From Planctomycetota bacterium (GTDB taxonomy: Bacteria > Planctomycetota > UBA8108 > SXIK01), in contig OZ244999.1 in NCBI GenBank assembly GCA_965223265.1, forward strand, positions 7,616,001 to 7,680,000: a DNA stretch of 64,000 bases, read 5' to 3'. Under the pieces are notes generated by a model, which saw only the letters and a program-made list of their open reading frames with translations, was not told the DNA's origin and ran no database searches. This document shows, piece by piece, positions 1 to 64,000 of this stretch; the first letter of the stretch is position 1; each line of letters starts with the position of its first letter. The position numbers and the translations under genes were made by a program.

Positions 1-890
1 CCGTTGTCGCTGGAGAAAAAGATGAGCGTCTTGTCGTCAAGGCCGAGCTCTTTCACTCGCGCGAGGATCAAGCCGACATCACGATCGATGTTATGGATCA
101 TCGCGGCGAATCCTTTCTCGGGTTCAGGCCACTCCCTAGAGGCGAACTCTCCGTGGCTCGGCACTTCCATGCCGTCATTCCCAGCTTCGTTGTTGGCGTG
201 CGGGACGTTGAGCGCGACGTAGAGGAAGAACGGCCGCGAACGATTCCGCTGCAGAAACGAGAGCGCCTCGGCAGTGACGAGATCCGGAACGTAGTCGACC
301 TTCTTCTCCGCAACGCCACGACCGTCCTCTTCGTTCCTGTCGCGCCACTTCTTGGTCAACACGTTTCGCAGTGGGACTCTTTGTCCGTTCTTGACGACAA
401 ACGTCGGATAGAAGTTGTGCGCATGGATCATGTTGGCGTAGCCAAAGAACTCATCGAAACCATTGCGCTGCGGATCGTCAAAAGGCGGCGGGTGGCCGAC
501 GCCCCATTTACCGAAGCATCCAGTTCGATATCCAGCGTCCTTGAGGAGATCTGCAATCGTCACGTCTTCATCTCGGAGCAGCACCGGACCATTGACACGG
601 ATGCGGGCATGGCCGAGATGTAGCCCGGTCAGAAGTACACAGCGTGACGGCGCGCAGACCGTGGCACCGGCGTAGTGCTGCGTGAAACGCATGCCCTCGG
701 CGGCAAGTCGGTCGAGGTTCGGAGTGCGCAGCACCTTTTGACCGTAGCAACCCAGATCGCCGTAGCCGAGATCATCGGCGAGAATGTAGATCACATTCGG
801 CTTCGCAGCGCACAGCTTTGGGGCTGACGCCCAAACGAGCAAGAGTGTGGCGAGAAGACAACCACGCCGGAGAAAAGTCTGAAGCATCAT
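1..890 (-). CDS. Arylsulfatase/sulfatase family protein, secreted (3' end runs off the window)
   Basis: Not in the ORF track. Hand translation from ATG 890 gives MMLQTFLRRGCLLATLLLVWASAPKLCAAKPNVIYILADDLGYGDLGCYG...TPNLDRLAAEGMRFTQHYAGATVCAPSR..., i.e. a signal peptide and the CxPxR formylglycine motif. The LIFFSSDNG motif lies at the window edge. Confidence 0.93.
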   Translation of the reverse strand, partial: MMLQTFLRRGCLLATLLLVWASAPKLCAAKPNVIYILADDLGYGDLGCYGQKVLRTPNLDRLAAEGMRFTQHYAGATVCAPSRCVLLTGLHLGHARIRVNGPVLLRDEDVTIADLLKDAGYRTGCFGKWGVGHPPPFDDPQRNGFDEFFGYANMIHAHNFYPTFVVKNGQRVPLRNVLTKKWRDRNEEDGRGVAEKKVDYVPDLVTAEALSFLQRNRSRPFFLYVALNVPHANNEAGNDGMEVPSHGEFASREWPEPEKGFAAMIHNIDRDVGLILARVKELGLDDKTLIFFSSDN

Positions 891-955
891 CGGCTTGTGA
901 GGTATCCAGTCCAGTTGATGTGGGCGCCGGATCAAAGAACGATCTACGGCTGAGA

Positions 956-1423
956 CTAAAAGAGACTAGCAGTCGACTTCACCGCGATGCAGTCCTTGAC
1001 CGACATATAAGCGGGGCATTGAGAAGGATAGGTCTCGAGGGCTCGCTCGGCTTTATCTCGCAGCTCCACCGCCACCGAGATCCGAAAGTGCACCCGGATC
1101 TCGACGATTCGAATGACACGATCAACCTCCGCGATGTCACCCTCGACTTCTGCGACCAGTCGATCAGCCGTCGTGATTCCGCGCGCTTCCAGCGCGCTGG
1201 CAAATGTGCCACACAGTCACCCAGCGACGGCGGCGACCATATGGTCGAGCGTTGCGGGGTACTCACGATCGACTTCGACTCCGTACTTCGAATTGTAGAA
1301 CTCGAGGATGCCACCGTGGATTCCGTAGTGCACCGGCTCGTCGAGCGCCTCGAGTTCAGCGGTGCGGTGCGCACCAGCGTGCTTACGAATCACGGAACGA
1401 CTAGTGTGAATGACTCGACTCAT
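956..1423 (-). CDS. OsmC/Ohr-like peroxiredoxin, probable selenoprotein (in-frame TGA at 1217-1219 read as Sec), 155 aa
   Basis: ORF 1217..1423 continues in frame past TGA as ...PATLDHMVAAVAG-U-LCGTFASALEARGI...VEGDIAEVDRVIRIVEIRVHFRI...AERALETYPSQCPAYMSVKDCIAVKSTASLF to TAG at 956-958. The TGA occupies the first conserved OsmC Cys position and CP is the second conserved Cys. GAGG lies just upstream of the ATG. Confidence 0.8.
1181..1197 (-). promoter_or_regulatory. Candidate bacterial SECIS hairpin
   Basis: Minus-strand GCGCGCT-GGA-AGCGCGC forms a 7-bp stem with a G-initiated loop starting 27 nt after the UGA, consistent with the bacterial SECIS model. Confidence 0.55.
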
Positions 1424-1832
1424 GGAAGACCTCGGATGTCAGGGAGCTCGATCGAAACGCAGAAACTCACCACGGCACGCGCAAGCCGGTAGTCTTGGTG
1501 GACCACGATATTGCTGCCCAACGCTCTACCGCCGGTCAGACCTGCCCCCAAAACGAGCGGCTGGGAACTGGTCACCCTTTGTACTCCGCCCCCGTCCTGC
1601 ATCACAAGAACAGTTCTCGTGGGAGGCGATCAGAATCGAACGCCCTCCGATCACTTCGATTGTTCGCATCGCAAGCTAAACGTATACTGCGGAGTCGCGA
1701 ACGCCGCGCTCGCGTCGACGAGAAACCGTGCCTCCGATCGCGTCTGACGCGCCATATCGATACTGCCGCACCGTCCTCACCGAACAGACTCCGTCGCTTC
1801 AATCTCTTCAACGACTCTAGGTTACAGCAAGA

Positions 1833-4800
1833 ATGAACCTACCGCCGCGCATTGCCCGCCAAGCATTCTGCCTATACCCCTGTTGGCTCGTCTTGGGCTG
1901 GGGTGTCACGATGCCGGCTGCCGCCGAGCCTGACTACACGCTGGTTGACCCCGAGCTCAAGATCGTCAGGCTCGATACGGACCCGACCGAGTCGTTTCTC
2001 TCTGTGCGCACCGATGCCAAGGGTCGTCTCTACGTTGGCGGACGCGAAGCGCTGTTCGTTTATGAGCCAGAGGAAGGTGGACTCTACAGTCGGCGACGCG
2101 AGCTGTTTCGCTTTCCCAATCACAGCTGGGTCTACGACATCGAAATCCGAGGTGAAGACGTCTACGCGCTCACCAACACCGCCCTGTACCTCCTGCGCGG
2201 CGGTGTCGTGAAACGGCAAGACATAGAGATACAAAGACTCGTTTGGGGGATGCCGATGGGGCACGTGCATCAGTGCATGCACGGACTCGCGTGGGGCCCA
2301 GACGGTGATCTCTATTTTTCGACGGGTGATCCGCTGCCATCGTACGGCGACATTGACCGCCCGGACCGCTGGCACTACTGGACTTTTTTCAGCCAGCCCG
2401 GACGCACTCCAACGCCGTTCCACGGCCAAGGTGGCGTGTATCGGTGTCGTCCGGACGGCACGCGCTTTCAGATCTTCGCGCGCGGCACACGTAACAGCAT
2501 CGGGCTGGCGTTCGACGGCGACTGGAACCTGTTCACCAACGACAACGATCACGAGTCGATGCCCGTCGTTTACGTTCCAGGCCGTCTGCTTCACGTCACG
2601 CAGGAAGCACAGTTCAACTGGCCTCGCGCCTGGCTTCTGGCCAAGCACCCGATGCGAAGCGACGTGCTCGAGACGATGAACGACAACATGGGTCGAGCCG
2701 TCCCCGTGGGCGTCACCTACTATGATGACGCGTTCCTGCCGCCGAAGTATCGACGCAACCTCTTCGTGGCGCGATGGGGCACAAGGAGCATCACGCGCTT
2801 TCCACTCGAGCGGCGGGGCGCCAGTTATCGTGCCGCCGAGCTGCCGCTGCTTGAGGGGAAGAACCTCGCGCGTCCGCTTGGCGTCTGTGTCGGCAGGGGC
2901 GGGCGACTTTTCGCGACGATTTGTTACATGGCACACAACGAGGGTTCGCCGACGTATCGCAGCGATCTCATCATGATCACGCGCCAGGAAGATCCACCCA
3001 CGGCGCCGTACGACGGCTACGAAGCGCACGCCGCCGAGCCGCAGCGACTGTGGCGCGAGCTCGCAAGCGAGTCATGGTCGCGGCGCTACCACGCCTTCGT
3101 CGAGCTTGGGCGGCGCGGCGAAGCGGTGCTCGTCGAGGCAATCAACCGACTGCGTGAAGTGGCACCAACAGACCCAAGCGCGACCCCTCTGATCTGGCTC
3201 GCCGCGGCGAGCGGCGACGACCGCGCGGGCAAACTGCTGCGCGAAATGGCTCAACGCCCCTCCGAAACTCTCCGGCTGCAGGCGATCCGAGCCCTTGCAG
3301 AGTTTCCACGTCTTGGTTCTCCCGCCAGTGTCTTCGAGCGCGCGCTGGGCGACCCCGTAGCCGCGGTGCGGCACGCCGCCACCACCGCGTTCTTCAAACG
3401 CGACGAACCACTCCCCGAGACGATAGCACTCACTTCGGGACGCAGCGACGACTCCTACCTGCGGCAAGCTGCGACGCTCGTCGTCGCGAGGCGAGGCACT
3501 TTGAAGCACATCGAATCGCTCTGCAGATCCGACGATGCTCGCACGCGTCTAGCTGGCGTGCTCGCGGCAGGATTCCGCCTGACGACACCGGCTGCGGTGC
3601 CGCTCGACGACGAGCTCAGCCTCGCGCCTTACCGAAACGAGGCGGCATACCTGGTTGAATATGCCGACGAAAAGATCGACTTGCGGCAGTTCGGGCGCAT
3701 GGGCTCGTACAGTTTCGCCGAGCACTGGAACGCACGTCCACACAGCGCTGACGAGGATACGCTCTTCAGCTTGCTCATGGCTCGCCTCGACGATGACGAC
3801 GAGCGAGTTCGCCTGCAGGCGGCGCATTTCCTGGGGCTCTTGAACGACCCGCGCAGCCGCGACGCGATCGCTGCGACGAGGCGTGCCTCCGAGGAGAGGC
3901 GCGTTGAGGCGGCGCCGATCCACGGACTGAACGAGATGTGGGCCGTCGGCCCGTTCGCCGATGCCGGCCGCAAGTTCGAGATCGAGCATCCTCCTCAACG
4001 CGCAGCAATCGACCCCGATGCAGAGTACAAAGCGCGAGGCGAGGATCTCACTTGGACTAAACTGAAGCGACGTTCACTCTTCGACCTTGTGGGCGACTCA
4101 AAAAGTTCCGGCGACGCGTCGTACTACGCTTACGTGCGCTTCGAGAGCGCGGTGCGTCAGCGCATCATGCTCATGCTCGGTACCGACGGCGGCGTGCGCG
4201 TTTGGCTGGGCGGGCGCGCCGTCTGGTCGCAGGACGAGGAGCGCGGAGCACTGCCATTCCAAGACAACTTCATCGTGCAGCTGGAACCTGGAAGCAACGA
4301 TCTTCTGGTTCGCCTTCGAAGCGCGCGTGGCGCCTGCCGTCTGTACCTCCACTACCGCGCCGTCGGCGCAGTGGCGACCACACTGCCGGAAAAGCTCGGC
4401 GCCGACGGCCTCGCGTCGCGACTCAAAGAAGCGAGTCGCGACGTCGAGATCGACCCGGCCTTCTTGACGCTCGATTGGCCGCAGCAGGCGTCTGCCGGTG
4501 ACGCCAAAAAAGGTCGAGAACTTTTCGAATCGATCGGCTGCGGCAAGTGCCACAGCGTCGGCGAGCAGTCAACGAGCGTCGGGGGTCCTAGTCTCGCCAC
4601 CGCCGGCAAGCGCTTCACGGTTCCGACCCTAGTGGAATCGATCTTGTTCCCGAGCCGCCAGGTCTCGCCTGTGTTTCACGGCGTCGTGATCGTCGACCAA
4701 AGCGGCCGCGTCTTCAACGGACTCGTCCTCAATGAGACGAGCGACGTCGTCGAGCTGCTACTCCCGGACGCCAAGCGTCGGCGAGTCAACAAGCGCGAGA

Positions 4801-4901
4801 TCGCGCAGCGTGATCGGTTCGAAGGCTCGGTGATGCCGACGGGACTCGTGCGCAAACCGAAGGAGCTGGCGGACCTCCTCGCCTATCTTATGAGTTTGTG
4901 A
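1833..4901 (+). CDS. PVC-type heme-binding CxxCH protein (beta-propeller dehydrogenase-like domain, HEAT repeats, beta-sandwich insert, C-terminal cytochrome c)
   Basis: 1022 aa. Signal-like N-terminus; HGLAWGPDG and GTRNSIGLAFD propeller motifs; HEAT repeats (RLQAIRALAE); WAVGPF...LGTDGGVRVWL insert; CGKCH...GPSL...ESILFPS...SVMPTGL heme c domain. Confidence 0.9.
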   Translation: MNLPPRIARQAFCLYPCWLVLGWGVTMPAAAEPDYTLVDPELKIVRLDTDPTESFLSVRTDAKGRLYVGGREALFVYEPEEGGLYSRRRELFRFPNHSWVYDIEIRGEDVYALTNTALYLLRGGVVKRQDIEIQRLVWGMPMGHVHQCMHGLAWGPDGDLYFSTGDPLPSYGDIDRPDRWHYWTFFSQPGRTPTPFHGQGGVYRCRPDGTRFQIFARGTRNSIGLAFDGDWNLFTNDNDHESMPVVYVPGRLLHVTQEAQFNWPRAWLLAKHPMRSDVLETMNDNMGRAVPVGVTYYDDAFLPPKYRRNLFVARWGTRSITRFPLERRGASYRAAELPLLEGKNLARPLGVCVGRGGRLFATICYMAHNEGSPTYRSDLIMITRQEDPPTAPYDGYEAHAAEPQRLWRELASESWSRRYHAFVELGRRGEAVLVEAINRLREVAPTDPSATPLIWLAAASGDDRAGKLLREMAQRPSETLRLQAIRALAEFPRLGSPASVFERALGDPVAAVRHAATTAFFKRDEPLPETIALTSGRSDDSYLRQAATLVVARRGTLKHIESLCRSDDARTRLAGVLAAGFRLTTPAAVPLDDELSLAPYRNEAAYLVEYADEKIDLRQFGRMGSYSFAEHWNARPHSADEDTLFSLLMARLDDDDERVRLQAAHFLGLLNDPRSRDAIAATRRASEERRVEAAPIHGLNEMWAVGPFADAGRKFEIEHPPQRAAIDPDAEYKARGEDLTWTKLKRRSLFDLVGDSKSSGDASYYAYVRFESAVRQRIMLMLGTDGGVRVWLGGRAVWSQDEERGALPFQDNFIVQLEPGSNDLLVRLRSARGACRLYLHYRAVGAVATTLPEKLGADGLASRLKEASRDVEIDPAFLTLDWPQQASAGDAKKGRELFESIGCGKCHSVGEQSTSVGGPSLATAGKRFTVPTLVESILFPSRQVSPVFHGVVIVDQSGRVFNGLVLNETSDVVELLLPDAKRRRVNKREIAQRDRFEGSVMPTGLVRKPKELADLLAYLMSL

Positions 4902-5208
4902 ACGCCCGGGGCGTAAGCGTAACCTTGATTCAGACCGGAAGGCACCAAGCGAATCGCATCCCCGTCTTACCTCTCGCGCCGGCTCCGCACGTCCGCCTTT
5001 CTGTCTGCCTCTTCGTTGCCTTCGGCTAGGAAATTGGATACACGACCAGAAGCAAACGAGGGACGAAGGGGCTCCAACCGACAGCCTCACCTGCACGCTG
5101 TCTCCAATGCTGCAAAAGCGAAGCGCTTCAAGAGCGTGCGCGATTGCGATCGTCTGTGTCGCCCTACGGCTGGCGACCGACTCAGGGAAAACTCCGGCCA
5201 TCGGACCG

Positions 5209-8200
5209 TTAGGGATTGCCGCCGATGACAAGCGCCGGGCCGGCAATGCCGTCGGTGGGGAAACCGGTGACGACCGCCTCCGTTCCTGACGCGACCCCGC
5301 GCAACTGAACATCCCCGGGCTCCACGATCGCGACCTGGATCTCGCTGCCTTCGGCTGCCGTCGCGCTTCGGGTCGATCGCGAGCTGCTCTCGTTGCAACC
5401 CGGGACTACGAGACCGACGGCGAAGAGGAGCACGAGGCTTGAGAGCATTGCGGCACGCCCAGCCCATCGGCTTCGCAACGTGCCACGAACAAAGAGACAG
5501 AGTGCCAACAGCGCTAAGAGCACCATCGTCGCGCTAGCGACGGTCTCCTCTATAGGATCGTTCACCACGTCGACGTCGACCATGAGTCGGATGGCAACGC
5601 TCTCTCCGGCACCAATCTCGAACCCCGGATTGGTGATGACGATTTCGTTTGCGAGCACGTCGCCGGTGGCACGCTCATCTTCGTCGATAACATCGTCGCC
5701 ATTGAGGTCAGCTGCCAGGATCGCATTGCTGACGCCATCGAGGGTCGCGCCCGGCATCACCCGGTAGCGCACGCGTTCGAGGCGCAGCGGTTCGCCAGGA
5801 TCACCGGCGATCGTCATGCCGTGAAGTTCTTCTTGCGTGACGGAGCTGTCGATCTCGGTGACAGCAGGTTCGCCCCCATTCAGCGCCGCGAGAACGATCT
5901 CAGGTGGCGGCGCAGCTAGCCCAGTTCCAGCGAGCGACACCGTCAACGACGAAGCTGCGGCGTCGTTTGTCGTCAACTTGATGGCACCGCTGTCAGATCC
6001 CGGCGCTGACGGGGTGTATGTAACGTCGACGACAATCTCTTCTTCAGGGTCGAGTCGAACCGACTCCTCCGAGACAACGTCGGAAAGCACAAAGTCGAGA
6101 CTCGAGTTGCTATCAAGTACGAGACTTGCGATTTCGAGTGGCGCCGTGCCGACGCTTCTCACGACCACGCGCTCGGTGACGAACGTCCCAACGATGACGT
6201 CACCGAAGTCCAATCGTTCAGGCGCGACAACCACTCGCGCGATTAGCGCGTCGATGCCGCTGCCGCTGAGTGCAACGTTGATCACGGGTTCGTCCGGATC
6301 GTCGCTGCGCACGCGCAGAGTGTCACTTGCCGTCGCCACACTCAGCGGCGAAAAAACGACGCTGATATCATGTCCCTCGCCGGGCGACAACGTTCGTCCG
6401 CCTGACGACGACAGCTGAAAACCGCTCGAACCGTTCGCCAGCTCGAAACCTGACACCGCCAAATCGGCACTGCCGACGTTTCGCACGGTCACGTCGAGTG
6501 CGAGAGAGGCGCCGATCGTAACGCTGCCGAAATCACGCGCGAGGGGCTCCACCTCGATGTCGGGCTCGGGCTCAGCCACGCCTGTACCGACCAAGGGGAT
6601 GGTGACGCTTCCTTCGTTCGGGTCGTCGCTTAGTACGCGCAGGCTACCCGTGCGCCGCGCTATTCCACTCGGGCGAAAGGCAATCACGACACGCGCCTCG
6701 GCGTTCGGGAGAAGATCGATCGCCTCCGGCCCGGAGACAAATTTGAAGTCGAAACTCGTTCGCGGTGCGAACCCCACGTCGGCGACACCAAGCACATCCG
6801 CACCGACATTTCTTATCGTTACGGTCACCGGTTTCTCCGTACCGATCAGCACGTCCCCAAAGTCGATGCTGGTTGGCCTAACCTCGATGTCCGGAGTCGT
6901 GGTCGAACCGCCACCACGGTCGAAGAGCAAAACGTCGTCGATCAATACCTGGGTAGACTCCTGAGCCTGAGATTTCTTGCTGTTGTAGCCACCCAGCGTC
7001 AGGAGATGTCGTCCCGCGCCGACGGTTCCCAGATCGACCTCTGCGCCACGCCAACCTGTCGATACGGAATCGCCTCCGTCTCCGTCGCCAGAGACTCGTG
7101 CGAACACACCAGATCCGCCGCCGATCGGGACCGAGTCGAGAGACGCTAGAACTTCGCTGACTTCATCAGCCTCGTAGTTTGGCGACTGAGTCAGTTTGAA
7201 GCGAAAGAAGAGCGAAACGCGACGAGACGAGGGAATGTCAAACGCGACGGTCCATCCTCCGGATATGTCGTTCACCGTCGCACCATCGATTCCGCCGAGA
7301 TCGACGCTGAGCGCCGAACCGGAGAATCCGTCCTCGAATCCACCATCGGCGTACGCTGGGGCGTTCGTATTGCGGAAGACGTCGTCGGCGTAAGTGAAAC
7401 CATCGGCGCCCGAATCGAACCTCGCCTCGAGAAGAAGGACGCCGGCCGCCGGCTCAATCGAGCGACGGGCGCCCTGGTCGATCCAGTCGCGTAGTGTCGT
7501 CTGGAGAAGAGGCTTCAATCGCTGACCTGGAGGCATGCGCGCACCAACCTGCGGCTGCTCGCAGTTGCTCTTCTCCCACAGGAAGCTCTCGGAACTGTCT
7601 CCCGGTGTGACTAGGTCGAGATCTGGGACTTCGAGACTGCGAACTCCGACGAGGGACGCGTAGCTCACGCCGGCGCCGAGATCGAGATCGGCGTTGGGAT
7701 CGAGTCCTGAGTGGCAGCCGGTGCAGTGAAGGTCGAAGAGCTCCTGCACCTGGGCGAAATCGACGAGGCCGCCCGCGGTGGCCACCGCATCGCAGTCAGC
7801 GCCGCCGCTTTGCAAACCGAGTGTAAAGTTCTGCGTTACCGCGCTGCCCGCTAAAACGTTGACGCTGACGAAGGACGATAGATAACGCTCTTGGCCGAGA
7901 TCAGCCGCAACGTCGACGAGGAATTCTCCACCGCCAGCAGACGTGGGAAGTGGAATGGAGTAGTACCCCAACTCGTCACTTTCTACGCGATGGAGGACGC
8001 CCGACGCTGGAATTGGTGGCAAGAAATCACGTCCACCCGCCACGTCGAGGAAATTGCCGGGTTCACCCTGCGCCACGCCCAAATCGACACGAGCGGGCTC
8101 ACCGCGCGTGTCCATCGCAACGCCGCGTATCATCGTGCCCGAGAGCACAAAAGTCAGCGCTGCCGAATGGCTGGACGCGCCGCACGGAATGGCTATGCCG

Positions 8201-9864
8201 CGCGTCGCGCTTTGAACGCCGTCGCCGCTCGGTTCGCCGGCGGTGACAACGACACCGCAGCCAGTCAACTCGACGTTCACTGTGACATCGAACGCACCGC
8301 CTGCTGCGACCGCAATCGCGTTGCCTGCCGCACCCGTACCGCCTGCAAACGCCAACGACGTCCTGCCGTCGGCTTGATAGAGACGAAGTTCGGTCGACGT
8401 GGGAAGCCCCCCAGCAGCGACGCTGCGGCCGTCGAGAACGTTGCCGGAAAGACGCAGGTTAGTACCGCTGCGTACGGTCACCTGCACCGTCTCCGAATCC
8501 TGAAGCCCTTGGTCGTCGGAGACAGTGAGAGTCGCTGTGTACGTGCCCGCCGCGTTGTAAGTGTGCTGCGGACTTCGCTGCGTAGAAGTTGCGCCGTCGC
8601 CGAAACTCCAGTTCCACGCCACAATGGCGCTGTCGTCAACGGAAGCGTCGAGAAAGCGTACTGACAATGGCGCCAGACCCGAGGGCGGATTCGGGTCGGT
8701 TGAGAACGCAGCCGTCGGCGCAATTCCGGACACTGGACGGACCCTGTAGAGCTTTCCCGGCCCGGACGATCGATCCGTCGTAGTGATGTAGAGCGCGCCG
8801 TCCGGCCCGAAGGCGATCGACGCGGCGCCGAGAAGCCCGGAGACGAACGTATTGGAGCCGCCGACGTTGATCTCCGCCACGTCATCGCGAGCCGCACCGA
8901 CCAAGCGCCATCGTCGCACAGAACTGGCCGGGGCCCACGTGGCAATGTAGAGCGCCTCGCTGCCAGGAACGCCCGGATCGGCGAACGCACTGTTCGTTGT
9001 GATCGCGATGCCGGTGATCGAAGGTTGCAACACAAGCAGGTTCTTGACGCGGGAGTCCGACGGCTGCTCGAACTCGTTCGGCCAGCCTCCGTTGCCTCCC
9101 TCTTCCCAGCGACTGACGCGGTCTCGAATGCTGCCGTTCTCCGAGACGTACATCACTTGCGTCACTGGGTGAAAGGTGAAACGGAACGGGTTTCTACAAC
9201 CACGCCCCCAGATGCGTGAATTCCGTGAGGTTGGGTCGCCATCGTAGAAGGGATTCGACGCGAGCCCACGGCCACTCTCGTCGACGCGGAGGATCTTCCC
9301 GATGTAACTACCGAGCTCGACCGAGAGCCCTGGCTGTCCGTCATCCCCTAAGACGAGGAACAGCGATCCGTCCGGGTGAAAGTGAATGTCGCCGGCGTTG
9401 TGGTTATCGACGATGTTCGACAGCCCATCGAGCAGCGTCTGTGGCGACCCACTCATCCGGTCGAGACTGGTGTCAGCCTGGAATCGAACCAATCTCTGCC
9501 CACCATTGTAGCTATAAAACGCGTAGACGAACCGATTGCTCGTGAAGTCTGGGTGCAGAGCCAAGCCGAGAAGACCGCGCTCGTTCGTAGGTTCGACAGA
9601 TGCAGCAAGCGAACCGAAAACCTGCGCCGGCAAGAAGGCAGGTGGATTCGCTGGGTCCGGCTTGAAGACGAGAATGCGGCCCGTCTTCTCGCCGACGTAA
9701 AGGCGTCCGCCAGGCGCGAAAACGATCGGCACGAGTCCCGCACCGTCGTGAATCTCATCAATAGCGAAGTTCGGATCGGAGACCGACGGAGCGGCGTTAG
9801 CGAGCGGGGACAAGATCAAAAAAGAGAGACTAGCGATCACAGTCAGCGTCAAAAAGCGGCGCAT
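5209..9864 (-). CDS. Large surface protein: PQQ-dependent glucose/sorbosone dehydrogenase domain + PKD + cytochrome c + CBM-like + three choice-of-anchor-D/Ig domains + C-terminal membrane segments
   Basis: 1551 aa. Signal peptide; ERGLLGLALHPDF, NHNAGDIHFHPDG, GKILRVD, GCRNPFR (GSDH); WNWSFGDG...PQHTY (PKD); CTGCH at 7711-7725; repeated DFGDV...VTIRNVG...SDDP units; two hydrophobic helices near the C-terminus. Confidence 0.85.
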   Translation of the reverse strand: MRRFLTLTVIASLSFLILSPLANAAPSVSDPNFAIDEIHDGAGLVPIVFAPGGRLYVGEKTGRILVFKPDPANPPAFLPAQVFGSLAASVEPTNERGLLGLALHPDFTSNRFVYAFYSYNGGQRLVRFQADTSLDRMSGSPQTLLDGLSNIVDNHNAGDIHFHPDGSLFLVLGDDGQPGLSVELGSYIGKILRVDESGRGLASNPFYDGDPTSRNSRIWGRGCRNPFRFTFHPVTQVMYVSENGSIRDRVSRWEEGGNGGWPNEFEQPSDSRVKNLLVLQPSITGIAITTNSAFADPGVPGSEALYIATWAPASSVRRWRLVGAARDDVAEINVGGSNTFVSGLLGAASIAFGPDGALYITTTDRSSGPGKLYRVRPVSGIAPTAAFSTDPNPPSGLAPLSVRFLDASVDDSAIVAWNWSFGDGATSTQRSPQHTYNAAGTYTATLTVSDDQGLQDSETVQVTVRSGTNLRLSGNVLDGRSVAAGGLPTSTELRLYQADGRTSLAFAGGTGAAGNAIAVAAGGAFDVTVNVELTGCGVVVTAGEPSGDGVQSATRGIAIPCGASSHSAALTFVLSGTMIRGVAMDTRGEPARVDLGVAQGEPGNFLDVAGGRDFLPPIPASGVLHRVESDELGYYSIPLPTSAGGGEFLVDVAADLGQERYLSSFVSVNVLAGSAVTQNFTLGLQSGGADCDAVATAGGLVDFAQVQELFDLHCTGCHSGLDPNADLDLGAGVSYASLVGVRSLEVPDLDLVTPGDSSESFLWEKSNCEQPQVGARMPPGQRLKPLLQTTLRDWIDQGARRSIEPAAGVLLLEARFDSGADGFTYADDVFRNTNAPAYADGGFEDGFSGSALSVDLGGIDGATVNDISGGWTVAFDIPSSRRVSLFFRFKLTQSPNYEADEVSEVLASLDSVPIGGGSGVFARVSGDGDGGDSVSTGWRGAEVDLGTVGAGRHLLTLGGYNSKKSQAQESTQVLIDDVLLFDRGGGSTTTPDIEVRPTSIDFGDVLIGTEKPVTVTIRNVGADVLGVADVGFAPRTSFDFKFVSGPEAIDLLPNAEARVVIAFRPSGIARRTGSLRVLSDDPNEGSVTIPLVGTGVAEPEPDIEVEPLARDFGSVTIGASLALDVTVRNVGSADLAVSGFELANGSSGFQLSSSGGRTLSPGEGHDISVVFSPLSVATASDTLRVRSDDPDEPVINVALSGSGIDALIARVVVAPERLDFGDVIVGTFVTERVVVRSVGTAPLEIASLVLDSNSSLDFVLSDVVSEESVRLDPEEEIVVDVTYTPSAPGSDSGAIKLTTNDAAASSLTVSLAGTGLAAPPPEIVLAALNGGEPAVTEIDSSVTQEELHGMTIAGDPGEPLRLERVRYRVMPGATLDGVSNAILAADLNGDDVIDEDERATGDVLANEIVITNPGFEIGAGESVAIRLMVDVDVVNDPIEETVASATMVLLALLALCLFVRGTLRSRWAGRAAMLSSLVLLFAVGLVVPGCNESSSRSTRSATAAEGSEIQVAIVEPGDVQLRGVASGTEAVVTGFPTDGIAGPALVIGGNP

Positions 9865-10158
9865 CTCAGCTCCTGTATCCTGGCCGCTCTTCTCACAAAA
9901 CGTCGAACGCCCGCAAGTCGCGCGATTGGCTTCCCAACCAGTCGGTCAGCCTTATGCGGCAGTCTGGGCGATTCGATCCTGAACGCGCGAGGAGCGCTTC
10001 GGCTTCCGCCTTCGGTCGGCTTCAACGGTCGAGTCGCCGAGCACGCTTCTTCACGCGACCGACGTTACGGCACCTCGTTACGAACACCTTGTGAGAAATG
10101 CGGCTATTGCCTGAACTCGCGCACTCCGAGACACCCACCACGGAGAACTGGCACTGCC

Positions 10159-10243
10159 GAGCAAGCTGTTGAAAACGATGCTTCGAGCCGGCCGGGAGGC
10201 AATCCATCTCTCTGCCGAATCAAGTTTTTCAACAAACTGCTAG
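10159..10243. mobile_element. Short MITE-like element, type A (copy 1)
   Basis: Imperfect terminal inverted repeats GAGCAAGCTGTTGAAAAC / GTTTTTCAACAAACTGCTAG, related to the ends of 19034-19201. Confidence 0.5.
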
Positions 10244-10500
10244 CTCGAGTTTGGCCATTTCGCGTCGAGCCTGGGAACGCCAGGAGCGTCGAGGCCAAGG
10301 AGCGACTCGGGCGCGATCCTGCTGCGATCGTGGCGGAGGAGCGACGCAGGCATCGCCGCTCCTGGCGTTCCCCGAAGGGCCGGACAGGAGTTTTGAACAT
10401 GCACAAGGGTTCTCAGGGTACAAGAAAGTCGAAAGGGCCTTTGAATCCCCGTGAAACTCGTCCGGCCAGGCCGGCGCGAAATGGCCGAACTCGAGGCTAG
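10240..10500. mobile_element. MITE-like palindromic element, type B (copy 1, 261 bp)
   Basis: CTAG at both ends. 21-bp terminal inverted repeats CTCGAGTTTGGCCATTTCGCG (10244-10264) / CGCGAAATGGCCGAACTCGAG (10475-10495). Near-identical copy at 19198-19459. Confidence 0.8.
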
Positions 10501-10508
10501 CGCGAAAA

Positions 10509-10628
10509 CTAAGCGCTGTGCCGGAGAACGGTCCTATGGTCGAACGTTGACGAACGAGAGAACATAACAATGTCGTCAAGTGGTCGCCAGAGAATTCGAG
10601 CGCGCCGATTGCGTCCGGCACGCAGCGC
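10509..10628. repeat. Third palindromic element adjoining the MITE array
   Basis: CTAA-GCGCTGTGCCGGA ... TCCGGCACGCAGCGC imperfect inverted repeat, with an inner TTGACGA/TCGTCAA pair. Confidence 0.4.
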
Positions 10629-10858
10629 GCGGCGATGGCTTGGGCCGCCTCGCGACACGCAGCCGGAAGAGCTGAGAAAACGTCGCAAAAGTGTTGGAAA
10701 ACCCACCAAAGCGGCTCATCAGCCTCGTGCGCGGCGCGCGATTTTTTCGTGTTCTGCCTTGGCCGATCTCGCCTACGCTGGAGTTCCCGTCGAGGTCAAG
10801 CCGCGCCCGGGTTGGCATGGCGATCGCGTCCAGACGGGTTTGAGCAGCTGCTCGTGAG

Positions 10859-11728
10859 ATGTCGAGGCAACCGATGCAAAACCGTAAGAGTTCACCACAA
10901 AGTTCGGGAATCGTGGATTCACACGTCCACGTCTGGACTGCCGACACCGCCAAGTACCCTCTCGCTCCTGGCTACACCCGCGAGCAAATGGACCCGCTCA
11001 GCTTCACGCCCCAGCAGCTGTTTGTTCACACGCGCGGAGTCGGTATCACGCGCATCGTCCTGATTCAGATGAGCTACTACGGCTCGGACAATTCGTACAT
11101 GACTGACGTCATGCGGACTTATCCGAACACGTTCGGAGGTGTCGGTATCGTCGACGAGAACGACGAGCCGTGTCAGAACATGCTCCGCCTCGCTGCTCGC
11201 GGCGTCCGCGGCTTCCGCATCGTCGGCGGCAAGCCGCAGCGCTGGCTCGACAGCCCCGGCATGGCGGCCATGTGGAAGTGTGGCGCGGAGAACGGGCTGG
11301 CGATGTGTCCCCTCATGGGCGTTGGTGATCTCGAGGCACTCGAGAAGCTGTGTACGCGAAGCCCACGCACCCCGGTAGTCATCGACCATTGCGCGCGCAT
11401 CGGCACGAGCGGACGAATTCGCAAACGCGATGTCGACGCGCTGTGCGCACTCGCCCGCTTCAAACAAGTTATGGTGAAAATCTCGGCGTTCTATGCACTC
11501 AGTCGTGCGCCTCGGACGTACCTCGACCTGGCGCCGATGATTCGAAGGCTTCTCGACAGCTATGGTCCCGAACGGTTGATGTGGGCGAGTGACGGTCCGT
11601 TTCAAATGATGGGCGGGCACAACGTCAAGGAATCCGTCGAACTGATTCGCAGCGGGCTGGACTACCTAACAGCCGAGGACCGAGACTGGCTGCTAAGAAG
11701 GACCGCGTCGAAAGTTTTTTTCGAGTGA
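10859..11728 (+). CDS. Amidohydrolase_2 family protein (sugar-lactonase-like)
   Basis: 289 aa; DSHVHVW metal-binding motif, VVIDH, VKISA, RLMWASDGP. Confidence 0.88.
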   Translation: MSRQPMQNRKSSPQSSGIVDSHVHVWTADTAKYPLAPGYTREQMDPLSFTPQQLFVHTRGVGITRIVLIQMSYYGSDNSYMTDVMRTYPNTFGGVGIVDENDEPCQNMLRLAARGVRGFRIVGGKPQRWLDSPGMAAMWKCGAENGLAMCPLMGVGDLEALEKLCTRSPRTPVVIDHCARIGTSGRIRKRDVDALCALARFKQVMVKISAFYALSRAPRTYLDLAPMIRRLLDSYGPERLMWASDGPFQMMGGHNVKESVELIRSGLDYLTAEDRDWLLRRTASKVFFE

Positions 11729-12007
11729 CTCCGCCCCACGCCTGCTGCTGCGCAACTCGTGGTACTCCTCTGACCTCCGCCAAACGCCATGTTGCGGAGA
11801 CGAACTGACGGACACCCGCTTCCGGCGAAGGTTTGGGTGTGGTGGGGGACCGAGATGAGGTACGGATTTAGCGTGCGCATCGGATAAGATGGCGTGCGGG
11901 GGAGTCGACGCGAAGCCATGGACGGACGGCCGCAAACGCCCGTCGGAGCAGAGTGGCGTCGGCAGGCACAATTTCGTGCGAGCTCGCTAAAACTTCGGAC
12001 TGCAGCC

Positions 12008-12676
12008 ATGTTCACGCGACACGTTACTCGGCTCTGTAGCTTCGGGCTCTTTTTCCTTCTCGGGATCGTTTTTGGCACGCTCGTTCTTCGCGATCATGCA
12101 CCCGCGAAGGCAGGTGGTGCAACGTCGTGCATCCCGGGTGATCTCAACGACGACGGCGGCTTTGACCTCTCAGACGCGGTGTTTGCCTTGAACCACCTGT
12201 TCGTGCAAGGCCCGGCGCCGACTCCCTGCATCGTATCGGCTTCAGACACCAAGATCGTCGCTGTGATTCGACACGCTGAAAAAGACGTCGGGATCGATCC
12301 CAGCTTGACCGAGGAAGGCAGAGCGCGCGCCGAACACCTCGCGGATCTGTTTGAGGATTTCCCTCTGACACAGCTGATCGCCAGCGATCTAAAACGTACG
12401 CAGGAAACCCTGGCTCCTCTCGCCGCGCGCAAGTCGATGGAGGTCAAAATCACAGCTGCTCTGGCAAACGCAGAGGAGGTGACCGCATGTCTTCAAGCGC
12501 TCCCCACCGGGAGCTTCTCGATCGTCGCTCACCATAGCTTCACAATTCCCAACTTGCTGCGTGGAGTTGGGGCGATCGGCGAAGGCGAATTCGTCACTGT
12601 TTCTGGCTTCGATCAGTTTTGGCTCGTCATCTTTCGTGGCACTGACACGCCAGAAGTCGTCGAGCTCAGGTACTGA
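12008..12676 (+). CDS. Secreted histidine phosphatase (phosphoglycerate mutase/SixA-like) with an N-terminal dockerin-like repeat
   Basis: Start chosen at ATG 12008. Signal/TM segment, then PGDLNDDGGFDLSDAVFALNHLF (dockerin-like), then VIRHAEK, SDLKRTQET and VAHHSFTIP phosphatase motifs. Confidence 0.82.
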   Translation: MFTRHVTRLCSFGLFFLLGIVFGTLVLRDHAPAKAGGATSCIPGDLNDDGGFDLSDAVFALNHLFVQGPAPTPCIVSASDTKIVAVIRHAEKDVGIDPSLTEEGRARAEHLADLFEDFPLTQLIASDLKRTQETLAPLAARKSMEVKITAALANAEEVTACLQALPTGSFSIVAHHSFTIPNLLRGVGAIGEGEFVTVSGFDQFWLVIFRGTDTPEVVELRY

Positions 12677-12749
12677 TCCGATCAACGCAAGCTCGTAGGG
12701 GCAGGACCGCGCTTCGGGTAGCGGAGTCACACCCACGCTCGCCTTCGGG

Positions 12750-14321
12750 CTACCGCAGCCACTTCTCCGCGATCTGCTCCGTTTCGTCGGCCGTGATCAT
12801 CCAGCGCAAGAGTCGGTCTTTCATCGCGGCAATCACCTCGGCGAGATCCTCGCGGTCGACGAGATTGTGCTTCTCGCCGGGGTCATTCTCGAGGTCATAG
12901 AGCTCGGCGAAGCCGTCAGGGTAGTAGTTGTACTTCCATTTCTTCGAGCGAACCATCTTGGCATCGGGGTGACGCACGCCGCCAACTCCTTTCCCCTTCT
13001 CGAAAAAGAAGCCGTATCCGTTGATCACCTCGGGGATGATGTTCTCGCAGAACACCACGTCGCGCGGCAAATAGGCACGATCAACCCCGCCGACGAGCGG
13101 CGCAAAGCTCCTACCTTGGCAGTGCCTCGGCTCGTCGATGCCGATCAATTCGCACAACGTCGGGACGAAGTCCGTTGTCTCGATGAGTTCGTCGTACACT
13201 CCGGCCCGAATGCGGCCCGGGTAACTCATGAGGAACGGGATCCGAATCGAAGCTTCGTAGAACGCATTCTTGCCTACGAAGCCGTGTTCGAGCAGTTGAT
13301 CGCCGTGGTCACTGGTAAAGATGACGATCGTGTTGTCGGCGCACTCGGCACTCTCGAGCGCTTGGACCATCAGACCGACTTCGTGGTCGATCTGAGACAC
13401 GGCGGCATAATAGCTACGATAGATCCACTGAAGACGATCTCGGTCCATGTCGTACGAGGGTCGTCCGCGCAAGATCAACTTCTGAAGGGGAGGTGGCAGC
13501 TTCTTTATGTCGTCGAGCGTCACCCTGTCAGGAAGCGGAATCTCGACGTCGTCATACATCTCGTCGTACGGCCGGGGAACCTCGTGTGGCGAGTGCGGCT
13601 TCCAAAACGATGCGTAAATAAAGAATGGCTTGTCGCCGCCAGCAAGCTCGGCAATATACTCCCGCGTTTTGAGGCCGACCCACGCCGATTCGGTGTACTC
13701 TTTGTCGATCGCGGCGCGAAACGGGTTTTTGCCTGGTTCGATGTCTGAAGCAACGCGGCGGTAATGAGTATCGCTCCTTGGATCGTTCGCTCGTCGCCAC
13801 TTGACGTAATCTGAAAACTCGTCCCTCCCTGGCACTGCATCGTGAAGTTGTACGTAATCGAAACCGACACGGCGCGCCTCCTCGGGGGTCGGAGGATAGA
13901 GATGGAGTTTACCCACGGTCGCAGTTGCGTAGCCTGCATCCCGAAGAATCCTCGGCATCAGGACCTCATCACGTTTTAGCGGCGTGTAGTTGACACGGTT
14001 CTTGTGGCTGTGCGGGTAGCGACCCGTAAACCAGGTCGCACGCGAAGGCACGCACACCGGAGCTTGAACAAACGTGGACTGAAAGTTGGCCGACCTCGCT
14101 GCCAGCTGATCGAGGTGCGGTGTCTTGATCAACGGGTTGCCGTTTGCCCCCAGGCAATCGTAGCGGTGTTGATCGGTCATGATGAAGAGGATGTTCGGCC
14201 GCTGCATTTGATCAGCAGCAACCGGCGAAGCCAGCATCCACGCCCGTGCCGCGACCACCAACACACCAAGGCGCAGCACGGCGTTCGCAAACCGACGTTT
14301 CGGCATCGATCGATCAAACAT
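12750..14321 (-). CDS. Sulfatase-like hydrolase (choline-sulfatase-like), secreted
   Basis: 523 aa; PNILFIMTDQHR, CVPSR, GKLH, KPHSPH, FTSDHG, ELYDLENDPGE. Confidence 0.93.
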   Translation of the reverse strand: MFDRSMPKRRFANAVLRLGVLVVAARAWMLASPVAADQMQRPNILFIMTDQHRYDCLGANGNPLIKTPHLDQLAARSANFQSTFVQAPVCVPSRATWFTGRYPHSHKNRVNYTPLKRDEVLMPRILRDAGYATATVGKLHLYPPTPEEARRVGFDYVQLHDAVPGRDEFSDYVKWRRANDPRSDTHYRRVASDIEPGKNPFRAAIDKEYTESAWVGLKTREYIAELAGGDKPFFIYASFWKPHSPHEVPRPYDEMYDDVEIPLPDRVTLDDIKKLPPPLQKLILRGRPSYDMDRDRLQWIYRSYYAAVSQIDHEVGLMVQALESAECADNTIVIFTSDHGDQLLEHGFVGKNAFYEASIRIPFLMSYPGRIRAGVYDELIETTDFVPTLCELIGIDEPRHCQGRSFAPLVGGVDRAYLPRDVVFCENIIPEVINGYGFFFEKGKGVGGVRHPDAKMVRSKKWKYNYYPDGFAELYDLENDPGEKHNLVDREDLAEVIAAMKDRLLRWMITADETEQIAEKWLR

Positions 14322-14446
14322 CAGGTTTCGCTCCTATCACTTTGACGACGCGATTTTGTCGAGACGCGGCGACGGCGACGCAACCACGGATGCATACGAC
14401 TCCCGCAGCATCGGTCGATGACTGCGCACACCTGCACTCTAACGCG

Positions 14447-15961
14447 TCAGGCGAGAATATCCTCAACTACGTGAGCGTCGAACGTCGCCGTCAACTTGTT
14501 CTTGAGCCCGTTGCGTTCGAGGAAGAGGTGCTCGTGGTTTAGACCGAGCAAGTGAAGAATCGTCGCGTGCCAGTCAGGCACGCCCACTGGGTTCACTGTC
14601 GCGGCAAAGCCGAGCTCATCCGTCTCGCCGTGAATCGTACCGCCGCGAACACCGCCGCCGGCGAACCAAGTGCAAAACGCATTCTTGTTGTGGTCGCGAC
14701 CAGCGTTGCGAGCGTCCTTGTTCGCCGGCAGCTGCGCCACCGGCAACCGTCCAAACTCACCCCCCCATGCGACGAGCGTCGAATCCAGCAAGCCCCGGCG
14801 CTTCAGATCCGTCAGCAGCGCTGCGATCGGCTGATCCGTGCGCTCGCAGGCGCGGCGCAGCGACGGCTCGAGTCTGGTGTGATTGTCCCAGATCTGAAAA
14901 TCGATGAAGAGCTGCACGAAGCGCACGCCGCGCTCGATCAGCCGCCTGGCAATCAAGCAACGCCGTCCGTACGAATCCGTAGGCTCGTTCCCGATGCCGT
15001 AAAGATCGAGTGTCGCCTGACTCTCGCTCGCGACGTCAAGAGCGTCGGTCGCCGCCAGTTGCATCCGCGCCGCCAGTTCGTACGTTGCGATCTTCGCATC
15101 GAGCTGTGGATATCCTAAACGTTCCCCTTGATGCACTCGATCAAGCTGAGTCACGAATTCGCGCTCTAGCTTTGTGATGTCTTCGGGCTGCGCGTATCCC
15201 GGTTTGAGATTGAGAACCGCGGAGCCCTTCGAGCGAAAACGTGTGCCTTGAAACACTGGCGGCAAATAACCAGCCTGCCAGCTCTGGGTTCGGTTCACCG
15301 GCAGTCCCTTTGGATCGTCGAGAACAACGTATGCCGGAAGGTTTTGATTCACGCTTCCGAGGCCATAGGTAACCCACGAGCCGAGCGACGGCAACCCGGG
15401 GAGCATCTGGCCGCTGTGGATGATGTAGAGCGCCGGCTCATGCGTCAGATTGGTCGTAAACATTGAGCGAATGAACGCGATGTCGTCGACGCGGCGCGCC
15501 AGGTGCGGCATCAACTCACTCACCCACATGCCGCACTCGCCATGGCGAGCGAAGTTGTACGGGCTGCGCATGAGCGAACCAGCCTGTGTTGGGCTCTCGA
15601 GCTCACCCGCGATGCGCTCGAAGTACGACTTTCCGTGGTTTCGGTCAAGCTCAGGCTTCGGATCAAACAGGTCCATCTGGCTTGGTCCACCGTTCATGAA
15701 CAGATGGATCATCGCACGGGCGCGCGGTTTATGGTGGTGTGTGCGCGGCTTCAAATCCGACGGCGGCGGTGGTGACCCGCCATGCGTTACCTCTTCGACA
15801 GCCTGGGCTTCATCAGCGCAGAGCGACGAGAGAGCAGCACCCAACACACCACCCCCTACGCTGTGTAGGAACTGCCGTCGGGTTCGTCCAAGCTGATCGC
15901 AAAGCTTGCGAGATTCTTCCGTGGACATCTGCTCTAGTTTTCCGCTACGAAGTTCTGACAC
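14447..15961 (-). CDS. DUF1501 domain-containing protein (Tat-exported)
   Basis: TRRQFL Tat-like motif; FMNGGPSQMDLFDPKP, WDNH, GEFGR, GRDHN motifs. Confidence 0.93.
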   Translation of the reverse strand: MSELRSGKLEQMSTEESRKLCDQLGRTRRQFLHSVGGGVLGAALSSLCADEAQAVEEVTHGGSPPPPSDLKPRTHHHKPRARAMIHLFMNGGPSQMDLFDPKPELDRNHGKSYFERIAGELESPTQAGSLMRSPYNFARHGECGMWVSELMPHLARRVDDIAFIRSMFTTNLTHEPALYIIHSGQMLPGLPSLGSWVTYGLGSVNQNLPAYVVLDDPKGLPVNRTQSWQAGYLPPVFQGTRFRSKGSAVLNLKPGYAQPEDITKLEREFVTQLDRVHQGERLGYPQLDAKIATYELAARMQLAATDALDVASESQATLDLYGIGNEPTDSYGRRCLIARRLIERGVRFVQLFIDFQIWDNHTRLEPSLRRACERTDQPIAALLTDLKRRGLLDSTLVAWGGEFGRLPVAQLPANKDARNAGRDHNKNAFCTWFAGGGVRGGTIHGETDELGFAATVNPVGVPDWHATILHLLGLNHEHLFLERNGLKNKLTATFDAHVVEDILA

Positions 15962-15971
15962 CTTGTCGATT

Positions 15972-18668
15972 CTAATCGACGTAAACGAAACCGGACGAGT
16001 TCAAGACGGCGTGACACAAGTTGGTGAGAGCACGCAATGCCGGCGACTTCCCGCCGTCCGTTTGTTCATTCGACTCGTCGACCTGGTCCGCCACCTTCTT
16101 CCAACGACTCTCGAGCTCTTCCAGGAACCGAAGCGACACGCTCACCTCGGTGGCTCGCGGGGAGCGGCCATAGGCGCTCCAGTAGATCGCCTCGATCTGT
16201 GCTCTTTGGTCCGCCCCGACCTCGGCTTGCACACGCGAGGCAAACGATCGAGCTAGTTCACTGACAGTTTTGTCGTGAAAAAGGTGAAGAGCTTGAGAGA
16301 CGACGATCGATTCGGCGCGCTCGACGCACTGGGGCGTCATCTGCGGCAAATCGAAACTCTCGAGCAAGGTCGGTGTCTGTGTCCGTCGCTGGAGGACATA
16401 GACGCTCCGCCGCGCCCCGTCGGGACCGGGAGGTGCAACGATCAAGCCGTCATCCTCCACCTGAACGCCCACCGCCGGACCAAACATCTTGGCGTCAAGA
16501 CGCCCCGTCACCGCGACGAGGGCATCACGGATAGCCTCCGCCTCGAGTCGCCGCAGCGGCATCCGTGAATAGAGAACGCCGTCGGGGTCACGACGCATCA
16601 CGTCGTCAGCGACACGAGAGGTCTGCCGGTAAGTGTTCGACATCAGTAAAAGCCGATGGAGGTGCTTGAAACTCCAACCGCTTTCTTCGAACTCGACGGC
16701 CAGCCAATCGAGAAGCTCGGGATGGGTCGGCGCTGCACCGGCGCTGCCGAAGTTATCGAGTGTGGCGACGATCCCGCGGCCGAAGTGATGTTTCCAGATG
16801 CGATTAACGATCACGCGTGAGGTGAGTGGGTGGCGCGAACTCGTAAGCCAACGCGCGAACGCGAGGCGACGACCGGTCTTGGAGGCGCCCTGCCACGGCG
16901 GTTTCACCTGGAATCCTACCGTCGTCGGCACAGCTGCCGGCACGCCGGGAGAGACCAGCCGCCCCGGCATCAAGTAGTCGCCGCGTTCGAGAAGGTACGT
17001 CGGAGACGGTTCCCCGCGGTCCCAGAGAGCGCGCACAAACGGCTCGGGCTTGACGTTCTTTTCGAACTCCTGGCGCTTTGCACGCAATTCATCCGCGATC
17101 TTCTGATACTCCGGGTCAAGGCGACCAAGTTCCTCGTCAGTGATCGTCAACTCCGACTCGAATCGCTTCAAGAGCGCCTCCTCCGACTCGCTGCGGCGAT
17201 CAGCCGGCTTTTTGAGAAGTAGCCCCACGTCTTTCCGGACGCCCTCCGGCAGCTTCAGAATCCGCGCTTCGAGGTGCGGTTGACGCCGCTCCTCGGTTAT
17301 TCCCGCCAGCTTCGCGTCGAGCTCGGAGATCGCCTTGAGCACAGGCTCGCGTTCCTCCTGCCACGCACGTCGCTCCGTGTGAGTGACAAACGGCAATCGC
17401 CGCGCCCGCGGCGCAAGCCAGTCATGTTCGTCGTAGGCGCCCTTGAAAACCGCCGCCAGCCGATAGTAGTCATGCTGAGGAATCGGGTCGAACTTGTGCG
17501 CGTGACAACGGGCGCACTTCAACGTCAAACCCATGACACTTCCGACTACTTCGATCTGGTCGCCGATTTGCTCAAGTCGATCGGGGACGAAGTTCGTGAT
17601 GTTTGCATAGGTTCCGTCTGGAGACATGCGCAAGAACCCAGTCGCAACAAGGTTCTCGTACATCTCTTGGGTGATGACGTCAGCAGACTCGTAGTTCAAA
17701 AGCTCGTCGCCGGCGAGCTGCTCGCGCAAGAAATGATCGTACGGTTTGTCGCGATTCAGCGAGCTGATGACGTAATCGCGGTACCGATAGGCGCTCGGTC
17801 GGATCTGATCGGCGTGCTGCACGCCCTCGGAGTCCGAGTAACCGGCAACGTCAAGCCAGTGCCGCCCCCAGCGTTCACCATAGCGCGGCGACGCGAGTAG
17901 ACGATCCACAGCTTTCTCATATCGGTCGGGTTCATCGTCCGCTGCAAATTCACGCGCCGCTGGCGCCGGAGGTGGAAGCCCAGTGAGATCGAACGTCACA
18001 CGGCGGAGCAACTCGAGCGGCGCCGCTGGCGGCGCCAAGGCGAGACCTTTCGGCTCCAAACGTGCCACGATGAAAGCGTCCACGGGATTGTGCACTTGCT
18101 TAGACTGCTGCACGGACGGCACCGCGGGTCGACGTGGAGGACGAAACGCCCACAGCTCTGGATCGGCCACAGTGATCGTTTCGACGTTATCGCTCGACGC
18201 TGGCGCGACGGACGCACTTGGTGCGATCGAGTCGACAGACCCATCATCATCCTCATCCCGAACCGCCTGGACACCGCCGGGCGCTCCGGCAGCGATCCAT
18301 CGGCTGAGACGATCGAGTTCAAGCCCGCGTACGGGCTTGACGCTCACTTCGACGAGACGTCGTCGCGGCGGCATCTCCTCGGCTCGAATGCGCTTGAGTA
18401 ACAGACTGGCATCAGGATCTCCGGGGACGATCGCTGGACCCGACGCGCCGCCCTTCAACATTGAGGCCCGCGTGCGAAGGTCGAGGCCTCCCTCTTGCCG
18501 TCGCGTCCCGTGACACGGAGCGCAGCGCAGATAAAGAATCGGGAGAACGTCGTGAATCGTCGCAGACGCGTCACGCGTTCCCGTTTTGTTCCCCGGCGGA
18601 TTTGCTACGAGTTCGGCGGCACCGAGAACGACACACAGCGCGGCGACAAAGGTTAGTCGTGAGGCCAT
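15972..18668 (-). CDS. PSD1 / planctomycete cytochrome c protein (DUF1549 + DUF1553)
   Basis: CAPCH cytochrome domain; YGERWGRHWLD, CARCH, PTHPELLDWLA, RRLEAEAIRD. Start uncertain (18668, 18710 or 18788). Confidence 0.92.
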   Translation of the reverse strand: MASRLTFVAALCVVLGAAELVANPPGNKTGTRDASATIHDVLPILYLRCAPCHGTRRQEGGLDLRTRASMLKGGASGPAIVPGDPDASLLLKRIRAEEMPPRRRLVEVSVKPVRGLELDRLSRWIAAGAPGGVQAVRDEDDDGSVDSIAPSASVAPASSDNVETITVADPELWAFRPPRRPAVPSVQQSKQVHNPVDAFIVARLEPKGLALAPPAAPLELLRRVTFDLTGLPPPAPAAREFAADDEPDRYEKAVDRLLASPRYGERWGRHWLDVAGYSDSEGVQHADQIRPSAYRYRDYVISSLNRDKPYDHFLREQLAGDELLNYESADVITQEMYENLVATGFLRMSPDGTYANITNFVPDRLEQIGDQIEVVGSVMGLTLKCARCHAHKFDPIPQHDYYRLAAVFKGAYDEHDWLAPRARRLPFVTHTERRAWQEEREPVLKAISELDAKLAGITEERRQPHLEARILKLPEGVRKDVGLLLKKPADRRSESEEALLKRFESELTITDEELGRLDPEYQKIADELRAKRQEFEKNVKPEPFVRALWDRGEPSPTYLLERGDYLMPGRLVSPGVPAAVPTTVGFQVKPPWQGASKTGRRLAFARWLTSSRHPLTSRVIVNRIWKHHFGRGIVATLDNFGSAGAAPTHPELLDWLAVEFEESGWSFKHLHRLLLMSNTYRQTSRVADDVMRRDPDGVLYSRMPLRRLEAEAIRDALVAVTGRLDAKMFGPAVGVQVEDDGLIVAPPGPDGARRSVYVLQRRTQTPTLLESFDLPQMTPQCVERAESIVVSQALHLFHDKTVSELARSFASRVQAEVGADQRAQIEAIYWSAYGRSPRATEVSVSLRFLEELESRWKKVADQVDESNEQTDGGKSPALRALTNLCHAVLNSSGFVYVD

Positions 18669-19033
18669 CCGTAGATGCGAAGTGGGCGCTCCACGCGACG
18701 ACGTTCGCATCGATCTCGACAGACGCGCAGAAAACAGAGGGTAGGGAAGCGAGGAAACCCCGGCGGACGGCAGTGCCATGAAACCCATTTAACCCGGATC
18801 TCGCCCGAGTTCCCACAACGAGGTCGAAGGTTCACAGCTCGTAGGAATCGTGGGCAACGGGAAAACCGCCTCCCCCTGACCTACTTCGCCCGCGACAGCG
18901 TCGCAGTAACGGTCCAGAGTCGACCGAGCGACGTCGCCGACGGCGGCGACCGCGGCGACCGCGGCCGACCCAACCGCTGGCGACCCATGAACACTCCCGA
19001 GAAAGATTGTGAACGATCTCGCGATAGGCTAGG

Positions 19034-19201
19034 CTAGCAGCCCGTTGAAAAAGTCATTCGGCCGAGAAACCGGCCTCTTCACGCCCAGCTCGACCGCGTC
19101 AATACTCGAAAATCTCGGAGATTACCTGCGTTTGCCGCGGCCGATCTGGACGCGAAGAGACCAGTTTTCGGCTCGAAGCACTTTTTCAGGCAGGCTGCTA
19201 G
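19034..19201. mobile_element. MITE-like element, type A (copy 2, 168 bp)
   Basis: CTAGCAGCCCGTTGAAAAAG / CTTTTTCAGGCAGGCTGCTAG imperfect terminal inverted repeats with a palindromic interior. Shares its right CTAG with the type B copy. Confidence 0.6.
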
Positions 19202-19459
19202 CTCGAGTTTGGCCATTTCGCGTCGAGCCTGCCAGCGCCAGGAGCGTCGAGGCCAAGGAGCGACTCGGGCGCGATCCCGCTCGGGTCGTGGCGGAGGACG
19301 GGCGCAGGCATCGGCGCTCCTGGCGTTCCCCGAAGGGCCGGACAGGAGTTTTTGAACATGCACAAGGGTTCTCAGGGTACGAAAAAGTCGAAAGGGCCTT
19401 TGAATCCCCGCGAAACTCGTCCGGCCAGGCCGGCGCGAAATGGCCAAACTCGAGGCTAG
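19198..19459. mobile_element. MITE-like palindromic element, type B (copy 2, 262 bp)
   Basis: Perfect 21-bp terminal inverted repeats at 19202-19222 and 19434-19454, CTAG at both ends, highly similar to 10240-10500. Confidence 0.8.
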
Positions 19460-19620
19460 GATAGGCTTAGGCGTATGTTTGAATCGTCGAAGCGCGATCG
19501 CGAGTGTTTCGCTTTCGCGGCGACGCTTCTTCGTCCATCATAGCGGCAAACGGTTATCAGCATTGCGGTCGTGAAGAACTCCTCGCTCCGCGCGATGCGA
19601 AACGTCCGGCGAGAGCCGAA

Positions 19621-22600
19621 ATGACTTTTTCGCCAAGCCCACGCCACCCCGGCTTTATCTTGTCGGAACGCTACGAAGTCGAGCGGAAGCTCGGCTCCGG
19701 TAGTCTAGGTCGAGTCTATCTGGCACGCGACCTAATGCGAAACCGCACCGTAGCGCTCAAGGTCGTGCGTTCCGAACGCTTCGGTCCCGGCGCACTCACG
19801 GCTCTGCAGCGAGAGTTCCGCGCTATTGCCTCCCTCCGACACCCGCAGATCGCTCAAGCGTTCGACTTCGGGTACTCCACCGACGAGGCGCGCCTCCCGT
19901 TCTATACGATGGAATACGTCGAAGGCGAACCTCTGGCGAGCGGTCCGCCGTCGTCCGGGTCACGCCCACTCGCATTTCTCCAGCCCGTTCTCGACGTCCT
20001 GGAAGCGCTTGAGTACCTCCACGCCCACGGACTCCTGCACCTCGACGTCCACCCCGGCAACGTCATCGTCTCGCCGCGCGACCGAGGGGCCGTTTTGATC
20101 GACATCGGCATGGTGCGGCCGAACGTCGATGCCATACCTTCCGTTCTGATGAAATCGGCGACGTGGATCGCTCCGGAAGTCGTCGCCGGTCAACCACCCA
20201 CCCCGAGCGCCGATCTCTTCTCGGTGGGAAAGCTAGCGCGCTACCGACTCACAAGTCCGCACGATCGCCGGCCCCACCTGCCCCGGGAGATTCCTGGCTG
20301 GGGATCGCGCCGCATGTTGGCGCTCGAACGCGTACTCGACAAAGCCACCGACGACGATCCCGAGCAGCGCTTCGAGTCCGCGGCCGCTTTCCGCGATGCG
20401 CTGGTGGCGGCTCTTGGCACGGGACATCACGGGCGCAGGGTTTTCGAGCCCGGCGACGTCACCATGGGACGCGCCCGCGAACTCGGAGCGATCGATGCGA
20501 CGATCGACTCGTGTTTGTCCGGGAAGACATCCGTCCTCTGGTTCGTCGGCGACTTCGGAATCGGGAAAAGCCAGCTTCTCGAGCAGGCACGAGTGCGAGC
20601 TCAGTTGCGGGGACTTGAGGTCGTCCAGACGCGATTCGCGCCCCAGGAGACGCAAGGAGTGCTGCGCGATCGTCTCTCACGTTCCGTACCCAAGGCCGCC
20701 GAGTGGCTCGCCCCGCTGGCGATGGAACATGGTGGCTCTTCCGCCGAACGCGCCAGCAAAGTTGCGCAGTCCTTCCTCGCGAGCCACGGCGCGGCGGTCG
20801 TGCTTCTGCTCGACGACGTTGAACTCGCCGACCGCGAGAGCCGACTTCTGGTAGACGCCTTCCTTGAGGAGTGCCTCGCACGGAGTTCAAGCAACCGCCT
20901 GGGCCGCGGCCTCGCACTTGTGCTCGCGAGTCAAGCGCCGCCCCCCAAGCCCGCCGGCGGTGATCGCAAACACGTGAAACGACTGCGCCCTCTGAGCACC
21001 AAGACTTCCCAGGATCTTCTGGAGTCACTTCTGCGCCCACTCAACGTCCCGCGAGCCCTGATCGCGGAGTGGGCGCGGGCCTCGCAAGGGAAACCCCGGC
21101 GTCTTCGGATGATCGCCCGGGCCGTGCAGCACGGCCGCGCCGGCCGCGGCAGCCGCGACATGGCTGCTGATGCTTTCGCGGCTTGGAGCGGTCAAGAGAT
21201 GGATGTGGAGCAGATCCTCTCCGATCTCGAGCCGACCGATGTCGGCGTGCTGCTTACGCTGGCGGTCTGTGCGCGGGGGCTGACCGAGGTTCAAGCCGCA
21301 GCTATCTGCTCGTCGGAAAGCGTCGCGCGAGCTCGACGCAGCCTGCGTCGTCTGACGAGCGCCGAACTCGTTATCAAGACCAAACGTGGTCGCTCAAACC
21401 TCTACTACATCCCGGCGTCGCAGCTTAGAGAACAGCTCAGCGCGACCACACGTGCGGTCGAACGCAAACGAATCCATGAACGCGCCGCTGCGTTTCTTCA
21501 AAGCCAATCGTCCGTCGACCTTCACGATCAACAGTCGCTTGTGCATCACCTTTTCGCCTGCGGTAAGGCGACTGAAGGCCACAGCCATGCAATGGCGACG
21601 TCGCAATCCCTGCGCACGGAAGGACACCATGAGGAGGCTGTCAATCTGCTCGAGCACTCGCTGCGGCACGCGCGGAGTCGACTCCAGCGCCTCCATCTCG
21701 CCGAAGCGATCAGCGAAATCCGCAGCGCAACGGGAGATCACGCCGAAGGGATCTCCGTCCTCGAGCCGGTCTTTGTCGAGTCGAAAGCGCGGCTCAATCG
21801 TTCCGAAGCCGTCCGCTTACGTCGTCGTCTCGGCGTCCACTTTCATCGTCTTGGCGATTGGAGCCGCGCCGTCACGCTTTTCGATGAGGCACTTGGATTC
21901 GCATCCGCCGCAGCCGACGCTACCGAAATCATATTCATCTATTCGGAGCTGGCGGAGATCCATACGTTTCGAGGCGACTTCGAGGCCGCCAAGGAGTCCT
22001 GCAACGCCGGTCTCGAACTCCTCAGCGACCTCGAGGCGAAGACGGATTTCAAAAGATCGATGGAGGTGACGCTTCGCGCTAGCCTTGGCCACGCCGCGCT
22101 CCGCAGCATGCAACTGGAACGCGCCATCGCCGAGTTCGAGGAGGCTCTGAAGCTCGCTCGCACAACAGGCACGACGACGTTCCGAGCGCAGATCTTGAAC
22201 AACCTCGGCATCGCCCATAACCAGCGTAGCGATTTCTCCCAGGCAGAGCGGTGCTTCCGACGTGCGGCGAAGTTGCACCTGCAGGCAGGCGATCGCGCCA
22301 ACCTCATCCAGACAGCCTGCAACCTCGCGGTGATCGCAGCGAAGCGCGGTTCGGCCTCAGCGGCGCGCGCGGAGATCAAAAACGCGCAGCGCCGATTGCA
22401 GGAGCACCCGGGTGTCCGACTCGAGTTCTTCGTTGGGGTCTCAGCGGCGCTCACCGAACATCTTGTGGGCGAAAGCGAGAAAGCCGTCGAGTCGTTCCGC
22501 GCGGCACTTCCTCTTGGCTACAAACTGGAAGACCACTACCTCGTCCATTTCAGCGAAGTCTACCTCGCTGAAGCCGAGATCGCTTGTGGACGCTACGACC

Positions 22601-24393
22601 GCGCTGGGCGCGTCTTGCGTTCGGCACTGAAGTGGGCGACACGGTCGGGACCTCCCGTTCTCAAGCGCATGGCAGCATCTCGTGCACTCGCCCTCGATCG
22701 TATGCTCGGACGCGAACAGAAGACGAGTCAGGCGCGCCGAGTGCTCGACGAGACGCCGCGCACGGAGATCGAGCTCCTGGAAGCATGGACGGATCTCTTC
22801 GTCGCTGCCGCGTCCGGCGTCGCACCGCTTCCTGATGCCGCGTCAACTGGTGCAAGCCCAGCGGCGCCCTCAACCTCAGTCCACGTGCAGCGTGCGCACG
22901 CGGTGTTTCGCCGACTCGGTGTCTCGGCGGGCGCTCGAATGGCGTTGGTCGCGCTCCTTTACGATGCAATCGCGAACAAAGCGACCGGTCGCGTACGGAC
23001 GCTGTTGACTCAACTTGAGGCAGACGCGGATGCTTCCCACGCATTTCTGCGTGTGTTAGAACCCCTGGCCCGCGGTGAAGCGTGCCTTTTCCTAGGCGAG
23101 ATGGAACGTGCGCAAGCCTGTTTACGCCAAGCAGCAGCCGCGATGGTGGGGAAACCGTTCCTCGAGCTCGATTGGCGCATCGAATACACGCGGGCCCGGG
23201 TTGCGCAGCGTCTCGGAGATCGGGAAGACGCGCGACACTATCTGCACCGAAGCTTGCAGGCGCGGGAGCTTGTCGCTCGATCCGTTACCGCCAGTCGCCG
23301 CGAACAATTCCTTGCGCAGCCGAGATTCAGAGACCTGGACGCGCTGCGATCACGCCTCGAACGCCCCCGTCCCCACGAGACGACGCCGCTCGCTGACGCC
23401 GCGCACAACTACCACGGCTTCATCGGGGCGTCGGCCGTATGCCAAGGCCTCTTCGATCGACTCGCACGACTCCGCGACCTTGATCTGCCCGCGCTCATCG
23501 TCGGCGCCACGGGTACTGGTAAAGAGCTCGTTGCGCGCATCATTCACGCCAACGGCCCGCACCGTCGCGGTCCTTTCCACGTTCTCCAGGCAACCGCCCT
23601 CCCTGCGGAGCTCTTCGAGTCAGAGCTCTTCGGCTACGAAGCCGGCGCCTTTACCGGTGCCGAAGACTCGCGAGTCGGTCTTCTGGAACATCTCAGCGGT
23701 GGTACTTTGCTCATCGATGAAGTCGATCAGCTCACGGCGTCGACGCAAAAGAAGCTTCTTCAGGTCGTCGACTCGAAACTGGTTCGTCCGCTCGGCAGTA
23801 TCAATCCCCGTCCTATCGATGTACGTTTCCTCGCCTCGTCGAGCGTCGATCCAGCCGCCGCCGTCGCGAGCGGGCAGTTGCTGCCGGAACTTCTCTATCG
23901 CCTGGCGCAGTTCGAGATTCAGCTGCCGCCGCTGAAAGAACGCCCGGACGACGTCCCACTGCTGATGCGACACTTTCTTTCGACACATGGCGAAAAGCTA
24001 GGACGTGAGCCGCCGTCGCTTTCGACCGGCGCGCTTGATCTTCTCTCGCAACTCGAGTGGCCTGGAAACGTCCGTGAGCTGCAGACGGTAGCGGTGCGCC
24101 TCCTGGTCTCTCACGCGGGGAGCACGGTCGACGCCGCGACCGTCGAAGATTTGCTGGCACCCGATCCAAGGCGCGAAGAGGCACTCTTCTCCGGTGACCT
24201 CTTCCGACGCCATGATCTGAAGAGTCTTCGGAATGAGCTTGAGCGGGCGTACCTGATTCATGTCTTCGAAACGACGGGGGGCGATGTTCAACGTATGCTC
24301 ACAGAACTGAACGTCGGGCGATCTAACCTCTATAGTTGGTTCAAACGAGTCGGCCTCGACGTCCAAAACTTGCGGCGCCGCGTCAAAGAGTAG
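19621..24393 (+). CDS. Ser/Thr protein kinase-P-loop ATPase-TPR-sigma54-dependent activator (EBP) fusion
   Basis: Kinase: LGSGSLGRVY, VALK, HLDVHPGN, DIG, APE. ATPase: GDFGIGKS and LLLDD. TPR helices (ILNNLGIAH). EBP: GATGTGKE, GAFTGA, LLIDEV, WPGNVREL. C-terminal HTH (VGRSNLYSW). Start chosen at ATG 19621. Confidence 0.9.
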   Translation: MTFSPSPRHPGFILSERYEVERKLGSGSLGRVYLARDLMRNRTVALKVVRSERFGPGALTALQREFRAIASLRHPQIAQAFDFGYSTDEARLPFYTMEYVEGEPLASGPPSSGSRPLAFLQPVLDVLEALEYLHAHGLLHLDVHPGNVIVSPRDRGAVLIDIGMVRPNVDAIPSVLMKSATWIAPEVVAGQPPTPSADLFSVGKLARYRLTSPHDRRPHLPREIPGWGSRRMLALERVLDKATDDDPEQRFESAAAFRDALVAALGTGHHGRRVFEPGDVTMGRARELGAIDATIDSCLSGKTSVLWFVGDFGIGKSQLLEQARVRAQLRGLEVVQTRFAPQETQGVLRDRLSRSVPKAAEWLAPLAMEHGGSSAERASKVAQSFLASHGAAVVLLLDDVELADRESRLLVDAFLEECLARSSSNRLGRGLALVLASQAPPPKPAGGDRKHVKRLRPLSTKTSQDLLESLLRPLNVPRALIAEWARASQGKPRRLRMIARAVQHGRAGRGSRDMAADAFAAWSGQEMDVEQILSDLEPTDVGVLLTLAVCARGLTEVQAAAICSSESVARARRSLRRLTSAELVIKTKRGRSNLYYIPASQLREQLSATTRAVERKRIHERAAAFLQSQSSVDLHDQQSLVHHLFACGKATEGHSHAMATSQSLRTEGHHEEAVNLLEHSLRHARSRLQRLHLAEAISEIRSATGDHAEGISVLEPVFVESKARLNRSEAVRLRRRLGVHFHRLGDWSRAVTLFDEALGFASAAADATEIIFIYSELAEIHTFRGDFEAAKESCNAGLELLSDLEAKTDFKRSMEVTLRASLGHAALRSMQLERAIAEFEEALKLARTTGTTTFRAQILNNLGIAHNQRSDFSQAERCFRRAAKLHLQAGDRANLIQTACNLAVIAAKRGSASAARAEIKNAQRRLQEHPGVRLEFFVGVSAALTEHLVGESEKAVESFRAALPLGYKLEDHYLVHFSEVYLAEAEIACGRYDRAGRVLRSALKWATRSGPPVLKRMAASRALALDRMLGREQKTSQARRVLDETPRTEIELLEAWTDLFVAAASGVAPLPDAASTGASPAAPSTSVHVQRAHAVFRRLGVSAGARMALVALLYDAIANKATGRVRTLLTQLEADADASHAFLRVLEPLARGEACLFLGEMERAQACLRQAAAAMVGKPFLELDWRIEYTRARVAQRLGDREDARHYLHRSLQARELVARSVTASRREQFLAQPRFRDLDALRSRLERPRPHETTPLADAAHNYHGFIGASAVCQGLFDRLARLRDLDLPALIVGATGTGKELVARIIHANGPHRRGPFHVLQATALPAELFESELFGYEAGAFTGAEDSRVGLLEHLSGGTLLIDEVDQLTASTQKKLLQVVDSKLVRPLGSINPRPIDVRFLASSSVDPAAAVASGQLLPELLYRLAQFEIQLPPLKERPDDVPLLMRHFLSTHGEKLGREPPSLSTGALDLLSQLEWPGNVRELQTVAVRLLVSHAGSTVDAATVEDLLAPDPRREEALFSGDLFRRHDLKSLRNELERAYLIHVFETTGGDVQRMLTELNVGRSNLYSWFKRVGLDVQNLRRRVKE

Positions 24394-24605
24394 CTCACTT
24401 CTGATCGGCGAAAGCAAGATGAGCGATCGCACAGCCCCGGTCGACGAGAAAAAAAAGACACGAACCCAGCTTCGTACACCAACGCCGGGACGAGATCCTG
24501 CATGCCCTTGAAAACGTCGACTTGAATCTACGACGGCGAGGGCCTTCGCTTTGCTCCGGGGCGCCGGTGGTCGGCCGGGATTCACGGTGCAGGATACGCG
24601 GCGTG

Positions 24606-24633
24606 TTGACAGTAGGGTCCAGGCGTCTATCAT
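24606..24633 (+). promoter_or_regulatory. Candidate sigma70 promoter for the GT2 gene
   Basis: TTGACA (24606-24611), 16-nt spacer, TATCAT (24628-24633), about 84 nt upstream of ATG 24717. Confidence 0.5.
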
Positions 24634-24716
24634 GCGCGGACGACTCGAGATCCCGTGCGGTCCCGTCACTGACTGGTGTTCCTCTCGAGCAGAGTCGCCA
24701 GCGAAGGTAGCGCAGC

Positions 24717-25757
24717 ATGAGCGATATGGAAACCATCGGTGAAGAAGACGGCTCCGCCGCGGACGCCGATCCGGTCCTGTCGGTTCTCATCGTCAGCTTC
24801 AACACTAGGCTGATGACGCTAGACTGCGTTCGATCGGTGTTCGAAGAAACGCAAGGGATCGACTTCGAAGTGATCGTCGTCGACAACGCCTCGAGCGACG
24901 GATCAGCAGCAGCGCTGCGTGAGGCCCACCCCAACATTCATCTGATCGCGCTCGAAGAGAACATTGGATTCGCACGAGCGAACAACTTGGCCGCGGAATC
25001 GGCTCGGGGCAAATACCTGCTGCTCCTCAACCCGGATACCTTGGTCCTCCGGGGAGCGCTCAAGAAGCTCGTAGAGTTTATGGAAACGCACCCCGACGCA
25101 GGCGCGTGCGGCGGGCGCACGTACCTCGCCGACGGCAGCCTCGATCCGGGGTCGTGCTGGGGAAAAGCCACGCCCTGGAGCACCCTGTGCCGCGCGCTTG
25201 CACTCAGCTCACTCTTTCCCGGTAGCCGTCTGTTCGACCGTGAGTCACTTGGGGGGTGGAAACGAGACAGCGTCAAAACCGTCGACGTGGTCACAGGTTG
25301 CCTGCTCATTATCCAGCGTCGGTTGTGGCAGGAGCTAAATGGGTTCGACCCGCGGTTCTTCATGTATGCAGAAGACCAGGACTTGTGCCTGCGTGTCGCC
25401 GCGAGCGGCCGTCGCTGTTGGATTTGCCCGGAAGCCGAGATCATTCACTATCGCGGCGCATCAGAAAAAGTGCACGAGGACAAGGTCGTCCGCCTGTGCG
25501 CAGCGAAGAGCTTGCTCTTCCAAAAGCACTGGAAGCCCGGCGCCGCTGCGTTCGGCATCTGGGCCATGAATCTGCACGCATGGGTGCGCGTGCTTGGCAA
25601 CGGTGTGGCGGCACTCTTTTCGCGCCGAGCGGCCGAATCGTGCCGTACGTGGAAAGCGATTTGGCGGCGCCGTAGTGAATGGCGTGACATCCGGCTCGAC
25701 GACCTGGACACGGCACCAGTTGCCCGCGGCGACACCTCGAGAAGCTCGGCAACATAA
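24717..25757 (+). CDS. Glycosyltransferase family 2 protein
   Basis: SVLIVSFN, VVDNASSDGS, NIGFARANN, LLLNPDT, GFDPRFFMYAEDQDLC. Confidence 0.93.
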   Translation: MSDMETIGEEDGSAADADPVLSVLIVSFNTRLMTLDCVRSVFEETQGIDFEVIVVDNASSDGSAAALREAHPNIHLIALEENIGFARANNLAAESARGKYLLLLNPDTLVLRGALKKLVEFMETHPDAGACGGRTYLADGSLDPGSCWGKATPWSTLCRALALSSLFPGSRLFDRESLGGWKRDSVKTVDVVTGCLLIIQRRLWQELNGFDPRFFMYAEDQDLCLRVAASGRRCWICPEAEIIHYRGASEKVHEDKVVRLCAAKSLLFQKHWKPGAAAFGIWAMNLHAWVRVLGNGVAALFSRRAAESCRTWKAIWRRRSEWRDIRLDDLDTAPVARGDTSRSSAT

Positions 25758-25934
25758 TCTGCCGCCCGCGAAGGCAAGAGAACAACAGAGTGGGTCGCGG
25801 TCTGTCGCCCTCCGCTTCCGCAGGCGGCGCTTCGCGTCGCTGGACACGAACAGGCAGGGAAAGCTGAAGCCAGCGAGTGCGTCGCCCACCGCGGAGGGAC
25901 GGGCGACGCCAAGCTCGCTGGACTTCAAGCGGGG

Positions 25935-27929
25935 CTATATACCGACGAGATTGCAGGGCCCAAGCGCGTCGGGTGTCGGGTCGACACCGGCGGTGTCGAA
26001 CGGCGCCGGGATCACCCCGGTGCCGACGAAGAGTGAGTTCAAAATGTTGATCGGATCGGAGATGTCGATGCCGCCGTCGTCGTTCGAGTCTGCAGCGTCC
26101 GGACACGTCGGCTGTTCCCCGGAGACAAAGAGTGCATTGAGCAAGAAGTTAGCGTCAGCGATGTCCACTTCTCCGTCGCGATTCGCATCGCCGCGGCGGA
26201 AAATCGTAATGTCGCTAACGATACGCACCTCACCGGGCACAACGTTGGGAAGCACCGTGACGAACCGTGACTCACCTTCGAAGGTGAGCTCATTGTGCAG
26301 CTCGTACGGCCCCACTGGTCCATCCGGTGGACCGATTTCGACCACCGTGCCCGGGACGGCGTCAGCGGCAATTCTGAAACGCACCTTGAACGCCAGGGCG
26401 TTGGTGCCTGCCGCAAGCTCGAAACCGGCTTCGACGAGGCTCGGGACAAAACCGACATCGAAGATGCCTTCCTCCACCGACGAGCCGACGAAGATCGCCG
26501 AAGCGGTGGTCTCTTCCAGCCGCGACTCGTACTCGGTGCCTTCAAAGACGAGATCGACAGGATCGGCAACGTCTTCGTCGTACGTGGCCAGTAGTTGAAA
26601 CGCCTCGACGTCAACCGAGCTGCTGACGAAGACCGGCACGTCGACGAATCCGCCGGGGACCGCCTCGACCACACCGAAGCGAACCGTATCGGCGGTTTCT
26701 TCCGGAGGTATCACATCATACGCGGCGCAGTTGTGGCCGTCGGCCGTGGGATCAGGACCCAACTCCAGGAACGGCGCCGGCATCTCAGGGCCTTCTTGGA
26801 AGATACTCACGAGCCCAAAAATCACGTCCGAGATGTCGACGTCTCCGTCGTCGTTGACGTCGGCGGCGTCGAGGCAGTTCAAAGCGACTGAACCGAGGAA
26901 CAGAAAGCGACGTAGCATCAGCGAGTCAGCGGTGGAAATCTGACCGTCGGCGTTGATGTCGCCACGCACGAAATCGACGCTGGGCCCGGGTGGAGGTGGC
27001 GGCGGATCACCGTCACCGTCAGGGTCATCGTCAGGCGAGGAAGCCTCACACTGCGGCTCGGACGCTGGGGTGTCGGTACTGACGTCACAGCCGACGGCGA
27101 TGGCGGTCGGCACCGTCAGCGTGCCCGCGACGAGATCCGCAGCGATGGTTTGACTGCTGCCTTGGTCGACGAGAACGCCTCTGGCGAACGAGATGTCATA
27201 GGCTCCCGCGGCTGTGCCCGCCGCGAGGCAGATAGACAACTCCATAACCGCAACGTCCGAGCCCCCTGGAATGAAAACGTCGTCGTTGACGAGGTTCGGT
27301 AAATACCCAAAGCGCAGCTCACCGTCGATGACGCGACCTGCAAGAAAACCATTGGAGTCAAACTCGAACAGATCGACGCTGTCCTTCACGTCTGCGAGCA
27401 CGCCGCCTGCGATGTTCAGCGTTCCCGAGAACCCACCAACGTCCGTCGAGCTAGACACTTGCACCACAAGCGTCGCCGTCCCGTCGGCTGCGGCGACGGC
27501 GTCGACGATCTCTATCTTGGCGGCGTCGTCTTCTATGATCGACCCGCCGCCGTAGGACTGGCAGTTGCTTGAGTCCGGCGCTTCGCCGGGTTCAGGGAAG
27601 GGAGCGCAGGGCGGCGCACCCCCAAACGATTCGTGGACAAGCAGGCCGATCGTGTCGGAAATGTCGATGGTACCGTCACCGTTCACGTCGCCAGCGCTGA
27701 AGCACTCGAGGCTCCTCGTGCCGAAGAAAAGGAGTGCCGTACCGTGGTGGGCGTCGGCTACGTTGACGCTGCCGTCCCCATTGAAGTCGCCGCGGATGAA
27801 CGCCGTGCCCTGTGCCAACGACACTTCGACGTGGAAAAGAGCGCCGCAAAGAATGGCTGCAAGCAACAATCCACCGAATCGGTTCGACCCCTCGTGGGCT
27901 CGCCGTTGTTCGATATCCTGAACCTTCAT
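25935..27929 (-). CDS. Secreted non-catalytic dockerin/cohesin-like protein (D-C-D-C-D), scaffoldin-like
   Basis: ATG 27929 preceded by GGAGG; signal peptide. Three double-EF-hand units (FIRGDFNGDG...GDVNGDGTIDISD; FVRGDINADG...DVNDDGDVDISD; FRRGDANRDG...DSNDDGGIDISD) are separated by two cohesin-like beta-sandwiches (e.g. VEAVPGGFVDVPVFVSSSVDVEAFQLLATYD) and a Pro-rich linker. Confidence 0.75.
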   Translation of the reverse strand: MKVQDIEQRRAHEGSNRFGGLLLAAILCGALFHVEVSLAQGTAFIRGDFNGDGSVNVADAHHGTALLFFGTRSLECFSAGDVNGDGTIDISDTIGLLVHESFGGAPPCAPFPEPGEAPDSSNCQSYGGGSIIEDDAAKIEIVDAVAAADGTATLVVQVSSSTDVGGFSGTLNIAGGVLADVKDSVDLFEFDSNGFLAGRVIDGELRFGYLPNLVNDDVFIPGGSDVAVMELSICLAAGTAAGAYDISFARGVLVDQGSSQTIAADLVAGTLTVPTAIAVGCDVSTDTPASEPQCEASSPDDDPDGDGDPPPPPPGPSVDFVRGDINADGQISTADSLMLRRFLFLGSVALNCLDAADVNDDGDVDISDVIFGLVSIFQEGPEMPAPFLELGPDPTADGHNCAAYDVIPPEETADTVRFGVVEAVPGGFVDVPVFVSSSVDVEAFQLLATYDEDVADPVDLVFEGTEYESRLEETTASAIFVGSSVEEGIFDVGFVPSLVEAGFELAAGTNALAFKVRFRIAADAVPGTVVEIGPPDGPVGPYELHNELTFEGESRFVTVLPNVVPGEVRIVSDITIFRRGDANRDGEVDIADANFLLNALFVSGEQPTCPDAADSNDDGGIDISDPINILNSLFVGTGVIPAPFDTAGVDPTPDALGPCNLVGI

Positions 27930-28003
27930 CTGTCGTACCTCCCAACTCTCGTTTGATCCAAAACCGCTTCCGCCCCTTGACACGACGTCGTACCAGACCT
28001 TAA

Positions 28004-28019
28004 AGCAAAGGTCCTTCCA
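28004..28019 (-). promoter_or_regulatory. Candidate sigma54 (-24/-12) promoter upstream of the scaffoldin-like gene
   Basis: Minus strand reads TGGAAGGACCTTTGCT = TGG-N10-GC with TTGC at -12, about 75 nt upstream of ATG 27929. Confidence 0.4.
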
Positions 28020-28245
28020 CGACGTCATGTATAGAGAGCCGAATTCCTCTGTAAGATGCCCTGACACGTTAGCTTAGAGAAAAAAGCTGTTGCTCAGATC
28101 AGCGCCGCTCGCGGTCGGAGGCGTAAATCAGCGCTTACGGCAGTTCTTGACCGTGTCCGATGAGATCGGACAGGCGAGCGAGCGAACGGCGCAGTCTAAC
28201 TCGCGGCCGATCGCGACGCCGCGACACCCACAGGAGAGACAAGAC

Positions 28246-29304
28246 ATGCTCGTTGCTCCCAGGCGCCTACGACGCCTCGCCCAGGAGGCTCTTACCGCCG
28301 CTGGCTGCTCGCAAGAAGAGTCCTCGTGCGCCGCCGACCATCTCGTCGATGCGAACCTCTCGGGACATGACTCGCATGGGGTCGTGCGCCTGCCGATGTA
28401 TGTTCAGTGGCTCCTTGACGGAACGCTCACCCCCCGCCAGGAACTGGAGACGGTCGTCGACTCGGACTGCTTCGCAATCGTTGACGGTGGAGCTGGCCTT
28501 GGACAGCCCTTAGCCGCCAAAGCAGTGCGCCTCGCGCTCGAAAAGGTCGCAGCACACGGCGTAAGCATCATCGGACTACGAAACGCCGGTCACGTCGGGC
28601 GCGTCGGGCACTGGGTCGAGATGGCTGCGGAGGCTGGCAAGATCGGACTCTGTTTCGTGAACACGTCGGGGCGAGGCAACCTCGTGGCGCCGTTCGGTGG
28701 GATCGAACGCCGTCTCTCCGCCAACCCCATCGCGGTCGGCGTGCCGGTGAAAGGCGCGTCACCGATCGTCGTCGACGTCTCGACGTGCGTGATCGCGGAG
28801 GGCAAGGTGCGCGTCGCCTTCAACCGCGGCGAGAAGGTTCGCGCCGGCGCCATGATTGACGCAGCGGGCGAACCAACGGTCGACCCCGCCGAATTCTACA
28901 CCGATCCACCGGGAGCTCTTCTCCCCATCGGCGGCCATAAGGGGTTCGCCCTCGGTGTCGTTGTGGAAATCCTCGCCGGGGCGCTGACTGGAGGCTCCTG
29001 TACCCGCCCGGGGACGACGATCTTTCGTCAAAGCATGTTGACGATCCTCATCGATCCGTATCGTTTCCAAAGCGAAGGCGCGTTTTCGTCTGAAATCAAA
29101 GACTTCATTGCCTCAGTCAAGAGCTCCCGCCCGTCCACAGAGAACGGAGAAGTTCTCATGCCTGGAGAGCCGGAAGAGAGAACTCGGGCGCAGCGCCGGG
29201 AGCGCGGCATCGAGATCGACCAGCGCACGTGGGAGCAAATCGTCTCTGCCGCTCAGAGCGTCGGTATGAGCGCAGCAGAGATCGAGGCCACCTCGGGCTC
29301 GTGA
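28246..29304 (+). CDS. Ldh_2 family malate/lactate/ureidoglycolate dehydrogenase
   Basis: ANLSGHDSHGVVRL, NAGHVGRVG, SANPIA, GGHKGFAL, MPGEPE; AGGAG upstream of ATG 28246. Confidence 0.92.
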   Translation: MLVAPRRLRRLAQEALTAAGCSQEESSCAADHLVDANLSGHDSHGVVRLPMYVQWLLDGTLTPRQELETVVDSDCFAIVDGGAGLGQPLAAKAVRLALEKVAAHGVSIIGLRNAGHVGRVGHWVEMAAEAGKIGLCFVNTSGRGNLVAPFGGIERRLSANPIAVGVPVKGASPIVVDVSTCVIAEGKVRVAFNRGEKVRAGAMIDAAGEPTVDPAEFYTDPPGALLPIGGHKGFALGVVVEILAGALTGGSCTRPGTTIFRQSMLTILIDPYRFQSEGAFSSEIKDFIASVKSSRPSTENGEVLMPGEPEERTRAQRRERGIEIDQRTWEQIVSAAQSVGMSAAEIEATSGS

Positions 29305-29795
29305 CAGTGGCGCATCGGTCAAAATGGTGACCAAGGGCGCTCTTCGATGATGGAGCCGGACGGGACTCCGGGCCTGAACACGGATTGCAGCGTTAGCGAC
29401 CGAAGCGCACCGTCATAGCGAAGAGACGCCTGACGACAGCGACACCGGCAAAGAGGATGCACGAAACGATGAAGACCTTTTTCGGGGTTCGTTCACCTTC
29501 TAGCGGCCCCGCGTAGGAACTCCAGTTCATTGCAATCACTCCGTTCGTCAGTTGCGTTGACTCACGTCCGGGCCGTAGCCATTAGGCCACCAGCCCGTTC
29601 GTCTGAGATGTCGCAACTTCTGTACCGACCGATGCGAGCCTCTTTTCTCACGGGATCGCGCGAATGCCCACAACGGTTGTGCTATGATCCTGTCAACTTT
29701 CTCGACGTCTCGCCGGATTCCGCTCTACGCCCAGAACGGTCACCATCCGAAGCGAGCGAAAACTGACTCGCCGGACCGGATGACCGCCCGAACCA

Positions 29796-30641
29796 ATGAC
29801 CGCAACGCCACTCACCCAAGCGCAGCTGAAGCGCTACGAGTCTGACGGTTTCCTTCGACTCGACGGCTACTTCAGCAGCGAAGAAATCTCGCTCCTGCAC
29901 CAGGCGGCAACCACCGACCGCGAGCTCGACCGGCACTCGTCTGGACGCGCCGATGGAGAAGGCGGAACAGTTCGCCTGTCGCTCTGGAATCATCCTGGCG
30001 ACGGCATCTACGGCATGTTCGCACGCTGTCACCGCATCGTCGACGTTGCCGAACAGATTCTCGGTGGTGAGGTCTACCACTACCATTCGAAGATGATCAT
30101 GAAGGACGCCAAGATCGGCGGCGCTTGGGCCTGGCACCAGGACTACGGCTACTGGTATCAAAACGGCGTTCTCTTTCCGCTCTTGACCAGCGTCATGATC
30201 GCAGTCGACCGTGCGACTAAAGAAAACGGCTGCCTACAAGTGCTACGCGGATCACACCGCATGGGTCGAGTCGAACACCAACTGACGGGCGACCAAGCCG
30301 GCGCTGATCCCGAGCGCGTGCGAGAGGCAGCAGCCCGCCTCGAGACGGTGCACTGCGAGTTAGAACCAGGAGATGCTCTCTTTTTTCATTGCAACCTTCT
30401 CCACCGCTCCGACCAGAACCGCTCGAACCACGCGCGTTGGTCGATGGTCTGCTGCTACAATGCGGCGCGCAACGATCCGTACAGGGACTCGCACCACCCA
30501 CGCTACACCCCCCTCGTCAAAGTGGCCGACAGCGCGATCGTCGAGGTCGGCGTCCGGCACTTCGCACCTGGTGACGACCGCGTCGACTGGCTCGATCACA
30601 AGAAGGACCGCAGCGCCCGCAGCCTTTCCGGCGATGCCTGA
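29796..30641 (+). CDS. Phytanoyl-CoA dioxygenase (PhyH) family Fe(II)/2-oxoglutarate dioxygenase
   Basis: WHQDYGYW (HxD), NGCLQVLRGSH, HCNLLHRSDQNRS. Confidence 0.92.
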   Translation: MTATPLTQAQLKRYESDGFLRLDGYFSSEEISLLHQAATTDRELDRHSSGRADGEGGTVRLSLWNHPGDGIYGMFARCHRIVDVAEQILGGEVYHYHSKMIMKDAKIGGAWAWHQDYGYWYQNGVLFPLLTSVMIAVDRATKENGCLQVLRGSHRMGRVEHQLTGDQAGADPERVREAAARLETVHCELEPGDALFFHCNLLHRSDQNRSNHARWSMVCCYNAARNDPYRDSHHPRYTPLVKVADSAIVEVGVRHFAPGDDRVDWLDHKKDRSARSLSGDA

Positions 30642-30658
30642 GAGAGAGGCGGGCAGGA

Positions 30659-31198
30659 ATGATCCTTGACGGTGAGTTTCTGACACACGGCACCGTCTGG
30701 CTCGCTGTCAGCTTCTACTATTTGGCGCTCGTGCTGAAACTTTTCTGCGCCCCTCGCAGCCACGAAACGCCACGCCGCGTTTGGAGTCTCGCGTTCCTCC
30801 TCTACGTCGCCCACGTCGTCTGCGCCTTTCACTTCTACCACGACTGGAGCCATGCCGCGGCCTACGAGGCGACGGCCGAGCGCACTGCGGCAGTCGCCGG
30901 GCTCGAATGGGGAGGAGGGCTGTACTGGAACTATGCCTTCACGCTCTTATGGTTCGTCGACGTCATCTGGTCGTGGGGCGCGCGCCGCACGTGGATCGAC
31001 TCGCCGCAGCTGACCGGGGTTCAAACTTCACGCAGTTGGATCGCCTGGGCTGTGCATGCCTTCCTATTCTTCATGGTGTTTCAAGCTACGGTCGTCTTCG
31101 GATCGTCACTCGTGCGCTGGCTCGGACTCGCCGCGGCTCTGCTGCTCGTGTCCGCGACCATCAGAGCGCGTCGGAGGCGCATCTCAAAGGGCTGTTAA
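30659..31198 (+). CDS. Hypothetical integral membrane protein (about 5 TM helices, His-rich)
   Basis: Alternating hydrophobic helices; AHVVCAFHFYHDWSH and WAVHAF segments; begins 17 nt after the PhyH gene. Confidence 0.75.
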   Translation: MILDGEFLTHGTVWLAVSFYYLALVLKLFCAPRSHETPRRVWSLAFLLYVAHVVCAFHFYHDWSHAAAYEATAERTAAVAGLEWGGGLYWNYAFTLLWFVDVIWSWGARRTWIDSPQLTGVQTSRSWIAWAVHAFLFFMVFQATVVFGSSLVRWLGLAAALLLVSATIRARRRRISKGC

Positions 31199-31256
31199 AC
31201 GTAAAACGGGTACACCGAGGCCGCTCGCGTGATCGCTACACCGACACGCTGCGCGA

Positions 31257-32477
31257 TCAAGGAATCTCCTGGTACCCCGTCGAGACCAGCGCGCCGCGGC
31301 TATCGTTGAGACGCAAGAAGTACGTGATGCCTTCTGTCTGGGGGAGGGTCGCACGAATCCCGTTCTCGTCGATCAGAGCAAAACGCAGCTTCCACTGCCG
31401 TTTTTCCCATGCGCCTTGATCGAGGGTGTAGTGGAGCCGCGCCTCGACAATTTGTGTCTCGCCGTCAACAGCCGCGCTAACGATCATTCCGTCCCGCTTG
31501 ATCTCACCCAGACGCGGCAACTTTTGCCCATCGATGAGTACCGACTTGACAAACATGTGAATCTCTTTCGTCGACCAGCCGTGGCGATGTCCGTGTCCCA
31601 TCCCCTGACGCACTGCGAGCTGTCTAGGGCCTTGGGTCAACGACCAACTGCGTTGAAACAGATCGAGGCGTCCGAACGGATCGTTGGTACCGTTGACGAA
31701 AATCATCGGCAACTTGACGCGCGGAAGATAGCTCGACGGGTCGAACGTCTTGATCCACAGTTCTCGCTGCTGCTTCTCAAGCGCGGCTAGCGGCTCTTTC
31801 GCAACGTGCTCGTGTAGGTACGCGCCGCCGTAAACCGCGGCCGCGACCTTCACCCGCGGTTCGATGGCTGCAAGGATGCATGCAAACGACGCTCCCCATT
31901 CAATCCCTGCGACACCGATCTTTGTCGGATCAACTTCTGGCAAGCTGCTGAGGAGCGAAACGCCCAGGATGGCTCTAGCGACCGCAGCGTGCGGCCATGT
32001 CGTCTCCACACCTTGCTTGACGGCATCGAACGTCATCGCCGAAGAATCGACCGGGCCGCCATCAGGAATCGGCCGCCCACGTGGCCCCTGACCGTTGAGA
32101 TCGATCGCCAAGGCGGCAACGTCGATCCGCGACCAATGGTCGGCCCACTCCAGGAAGGCGCGCCCGCCTTTGCCGTGAAGCAGGAGCATTGCCGGACCGG
32201 GCTTGTCTACGTCCTTGGGTTTCGAATAGATCGCGTACACCCGCGTCGAGGCACCCTCGTAACTCGGTCCTTCGTAAAAGAGAAAAGAGGTGCGGCCACG
32301 CTCATGCACGACCTCGTAGCGAGGAGGCTTCGAAAGCGCTTTCAAATCCCACGCCGAGCCTGCGCTGTTCTCATTCGCCTCGGCATGGACTGACGACGTG
32401 ACGGACGTGACAACAAAGAGAACGAAAACCGGCAGCGCGGACAACGCGAGCGAACGCCGGCAGCTACGAAGCGCCAT
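31257..32477 (-). CDS. Secreted alpha/beta-hydrolase (acetylxylan esterase/dienelactone hydrolase-like) with an atypical nucleophile elbow
   Basis: Signal peptide; PAMLLLHGKGG, EVDPTKIGVAGIEWG, NGTND, MGHGH. Confidence 0.82.
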   Translation of the reverse strand: MALRSCRRSLALSALPVFVLFVVTSVTSSVHAEANENSAGSAWDLKALSKPPRYEVVHERGRTSFLFYEGPSYEGASTRVYAIYSKPKDVDKPGPAMLLLHGKGGRAFLEWADHWSRIDVAALAIDLNGQGPRGRPIPDGGPVDSSAMTFDAVKQGVETTWPHAAVARAILGVSLLSSLPEVDPTKIGVAGIEWGASFACILAAIEPRVKVAAAVYGGAYLHEHVAKEPLAALEKQQRELWIKTFDPSSYLPRVKLPMIFVNGTNDPFGRLDLFQRSWSLTQGPRQLAVRQGMGHGHRHGWSTKEIHMFVKSVLIDGQKLPRLGEIKRDGMIVSAAVDGETQIVEARLHYTLDQGAWEKRQWKLRFALIDENGIRATLPQTEGITYFLRLNDSRGALVSTGYQEIP

Positions 32478-32780
32478 GAGTCTTCACCTCGAGAATGGAA
32501 CTGTTGCGAGTGGCAGGGAGAGAGCCTTCAATTGTAACCCGAACATCGTCCTACAAGCTGTTTGCCGCGGTCGGTCATTTGGGTTTCGGCCGCGGTGACA
32601 CCCAAGAGGATTGCTGTAAGTTGTGACGACGACAAGGAAAAGAGCCTGCGTGCAGGTGAACACGAAGCGGCGTGCGCAGGGCGCGAACCCAGGAAGAAAA
32701 CAGAGACTGTGCGCGGCGCCGCGGTTTTGGTACCGTGCCGACGCCGAATTTCGGATAGCAGTTTGAAGTGACCGGTGAAG

Positions 32781-32812
32781 GAGTGAGGAGAGAAGAGAGT
32801 GAGGAGAGAAGA
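32781..32812 (+). repeat. Perfect 16-bp purine-rich tandem duplication (GAGTGAGGAGAGAAGA x2) covering a ribosome-binding site
   Basis: 32781-32796 is identical to 32797-32812; ATG follows at 32814. Confidence 0.8.
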
Positions 32813-32813
32813 G

Positions 32814-34031
32814 ATGGTGAGGGTGGTCTTGGGTGTGGAGCTTGTGCGTCCGGAGGTCATCCTCGCGGTGGTCCTCGTCTCACAACTGGTGCCATCGCCG
32901 TCCTTGGGGAGTCCGGGCGCAGACAGGGCGCCGATCGCTTGCGAGGAGACGCCCACGTTCGGCGGCGGCATCGGCGTCGCCGTGCTGGTCGCTAGAGCGA
33001 TTAGCTGCGGCCCCGGCATGGATTTCGTGGCCGATGTTGCGGCACAGGGCGGCGCGATGTCCGACAACGCCAGGGTCTGCGACGCTACGGCCGACGAGTT
33101 GGTCGATGCGCAGGATGTCGCCTTTCTTGTGACACGCTCTTTTTGTCACCTGACGCCCGCGGTGATGCCGCTCGGCGATTCGCAGAGAGTGCACTTAAGA
33201 CCCGACCCCGCAGACGAACGTCAACGCGATGGCGCCTTTAGGGTCCGCATCGATCCCAGACCTGCCACACACTCTAATACCGCCGCCAACACTGCCTCAA
33301 ACGTCACCGTCACCGGCACCGGCCCCTTCACCGCCGCCGCCGTCAACAACGCTCAGCGATCAACGCTGCAGCAAACCGCGGCGCACGCTGCCGTCGACGT
33401 GGTCGCAACCAAAGTAGTTCCGGTCGTCGATCACGTCGACCACGAAACAACTCCGGAGATTTGGTTCGGCGAGGTTCGCCTGCGCCGCACGACCCGATCT
33501 GGCCCCGGCAGCGTGTCCGCAGCACCGGCGATGCGTGCGCGCCTCGTGATCGCGCGCCAGCGAAACGGGGAACTCGAGCTGTTGCCGCGAATTCCTGCAC
33601 GGCTCCGGAGCTCAGAGTCGCGCCCAAATGAAACGGTTGGCGGCGGCGAGAATCCTATCGTGCCACTCGTCTCGTCACCGACGCCCCTACGAGTGCTCTC
33701 GCCGCCCTCAAACGACGCGGTCGGAGCTGAGATATGGGCGCCGTTCGACGAGCAGCCACGCCGCTACCGAGCGCGGTTCTTTCCGGGCGAAGGCGGCGAC
33801 GAAAACCTGCACCGAAGGATGACACTCCGATTCGCGGCCGGCGGCGGCGCTGCCTCTGTCGATCCGTGGTCCACGTCAGCCCAGCTGAGCGGGAAATTCG
33901 AGGAGACACTGGCGACCGTCAACGATGCTGTGACGGTTCGTGGCCGATTCTGGCTTCGACGCCAAAGCTCAGGCCGACCGGCGGTTTCACCTCAGCAGCG
34001 GCGAGGAACGGCAGCACGAACAGCACCGTGA
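32814..34031 (+). CDS. Hypothetical protein, possibly secreted, with a degenerate dockerin-like motif
   Basis: About 405 aa ORF filling the gap before the PSD1 gene; hydrophobic N-terminus; CDATADELVDAQDVAFLV resembles a dockerin EF-hand; beta-rich C-terminus. Confidence 0.55.
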   Translation: MVRVVLGVELVRPEVILAVVLVSQLVPSPSLGSPGADRAPIACEETPTFGGGIGVAVLVARAISCGPGMDFVADVAAQGGAMSDNARVCDATADELVDAQDVAFLVTRSFCHLTPAVMPLGDSQRVHLRPDPADERQRDGAFRVRIDPRPATHSNTAANTASNVTVTGTGPFTAAAVNNAQRSTLQQTAAHAAVDVVATKVVPVVDHVDHETTPEIWFGEVRLRRTTRSGPGSVSAAPAMRARLVIARQRNGELELLPRIPARLRSSESRPNETVGGGENPIVPLVSSPTPLRVLSPPSNDAVGAEIWAPFDEQPRRYRARFFPGEGGDENLHRRMTLRFAAGGGAASVDPWSTSAQLSGKFEETLATVNDAVTVRGRFWLRRQSSGRPAVSPQQRRGTAARTAP

Positions 34032-34122
34032 CCCGCGTAATCGTTCGGCAAGATTCTTGCGTCGTTTTGACGACTCAGGGAGACTCTCATCATCTGCTGC
34101 CCCGAGAAACTCCTCTGGATCC

Positions 34123-37100
34123 ATGCGCACACGACAACTGCCCCACGCCGCGTTTTTCACGGCTGTCTTTGTTTCTCTAGCGATGACAACGTCGTCGTTG
34201 CCTACCCCGGGCGACGCCGCGGAAGCCGCTGGCGACGAAGTCGCCTCCGACACCGGCACCGACACATCGGCACAGTCACGGACTCACGCTGCCGCCCCGT
34301 CTCACTGGGCGTTTCAGCCTCTGGTAAAACCTACGCTGCCGACGGTCATCGACGATCGCTGGCCGCGGGGCGCGATCGATCGATTCGTGCTCGCCCGACT
34401 CGAGCATGAACGGCTGATACCCGCGCCGGAAGCGGACCGCTACACGCTCGCCCGACGTGTCAGCCTCGCCCTCACTGGTTTGCCGCCAACGCCAGAGGCA
34501 GTCGACGCATTCGTCACCGACGAGAATCCTCGCGCCTACAGCAAATTCGTCGACCGCTTGCTCGCTTCGTCGGCATTCGGCGAGCGCTGGGGACGCGTCT
34601 GGTTGGATTTGGCGCGCTACGCCGACTCGAAGGGCTACTCGTCGGATCCGCTGCGTCGCATTTGGCGCTATCGCGATTGGGTGATCGACGCGTTCAACCG
34701 CGATCTCGGCTACGACGAATTCACTCGCGAACAAATAGCGGGCGATTTGCTTCCCAAGGCGACGACTGAACAGATCCTCGCGACGGCGTTCCACCGCAAC
34801 ACCATGACCAACGACGAAGGCGGCACAGACAACGAAGAGTTTCGTGTCGCGGCGGTCATGGACCGCGTCAACACCACCGTGCAGGTTTGGATGGGGCTCA
34901 CGATGGGATGCGCTAGCTGCCACACGCACAAGTACGACCCGATCACGCAGCGCGATTACTACGAGTTCTTCGCCTTCTTCAACAACACCGAAGATGCCGA
35001 TACGCCGGATGAAGCGCCTCGTTTGCGAACACCGACCGAGGCACAAGTACGAGAGTTCGCCGCGTTGGAAATCGAACGGCAACGGCTCGATGTGGAGTTG
35101 AGTGAAAGCGAATTCGCAGCGCTCGAAGAGAAGTGGCAAGCGGCAGTCGAAAGTCAGGATCAGAGTTGGACGATATTGCCAGGCGTACAGATTGATTCGC
35201 AGAGCGGCGCACAGTTTCGTGAGCTCGCAGACAACTCTCTCGTAACCGTCGATGGCAGTGATGAAAACGATGTCTACACATTTGAGTGGCAGGGCGATCT
35301 CGAAGGTGTGACCGCAGTGCGCATCGAAGCGCTGCCGCAGGAGGAAGACGACTCCAACGTTCGAGAGCTCGGGCGCCGAAGGGGCGTGTTCAACATTGAG
35401 GAATTCCAGCTCGCATACAAGCAGCCTTCGGACGAGGCGGCGACGCTCGCAGCACGCTACGTGCGACTGGAGGCCAAGAGCGTCAACGAGTCGCTGGCGC
35501 TGGCTGAGGTCGAGGTCTATGGCGGCGCAGAGAACTTCGCCCGACGCGGCAAAGCAATGCAGTCGAGCACGGCGGCAGGCGGCGAAGCTCGACGAGCTCG
35601 CGACGGAGACACCGGCGTGGTTTCCACCAGTCGCACGGAAGCGGAGCGAAACCCTTGGTGGGAGATCGCTCTTGACGACGAACGCTCGATTGATCGCGTT
35701 GTCGTCTGGATTGCTGCGGACGACCCGAGCGCCCCGACCGGCGTGGTCGAGCTCGATGCCTTGACGCTCCTCGTGTTCGACAGCGACCGCCGGCTCGTGC
35801 GCCGCGAGCAACTTTCAGCCGAGGGCTCGACGGCGGCTGCATCGAGAGAAGCATCGCCGCGGTACGTTGAAGTCGACGTGGCTGGAGATCGGCAGCTTTT
35901 TCTAAAGAACATCACGGCTTCGACCGACGCCGCAGGAGTGGCCCGGACGCCGAACGCAAGGGATGACCGAGATGCGGAGCGCCGTGAAACTGGAGCGGCG
36001 AGAACTCGAGGCTGGACGAACGCGCGGCCCGACGATGAGCGCGTGCAAACAGAAACCGCTACCAGTGAGCCTGTTGGAGAAAAGCCCTCGGGCGAGCCAC
36101 GGAGGGAAATCGCTGTCCTGCAGCTGCGCGAGGTGATCGATCGTTCGGCGACCGACAACGACAGGACGAAAGTCCAGTCGGCACCCGCAACGTTGACGCT
36201 GCGGCTTGTCCAGAAGCGAGGCACGCTTCGTCGCGTGCGTCTCGCCGTCAGTCGCGCCGGCGGCTTCGTCCATGCGCTTCCACATGTGGTCCGGCGGACC
36301 CTACACGTGCCGACGCACGAGCGGAGCGCTGCCGAGCTCGCCGTCCTGCGATCCCATTTCGCTGCCATCGTCGATCGCTTCCGCGATCTGGACGCACGCC
36401 GAGCTCGTCTGGACCGCCAGATCGACAAGGCGCGTGCAAGCCATCCGACGACGCCAATCATGCGTGAGCTGCCTGAAGACAAGCGTCGCGCGACGCGGAT
36501 GCTCGTGCGCGGCAATTTTCGCAGCCCCGGCGATGAGGTGCAGCCTGAAGTCTTCAGTGCGTTCCATCCGCTTCCCAAGGGCGCATCAGCGAATCGCCTC
36601 GGGGTCGCCGAGTGGCTCCTCGACGCCGAGAACCCGCTCACCGCACGCGTCACCGTCAATCGACTCTGGTCCCGAGTCTTCGGAGCCGGCATCGTTGTCA
36701 CCGAAGAGGACTTCGGCACGCAAGGAAGCGCGCCAAGTCACCCGAAACTCCTCGACTGGCTCGCCGTTGGATTTCGCGACAACGGCTGGGACGTGAAGCA
36801 CGTCCTACGCCTCATGGTCGAGTCGGCGACGTTTCGCCAACGCTCCCATGTCACACGCGACGACGTCGAGCGCGACCCCGACAATCGACTCCTTTCACGT
36901 GCCAACTCTTTCCGACTCGAGGCCGAAATGGTGCGTGACCAAGCGCTTGCGATCAGTGGACTCCTCAGCCGCAAGATCGGTGGCCCTTCGGTCTATCCGC
37001 CGCAACCTCCGGGACTTTGGCGCGCGGCGTTCAACAGCCGCGATCGCAAGTGGCCGACCAGCAGCGGCGCGGATCGCTATCGCCGTGGTCTCTACACGTT

Positions 37101-37536
37101 TTGGCGCCGCACCATTCCGCATCCCTCGATGGCGACGTTCGACGCACCCAGTCGTGAGATCTGCACGCTGCGCCGCAGCCGTACCAACACGCCGCTGCAA
37201 GCCTTCGTGACCCTCAACGATCCGACTTTCGTCGAGGCCGCCCAAGCACTGGCGCGACGCATTCTGCTGCATGGTACGTCGACAGACGCAGAACGCGCCG
37301 CGTGGGGGCTACGCCTGGCGCTGGCTCGTCCGCCGCGCCAGGAAGCAATCGACGCCGTCGTGCGACTCGTCGAGTCCGAGCGCGAACATTTTCGACGGCA
37401 GAGCGGCGCGGCGGAAAAAGTCGCCACCGATCCCTTGGGTCCGCTACCGACTGGAGTCGAGCCGGCTGAGGCCGCTGCGTGGACCGTTGCATCGAGTGTC
37501 CTTCTCAACCTCGACGGTGTGCTCATGCGGCGGTGA
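34123..37536 (+). CDS. DUF1549/DUF1553 (PSD1) protein with an inserted F-type-lectin/discoidin-like domain
   Basis: HWAFQP, FGERWGRVWLDLARYAD, CASCHTHKYDP, PSHPKLLDWLA, RSRTNTPLQA; insert ARRGKAMQSST...NPWWEIAL...IDRVVVW. Start chosen at ATG 34123. Confidence 0.9.
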   Translation: MRTRQLPHAAFFTAVFVSLAMTTSSLPTPGDAAEAAGDEVASDTGTDTSAQSRTHAAAPSHWAFQPLVKPTLPTVIDDRWPRGAIDRFVLARLEHERLIPAPEADRYTLARRVSLALTGLPPTPEAVDAFVTDENPRAYSKFVDRLLASSAFGERWGRVWLDLARYADSKGYSSDPLRRIWRYRDWVIDAFNRDLGYDEFTREQIAGDLLPKATTEQILATAFHRNTMTNDEGGTDNEEFRVAAVMDRVNTTVQVWMGLTMGCASCHTHKYDPITQRDYYEFFAFFNNTEDADTPDEAPRLRTPTEAQVREFAALEIERQRLDVELSESEFAALEEKWQAAVESQDQSWTILPGVQIDSQSGAQFRELADNSLVTVDGSDENDVYTFEWQGDLEGVTAVRIEALPQEEDDSNVRELGRRRGVFNIEEFQLAYKQPSDEAATLAARYVRLEAKSVNESLALAEVEVYGGAENFARRGKAMQSSTAAGGEARRARDGDTGVVSTSRTEAERNPWWEIALDDERSIDRVVVWIAADDPSAPTGVVELDALTLLVFDSDRRLVRREQLSAEGSTAAASREASPRYVEVDVAGDRQLFLKNITASTDAAGVARTPNARDDRDAERRETGAARTRGWTNARPDDERVQTETATSEPVGEKPSGEPRREIAVLQLREVIDRSATDNDRTKVQSAPATLTLRLVQKRGTLRRVRLAVSRAGGFVHALPHVVRRTLHVPTHERSAAELAVLRSHFAAIVDRFRDLDARRARLDRQIDKARASHPTTPIMRELPEDKRRATRMLVRGNFRSPGDEVQPEVFSAFHPLPKGASANRLGVAEWLLDAENPLTARVTVNRLWSRVFGAGIVVTEEDFGTQGSAPSHPKLLDWLAVGFRDNGWDVKHVLRLMVESATFRQRSHVTRDDVERDPDNRLLSRANSFRLEAEMVRDQALAISGLLSRKIGGPSVYPPQPPGLWRAAFNSRDRKWPTSSGADRYRRGLYTFWRRTIPHPSMATFDAPSREICTLRRSRTNTPLQAFVTLNDPTFVEAAQALARRILLHGTSTDAERAAWGLRLALARPPRQEAIDAVVRLVESEREHFRRQSGAAEKVATDPLGPLPTGVEPAEAAAWTVASSVLLNLDGVLMRR

Positions 37537-37631
37537 CACGCGCAACAAGACGGCCGACGACACGCGGCCGGCCACAATTCCCAAAACTATCGGCGCTGCG
37601 CTGTGACGAGGCGCTACAGAGATAAAAGACC

Positions 37632-39101
37632 ATGAACGCCAATCAAATCGAACTTTCCGGCGTCACGAGGCGACACTTCCTCGGTCGTTCAACAGTGGGT
37701 GTCGGCCACCTGGCTCTCGGGTCATTGCTCGCACGCGACCTGGCCGCCGCGGCAAAACACACTTCCGATCGCACGCGACCTCTCCGTGAGCGATCGCCGC
37801 ACTTCGCACCAAAAGCAAAACGCGTGATCTTCCTGCACATGGCCGGCTCGCCGCCGCAGCAGGAACTCCTCGACTACAAGCCGCAGTTGCAGCGCCACGA
37901 TGGCGAGCTCTGTCCGGAGAGCCTACTGAGGAAGGAGACTTTCGCATTCATTCAAGGCCGACCACGAATGCTGGGGACGCCGTACCGCTTCGAGCGCAGT
38001 GGCGAGAACGGCACCTGGGTGTCTGAACTGCTTCCCAATCTGGCCTCGGTCATCGACGACGTCGCCGTGGTCAACTCGATGCACACAGACCAGTTCAATC
38101 ACGCTCCGGCTCAGCTCCTGCTTTACACAGGCGCGCCGCGCTTCGGGCACGCAGCCATGGGATCGTGGGTCACCTACGGCCTCGGCACCGAGAACGAGGA
38201 CCTGCCCGGTTTCGTCGTGCTACTGTCGGGTGGAACAGACCCGAGCGGCGGCAAAAGCCTCTGGGGAACCGGTTTTCTACCGACGGTGTTTCAAGGCGTG
38301 CAGTGCCGATCAGTCGGCGACCCGATTCTCTACGCCGGCAATCCCGCAGGTATTGACCGCGGCGTGCGGCGGCGAAGTCTCGACGTGCTGAAACGCCTCA
38401 ATGAACTCGATCTTGACGAGTTTGGGGACCCGGAGACATTGACACGCATTGCCCAGTACGAGCTAGCCTACCGCATGCAAGTGACCGTGCCGGACGTCAT
38501 GGACATTTCCCGGGAGTCGGTCGCCACCCGCGAAGCCTACGGCGCCGAAGCAGGAAAGGCGTCCTTTGCGAACAATTGCCTGCTGGCGCGTCGGCTCGTG
38601 GAACGCGGGGTGCGATACGTTCAACTGTTCGACTGGGGCTGGGACTTTCACGGCGTCAGCCTGAACACGGACATCATCAAGACACTGCCAAAGAAGTGCC
38701 GTGAAGTCGATGTCCCGATAGGGGCTCTCCTCCGAGACCTCAAGCGGCGCGGCCTACTCGACGAGACACTCGTCGTGTGGAGCGGCGAGTTCGGCCGCAC
38801 CTCGATGCGAGAGAATCGTGGTGGTCGGTACGGCGAGTACATCGGGCGCGACCACCATCCTCACTGCTTTTCCATCTGGATGGCGGGCGGCGGTATCCGC
38901 GGCGGGATTTCCTACGGTGCCACGGACGAGCTCGGCTATCGGATTGTCGAAAACAAGATGAGCATCGCCGATCTCCACGCGACGATCCTCCACCTCATGG
39001 GTTTCGACGCCCACGAGTTCATCTATCCGCACCAGGGGCTCGACGAACGGTTGATCGGTCCCACTGGCGAAGGAGAAGTGCAGCATGGTCTGCTCGCCTA
39101 G
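37632..39101 (+). CDS. DUF1501 domain-containing protein (Tat-exported)
   Basis: TRRHFL; LHMAGSPPQQELLDYKP, WDFHG, GEFGRT, GRDHH. Confidence 0.93.
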   Translation: MNANQIELSGVTRRHFLGRSTVGVGHLALGSLLARDLAAAAKHTSDRTRPLRERSPHFAPKAKRVIFLHMAGSPPQQELLDYKPQLQRHDGELCPESLLRKETFAFIQGRPRMLGTPYRFERSGENGTWVSELLPNLASVIDDVAVVNSMHTDQFNHAPAQLLLYTGAPRFGHAAMGSWVTYGLGTENEDLPGFVVLLSGGTDPSGGKSLWGTGFLPTVFQGVQCRSVGDPILYAGNPAGIDRGVRRRSLDVLKRLNELDLDEFGDPETLTRIAQYELAYRMQVTVPDVMDISRESVATREAYGAEAGKASFANNCLLARRLVERGVRYVQLFDWGWDFHGVSLNTDIIKTLPKKCREVDVPIGALLRDLKRRGLLDETLVVWSGEFGRTSMRENRGGRYGEYIGRDHHPHCFSIWMAGGGIRGGISYGATDELGYRIVENKMSIADLHATILHLMGFDAHEFIYPHQGLDERLIGPTGEGEVQHGLLA

Positions 39102-39221
39102 ACGACGCGACGGCGCACGCGGGTTGCACGCCAAGCCGCGCCGGCTGCAAGACTCGGGAAGCGATTTCTTGTCGCCGTCGGGGCGGGACGGATGTCCGCC
39201 TGGCGGCGGGTTGGTGCACTC

Positions 39222-40577
39222 ATGAGTGCTGGGCGCCCGATGATCGTCGCGGATCGATGGCGCACCGCGACGGCTGCCGTTTTGCTCGTCGCCGCGGCGG
39301 CGGCGCCTGACCTCAGCGCCGAGAATGCGTCTCTCTCTGACGTCGACGACAGAGAGAGACCGACCGATTGGCCCGAGTGGCGCGGATCGCAGCGCGATGG
39401 AATCTGCCGCGAAACCGGCCTCTTGAAGAAATGGGGTCCCGACGGGCCGCCGTTTCTTTGGCGGGTCGACGGCATCGGCGCGGGCTACAGTAGCGTCGCG
39501 ATCGCCGGCAATGACGTCTACACGATGGGCCAACGCGACGAAGGCGAGTTCCTGATCGCCTTGGGTCGGAGCGACGGAAGGGAAGCGTGGGCAGTCCGGA
39601 TCGGCACCGAGAAGCCGAACTCGACGCCAACGATCGACGGCGAGCTGGTGTTCGCACTCGGCTACGGCGGCGAGCTCGTATGCGTGCGGCGCCGCGACGG
39701 CCGAGAAGTTTGGCGACGCAACCTCGCGAGCGAGTTCGGCGGCAAAACGCAGACGGCGCTTGGGTTCAGCGAATCACCCTTGGTCGATGGCGATCGCGTC
39801 ACGTGTGCACCCGGCGTGCGCGCAGCGGCGGTCGTGGCGTTTGCCCGCACGGATGGCAAAACCATCTGGACAACAACGCTGCCCGGCGATGTTCTCCCGG
39901 ACGAGGACAACCCCGGTGCCGACGGTGCCGGTTACTCGTCGGCCGTCATGACCGTTGTGGATGGAGTGCGTCAGTACGTCTATCTCATCGGACGTGGTGT
40001 CATCGGAGTTGAAGCGACCACCGGTCGACTCCTCTGGGCTTATGGTCGCATGGCCAACCAACACGCCAACGTCGCCACGCCGATCGTATCGGGGAGTTAC
40101 GTTTTTTGTTCGACAGCCTATCAAGCTGGATCGGCTCTACTCGAGCTAGTGAAGAAGCCGAACGCATCGCCGATTGAGTTCGAATGCCGCGAAGTGTACT
40201 TCCTGAAGCCGAAGGTTTTGCAGAACCACCACGGCGGCCTCGTGCGGTTCGGGGATCACCTTTACGGCGGCCACGGACACAACCAAGGATTTCCGCTTTG
40301 CCTCGAGCTGAAGACCGGAAGGATCGCGTGGCGCCCCGGGCGAGGAGCCGGCACCGGTTCAGCTGCCGTTCTCTACGCCGACGGGCACCTCTACTTTCGC
40401 TACCAGAACGGGGTCGTCGCGCTCGTTGAGGCGACTCCTGAGGCCTATCGACTCAAAGGCCAATTCCGTCCGCGAGCACACAAGGGAAAAGCGTGGGCGC
40501 ATCCCGTGATCGCAGGCGGTAGACTTTACCTGCGAAGTGACGACGCGCTCGAGTGCTACGACGTTCAAGCACGATGA
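39222..40577 (+). CDS. PQQ-binding-like beta-propeller repeat protein (BamB-like), secreted
   Basis: DWPEWRGSQRDG, GYSS, SESPLVDG, WAHPVIAGGRLYLRS. Confidence 0.9.
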   Translation: MSAGRPMIVADRWRTATAAVLLVAAAAAPDLSAENASLSDVDDRERPTDWPEWRGSQRDGICRETGLLKKWGPDGPPFLWRVDGIGAGYSSVAIAGNDVYTMGQRDEGEFLIALGRSDGREAWAVRIGTEKPNSTPTIDGELVFALGYGGELVCVRRRDGREVWRRNLASEFGGKTQTALGFSESPLVDGDRVTCAPGVRAAAVVAFARTDGKTIWTTTLPGDVLPDEDNPGADGAGYSSAVMTVVDGVRQYVYLIGRGVIGVEATTGRLLWAYGRMANQHANVATPIVSGSYVFCSTAYQAGSALLELVKKPNASPIEFECREVYFLKPKVLQNHHGGLVRFGDHLYGGHGHNQGFPLCLELKTGRIAWRPGRGAGTGSAAVLYADGHLYFRYQNGVVALVEATPEAYRLKGQFRPRAHKGKAWAHPVIAGGRLYLRSDDALECYDVQAR

Positions 40578-40615
40578 GTTGACGTTCCCGCTCGTCCCCG
40601 TTTCGAGAACCAGCG

Positions 40616-43600
40616 ATGACGAAATCCCGACGTAACGCGGCGTCACCCCAGCAACCGTACGCTCTTTGCCGAATCTGCTGCGTCTGGTTGTGGCTTGCGA
40701 TCGCGCTCGCTCCGGGGTCCGTGTGGACCGCCGACTGCAACGGCAACGGACTCGACGACGCGGAGGAAGTCGCGGGCGGCAGCGCACTGGACTGCAACAC
40801 CAATTTCAATCCCGACGAATGTGACGTACCGAAAGCGCGTTTTTCCACCAGCGCTGGCGTCCCCGTACGCGCCGTTCCATTTGCCGTAGCAATCGCCGAT
40901 CTCAACGGCGACTCCATCATGGACGTCGTCACTGGCAACTTCCAGTCGCCCAGTTCGAGCCTCTCTCTTCTGTTCGGGGATGGCGATCGCAACTTCACGC
41001 GCGTTGACTACGACTTGGAGGCAAGGCTGAGCGTCCTTCGCCTCGCCGACCTCGACGGCGACGGTGAAAGCGACGTGATCACGCGGACCTCAAGAGTGCT
41101 GCAGCTGCTTTACAACGAGGGCGGCGGAACGCTCTCGACGCCAGAAATCGTGCGGCTCGCTTCCGGTGCCGTGGCGGTGGAGGTCGGCGATGTTGACGGC
41201 GACGGACTTCCGGATCTCCTGGTAACACATTCGTCGTCGAACACCGTTTCCCTTCTCAGGAATCAAGGCAGCCGCAGCTTCGCCGAAGCCGTGAGCATTC
41301 CAACAGGAGCGAGCCCAGTCGATTTGGCACTCAGCGATCTTGACGGCGACGGCGATCTCGACTTCGTCACCGCCAATCGGTCGTCAAGCGAGGTCGCGAT
41401 TCTGGACAACGACGGCAACGGAGGCTTCGTCGACACGAATCTGAAACTGCCGGTGTCACGCCCCACACTCGTAGAGACTCAAGACCTCGACGCCGACGGC
41501 AGACCCGACGTCGTGGTCGCCGCGGAAGGCCGTGTGGTCACATTTCTGCAAGACGACACCGGCAGCTTCGGCGCACCGTCCGAGTTTCTCACCGAAGGCG
41601 TTCCCTCGTCGTTGGTCGTCGCTGATGTTACCGGCGACGAGATTCCCGATGTCCTGACTCTGCGCGGTTTGTCGTCGACGGTCCTCGTCATGGTCGGCGC
41701 CGGCGACGGAACCTTTCCAGCCTCCTTTGCCGTCGCACTCAGCGACGCATCGACGGCGATTGGCTTGGGCGATCTCGACGGCGACGCGGACCCTGAGATC
41801 GTGGCCGTGGGAGGTACCGATGCCATGACGGTGCTCTGGAACGGCGAGGACATCGGAGTCTCCCTGCTTTCGGAGACGATCGCGATGCCGCCCGCGCCAC
41901 ACTCCGCCTCGATCGGTGACATCGACGGCGATGGTGACCTCGATGTCGTCACCGCCGACGGCAACGGCATGACGATCACGACCTTCGCGAACAACGGCCG
42001 CGGGACCTTGGCCCTGGCTGGTATCCAAGATGTTCGCGGCTACCTCAACTCGATCACGACGGCTGACTTCGATCGTGATGGGGATCTCGATGCGGCGACG
42101 GTCGCCTTTCGCGAGGGTTTCGTCCAAGTCCACTTCAACGATGGCACTGGCACATTCACGAACAAGCTCACGTACATGTCAGGCTCACAGGTATTCTTTG
42201 TGACGCATGTAGACTTGGACGGCGACTCAATTCTCGACCTGATCACGACCAACGAAGGCCAAAACGACTTCGCAAGATTCCGTGGCAACGGCGACGGAAC
42301 CTTCGAGCCGCTCGGCAACGTCACAGCAGGCTCGCGCCCGCGCGCCGCCGCGACAGCGGATTTTGACGGCGACGGGGACGTCGACGTGGCGATCGCCAAC
42401 GCTGGAGCGACGACCTTCGGGCTGATGGTGTTCGCGGGTGATGGGCGCGGCAGTTTCCCGGACGCTCCGATCGAGTACGACGTCGATTCGCCAAACTACG
42501 TCGTTGCTGCGGATCTCAACGGCGATGGCCGCCCTGATCTCGTCACCGCCAACGACATTCGGTTGACGTACAGCGTGCTGATGAACGAGTCGAGCGGCGG
42601 ATTCGGCGCCCCGGTGACCCGCGAGCTCGGTCAGCGGCCCTACTCGCTGATCACAGCTGACGTCAACCTTGATGGCACCATCGATCTCGTCACCGCCAAC
42701 GAAGCGTCGCGTTCGATCTCCGTTGTCCCGAACCATGGCGACGGCACCTTTGCTCCTGCCGTTCACTTCACTGCTGGAATCGATCCACGCTTCGTCCTCG
42801 CTGGCGATCTAGACGGCGATCTGGACCTTGAGCTCGTGGCGGCGAACCACACGTCTCGCGACATCACGGTCTTCGAGAATCAACTGGAAGTTTCGGGGGA
42901 ACCTTTCCTCCCTCTTCTCTGCACCCCGGTGGACTTCGAGAACGTGTCCCGCGCGGCGAGCGCATCACAACCTGGCGTGCGGCGCTTCACTAAGTTCACT
43001 GTGCCGGTCGACCCGGACGACCCCTCACTCGTTCCGCCTTTGGTGCAGAACGTCAATCGCTTCAGTTTCCACGAGGACTTTCTCGAATCGACTTACCCGG
43101 ATCAGTTTCCGCCGGGAACATACAACGAGCTGGTCAACGTCCGAGCTACACGCAAGTACTTTGTCGGTGTACTCTTCCTTCTCAACACCGACATGGGACC
43201 TATCTTCGGCTTCAACGTCTTGGGCAACTTCACATCAGATCTTTCGGAGCTACCGACACCGGAGGAAGTCCGGCGCGTCTTCGAGGCGCTCTCGGGGATC
43301 TTCACGTTAGCGCCGCTCTATTACTATCCTGACCAACGTGTGACGCGCGAGGACGCCGCGACGTGGGTCGATCCTGGCTTCGACATCTTTCTCGACGACC
43401 CGGCGGCGAACATCCCGTTCATTCCGTACACCCAGGGAGTTGGCTTCGGTCGCGTCCGATTGCTGGCAGCGGCGGAGTTCGAAGCCGCAAACGATTCTGG
43501 GCTCATCAGCTTTGAGGACATCCTCGTCCTTGAGCGCGCCCCCCGGGATATCGAAGGCGTCGTCAGTGGCGTCATCACGGCGGAACCGCAGGGCGAGCTC

Positions 43601-46060
43601 AGTCATGTGGCGATCCGCACTGCGCGCCGCGGTACTCCAAACGCCTTCGTTCGCAGTGCCCTCGAAGAATTCGCCACGTATCGCGATCAGCTCGTGCGTC
43701 TGGAAGTGACCGCAGGAGCTTTTCGCGTCGAACCGGCGACACTCGAAGAGGCCCAGGCGTGGTGGCAGTCGAGCCGGCCCGTGATTTCCGTACTGCCGAC
43801 CATCGACGCAGAATTCTCGGATCTGCCGACGCTCGACGAGATTGCCGCCATCGATGCGGCAGTGAAGGAGCCGCCGGCCGTTTCGCGCTTCGGCGGTAAG
43901 GCGTCGAATTTCGCGCGGCTGCAGTCGATCTTGACCGGCGAGATGGCGCGCTACCGAGCTCGCGGCTTCGCGATCCCAATGCGCTACTATCTCGATTTCA
44001 TGCGCACGAACCACATCGCGTCGGCCGTCGACCCAGCACGCATAGTAACGTATGAAGAGTATCTCTCGGAGCTGTTCGCCGACCCTGAATTCCAGTCCGA
44101 CTCACGACGGCGCTTCGAACTCCTCGATCGGCTTCGAGACCACATGGACGACGACAGCTCGATTCCGAGTGAACTTGTCGCACGCCTAGCGCAGCGGATA
44201 GAAGACGTGTTCGGAACAACGACGCTGCGGTTTCGGTTTCGCTCCTCTTCGAACGTGGAGGATGCTCTCGAGTTCAACGGCGCGGGTCTCTACGACTCCA
44301 CCTCGGCCTGCGCTGCCGACGACCTCGATGGCGATGCGGTAGGGCCGTCGCTTTGCGATCCGGAGCGCGAGAACGAACGCGGCATCGGGCGTGCGCTCAG
44401 AAAAGTGTGGCAAAGCCTGTGGAACTTTCGGGCTCACGAGGAGCGAACGTTCTTTAGCATCCCGCCAGAAACTGCGGCGATGGGTGTGCTCGTCAGTCGT
44501 GCGTTCCCGGACGAGCTCGCCAACGGCGTCGCTTTTACCGGCAACCCGTCGAACGCACTTGATCGGCGCTACGTCGTCACGGTGCAGATCGGAGAAAACA
44601 GCGTTGTCAGCCCCGAACCCGGTGAGTTGCCCGAAAAGGACATCCTCACCGTCGTTGACGGTGTCGTCACCGACATCGTGCGCGCCGTGCCCTCGAGCCT
44701 GCTGCCGATCGGAGAAGACGTGATGACAGACGCTCAACTCGAGGAGTTAGGTGCGCTGCTCTGGCACATGGATCAGACGTTTCCCCTGCAGCTTGGAGAC
44801 GTGCCGCGCCAGCAAGTCTTGCTCGACGCGGAGTTCAAGATCGACTCCGAAGGTAGATTGGCCGTCAAACAAGTGCGACCGTTCCTGCTCTCAGGTCCGG
44901 CGCAGCCGACTCCCACTTTTGAGCTGCAGATCCCACCCGGCGCCGCAGCGTGCGTGACATTCAACGGTGTCAAGTTGCTCGCCGTACCTCCTGAGCGCGT
45001 TCTACGCCAGGCTAAAAGCACGGTGACGTTCATCCCTGGGACGGTCAGCTTACCGACGCGCACCGAGACGTTCAGCGGCGAGCTCTTCGCGGAAGTTCGC
45101 CGCAGCGGTGGCGACGAAGTGCTGTCGTCCGCAGGCCCTGGCGAGTTCCGCGTCCGCAGACGAACCGAAGGTGAGACGACCACTTACGCTTTTCGATACA
45201 CGCAAGAATTCACGACTGCTGATGACGCAGCGTACGTGCTCGTCTTGGACAATCTTCTTTTTCGTGCGATTGGCGACGAACCGCTCGAACGATCGCTCCT
45301 CTTCGACGAAGAGTTCATCACGCGCACCCTGCAACTTGAAGGCAACTCCATCTACCCCTACGCCTCCTGCGATGACGATCTCCTGCCGCTTTGGGAGATC
45401 ACCGCTGAGCTCGACGATGGGCTTTCCTTACGACTCTTGGAACGGTTTGAGCCGCCGCCCGACATCAACCTCACCGGCCCAGCGAGTTTAGTCCGCGCAA
45501 CGATCGACATAGGCGACGAGGTACGCCAAGTCGATGACTACTGGCATCTGGTCTACGCTGCTGATCGTCACAACCAGAGAATCCATTACTGGGCCGTTCT
45601 CGATCCCCCGCTTCCCATGGCCGGACTCGAACGCCCCATCCATGTCGTCGCCGTGGAGACTCCCGATTTCACGCCGCAGGCACCGTTCACCGTTACCTAC
45701 CTCGACGAAAACCTAATGCCGATTCACTCGCCCGGCGTGCTCAGGAGCGAAAAGCGATTGGCTGAGACGGAGGCGAGGTTTCGGCGCGGCGATCTCGACG
45801 CGGATGGCAACGCTGCGCTGGCGGACGCCGTCGCCATCCTCAACTATCTCTTCCGCGCCGGCAGCGCTCCACGCTGCCAGAAGGCAGCCGATGCGAACGA
45901 CGATGGTCGGCTGAACGTCACCGACGCGATCAGCGTGCTGCTGCACTCTTTCGCAGGTGCCGGCGCCCTTCCAGCGCCGTTTGTCACGTGTGGAACAGAC
46001 CCAACCCCCGACGACCTCGAGTGCACCACGAGTGAAGCTTGCGCCGCAAGCGATCAGTAG
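40616..46060 (+). CDS. Secreted FG-GAP-repeat protein fused to a phosphohistidine + ATP-grasp (PEP/pyruvate-binding, dikinase-type) module and a C-terminal dockerin-like domain
   Basis: 1814 aa. Signal peptide; DCNxN repeats; a dozen or more DxDGDGxxD FG-GAP repeats; LSHVAIR (His997); GGKASNF, GFAIP, RFRSSSNVED...NGAGLYDS, VWQSLW, EFK...KQVRP; FRRGDLDADG...ADANDDGRLNVTD. Confidence 0.85.
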   Translation: MTKSRRNAASPQQPYALCRICCVWLWLAIALAPGSVWTADCNGNGLDDAEEVAGGSALDCNTNFNPDECDVPKARFSTSAGVPVRAVPFAVAIADLNGDSIMDVVTGNFQSPSSSLSLLFGDGDRNFTRVDYDLEARLSVLRLADLDGDGESDVITRTSRVLQLLYNEGGGTLSTPEIVRLASGAVAVEVGDVDGDGLPDLLVTHSSSNTVSLLRNQGSRSFAEAVSIPTGASPVDLALSDLDGDGDLDFVTANRSSSEVAILDNDGNGGFVDTNLKLPVSRPTLVETQDLDADGRPDVVVAAEGRVVTFLQDDTGSFGAPSEFLTEGVPSSLVVADVTGDEIPDVLTLRGLSSTVLVMVGAGDGTFPASFAVALSDASTAIGLGDLDGDADPEIVAVGGTDAMTVLWNGEDIGVSLLSETIAMPPAPHSASIGDIDGDGDLDVVTADGNGMTITTFANNGRGTLALAGIQDVRGYLNSITTADFDRDGDLDAATVAFREGFVQVHFNDGTGTFTNKLTYMSGSQVFFVTHVDLDGDSILDLITTNEGQNDFARFRGNGDGTFEPLGNVTAGSRPRAAATADFDGDGDVDVAIANAGATTFGLMVFAGDGRGSFPDAPIEYDVDSPNYVVAADLNGDGRPDLVTANDIRLTYSVLMNESSGGFGAPVTRELGQRPYSLITADVNLDGTIDLVTANEASRSISVVPNHGDGTFAPAVHFTAGIDPRFVLAGDLDGDLDLELVAANHTSRDITVFENQLEVSGEPFLPLLCTPVDFENVSRAASASQPGVRRFTKFTVPVDPDDPSLVPPLVQNVNRFSFHEDFLESTYPDQFPPGTYNELVNVRATRKYFVGVLFLLNTDMGPIFGFNVLGNFTSDLSELPTPEEVRRVFEALSGIFTLAPLYYYPDQRVTREDAATWVDPGFDIFLDDPAANIPFIPYTQGVGFGRVRLLAAAEFEAANDSGLISFEDILVLERAPRDIEGVVSGVITAEPQGELSHVAIRTARRGTPNAFVRSALEEFATYRDQLVRLEVTAGAFRVEPATLEEAQAWWQSSRPVISVLPTIDAEFSDLPTLDEIAAIDAAVKEPPAVSRFGGKASNFARLQSILTGEMARYRARGFAIPMRYYLDFMRTNHIASAVDPARIVTYEEYLSELFADPEFQSDSRRRFELLDRLRDHMDDDSSIPSELVARLAQRIEDVFGTTTLRFRFRSSSNVEDALEFNGAGLYDSTSACAADDLDGDAVGPSLCDPERENERGIGRALRKVWQSLWNFRAHEERTFFSIPPETAAMGVLVSRAFPDELANGVAFTGNPSNALDRRYVVTVQIGENSVVSPEPGELPEKDILTVVDGVVTDIVRAVPSSLLPIGEDVMTDAQLEELGALLWHMDQTFPLQLGDVPRQQVLLDAEFKIDSEGRLAVKQVRPFLLSGPAQPTPTFELQIPPGAAACVTFNGVKLLAVPPERVLRQAKSTVTFIPGTVSLPTRTETFSGELFAEVRRSGGDEVLSSAGPGEFRVRRRTEGETTTYAFRYTQEFTTADDAAYVLVLDNLLFRAIGDEPLERSLLFDEEFITRTLQLEGNSIYPYASCDDDLLPLWEITAELDDGLSLRLLERFEPPPDINLTGPASLVRATIDIGDEVRQVDDYWHLVYAADRHNQRIHYWAVLDPPLPMAGLERPIHVVAVETPDFTPQAPFTVTYLDENLMPIHSPGVLRSEKRLAETEARFRRGDLDADGNAALADAVAILNYLFRAGSAPRCQKAADANDDGRLNVTDAISVLLHSFAGAGALPAPFVTCGTDPTPDDLECTTSEACAASDQ

Positions 46061-46089
46061 CCCTCGCCCATCGCAGCCCGAAACCCACG

Positions 46090-46620
46090 ATGCCCAGGAA
46101 TACCGAGATCAAGGCGCGCATCGCAAGCCGCGACGACGCTGAGAAGATTCATCGCCGTGCGGCTGAGCTCGCTTCGGCGCCACCGGAGGTTCTGCAACAA
46201 GTCGACACGTTCTTCAACGCCCCACACGGTCGCCTGAAGCTGCGCCGATTCGCAGGCGGCAGCGGCGAGCTCATCTTTTACGAGCGGCCTGATCGAACGG
46301 GTCCAAAGACCTCGGCCTATGAGCGCTCGCCTTGCAGCTCTCCAGAGACGCTGAGCTCCGTGCTGGAGCGGGCACTTGGCAGGCGCGGTGTCGTCGCAAA
46401 AAAAAGACACGTGTATCTCGTCGGTCGGACGAGAATCCACGTCGATGACGTCGAGAATCTCGGCACGTTCCTCGAACTCGAGGTGGTTCTTCGCGAGGGT
46501 GAATCGGAAAGCGATGGACACGCTACTGCGGTGCGGCTACTCGGCGAGCTGTCGATCGACCCGTCTTCTCTTGTTTCAGGGGCTTACATTGATCTTCTGG
46601 AGAACCGCTCGCGCAAGTGA
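46090..46620 (+). CDS. CYTH domain protein (class IV adenylate cyclase-like / triphosphate tunnel metalloenzyme)
   Basis: NTEIKAR (ExK), QVDTFF, RLKLR, KKR, TRIHVDDVENLGTFLELEV, AYIDLL. Confidence 0.9.
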   Translation: MPRNTEIKARIASRDDAEKIHRRAAELASAPPEVLQQVDTFFNAPHGRLKLRRFAGGSGELIFYERPDRTGPKTSAYERSPCSSPETLSSVLERALGRRGVVAKKRHVYLVGRTRIHVDDVENLGTFLELEVVLREGESESDGHATAVRLLGELSIDPSSLVSGAYIDLLENRSRK

Positions 46621-46672
46621 GGGAAGTGGAGTGGCAGCGCGCGCCGCGGCGAAAGCTCTTCGTCCCAGTGGA

Positions 46673-47767
46673 TCACTCGTACACGACCACCGTCTTGATG
46701 CTCTCCGGCACGCGCTCGGTGTAGTGCCGAAGCGACGCGTCGAGGTCGACACGTGCAGTGATGAGTTCGTCGACAGCACCCGGCTCGGATTCCTGAAAGT
46801 GTCGCAGATGAGTGAGCGCTGCCTCGAAATCCTCTGGTGCCGAATTGACAGACCCGATGTGCAGGTTGTTTCTCAACAACCCCTCACGCATGAGGATGCC
46901 AACGTTCGACCGTTTCGCCTGTGGCGATCTGAGGCTGCCGAGCCAAACCATAACGCCGCGCGCAGCCAAAGCGCTCGCAGACTCAAGCATGACTTCATCG
47001 CTTCCCGTGCACTCTAGGATCAAATCGTAGCCGTTGCGATCCGGGTCGTCGGGCACCAATGAACCGCTGGCTGCGTCGACGTAACTCGCGCCGAAGCGCT
47101 GCGCCAGAGCTACCCTGGCACTGGACGCATCGTCTCTGCCGTAAAGCGTCACGGGCCAGCCGCGCGCTCTAGATGACAAGACAGCGGCAAAGCCGATCGG
47201 GCCCATCCCAGTGACGAGGACACGCGGCGGCGCCTCTCTCCAAGCCTCGCCGCCGAGACGAGCGGTCTGCAGCAAAACGGCTTCCCGAATCCCCTTCTCA
47301 GCCACCGAGATCGGTTCGGCGAGGACGGCAGCGTGGGCGAGCTCTGGCGGAACCGCGACCAGATGTTCGGGACGATCGAGCCAGCGTGCGGCAGAGAAAC
47401 CGTGTTCCCACATAATGCCGCGCTCAGTGAAATCTCCCATATTCAGAAAGTCAGTGCGCCACGGCGCATCGCAGTTGGTGCGAGTTCGCCTGACCAGCGG
47501 CACGACGAGATCATCGACGTGAACATCGGTCACCCCCGCTCCGACCAACTCGACGCGAGCCAAACACTCATGGCCGAGAATCAGGTACTCCTCGCCTGGT
47601 GGCACGAGCGGCGCACGATTGGCGAGAATGTCTCGATCCGTCCCGCACACACCAAGCTCCAGCGTGCGGCACAGGACCTCGCCCGCTGCGGGCGGACGCG
47701 GCTCCGGGCATTCGACGATCTGAGGTGTCGCGATTTCTGGATACGCCGCGATCGCGCGCAGGTTCAC
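46673..47767 (-). CDS. Zn-dependent glucose 1-dehydrogenase-like medium-chain dehydrogenase
   Basis: GVCGTD, LGHE, LAEP, GMGPIG, GSVN, IKTVV. Confidence 0.85.
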   Translation of the reverse strand: MNLRAIAAYPEIATPQIVECPEPRPPAAGEVLCRTLELGVCGTDRDILANRAPLVPPGEEYLILGHECLARVELVGAGVTDVHVDDLVVPLVRRTRTNCDAPWRTDFLNMGDFTERGIMWEHGFSAARWLDRPEHLVAVPPELAHAAVLAEPISVAEKGIREAVLLQTARLGGEAWREAPPRVLVTGMGPIGFAAVLSSRARGWPVTLYGRDDASSARVALAQRFGASYVDAASGSLVPDDPDRNGYDLILECTGSDEVMLESASALAARGVMVWLGSLRSPQAKRSNVGILMREGLLRNNLHIGSVNSAPEDFEAALTHLRHFQESEPGAVDELITARVDLDASLRHYTERVPESIKTVVVYE

Positions 47768-47856
47768 TCCAATGTCTCCACCGTCTCTCGTCTCGATGGC
47801 GGCGAGCAGAATCGCTGCGAGCTCGCCATGGTCCTGCCGCTACTCACTCTTAGTTG

Positions 47857-50334
47857 TTACGGCTTCGCCGTGCGCTTCTTTACCAGCCAAACTTCGGCAA
47901 CATGACAACCGCGCCCGCTACCACCGGCGCCAGGTGCTTGCCGCCACGTCAGGCGTAGTGTACCGTCTCGCGTCAATTCGGGCGCCACGTCAAACTCAAG
48001 AATCTCCCCGGTCGGCGCCTTGTGCCGCAGTTCGTGCACGACATGATCGTCCGCCCAGCACTGCACCTGACTATTCGGATTGTCACCGCCGTAGTTGATG
48101 CGCAGCCGATACGCCGCTGTCGGATCCAAGTTCTCGTAATGCAACTCGAGAGGCACGTCAAAGAGAATATAAGCGTGACGCAGCCATGAAGTTCGCCACG
48201 GCTCGTAATGATCAGATTCAAAACCAACAAGCGACGAAGCCGAAAAGTCTGGATCGTTCACACTCCCAACTCCACGCACGAGATGGGGCTGCTGCGTCAG
48301 GTTCCCCAGGTCGTCATAGAATCCTCCCAGTCCAGGATTCGTCCAGTTGACGATCGCGTCGAGGTGCGCGAGCCGATCCTTCTCGCCTTCCATCGCAGCG
48401 ATCTCCTTGAACTGCGCTTCGAGCCACGGACGATTGTTGAGTGCCTTGTCGACCTCGTCCAAATTGGCGCCTCGTCGGATGGCGATTGCCTGGTAGCGCT
48501 CGACGCTTAGCTGCATACGGATGCTCTGATAGAGTGCCTCGGCCATTTCGAAGACCCGAGCACGGTAGTCGACCGCGACCGGTTGAAGAACGGCGCGAGA
48601 GAGAATCTCTCGCGCGCGAGCCATCGCCAGCTCCGAGCCCAACTCTGGCGCTCGCCGAAGAACATCCATCGCCCGGTTCTCGAGCTCCGTCTCGTAGATC
48701 AGACGCTGCCGGACGTAGGCGTCGTAGTAGGCGCGGTAGCGCACCTGCTGGAGACGCCAGTTGAGCAAGTCCTGAGGACTTGCCACCGATTCCAGCGCTT
48801 GCAACTTTCGCAGTGTCGTGTCGACGCGATCGTTGGCGATCAGCGATCCCTCCCAGTTGCGTTCGAGATCGAGGAGCAGATGAGCGAACTCATCCTCGTA
48901 GCGCTCGCCGATGAAGTAGCGACTGTATTGACGCAGAATCTCGATGAGTGGCGTCTCGGGGTCCCAACCGATGCCGCTCCAAACGAACTTGTTGACGTCG
49001 TCGTTGCATCCCTCTGAGTACGTTATGAAACCGATTGTGGGTTCGCGCAGCTTGCGGCAGATGTTGGCTTGCGCGCGCGGCCGCGGGTTGATGACTTCGC
49101 GAGCCTGAGTGCGGGCGAAGGCGAAATCCCAGTCCGGCACGGGAAATTGCGCGTCGAGGCAGTGCGTGATGTCAGGATAGCGGCGGATCGGATACTCCTC
49201 CGGTACCAGACGGCGCAGCTCCGCGAGTCCGACGCGCACCTGCGGGCCGTGGACGATGCCGCTGAGCCACTTTGGCCGCTGACGACGAAGGATCTCGAGA
49301 AAGTCCTGCATCCACTCGCCCTTGAAACCCTGCGGCGACATCCACATCTCCGCGCTGGGGTGATACCGCTTCAGGACGACCGCAACTTTTTCGAGGAGCC
49401 CCATCATGTAACGCGGCTCGGTGTGACCGGGGTCGCCACCTGGGACGAAGACTGCGTCAAGGCGTGGCAAGACCTTGAAGACCTCACCCCATTCCTTGAG
49501 CGCGAACTCGACCGTGGCGGGATCGGAGTAGTCCAAGTCAAGCGCGGGGTACCAGACCCAAACGTCCAGATCGTATGCGTCGAGCATCCGAGAGACGCCG
49601 ACCATGGTGTCGATCTGCGGCAGTGGAAAGTGCGGACTGCCCGCTGCGTCGTCTGAGCGGGGCGGGATCAATTCCACCGCGTTGGTACCGAAGACGATCA
49701 AGTCGCGAATGTATTGATCCCAGATCTCGAGGCTCCAACCGTCATACGAGTTGGTCTTGGGCCGAAACCCTAGTTGGTGGCCGCGCAAAGGAGTCTCCGG
49801 CGCCGTCGTGATCTCGAACCCACGTGGACACACCACGCGACCTCGCGACAGCGACAGTTCGCGCAAAAGTCTACCGACACCGAACAGGACGCCGCGCTCA
49901 TCGACGCCGGTGATCACCACGAACGCTGCTCCGTCCGGCGGCTCGGCGGTGCGGATCCGAAACCCTTCTGCCCCCGCAGGCCTCGGTTCACGCGCGATTG
50001 CGCCCGCATGCGGACCGGCGAACGAGCCAAGATGCGCGTCGCGTCCGACAGCGATCACGGGCAAACGCTCGGACGGCCACCCCCTTCGAACCGGTAGGCG
50101 AATGAGTGTCCTCTTGGCTACTTCCTCCACGAGCAATTCGACTGCCTTCTCCTCACGAGCGGAGACTTGAGGGGAAACGACGACCACGGCCTGCGAGAGG
50201 TCGAAGCTGTCGCCGGAACGAGCGGCGAGAGTCGGCGGTAGCACCGACGTCAAAGCGAGTATGGTCAACACAACCCAGACTCGGACAGCGCAGCGTCGGG
50301 GTGAATCGCAAGAGTGCACAGCAGAGTGATTCAT
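47857..50334 (-). CDS. Secreted glycoside-hydrolase-like protein (GH20/GH67-type N-terminal domain, TIM-barrel-like core, C-terminal beta-sandwich)
   Basis: Signal peptide; EGFRI...ITGVDERGVLFGVGRLLR; RGHQLGFRPKTNSYDGW. Exact family not assignable by eye. Confidence 0.65.
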   Translation of the reverse strand: MNHSAVHSCDSPRRCAVRVWVVLTILALTSVLPPTLAARSGDSFDLSQAVVVVSPQVSAREEKAVELLVEEVAKRTLIRLPVRRGWPSERLPVIAVGRDAHLGSFAGPHAGAIAREPRPAGAEGFRIRTAEPPDGAAFVVITGVDERGVLFGVGRLLRELSLSRGRVVCPRGFEITTAPETPLRGHQLGFRPKTNSYDGWSLEIWDQYIRDLIVFGTNAVELIPPRSDDAAGSPHFPLPQIDTMVGVSRMLDAYDLDVWVWYPALDLDYSDPATVEFALKEWGEVFKVLPRLDAVFVPGGDPGHTEPRYMMGLLEKVAVVLKRYHPSAEMWMSPQGFKGEWMQDFLEILRRQRPKWLSGIVHGPQVRVGLAELRRLVPEEYPIRRYPDITHCLDAQFPVPDWDFAFARTQAREVINPRPRAQANICRKLREPTIGFITYSEGCNDDVNKFVWSGIGWDPETPLIEILRQYSRYFIGERYEDEFAHLLLDLERNWEGSLIANDRVDTTLRKLQALESVASPQDLLNWRLQQVRYRAYYDAYVRQRLIYETELENRAMDVLRRAPELGSELAMARAREILSRAVLQPVAVDYRARVFEMAEALYQSIRMQLSVERYQAIAIRRGANLDEVDKALNNRPWLEAQFKEIAAMEGEKDRLAHLDAIVNWTNPGLGGFYDDLGNLTQQPHLVRGVGSVNDPDFSASSLVGFESDHYEPWRTSWLRHAYILFDVPLELHYENLDPTAAYRLRINYGGDNPNSQVQCWADDHVVHELRHKAPTGEILEFDVAPELTRDGTLRLTWRQAPGAGGSGRGCHVAEVWLVKKRTAKP

Positions 50335-50391
50335 CGGGTGTTTCCAGAAGCTTGAATTCTCACAGTCCTACGCGAAGCCGCCCACCGAGAA

Positions 50392-50516
50392 CTAACTTCC
50401 GACAGCTCGTCGCCTCGCAGTCTCAGGGCCACCGTTGTATCAAGAAATCCAAAACGAAAGAAGCCAGAGAGACCTTGCGTTCGCGCACAGAAAACTAAAC
50501 GCTGTCGAAAGACTAG
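50392..50516. repeat. CTAA/CTAG-bounded palindromic element (MITE-like remnant)
   Basis: CTAACTTCCGACAGC ... GCTGTCGAAAGACTAG imperfect inverted repeat. Confidence 0.4.
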
Positions 50517-50679
50517 GTCGATGTGTGGGAGACCGACACGCACGCCGAATGAGCATCCCCGGCTCCGATAAACCGGCCGTAATTGACGCGTCTCTCTCAG
50601 TGGAGCACTCTTCTCCGGCGGGGACGGTCGCAAGCGGCGACCACAGTCGCGTAAGGAAGTGCCTCGCCTCTGAGGATCA

Positions 50680-52971
50680 ATGGCCACGACTCGAGACGAC
50701 GGCGTCCACTCCAGATCATCGCTCTCGCACCGCGACCTGCTCGAAGGATTCCGCGGCGCCATCGAACCGGCACGCGCATCCCTTCTCTACCGCACGGCCC
50801 TCGTGTTCGTCGCGGTCGCCATGGTTTTTCTGCCGGTGATCTACTTGAGCGCGATCGCGGCGATCGGATGTGGCGTAGTTTTCCACGCGATCAACAACGT
50901 GCCGGTACCAGGAAGCGGGTGGAGTCTACAGATTCAATACTTGGTCTATCTAGCGCCACTGATCGTCGGTCCTACCTTGATCTTCTTCATGATCAAGCCG
51001 CTCTTTGCACGTCCCGCTGCCGCGCCGTTGCCGATCGCAGTCAGCCGAACCAGTCAACCGCTTCTCTTCACATTCGTCGAAAACGTATGCGACATGGTGG
51101 GCGCACCGCGTCCCGGAGCGATCTATGTCGACTGCCAAGTGAATGCCTCGGCGGGATTTCGACGGGATCCGCTCAACGTCCATCAACATGACTTGACCCT
51201 GACGATCGGGCTCCCTCTCGTGGCTGGGCTTGAGCTAAACCAATTGGGTGGCATCCTGGCCCACGAGTTTGGACACTTCTCGCAAAGCGCCGGCCTGAGG
51301 ATCTCGTTTCTCATCCGCCGCATCAACCACTGGTTCGCTCGCGTCGTTTACGAACGGGACGCGTGGGACGCGCGCCTCGAGCGCTGGTCCGCGCGCACCG
51401 GCCTCCATCTGATCTTGATTCTTTTGTGTGCTCGCACCGCTATTTGGCTGACGCGTCGGGTCCTTTGGTGCCTGATGGTCAGTGGCCATCTCATCAGCAA
51501 TTTCATGCTGCGCCAGATGGAGCACGATGCCGACCACTACGAGACCTTCTTCGGTGGCAGCCTCGTGTTCCGCAACACGATGCACCGTGCGCTGCTTCTG
51601 GAACTCGCCGCGACGCACGCGTACGGCGATCTGGAGGCGGCCTGGCAGGCGAAGGAGCTCAGTGACAACTTGCCCGAGCTCATCGTTCGTCGCTTGGAGA
51701 CCATTCCACGCGACGAGCGTCGAAAATTCCTCGAAGGGGCATTACAGCGACGCACGCGATGGATCGATTCGCATCCGTCCCCCAGTGAGCGCATAAAAAT
51801 CGCGCTGGACATGCGGACCACCGGAAAGTTTCGGTTAGAAGGTCAGGCAAGCGAACTCTTTCGTAACTTTGACGTCCTTTGTCGGCGCGTCTCAATCGCC
51901 GATTACGAGCGCGTCTTGGGCACAAAGATCGAACGAGGAAACTTAGTCCCATCAAAAAAACTCCTTGAAACACACGTCACCCTCGAAAAATTCAGGGAAG
52001 CTGAGACCCGCGTTTTGAAGGGCTACCGCAATCGCCTGCGGCCACCGTTCCCGCGACTGGACGAGCTCGATGCGCGCGTGGACGATTTGGACGCTGAGCT
52101 GCACGCGCTTGCAGAGGCAAGTTGCCGTTTCGACGAACTCCGCGAATTCCATAGCGACGACTTCCACGACCTCGAAGCTGCAATTGAGCGCCTCCTGCTC
52201 CTCTCACAAGCAGAAGCCTTCGTCGATGCAGGTATCCCGATTCATCGCAAGGTCTTCGGGCTTGAGTCGGGGTCAGCGGACGACGTCGCTCTCGAGGTGC
52301 AGCAAGTGCGAACACGTCTCGACGAACTGCGTGACGCGCTTTCGCCGCTCGACGAGCTCTTGATGACGCGTCTGACGTTGGCGATGCGCCTATTTCGATC
52401 GAAAACGTTTCGAGCACGGCTGGGCGGCGATCAGGCCTGGCGCAAGGCAGAGATTCCTTACACGGTTCAGCTTCTCGGCGCCTACGCCAGGACCCACGCC
52501 GAAGTCGTCGATTTGAAGGTCCGCCAACATCAATGCGAGTCCCTCCTCGCCTGCTTGGTCGACTTCGATGATGACCAGCGCCTGCGCGACACGATCGCGC
52601 GCCGCAGCGCCGAATGTGCCCAGACACTCGAGCGAGTGCGTCGTGAGTTCGAAGGAATCCCGTACCCCTTTGCCTTAGGCGCCTCCGGAACGGACGTTGC
52701 CGATTACCTCAACGCGGAGGACGTAGGCAGAAGCGTCGACGTCGGCGAAAACGTCCCCGCCAAAGTCACGACGTGCGTGGGCGTCTCGATCGCCCGTTAC
52801 TTCTCTCTCTTTTCGCACCTCATCGGTGCACTCTCAACACTGGTTGAGTCTGCGGCGCGGGCGCCGGGACACTCTCGCCGCGAGCCGCGGACCTCAACGC
52901 CGACCGAGACACCCGGCGACCAGTCGAACCAGTTGCTCGCCAGTGGTTCATCCGCACTGCAGTCCGACTGA
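50680..52971 (+). CDS. M48 family membrane metallopeptidase with a long helical C-terminal extension
   Basis: N-terminal TM helices; VNASA, LAHEFGH (HExxH), RQMEHDAD, SHPSPSERI. Confidence 0.9.
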   Translation: MATTRDDGVHSRSSLSHRDLLEGFRGAIEPARASLLYRTALVFVAVAMVFLPVIYLSAIAAIGCGVVFHAINNVPVPGSGWSLQIQYLVYLAPLIVGPTLIFFMIKPLFARPAAAPLPIAVSRTSQPLLFTFVENVCDMVGAPRPGAIYVDCQVNASAGFRRDPLNVHQHDLTLTIGLPLVAGLELNQLGGILAHEFGHFSQSAGLRISFLIRRINHWFARVVYERDAWDARLERWSARTGLHLILILLCARTAIWLTRRVLWCLMVSGHLISNFMLRQMEHDADHYETFFGGSLVFRNTMHRALLLELAATHAYGDLEAAWQAKELSDNLPELIVRRLETIPRDERRKFLEGALQRRTRWIDSHPSPSERIKIALDMRTTGKFRLEGQASELFRNFDVLCRRVSIADYERVLGTKIERGNLVPSKKLLETHVTLEKFREAETRVLKGYRNRLRPPFPRLDELDARVDDLDAELHALAEASCRFDELREFHSDDFHDLEAAIERLLLLSQAEAFVDAGIPIHRKVFGLESGSADDVALEVQQVRTRLDELRDALSPLDELLMTRLTLAMRLFRSKTFRARLGGDQAWRKAEIPYTVQLLGAYARTHAEVVDLKVRQHQCESLLACLVDFDDDQRLRDTIARRSAECAQTLERVRREFEGIPYPFALGASGTDVADYLNAEDVGRSVDVGENVPAKVTTCVGVSIARYFSLFSHLIGALSTLVESAARAPGHSRREPRTSTPTETPGDQSNQLLASGSSALQSD

Positions 52972-53299
52972 CTCCAGCGCCCGCCGGGCGAAACGAGGAG
53001 CTCAACGGCGTTCAGCACATCGCCGACGGACGAGCCGCGCCGGAGCCGGGTGGCGATCGGGCTACGGTCGTCCATGCGGCGTTGGGTCGCTTGCGGGTGA
53101 CTAGGCCCACGGCCAACAGCTGCCTGCCCGGAGCGTCCCCTGCCGTCATCTACGCCCAGCTGTGACCTGACGACCAAACTTCCGCGGAATCCAGGCCGGT
53201 CGATCACTCCTCGCCGCCGGGACCGAAGCGGCGAAAAGTCTCTGTCCAGCCCATCCGGCTGGCGATACCATCGGTGTGGAAGCACGTCCGGAGTACGAG

Positions 53300-56224
53300 A
53301 TGGATCCACAACGACCTAGCCGAGGAAGCGCCCACTGCAGCCTCGCACTCAGCTTGACCCTCATCCTCGCGGCTGTGGGCACGCCGGCGGTCGCAAAGCC
53401 GGTCGACTATCGAGCCGACGTGCGGCCCGTGTTGAAGGCGCGCTGCTTTGCGTGCCACGGCGCGCTCAAGCAGGAGGCTGGACTGCGACTCGATGCGGTC
53501 GCCCTCGCACTCAAGGGAGGTGATACCGGTGCAGCGATCACGCCAGGCGCAGCGGCGAGCAGTCTCCTCGTCGAGCGGGTGCGTGATCCTGATCCGCAAA
53601 CCCGCATGCCGCCGGAAGGGCGCCCACTGGAGGCCGCGGAAATCGACGTGATCGTGCGCTGGATCAACGCCGGTGCGCCGGCGCCCAACGACGACGCACC
53701 AGAGCCCGACCCGCGCCGGCACTGGGCGTTTCAGCCGCCGCATGCGAGCGATCTCGACACGCCGCGTAACCCGATCGATGTGTTCATCGAGCGACACCAC
53801 GTCGCCAAGGGACTCCAGCCGCTCGGCGCGGCGCCACCACATACTCTTCTGCGTCGCATCTACTTCGACTTGATCGGCCTGCCTCCGAGCCGCGATGAAC
53901 TGAAGGCGTTCGTTGCCGACCCATCGCCGCAGGCATTCGACGGCGTGGTCGATCGACTGCTCGCGAGCCCACGCTACGGCGAGCGCTGGGGGCGGCATTG
54001 GATGGACGTGTGGCGCTACAGCGACTGGTACGGCAGGCGCGCTGTACCGGACGTCATGAATAGCTATCCGCAAATTTGGCGTTGGCGCGACTGGATCGTT
54101 CGCTCCCTCAACCACGACAAGGGCTACGACCGCATGGTCACCGAAATGCTCGCCGCCGACGAAGTCGCGCCCAACGACGATAACAACATCGTCGCCACCG
54201 GCTTCATCGTCCGCAACTGGTACAAATGGAATTACAACCAGTGGATGAAGGACGCGGTGGAACACACTGGCAAGGCATTCCTCGGAATTACGCTCAACTG
54301 CGCTCACTGTCACGACCACAAGTACGACCCCATCACGCAGGAGGAGTATTTCCGTTTCCGCGCCTTGTTCGAACCTCTGGAGCTGCGTCACCACCGTCTA
54401 GAGGGGGTCCCGTACCCGGGACCGTTTCAAAAGTACGTCTACGGGCGACCCTACGGCCCGATCAAGACCGGGGCGATTCGCGTCTTCGACGAGAAGCTCG
54501 ACGCCAAGACCTACATGTACTCCGGCGGTGACTCGCGCAATCGTATCGAGGGTCGACCGCCGGTTGCCCCTGGAGTCCCTGAAGCGCTCGGTGGTGTCTT
54601 TGAAGTAAATCCTGTGCAGCTGCCGGTGACCGCATGGTATCCCGCCCTCAAAGACTTCGTGCAAGCTGACGAAATCGCCGCACAGCGAGCGAAAATTGAG
54701 GCCGCCGAAACGCAAGCGAAGAAGGTTGCGGAAGGCGTGCGACAGGAGCTTCTGTCGGTAGAGCCTGCCCTGGCTTCCCTGCGAGAGTCGATCGCGGCGA
54801 CGTGGAAAGAGAAGGGTCGCGGCGACGACGACGATCTCTTGCAGCTCGAACGTGAGCTAAAAAGAACCGTGCTCAAACGCGACACGCTCAAACTTCGCGA
54901 GCAGCAGGCGGCCGCACGCCTCGCTGCGACTGAAGCCGAACTCACCAGTCTCATGGCGCGCATCGAAGCCGACCGCGCGAGACACTCCGAAAAGCGCCGT
55001 GATGACACGCTGGTGCGGCGCGCCGGCCGCCTGGATCGCGCGGCAGTCGTGGCCTCCAAGCGAGTCGAAGTTGTTGCGGCGGAACTCAAACTGAGCGAGC
55101 TAGAAAGTGAGGTAGCCGAGTCGGGCAGTGCGAACGAAGGCGCAGTCGCTAAGGCCCGTGAGAACGTCGACAAGCTGCGCGGGCAGCTCGCTGACCAAGA
55201 AGCAACGCTAGACAGCGAGTCGACAGAGTATCGACCGATCGGTGCGGTCTTCCCGAAGTCGAGCACAGGAAGGCGCACGGCGCTGGCACGATGGATCACG
55301 AATCGTCGCAACCCGCTCGCGGCGCGCGTGGCCGTGAATCACATCTGGGGCCGCCACTTCGGCCGACCGCTCGTCGAATCGACGACCGACTTCGGGCACA
55401 ACGGCAAGAAGCCAACGCATCCAGAACTTCTCGATTGGTTGGCCGTCGAGTTGATGGAGAACAATTGGTCGATGAAGCACCTCCATCGGCTGATGGTCAC
55501 CAGTCAAACCTATCGGCGTCACTCGAGCGGAGGCCGCGCTGGCGTCGCGCAGCGCAACCTCGAAGCCGACCCCGACAACCTCTTCCTCTGGCGCATGAAT
55601 GCGCGGCGCGTCGAAGCGGAAGTAGTGCGCGACAGCCTGCTGCACGTCTCACACGCACTCGACACGACCATCGGCGGCCACGAGATCCCGCACGACCAAG
55701 GACTCGCGAGCATGCGCCGCAGTCTCTACTTCACCATGCACGCTGAAAGCAAGATGCAGTTCCTCGAACTCTTCGACGCTCCCGATGTCTGCGACTCGTA
55801 CAAACGCACGACGTCGGTGGTCCCGCAGCAAGCTCTGGCATTTTCCAACAGCGAGCTCGCTTTGTCACAGAGTCGCACCCTCGCACGCTCGTTGTGGGAC
55901 GCGACAGCAGCGGAGTCGATCAGTGGAAATCGCGAGCTACACTTCATCACTGCAGCGTTTGAGCAAGTCTTGAGCCGACAACCAAACTCACACGAAAAGC
56001 GCCTCACCAGTGAGTTCCTAGCACAGCAGTCAGAGTTGTTTCGCGCCCGATCTGCAGCGACCCGCAGCGAGGCGGTCCCGGAGCTCGGAGGTGTCGACGG
56101 CGCTGGGGCGAGCGGAGAGACCGAAGCCAAAGTGGCGCCTCCCGCCCCTAACCCGCTGGCGCGAGCGCGCGAGAGCTTCATTCACGCACTCCTCAGCCAC
56201 ACCGACTTCGTCACCAGCCGCTAA
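53300..56224 (+). CDS. PSD1 / planctomycete cytochrome c protein (DUF1549 + coiled coil + DUF1553)
   Basis: CFACH; YGERWGRHWMD, CAHCHDHKYDP, PTHPELLDWLA. Start at 53276 or 53300. Confidence 0.92.
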   Translation: MDPQRPSRGSAHCSLALSLTLILAAVGTPAVAKPVDYRADVRPVLKARCFACHGALKQEAGLRLDAVALALKGGDTGAAITPGAAASSLLVERVRDPDPQTRMPPEGRPLEAAEIDVIVRWINAGAPAPNDDAPEPDPRRHWAFQPPHASDLDTPRNPIDVFIERHHVAKGLQPLGAAPPHTLLRRIYFDLIGLPPSRDELKAFVADPSPQAFDGVVDRLLASPRYGERWGRHWMDVWRYSDWYGRRAVPDVMNSYPQIWRWRDWIVRSLNHDKGYDRMVTEMLAADEVAPNDDNNIVATGFIVRNWYKWNYNQWMKDAVEHTGKAFLGITLNCAHCHDHKYDPITQEEYFRFRALFEPLELRHHRLEGVPYPGPFQKYVYGRPYGPIKTGAIRVFDEKLDAKTYMYSGGDSRNRIEGRPPVAPGVPEALGGVFEVNPVQLPVTAWYPALKDFVQADEIAAQRAKIEAAETQAKKVAEGVRQELLSVEPALASLRESIAATWKEKGRGDDDDLLQLERELKRTVLKRDTLKLREQQAAARLAATEAELTSLMARIEADRARHSEKRRDDTLVRRAGRLDRAAVVASKRVEVVAAELKLSELESEVAESGSANEGAVAKARENVDKLRGQLADQEATLDSESTEYRPIGAVFPKSSTGRRTALARWITNRRNPLAARVAVNHIWGRHFGRPLVESTTDFGHNGKKPTHPELLDWLAVELMENNWSMKHLHRLMVTSQTYRRHSSGGRAGVAQRNLEADPDNLFLWRMNARRVEAEVVRDSLLHVSHALDTTIGGHEIPHDQGLASMRRSLYFTMHAESKMQFLELFDAPDVCDSYKRTTSVVPQQALAFSNSELALSQSRTLARSLWDATAAESISGNRELHFITAAFEQVLSRQPNSHEKRLTSEFLAQQSELFRARSAATRSEAVPELGGVDGAGASGETEAKVAPPAPNPLARARESFIHALLSHTDFVTSR

Positions 56225-56348
56225 ACTGGCGGCCGTAAGCGAGAGGAAAGCCACTGACGGGCTTTTCGCACCGCGCCGCAGCGATTAGGATAGAGGCCGC
56301 GGTGAGTCCGAGTTTCGAGAGGAATTCAAGCCTTCGTCCTGAGGTCAG

Positions 56349-57851
56349 ATGCAGCGTCGAGCACAAACGATGAAAACCCGCGGTGGTCCACCATGCGGCC
56401 GCGTCAAGCGGCGGACCTTCATCGGCGACGTCGGCATGGGTTTTACCGGCCTGGCGCTCAGCGCCATGCTGCGGCGCGACGGGCTGCAAGCCCGGGCCGA
56501 GAGCGACGATCATCTCTCCGGCGAGGCACACTTCAAGGCGCGCGCGAAGAACGTCATCTGGATCTTTCTCTCCGGCGGTGTGAGCCAACTCGAGACTTTC
56601 GACCCAAAGCCGGCACTCAACAAGTTCGCGGGCAAGGCCTATGACGAGACGACGCTGCCGAATCCGCAGAAGTCGCCGCTGTACCTCGAGCGTTCGCGCT
56701 CCGTCGTCGGCTTCGATCGCGAAGTACACTCGACAATCTTTCCGCTGCAGGTCGGATACCGCCACTACGGCGACGTCGGGATCGGCGTCAGCGACTGGCT
56801 TCCACATCTCGCCACCTGCGTCGATGACATCTCCTTCGTGCGGTCGATCTACACCACCGACAACGATCACAACGCCGAATTCCAGATGCATCACGGGCGA
56901 CATTCGCTCGACGAGAAACAGCCAGTCATTGGCTCCTGGGTGCACTACGGACTTGGAACACTCAACGAAAACCTACCGCAGTTCGTATTCCTCGGTGAGT
57001 ACAGGGACACCCGCGTCAAACAGAACTTCTCCGCCGACTACTTAGGTCCGCAGCACGCCGGCGTCGAATTGTCGCTGCATGCAGGCGAGCCGTTACCGTT
57101 CGGCCGCCGCGACGGGTCGGTGCTGCCCGGTGAGCAGCGCAACCAGTTCCGATACATCGGCGATCTCAATCGACTCGCCGCAATCGAGTACCCCGACGAC
57201 GCCGACCTGCAGGCACGGATTAAGAGCTACGAGCTTGCGTATCGCATGCAATCTTCGGTGCCGGACGCGCTCGACCTCAAACGCGAGTCGCCGCGGACCG
57301 AGTCGCTCTACGGCATCGATGACGAGCGTACTGCGATCTACGGCAGGCGCCTACTCGCTGCGCGCCGTTTGGCAGAGCGCGGCGTTCGATTCACCCTGGT
57401 CTACTTGAGCGACTACGGCGAGTGGGACTCACACTCCAACCTGAAGAAACTGCACGCACGCTCCTGCGGGCGCATCGACAAGCCCGTCGCTGGGCTCCTC
57501 GAAGACCTCAAGCAGCGTGGCCTGTGGGACGACACGCTCGTCGTCTTTTGTACCGAATTCGGCCGCACACCCGCTGTCGAGTACGGCATGTTCAACAAGG
57601 CGGCGACAGGACGTGACCACCATCCGCACGGTTTCACGATATGGCTCGCCGGCGCCGGTGTGAAACAGGGCTATATCCACGGCGCGACAGACGAGCTCGG
57701 CTTTCATGCCGTCGAGGACCCGCACTACGTTACCGATGTCCACGCCACAGTGCTCCATCTCCTTGGGCTGGACTCGCGCCGACTCGACGTCCCGGGACGG
57801 AAACGCCTCGAGATCGACTACGGCACGCCGATCTACGATATCATGGCGTAA
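56349..57851 (+). CDS. DUF1501 domain-containing protein (Tat-exported)
   Basis: KRRTFI; FLSGGVSQLETFDPKP, WDSH, TEFGRTP, GRDHH. Confidence 0.93.
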   Translation: MQRRAQTMKTRGGPPCGRVKRRTFIGDVGMGFTGLALSAMLRRDGLQARAESDDHLSGEAHFKARAKNVIWIFLSGGVSQLETFDPKPALNKFAGKAYDETTLPNPQKSPLYLERSRSVVGFDREVHSTIFPLQVGYRHYGDVGIGVSDWLPHLATCVDDISFVRSIYTTDNDHNAEFQMHHGRHSLDEKQPVIGSWVHYGLGTLNENLPQFVFLGEYRDTRVKQNFSADYLGPQHAGVELSLHAGEPLPFGRRDGSVLPGEQRNQFRYIGDLNRLAAIEYPDDADLQARIKSYELAYRMQSSVPDALDLKRESPRTESLYGIDDERTAIYGRRLLAARRLAERGVRFTLVYLSDYGEWDSHSNLKKLHARSCGRIDKPVAGLLEDLKQRGLWDDTLVVFCTEFGRTPAVEYGMFNKAATGRDHHPHGFTIWLAGAGVKQGYIHGATDELGFHAVEDPHYVTDVHATVLHLLGLDSRRLDVPGRKRLEIDYGTPIYDIMA

Positions 57852-57970
57852 CAGCCCCCAACTCTCGCGAGAACGGCGGGCACAATCGGAGCTGCGCCGA
57901 CTCGCTGGCGCTGAAGTGAGAACGAGGCGAGAGCTTGCTCTCTGCTCTCAGTTTGCCGGACGCACCGACG

Positions 57971-60900
57971 TCAAAACCTCCGCACCCAGCAGTTCGATTC
58001 GCCGCAGCGATCAGGCGGCGCTGGCAGACACTCGCCCGGGCCAGGAGATGGGATCGTGAGGTCCGGGCGTGTGAAGAGATACTGCAGAAGGTGGATGGCA
58101 TCGCCCATCGCGACTTCGTCGTCGGCGTTGACGTCCGCGGCGAGTTCGCAGCTGACGCGATCGGCTTCGCCGCGGTAAAGAAAGAGTAGGATCGTGATGG
58201 GGTCCGAGACGCTCAGGATGAGATCGCCGTTGGCGTCGCCGCGCCGAAATACGATCGGCTCGACGATCGGCGCCGTCATGGCGCCGGGAGAGCCGCCGAG
58301 ACTTGTGGACGCCTGCCAGTGGTGCGGGACGTCGTTGTCACGGGTCGCATGGATATCCGTGAGCTCCAGCGAGTGGCCAAAACCATCGGCGAGGTGGGGC
58401 CAAGCGTCGCGGTCGCCGTAGCGCAGAAAGTCGATCGTTGCCGGATACCCGGGGCCGCCATCCTTGAGGCGTAGGATCTCGCCGTCGTTGTCGAGTCCAC
58501 CGCTGTACGGCCCGAGCACACGCTGCACGCCGGAGTACGCGGCACGAAACGCGTCCGGGTCCTTCGCGAGGACGAAGATCTCACCGCCGGACACTCGAGT
58601 TCCGTCGGGAAACGTATAGCCCAGGCCTTCGACGTGCCAACCCGATATGTCGATCTCTCGGTCGTCGGGATTCCACATCTCCAGAAACTCCGTCACGTCG
58701 TCCGAGCCAGGAGGGTTGAACATCACCTCCGTAATCTTCAAGCGGTCGTGTCCGGCCACTGGTAGCCATTCGTTCACCCGGTCGATCAAAAAAGGGCGCC
58801 GCCCAGCCGTGTGTTCAAGTACCCGATCGATGTTGGGAAGAAACTCGGCCGGTGCTGAAAGATCGCCGGCTGGAGCAGAACGTCCCCACTCATCGATATC
58901 TCTTTCCTGCTCCAGTACGAGAAGGTCGATGAAGCATGACGTTTTGTCGTCGAACACCTCCTGGCGGTATTTCTCCTGGAGAACGTCCCACAGACGAACC
59001 GCGAGCGCGCGGCGGTAAAAGTCACCTGCCTCGCCAAAGAATTTGTCGAGAAGCTGATTGCCTGTTCCGGGGCCACCGCCGTTCAGGAACCATGGGTTAA
59101 GTCCTGGAGTACTCATGCCGTCGTGCAGCACGCCGCCAAACTCGGCGCTCCAGTTCTTGCCGAAGCTCAGATCGATGTCCCAAACGAGCGGCATCCAGCG
59201 GTCCGTGTCGGGATCGTGGTAGAGGTAATGGTTTTTGTGAGGAAAGTCGCCGTTGTTGATGAACGCCTGTCCGACGACGTAGTCGATCATGCGATCCTCG
59301 TCGACCCGAGCTTGAAAGAAGGCCAGCAGGTCCTCACTCGCGGTGAGATGCATCGAATCGATGAACTCCGCCAGGTCGGAAAAATCCCCGTTCTCGTTGG
59401 TCTTCTTTTCGTACGGACCACTGTAGCTGGCATGTCGCTGCTCGACGGAAGCGACGGCCTTGTAGAGATTACCCGTCGGGTTGAGTCGGTTTCGGTCAAG
59501 GAAGCGACTGTCGGGATGCTCCAGGTCCGCGTACAGCCCAACGTAGGCACCGTTGGCGTGGAGACGCACGTGCTTCTCCTTGCAGGCGGGAAAACCGAGT
59601 TCTTGAAACGTCTCCCACGCCATGTTCTCGCGCACGAGCGACTTGTCGGTCCAAAGGCTCTGCAGGTTGATCTTGTGTTGCTTCTGAAAATCGCGGCCCC
59701 GGCGGAACCGCACTTTGAGGTACGGCTTGCGGCTGTTGCAGACAGACTGGCCGCGCTGGCGCAATTCGACGTTGTAATAGAGATCACCCCGGTAGGCGAA
59801 CGCAACAGGTCTGTAGGTCTCACACGAGAGGCCGGAAATCGCCGAACGCGGCGTGACGCGGGGGCCACGGCGCAGAAGGGTGTAGATCTCGAGACCTCCC
59901 GGACCTAACTGCACATCATTGACGTAGTACCCGTGACGCAAGCTCGGATCCGACTCGAGCGGGGAGATGCGGCTGCGCCCATCAACGTCGACCGCAACGA
60001 TCCGGAACGCAACCGCCGAGTCGTGGGGCTGCGGTGGCAGTTCGACGCCGAAGATGCCATCGCCTGCCGCTCCGTCGCCGTGCGCGCCGTCGTCACGCAT
60101 GGGCAAGGTCGTGTGCTCCTCGGCGTCATTGACGTTGAAGATGATATCGAGAACCTCAAGTGGAGACGCAGACGTGACGCGAGCGGTGACCCAGACGACA
60201 TCGGTCGAGCGCGGCTGGCGCGGAAACCGCTCGATCTCGTTCACCAAGGGTGGCAACCCATCGAGCGCGACGGAGTTCGGGCCTCCCGCCGTCATAAGGA
60301 CTCCCTCACCGAGCTCGAAGAATATACCGCTACTGGCGATGGCACTCGGTTGGCGTGCAACAAGTCGCTTGTCGCCACCAACGTACCTGTAATCGAACTG
60401 CAGCACGTAAAGCGGTCCACGCGTTTCCAATTCGACGGTCGATCGCGTCCGAACTGTATTGCTCGAGCCGTTGCCGGTGTCCGTCGCGATCACGCGCAGA
60501 GCACCGCCGCCGTCGGCGCCTGCCGTAGAGTCCCAAAACGTCTCGGCGTGATTGCCGCCGAACTCCCAGCCGTCGCTACCCACAGCAAAGTCGCTGTTGG
60601 CGAGCAGGTTGGTCTCCGGGTCACGGGAATCGACAAGCCGGACGTTGTCGATCAGAAACTCCCCCTCACCCCGGATGTAAAAAACGACGTTCGTTCTGGC
60701 GCGCGCAATTCCGACCGCCTGGGCGCTGCGCCAAACCGAAAGATCGCCGATTCCGGCGTCGAGCCACGCCGCGGGAGAGTCAGAAACCGCGTTGAGATCG
60801 ATCTTCTCAAGGCTCCGGCCAATGCCGTCGGCAGCTACCGGCCAGTCACCTTCATCGCGGTAGGCGATGGTATCGACGATCGCGCCATCCGGACGCACCA

Positions 60901-61744
60901 GTGTGAGCCGTTCACCGTCGTTCGAAAGCGTCCCGGCGAAATTGCCAACGCTGTTCTCGACTCCGAAGCGCAGGCGCATGTGGTCCACGTCCCGGCACAC
61001 GACAACCCGGCCACCCGGCTCGAGAATCAGGTCCTCGGTGAACTCGAATTCGATGCCGTCGGAGAAAGAGTAGCCGCGCAAATTGACCGCCGCCGCCGTG
61101 ACGTTCGTGAGCTCGACGAACTCGTCGGTGAGATCCCGGTCGAGAAACGGGTGGTAGTTAATCTCGCTGAAGGAAACCGTTGGCGGTGCGATCGGTGGTG
61201 GACACTCGCTGAGTGCGGATGGCACCAGCGGTGCCGGCGGCGCGGCGCTCCAATTGAGCGGATTGTCGGCGGCAAACGTCAAACAAACACGCTGTAGCGA
61301 CGCCCCGGATCCGTCAGCCGACGGGTCCCACGGCACATCGTCATCGTAAGCGAGCCGCTCGAGCGGGTTACTGGCGGCGTCCTCCAGCAGGAGCGTCTCC
61401 CCGCCGTTTGATAGCGACCCCGCGTAGTTACCTAAGAGGAAGGCTGAATCGAGCGAAAACAGGGCCGCCACAGCGTTCACGTCCTGACAGACGAGAAGGC
61501 GCCCTCCCGCGGGCAGGAGGATCGACGGAAACTCGAAGCGGATGCCGCGTACAAAGCGCCATCCGGTGAGGTCGACTGCTCGGACGCCAGTGTTCGTGAG
61601 CTCCAAGTACTCGGCGCCGGCAGCCGACGGGTTGTAGTGAATCTCGCTGATCACCACGTCCCCCAACGCCGGACTTGAGAGGCGAGCCAAAACGCACAAG
61701 AGGAGGACGGAAAGAGGCGAAGAATAGCGGCAGCTTGGTCTCAT
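57971..61744 (-). CDS. Secreted CotH-family kinase with lamin-tail domains, a CBM-like module and a C-terminal dockerin-like domain
   Basis: Start chosen at ATG 61744, followed by a signal peptide. Three lamin-tail domains (ISEIHYNP, FSEINYHP, ITEVMFNP). CotH motifs RQRGQS, GLYADLE, NNGDFPHKNHYLY, WDIDLSFG. FRRGDANGD...ADVNADDEVAMGD at the C-terminus. Confidence 0.88.
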   Translation of the reverse strand: MRPSCRYSSPLSVLLLCVLARLSSPALGDVVISEIHYNPSAAGAEYLELTNTGVRAVDLTGWRFVRGIRFEFPSILLPAGGRLLVCQDVNAVAALFSLDSAFLLGNYAGSLSNGGETLLLEDAASNPLERLAYDDDVPWDPSADGSGASLQRVCLTFAADNPLNWSAAPPAPLVPSALSECPPPIAPPTVSFSEINYHPFLDRDLTDEFVELTNVTAAAVNLRGYSFSDGIEFEFTEDLILEPGGRVVVCRDVDHMRLRFGVENSVGNFAGTLSNDGERLTLVRPDGAIVDTIAYRDEGDWPVAADGIGRSLEKIDLNAVSDSPAAWLDAGIGDLSVWRSAQAVGIARARTNVVFYIRGEGEFLIDNVRLVDSRDPETNLLANSDFAVGSDGWEFGGNHAETFWDSTAGADGGGALRVIATDTGNGSSNTVRTRSTVELETRGPLYVLQFDYRYVGGDKRLVARQPSAIASSGIFFELGEGVLMTAGGPNSVALDGLPPLVNEIERFPRQPRSTDVVWVTARVTSASPLEVLDIIFNVNDAEEHTTLPMRDDGAHGDGAAGDGIFGVELPPQPHDSAVAFRIVAVDVDGRSRISPLESDPSLRHGYYVNDVQLGPGGLEIYTLLRRGPRVTPRSAISGLSCETYRPVAFAYRGDLYYNVELRQRGQSVCNSRKPYLKVRFRRGRDFQKQHKINLQSLWTDKSLVRENMAWETFQELGFPACKEKHVRLHANGAYVGLYADLEHPDSRFLDRNRLNPTGNLYKAVASVEQRHASYSGPYEKKTNENGDFSDLAEFIDSMHLTASEDLLAFFQARVDEDRMIDYVVGQAFINNGDFPHKNHYLYHDPDTDRWMPLVWDIDLSFGKNWSAEFGGVLHDGMSTPGLNPWFLNGGGPGTGNQLLDKFFGEAGDFYRRALAVRLWDVLQEKYRQEVFDDKTSCFIDLLVLEQERDIDEWGRSAPAGDLSAPAEFLPNIDRVLEHTAGRRPFLIDRVNEWLPVAGHDRLKITEVMFNPPGSDDVTEFLEMWNPDDREIDISGWHVEGLGYTFPDGTRVSGGEIFVLAKDPDAFRAAYSGVQRVLGPYSGGLDNDGEILRLKDGGPGYPATIDFLRYGDRDAWPHLADGFGHSLELTDIHATRDNDVPHHWQASTSLGGSPGAMTAPIVEPIVFRRGDANGDLILSVSDPITILLFLYRGEADRVSCELAADVNADDEVAMGDAIHLLQYLFTRPDLTIPSPGPGECLPAPPDRCGESNCWVRRF

Positions 61745-61990
61745 GTGCAGTTCCCTTTGCCAGTTGGGCAGCTTCGCGGGCGCGAAAGCATCCCGCCACA
61801 CTACCGACCGTCCCCCTCGCGAGCGTGATCCAAATTCTAAGAGACGCAAAGTTGTTGCACAACCAAACGTACGAACCATCGTCACCCCCGACTCCTGGGC
61901 TCCCCCTGGCGAAGGCAGCGGCCACGGCAGTAAGATGGGTGTTCCAGTCACGTTCGTCAATTCGGCCGAACAAATCCCCAAAGGTTACGA

Positions 61991-64000
61991 ATGCTATACC
62001 GAAGTGCCACCGCGGTGGTAAAGACGCCTCGCGAGCTCACCGTCCTCCTCGTTGGATTCTTTTTGCTCGCAGCGACACGGCTTGCTGCGAACGACCCCGA
62101 CGGGACCGTCTCGCCGATGGCCGACTATTCATCAGAGCTGCCTCGCATCCCGCCGCAGGAACCGCTCGAGTCGCTGTCGCAGCTTGTCGTTCACCCGGAC
62201 TTCGAAGTGCAGCTGGTGGCCGCGGAGCCGCTCGTCGTCGATCCGGTGGCGATCTCGTTCGACCCACGCGGTCGCATGTACGTCGTCTGCATGCGCGGCT
62301 ACAGCGAGCAAGCCGACGAACTCCTCGGACAGGTACGGCTCCTCACTGACACCGACGACGACGGCGACGCCGACACCAGCACGGTGTTCATGGACCGGCT
62401 CTCATGGCCGACAGGTGTTCTCTGCTACGACGGTGGTGTCTTCGTTGCCGTGGCGCCCGATATTCTGTACGCCAAGGACTCCGACGGCGACGGCAAAGCC
62501 GACATCATCAAGAAGGTGTTCACTGGTTTCGCGCGCAGCAACGTGCAGGGACTGGTGAACTCACTGCGCTGGGGGCTCGACCACCGGATCCACGGCGCGA
62601 CGAGTCGCTCCGGCGGCATCGTCAGCCGCGCGGACGGAACGTCGAAACCGCTGGATCTCAGGGGACGCGACTTCGCGTTTGACCCCCGAACGTTGGAACT
62701 CACCGCGACGCCGGGCGGCGCGCAGCATGGCTTCTCTTTCGACGATTGGGGCCGCAAATATGTTTGCAGCAACAGTCGCCACATCGAAATGGTCTACTAC
62801 GATGAACGCTACATCGCGCGCAATCCTCTCCTCGTTCCCCCGCCCAACCGCGTTCTGATTGCGGTTGACGGCGGCCAGGCGGAGGTCTACCGCATCAGCC
62901 CGGTAGAGCCGTGGCGTATCGTTCGTACACGCCTGCGCAAGGTGGGGAGCGTTCCAGGGCCAGTCGAAGGTGGCGGCCGCGCCGCCGGCTACTTCACGGC
63001 CGCTACCGGTATCACGATCTACCGCGGTGACGCATGGGACCGCAAACACCGCGGCCGACCGTTTATCGGCGACGTCGGCAGTAACATCATCCACAGAAAA
63101 ATCTTGCAGCCCGAGAGCGTCGGATTCTTAGCGCGGCGCATGGATTCCAAGAAAGAGTTCTTGGCGTCACCAGACAATTGGTTTCGACCGGTGCAAATGG
63201 CGAACAGCCCTGACGGCAATCTCTACGTCCTCGATATGTATCGAGAGGTGATCGAACACCCTCTGAGCGTACCGCCGATTATCAAGAAGCATCTCGATCT
63301 AACGAGCGGTCGAGATCGCGGTCGCATCTACCGAATCGTCCCGAAGAGTCATCAACTTCGTTCGCCTCCGAACCTCGATGAAGCGACGACTGAGCAGCTC
63401 GTCGCGATGCTCGACCATCGAAACGCGTGGCATCGCGAAACGGCCGCCCGCCTGCTCTACACCCGACAGGACCTTGCGGCGATCGAGCCTCTCAGAAAAC
63501 TCGCCGTTTCGGCGAAGACTCCACAGGGGAGAATCCAAGCTCTCTATTCCCTCAAAGCGATGGGGGCGTTAACGGCCAACGTGGTCTTACCGCTTCTCAA
63601 ACACGATCACGCGCGAGCGCGGGAACAAGCCATCCGACTACTCGAACCGTTTGCGGCGGATTCGAGCGAGGTGCGCGAGCGCCTCTATGCGATGACGCGA
63701 GACGTCGACGCCCGTGTGCGCTATCAACTTGCGTTCACACTCGGCGAAGTGCGCGATGAACGTCGTTACGATGCATTCAAAGCGATCATCCAGCGCGATC
63801 CGAAAGATGAGTGGATCCGTCTGGCGTGCTTGAGCTCTCTCAACGAAGGCCTAGCACGCGTCTTCAAATTGCTCGTCGACGACAAGAACTATCTCAGACG
63901 CCTGCCGTCGCGACTCGACTACGACCTCTACATAGATATGCTTGGCGCATTCGCCGAACAAATCGCGCGGCGGGGAATCAGTGGCGACAAAGAAATTGTG
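61991..64000 (+). CDS. PVC-type heme-binding CxxCH family beta-propeller/HEAT protein (3' end runs off the window)
   Basis: Not in the ORF track. Hand translation gives MLYRSATAV...FEVQLVAAEPLVVDPVAISFDPRGRMYV...NSLRWGLD...FDDWG...WFRPVQMANSPDG...DMYREVIEHP...GRIYR, then HEAT repeats. The heme motif itself lies outside the window. Confidence 0.88.
   Translation, partial: MLYRSATAVVKTPRELTVLLVGFFLLAATRLAANDPDGTVSPMADYSSELPRIPPQEPLESLSQLVVHPDFEVQLVAAEPLVVDPVAISFDPRGRMYVVCMRGYSEQADELLGQVRLLTDTDDDGDADTSTVFMDRLSWPTGVLCYDGGVFVAVAPDILYAKDSDGDGKADIIKKVFTGFARSNVQGLVNSLRWGLDHRIHGATSRSGGIVSRADGTSKPLDLRGRDFAFDPRTLELTATPGGAQHGFSFDDWGRKYVCSNSRHIEMVYYDERYIARNPLLVPPPNRVLIAVDGGQAEVYRISPVEPWRIVRTRLRKVGSVPGPVEGGGRAAGYFTAATGITIYRGDAWDRKHRGRPFIGDVGSNIIHRKILQPESVGFLARRMDSKKEFLASPDNWFRPVQMANSPDGNLYVLDMYREVIEHPLSVPPIIKKHLDLTSGRDRGRIYRIVPKSHQLRSPPNLDEATTEQLVAMLDHRNAWHRETAARLLYTRQDLAAIEPLRKLAVSAKTPQGRIQALYSLKAMGALTANVVLPLLKHDHARAREQAIRLLEPFAADSSEVRERLYAMTRDVDARVRYQLAFTLGEVRDERRYDAFKAIIQRDPKDEWIRLACLSSLNEGLARVFKLLVDDKNYLRRLPSRLDYDLYIDMLGAFAEQIARRGISGDKEIV

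Follow-up and report, generated by a model that had tools for sequence, protein, structure and literature searches.

Positions 956 to 1423 of the window (the whole 64,000-nucleotide stretch of planctomycete DNA analyzed here) most probably hold, on the minus strand, a single gene whose product is a selenoprotein of 155 residues with the OsmC/Ohr fold, UGA codon 69 being read as selenocysteine (Sec); we put the probability of this reading at roughly 0.85, with two-step peroxide chemistry as the likeliest activity of the predicted protein. Seven computed results bear on it: i) a single reading frame; ii) the fold of the read-through protein; iii) the equivalence of its catalytic columns with those of OsmC; iv) a conserved TGA; v) purifying selection; vi) a covarying hairpin; and vii) complete Sec machinery. 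From these we infer the actual insertion of Sec, the role of the hairpin as a SECIS element, and peroxide as the substrate. A sequence-only reading of the same DNA had already proposed that the UGA is recoded as Sec, and column conservation, machinery, dN/dS, and hairpin each lend support to that interpretation.

Reading frame, fold, and catalytic columns

Read on the minus strand, the initiating ATG opens a run of 68 codons that is followed by TGA, 86 further sense codons, and TAG (Table 1). Translation with TGA as U gives 155 residues containing ...PATLDHMVAAVAG-U-LCGTFASALEAR... and ...QCPAY..., with VAAVAG immediately before residue 69; this agrees, in coordinates and in sequence, with the earlier description of a 68-residue ORF at 1217 to 1423 extended by 86 sense codons. 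There is only one TGA within the gene, further stops and frameshifts are absent, and a standard table 11 call yields just the 68-residue ORF. Since the DNA is GC-rich and carries many long spurious ORFs on both strands, an open frame by itself is weak evidence; this one stands above chance because one Pfam OsmC domain extends across the TGA, and because the TGA column and its flanks are conserved in relatives.

Table 1. Features of the predicted selenoprotein gene, its neighbors, and Sec-related genes of the source genome
Feature	Location	Strand	Details
OsmC/Ohr-fold selenoprotein gene (predicted), entire	956..1423	-	155 codons + TAG; single domain
Start codon ATG	1421..1423	-	GAGG 8-11 nt upstream; genes of five relatives begin at the aligned Met
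In-frame TGA, codon 69	1217..1219	-	predicted Sec, catalytic (peroxidatic) column
Candidate SECIS hairpin GCGCGCU-GGA-AGCGCGC	1181..1197	-	+20..+36 after UGA; within S-A-L-E-A-R codons
Cys136 codon TGC (QCPAY), likely resolving cysteine	1016..1018	-	aligns with E. coli OsmC Cys125; invariant in 50/50
True stop codon TAG	956..958	-	from ORF list and translation with TGA=U
Sulfatase gene (PF00884)	downstream	same strand	151.6 bits
Gene for 1022-residue protein	upstream	divergent	HEAT repeats, DUF7133, cytochrome c motif
selA	source genome		548.1 bits
selB	source genome		324.1 bits; 355.8 including C-terminal piece
selD	source genome		308.8 bits
tRNA-Sec	source genome		70.3 bits (gathering score 47); ARAGORN: tRNA-SeC, anticodon TCA
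RF2 (prfB)	source genome		482.5 bits

The Pfam OsmC model (PF02566) matches residues 56-149, spanning the TGA, with 48.4 bits against a cut-off of 27.5; read directly off the genome sequence, it scores 39.9 bits with 1 TGA inside the match. An AlphaFold2 model of the read-through protein, given a 50-sequence alignment as input, forms one compact alpha/beta domain (mean pLDDT 97.6, pTM 0.90). Foldseek finds 63 PDB matches for it at E ≤ 0.001, all those listed being OsmC, Ohr, or OsmC-like proteins; the best are 2onf, 1lql, and 1ukk together with further Ohr and OsmC structures. The intact OsmC/Ohr-fold protein that had been recognized from the letters alone is thus borne out by domain score, model confidence, and structural matches.

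A profile of 13 family members aligned to the OsmC proteins of E. coli (1qwi) and Thermus thermophilus (1ukk), and counted along the printed alignment, places U69 in the column of E. coli Cys59 and C136 in that of Cys125, which we take to be the peroxidatic and the resolving cysteine of that enzyme. Both catalytic columns of a two-cysteine OsmC peroxidase are occupied (U69 and C136), as the sequence-only reading had it when it put the UGA at the catalytic cysteine and a second cysteine in a CP motif, here that of QCPAY. Its picture of the catalytic position at the end of a helix needs correction: the predicted model has U69 inside helix 58-79. Within the 50-sequence alignment only G34, C/U69, and C136 are invariant. 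Position 60 is acidic (D or E) in 50/50 members, D60 lying 9 positions before Sec69; C71, two residues past the Sec, is variable (T, M, L, C, or I in other members); and no invariant Arg was found among the 50 aligned sequences, R20 being R or K in 41 and R81 being R in 44.

These features suggest how the protein might work. UGA codon 69 would be decoded as selenocysteine by SelB and Sec-tRNA(Sec), probably guided by the mRNA hairpin at +20 to +36 with its GG in the loop; Sec69 would then stand where OsmC has its peroxidatic cysteine, and Cys136 where it has the resolving one. The likeliest reaction would be reduction of a hydroperoxide in two steps, in which the Sec69 selenolate would attack ROOH to give a selenenic acid, and the selenenic acid would condense with Cys136 to form a selenenylsulfide; as for OsmC and Ohr, the reductant that then regenerates the enzyme would be a thiol or a lipoyl compound. 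Because an invariant Arg is absent, and because the curated peroxidase subfamily models are not reached, we rate peroxide reduction as the specific activity of the predicted selenoprotein only a little above even odds.

Comparison with known enzymes shows how far the resemblance goes. The protein shares with the OsmC structures of E. coli and T. thermophilus (1qwi, 1nye, and 1ukk; two-cysteine hydroperoxide reductases) the fold, both catalytic columns, and an acidic residue some 9-10 positions before the first cysteine, but has a predicted Sec for the peroxidatic Cys and is only ~15-20% identical to them by Foldseek. With Ohr (6ebg, 6eb4, 1usp, and others) it shares the fold and the two-cysteine layout; no Ohr subfamily match is listed for it at E ≤ 1, and two other members of its branch score 17.6-17.7 bits on TIGR03561 (Ohr), whose cut-off is 88.85. 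The closest structure is Ta0195 of Thermoplasma acidophilum (2onf_A; E 3e-9, TM 0.79/0.86, rmsd 2.3), which is also the only PDB match from the single sequence; it has Cys rather than Sec at the aligned column, is 14% identical, and comes from a structural-genomics entry whose title names no function.

It is worth weighing whether a genuine OsmC-fold selenoprotein might have some other thiol redox role, such as disulfide or persulfide exchange or reaction with another electrophile, which we consider unlikely yet well short of negligible. The window protein reaches none of the curated OsmC, Ohr, and SACOL1771 subfamily cut-offs, and lies far under those of the peroxidases (15.2 versus 85.8 bits for OsmC, TIGR03562; 16.3 versus 166 for SACOL1771), as do 6 other scanned Sec-form members; the lack of an invariant Arg in the family alignment, and a closest structure titled a putative OsmC protein, point the same way. 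Nor do the neighbors, a sulfatase and a HEAT/DUF7133/cytochrome c protein, offer any functional hint. No homolog of either was found within 1.5 kb of the gene in the loci of 20 relatives, so that the neighborhood is uninformative on function; no operon logic emerged around the gene, and a scan for promoters and terminators was likewise uninformative, with no promoter-like site and with 2 terminator-like sites where 0.9 were expected. Against such a role, both OsmC catalytic cysteine columns are retained together with the acidic residue 9 positions earlier, all named structures among the fold matches are OsmC or Ohr proteins, and Sec commonly substitutes for a peroxidatic Cys. Hydroperoxide reduction accordingly stays the activity we favor for the predicted selenoprotein.

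Conservation of the TGA and selection beyond it

The gene was found in 6 of the 61 genomes searched (the source genome and 60 relatives), and the match in each of the 5 others contains exactly one TGA, at the same column, in the context VA[AG]V[AG]G-U-L. A scan of species-representative genomes (genome_contigs), seeded with the five closest Sec forms, returned 17 loci, 16 with TGA and 1 with TGC, 4 of them from the relatives' genomes already counted; and a metagenome scan seeded with both Cys and Sec forms kept 80 of 340 relatives, among which the motif could be located in 79, 69 having TGA and 10 TGC or TGT, although the TGA proportions in both scans are biased by the use of peptide patterns from family members. 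The titles of the 17 genome loci name Planctomycetota, Gemmataceae, Isosphaeraceae, Desulfobacteraceae, Syntrophobacterales, Syntrophorhabdales/-aceae, Acidobacteriota, Nitrospinota, Candidatus Lambdaproteobacteria, and Dehalococcoidia. Within its own phylum the gene is rare as sampled: of 401 genomes, 2 have it at E ≤ 1e-8.

A HMMER search independent of the family peptide patterns, run against a library of 1.84 billion representative proteins, gave 322 matches at E ≤ 0.001. Among the best 150 of these 322, 75 span the catalytic column, with Cys in 61, R and G in 3 each, A and S in 2 each, and W, D, F, and L in 1 each; 39 are N-terminal pieces that end right before the column, a further 10 cover the C-terminal part from just beyond it, and the remaining 26 are other partial matches. 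The three nearest matches by word index are likewise stubs, ending ...VASVAG. Annotation had been expected to split or drop the gene, and the 39 N-terminal and 10 C-terminal pieces are what such splitting leaves behind. Across relatives, genomes, metagenomes, and protein library, then, homologs of the window protein have TGA or Cys at this column with both flanks conserved, so that the UGA aligns with the cysteine of homologs inside a protein conserved on both sides; on these alignments, the alternation of TGA and Cys is the classic Sec/Cys signature. Four pairwise comparisons with relatives give dN/dS of 0.17-0.25 over codons 70-155, compared with 0.15-0.29 over codons 1-68, and by this measure the region after the TGA is under purifying selection at a level matching that of the region before it.

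Such data bear directly on the possibility that the gene is simply an OsmC-like pseudogene with a nonsense mutation at its catalytic Cys codon. A single-base change would turn TGC or TGT into TGA, and the table 11 ORF is indeed only 68 residues long; but the TGA recurs at the same column in all 5 relatives and at most genome and metagenome loci, in several phyla, and the codons past it evolve under constraint with no additional stop or frameshift. Purifying selection past the TGA and conservation of the TGA/Cys column rule the pseudogene out, and we leave it almost no probability.

Least probable of all is an error of sequencing or assembly that put TGA where the organism has TGC or TGT, for which we found no supporting evidence. 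Contigs from 4 runs (2 samples, 1 study) cover positions 900-1500 with 0 differing letters and 0 gaps, and carry the TGA; as these runs may be the source of the assembly itself, the stronger argument is that TGA recurs at the same column in other organisms, from assemblies that are independent and unrelated. We conclude that the TGA is real, and a selenoprotein gene remains the preferred reading of it.

Sec machinery and a candidate SECIS hairpin

The source genome (9.18 Mb, single contig) has selA, selB, selD, and tRNA-Sec, all above their curated cut-offs (Table 1). Recoding had been said to imply Sec machinery in this planctomycete, and that machinery is there, down to a tRNA-Sec with anticodon TCA. 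A second tRNA-Sec-like match, at 46.5 bits, proved to be tRNA-Ser(GCT). Among the relatives with the gene, selA is present in 5/5 and a tRNA-Sec above the cut-off in 4/5, the genome of the fifth being 82% complete and in 1400 contigs. Five matches elsewhere in the source genome, four of the AhpC/TSA type and one to Rdx, each contain one TGA; four of these TGA genes read CVQ-U, T-U-PVC, G-U-GPC, and W-U-GPC, which are canonical CxxU/UxxC redox motifs.

Readthrough of the UGA with no involvement of selenium, whether by near-cognate insertion of Trp or Cys or by genome-wide reassignment of TGA, could in principle produce the same full-length protein, and one library representative (P0007) has W at the column, presumably because it was called under a TGA=Trp code. 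We nonetheless hold this to be very improbable: i) RF2 is present, and the orthologous genes of 4 relatives terminate at TGA, so that TGA is still an ordinary stop codon; ii) the genome has complete Sec machinery including tRNA-Sec(TCA); and iii) the residue favored at the column by the spanning library homologs is Cys, not Trp or Gly. Decoding as Sec is the reading we retain.

A hairpin with a 7 bp stem and a GGA loop (GG in the loop) begins nineteen bases past the UGA. We examined it in 36 Sec-form genes picked by protein motif alone ([AV]-L/Q-[ED]-[AV]-R), of which 27 keep 7/7 pairs, 6 keep 6/7, 1 keeps 5/7, and 2 keep 4/7. Three of five measures exceed the shuffles, in tests that are inflated by the relatedness of the sequences: paired cells amount to 94.4% versus 87.6% (reached by 0/500), compensatory cells number 19 versus 4.6 expected (0/500 shuffles reach 19), and covariation is 0.326 versus 0.192 (0/500). 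The other two do not: two-sided pairs number 3 versus 2.2 (176/500 reach this) and further pair types 6 versus 7.2 (499/500). Slid registers of the hairpin are 65.9% paired at most.

The hairpin overlaps the codons of the conserved A-L-E-A-R helix, so its conservation is partly a matter of coding. Two-sided changes occur at 3/7 pairs, namely 29-45 (GC/CG), 32-42 (CG/UA), and 33-41 (GC/AU); in the two inner covarying pairs, a codon that alternates between Ala and Val is linked to one nine bases off that only switches between Ala synonyms, a coupling that takes more than coding to account for. Among Cys forms (n=8), 2 retain 7/7 pairs and 4 more retain 6/7, so that we do not take the contrast between Sec and Cys forms as proof. 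A 76-nt segment around the UGA, folded in isolation, is not stabler than its shuffles (z -0.32; 69/200 fold as well), so the hairpin does not stand out by stability. An Rfam scan of positions 900-1500 at E ≤ 10 returned no SECIS family, only chance-level matches to xerDC, snoRNA, rsmX, and lncRNA. The hairpin register is broken in other branches of the family, those with U-M-T-G-T...ALAAR and with U-M-M-G-T; their hairpins, judged by eye, seem to be different ones lying closer to the UGA, and the SECIS assignment is accordingly not uniform across the family. Subject to these caveats of fold and overlap, the hairpin has what PMC1088965 describes for a SECIS, a stem-loop just downstream of the UGA with G in a small apical loop. 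That the hairpin at 1181-1197 is the SECIS of this gene is, on the pattern of pairing, probable rather than proven.

A branch of OsmC-like selenoproteins and its meaning

OsmC-like selenoproteins have been in print since 2005, when 3 sequences with the motif UxxT (COG1765) were described from the Sargasso Sea (Zhang, Fomenko, Gladyshev; PMC1088965); PMC2398784 reports them again, as 5 sequences from GOS, and two reviews (PMC9312934 and PMC13188914) list the class. Published members include AACY01145085, MBR72571.1, and MCS5647933.1. Complete sets of Sec-insertion genes in Planctomycetes were reported in 2016 (PMC4807772), in a paper whose main text does not contain the word OsmC. The sequence-only reading was right that Sec-containing OsmC-like proteins were already known (PMC1088965), and overrated the novelty, since both the proteins (PMC1088965) and the planctomycete machinery (PMC4807772) are already in print; the gene adds a member to a known class. 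Our literature searches did not find a specific description of the OsmC branch to which the window protein belongs.

How does this branch relate to the family of 2005 and to the curated model NF041052, 'OsmC-related (seleno)protein' (OsmC_like_Se)? Shared with both are the OsmC domain (PF02566), a length of ~140-155 residues, a first catalytic column that is either Sec or Cys and is followed by x-x-G-T, and a CP motif supplying the other Cys; with the 2005 family, as described in PMC1088965, the window protein also shares Cys homologs and a predicted hairpin with G in its loop after the UGA. It scores only 12.6 bits on NF041052, however, against a cut-off of 95. Six other Sec forms of the branch score 13.3-26.4 and one Cys form 28.7 bits, no match is listed for another Cys form (P0008), and the best NF041052 match elsewhere in the source genome is 24.6 bits. 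Two NF041052-like planctomycete genes read ...GCFIGT...RCPV... and ...GCFIAM...RCPV..., a layout from which the catalytic column can be equated between NF041052 and the branch. The motif itself differs: instead of the UxxT of the motif description in PMC1088965, the window protein has U-L-C-G-T, where G comes at +3 and T follows at +4, and the consensus of the branch over genome and metagenome loci is U-[LM]-x-G-T.

We built a quick maximum-likelihood tree of 132 rows, comprising 81 Sec forms (loci) and 51 Cys forms (10 loci and 41 full-length library proteins), and leaving out fragments, non-Cys rows, duplicates, and loci with <50 residues before or <70 after the column; the catalytic column was set to C in all rows and hence carries no signal. 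On this tree Sec and Cys must interchange 8 times, with 6 of the changes required by branches of good support, where shuffling gives 40.6 on average. All Sec forms fall within one clade of 102 rows (SH-aLRT 96), and the 27 rows opposite are all Cys; the window protein's own clade (8 rows, support 99) is all Sec and comprises planctomycete genomes and one MAG titled Desulfobacteraceae. With many long terminal branches and an arbitrary root, we draw no direction of change between Sec and Cys.

The gene sits in a branch of the family that lies beyond the curated models and is present in databases mostly as two fragments. We would go somewhat further, tentatively and at slightly less than even odds, and place the gene in a large, mostly-Sec branch of the OsmC superfamily that stands apart from NF041052/UxxT, has no curated model of its own, spans at least 5 phyla with at least 6-8 switches between Sec and Cys, seems to carry varied SECIS elements in the codons of the same conserved helix, and is nearly always annotated as two fragments.

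We wish to stress that none of this overturns current understanding; the interest is modest and for specialists, and the practical value lies in annotation. The many natural Sec/Cys pairs in a small, well-folded scaffold (for example, Sec form L041 and Cys form P0005, 61% identical) would be convenient for asking what advantage Sec has over Cys in an OsmC-type site, and the overlap of hairpin and codons offers a case for co-evolution of a SECIS with the codons of a conserved helix. Under a standard table 11 call, a 68-residue stub remains and the catalytic half of an antioxidant-type enzyme is lost; since 49 of the best 150 of 322 library relatives are such stubs or tails, inventories of peroxide defense and of selenium use in Planctomycetota, Desulfobacterota, Acidobacteriota, and others undercount this enzyme.

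Hairpins and individual members of the OsmC-fold family

The hairpin at +20 to +36 from the UGA, the candidate SECIS of the OsmC-fold selenoprotein gene, is not kept in loci L067-L102 (the U-M-T-G-T...ALAAR group of the family) or in L037, L039, L042, L128, and L132-L136 (the U-M-M-G-T group); judged by eye, these two groups carry other palindromic stems closer to the UGA, for example GCUAGC-N6-GCUAGC at +12 to +29, whose two Leu codons match (CTA/CTA or CTG/CTG). Such stems suggest that a single helix-coding stretch may hold differing SECIS solutions in different branches of the family.

In the tree, the copy at L036, from a MAG titled uncultured Desulfobacteraceae, falls inside an otherwise planctomycete all-Sec clade, adjoining Gemmataceae and Planctomycetaceae copies, a placement that could reflect either horizontal transfer or a binning error. 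The residue in the Sec column of P0007, a 152-aa protein-library representative with 50% identity, is W; the gene was probably called with a genetic code in which TGA is Trp, and P0007 would then be another hidden Sec form.

The 3′ end of the gene

The terminator-like element overlaps the last codons and TAG stop of the selenoprotein gene, and lies about 60 nt ahead of the likely ATG of the sulfatase gene; the consensus scan found 2 such sites in the region versus 0.9 expected.

Coordinates of features in the window and elsewhere in the source genome (G000, contig C1)
Feature	Position	Strand	Remark
Terminator-like stem-loop, then T-rich tail	window 969-985	-	consensus match only
Second OsmC-domain gene (L029)	G000:C1:8816216-8816533	-	outside window
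selD-containing ORF	G000:C1:3459482-3461785 (L011:244-2547)	+	outside window
Candidate selenoprotein gene 1	G000:C1:973878-974102	+	outside window, TGA within
Candidate selenoprotein gene 2	G000:C1:8072153-8072548	-	outside window, TGA within
Candidate selenoprotein gene 3	G000:C1:1991706-1992056	-	outside window, TGA within
Candidate selenoprotein gene 4	G000:C1:7582879-7583220	+	outside window, TGA within
Candidate selenoprotein gene 5	G000:C1:8063664-8063936	+	outside window, 1 TGA

Related genes elsewhere in the genome

The genome encodes a second OsmC-domain protein, without an internal stop (Pfam OsmC, 63.4 bits; NF041052, the OsmC_like_Se model, 24.6 bits), and the Sec form is therefore not its sole OsmC-type protein. 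Domain matches place selD in an ORF of 767 residues, as its C-terminal half; the N-terminal 320 residues belong to the pyridine nucleotide-disulphide oxidoreductase family PF07992, with the AIRS and AIRS_C domains coming after them. SelD fusions with such an oxidoreductase domain have been reported previously.

Five further genes are likely selenoprotein genes: TGA-flanking motifs were read in four, namely CVQ-U in one Rdx/SelW-like gene and T-U-PVC, G-U-GPC, and W-U-GPC in AhpC/TSA- or thioredoxin-like genes, and the fifth is counted on its single TGA. The selenoproteome of this organism seems sizeable.
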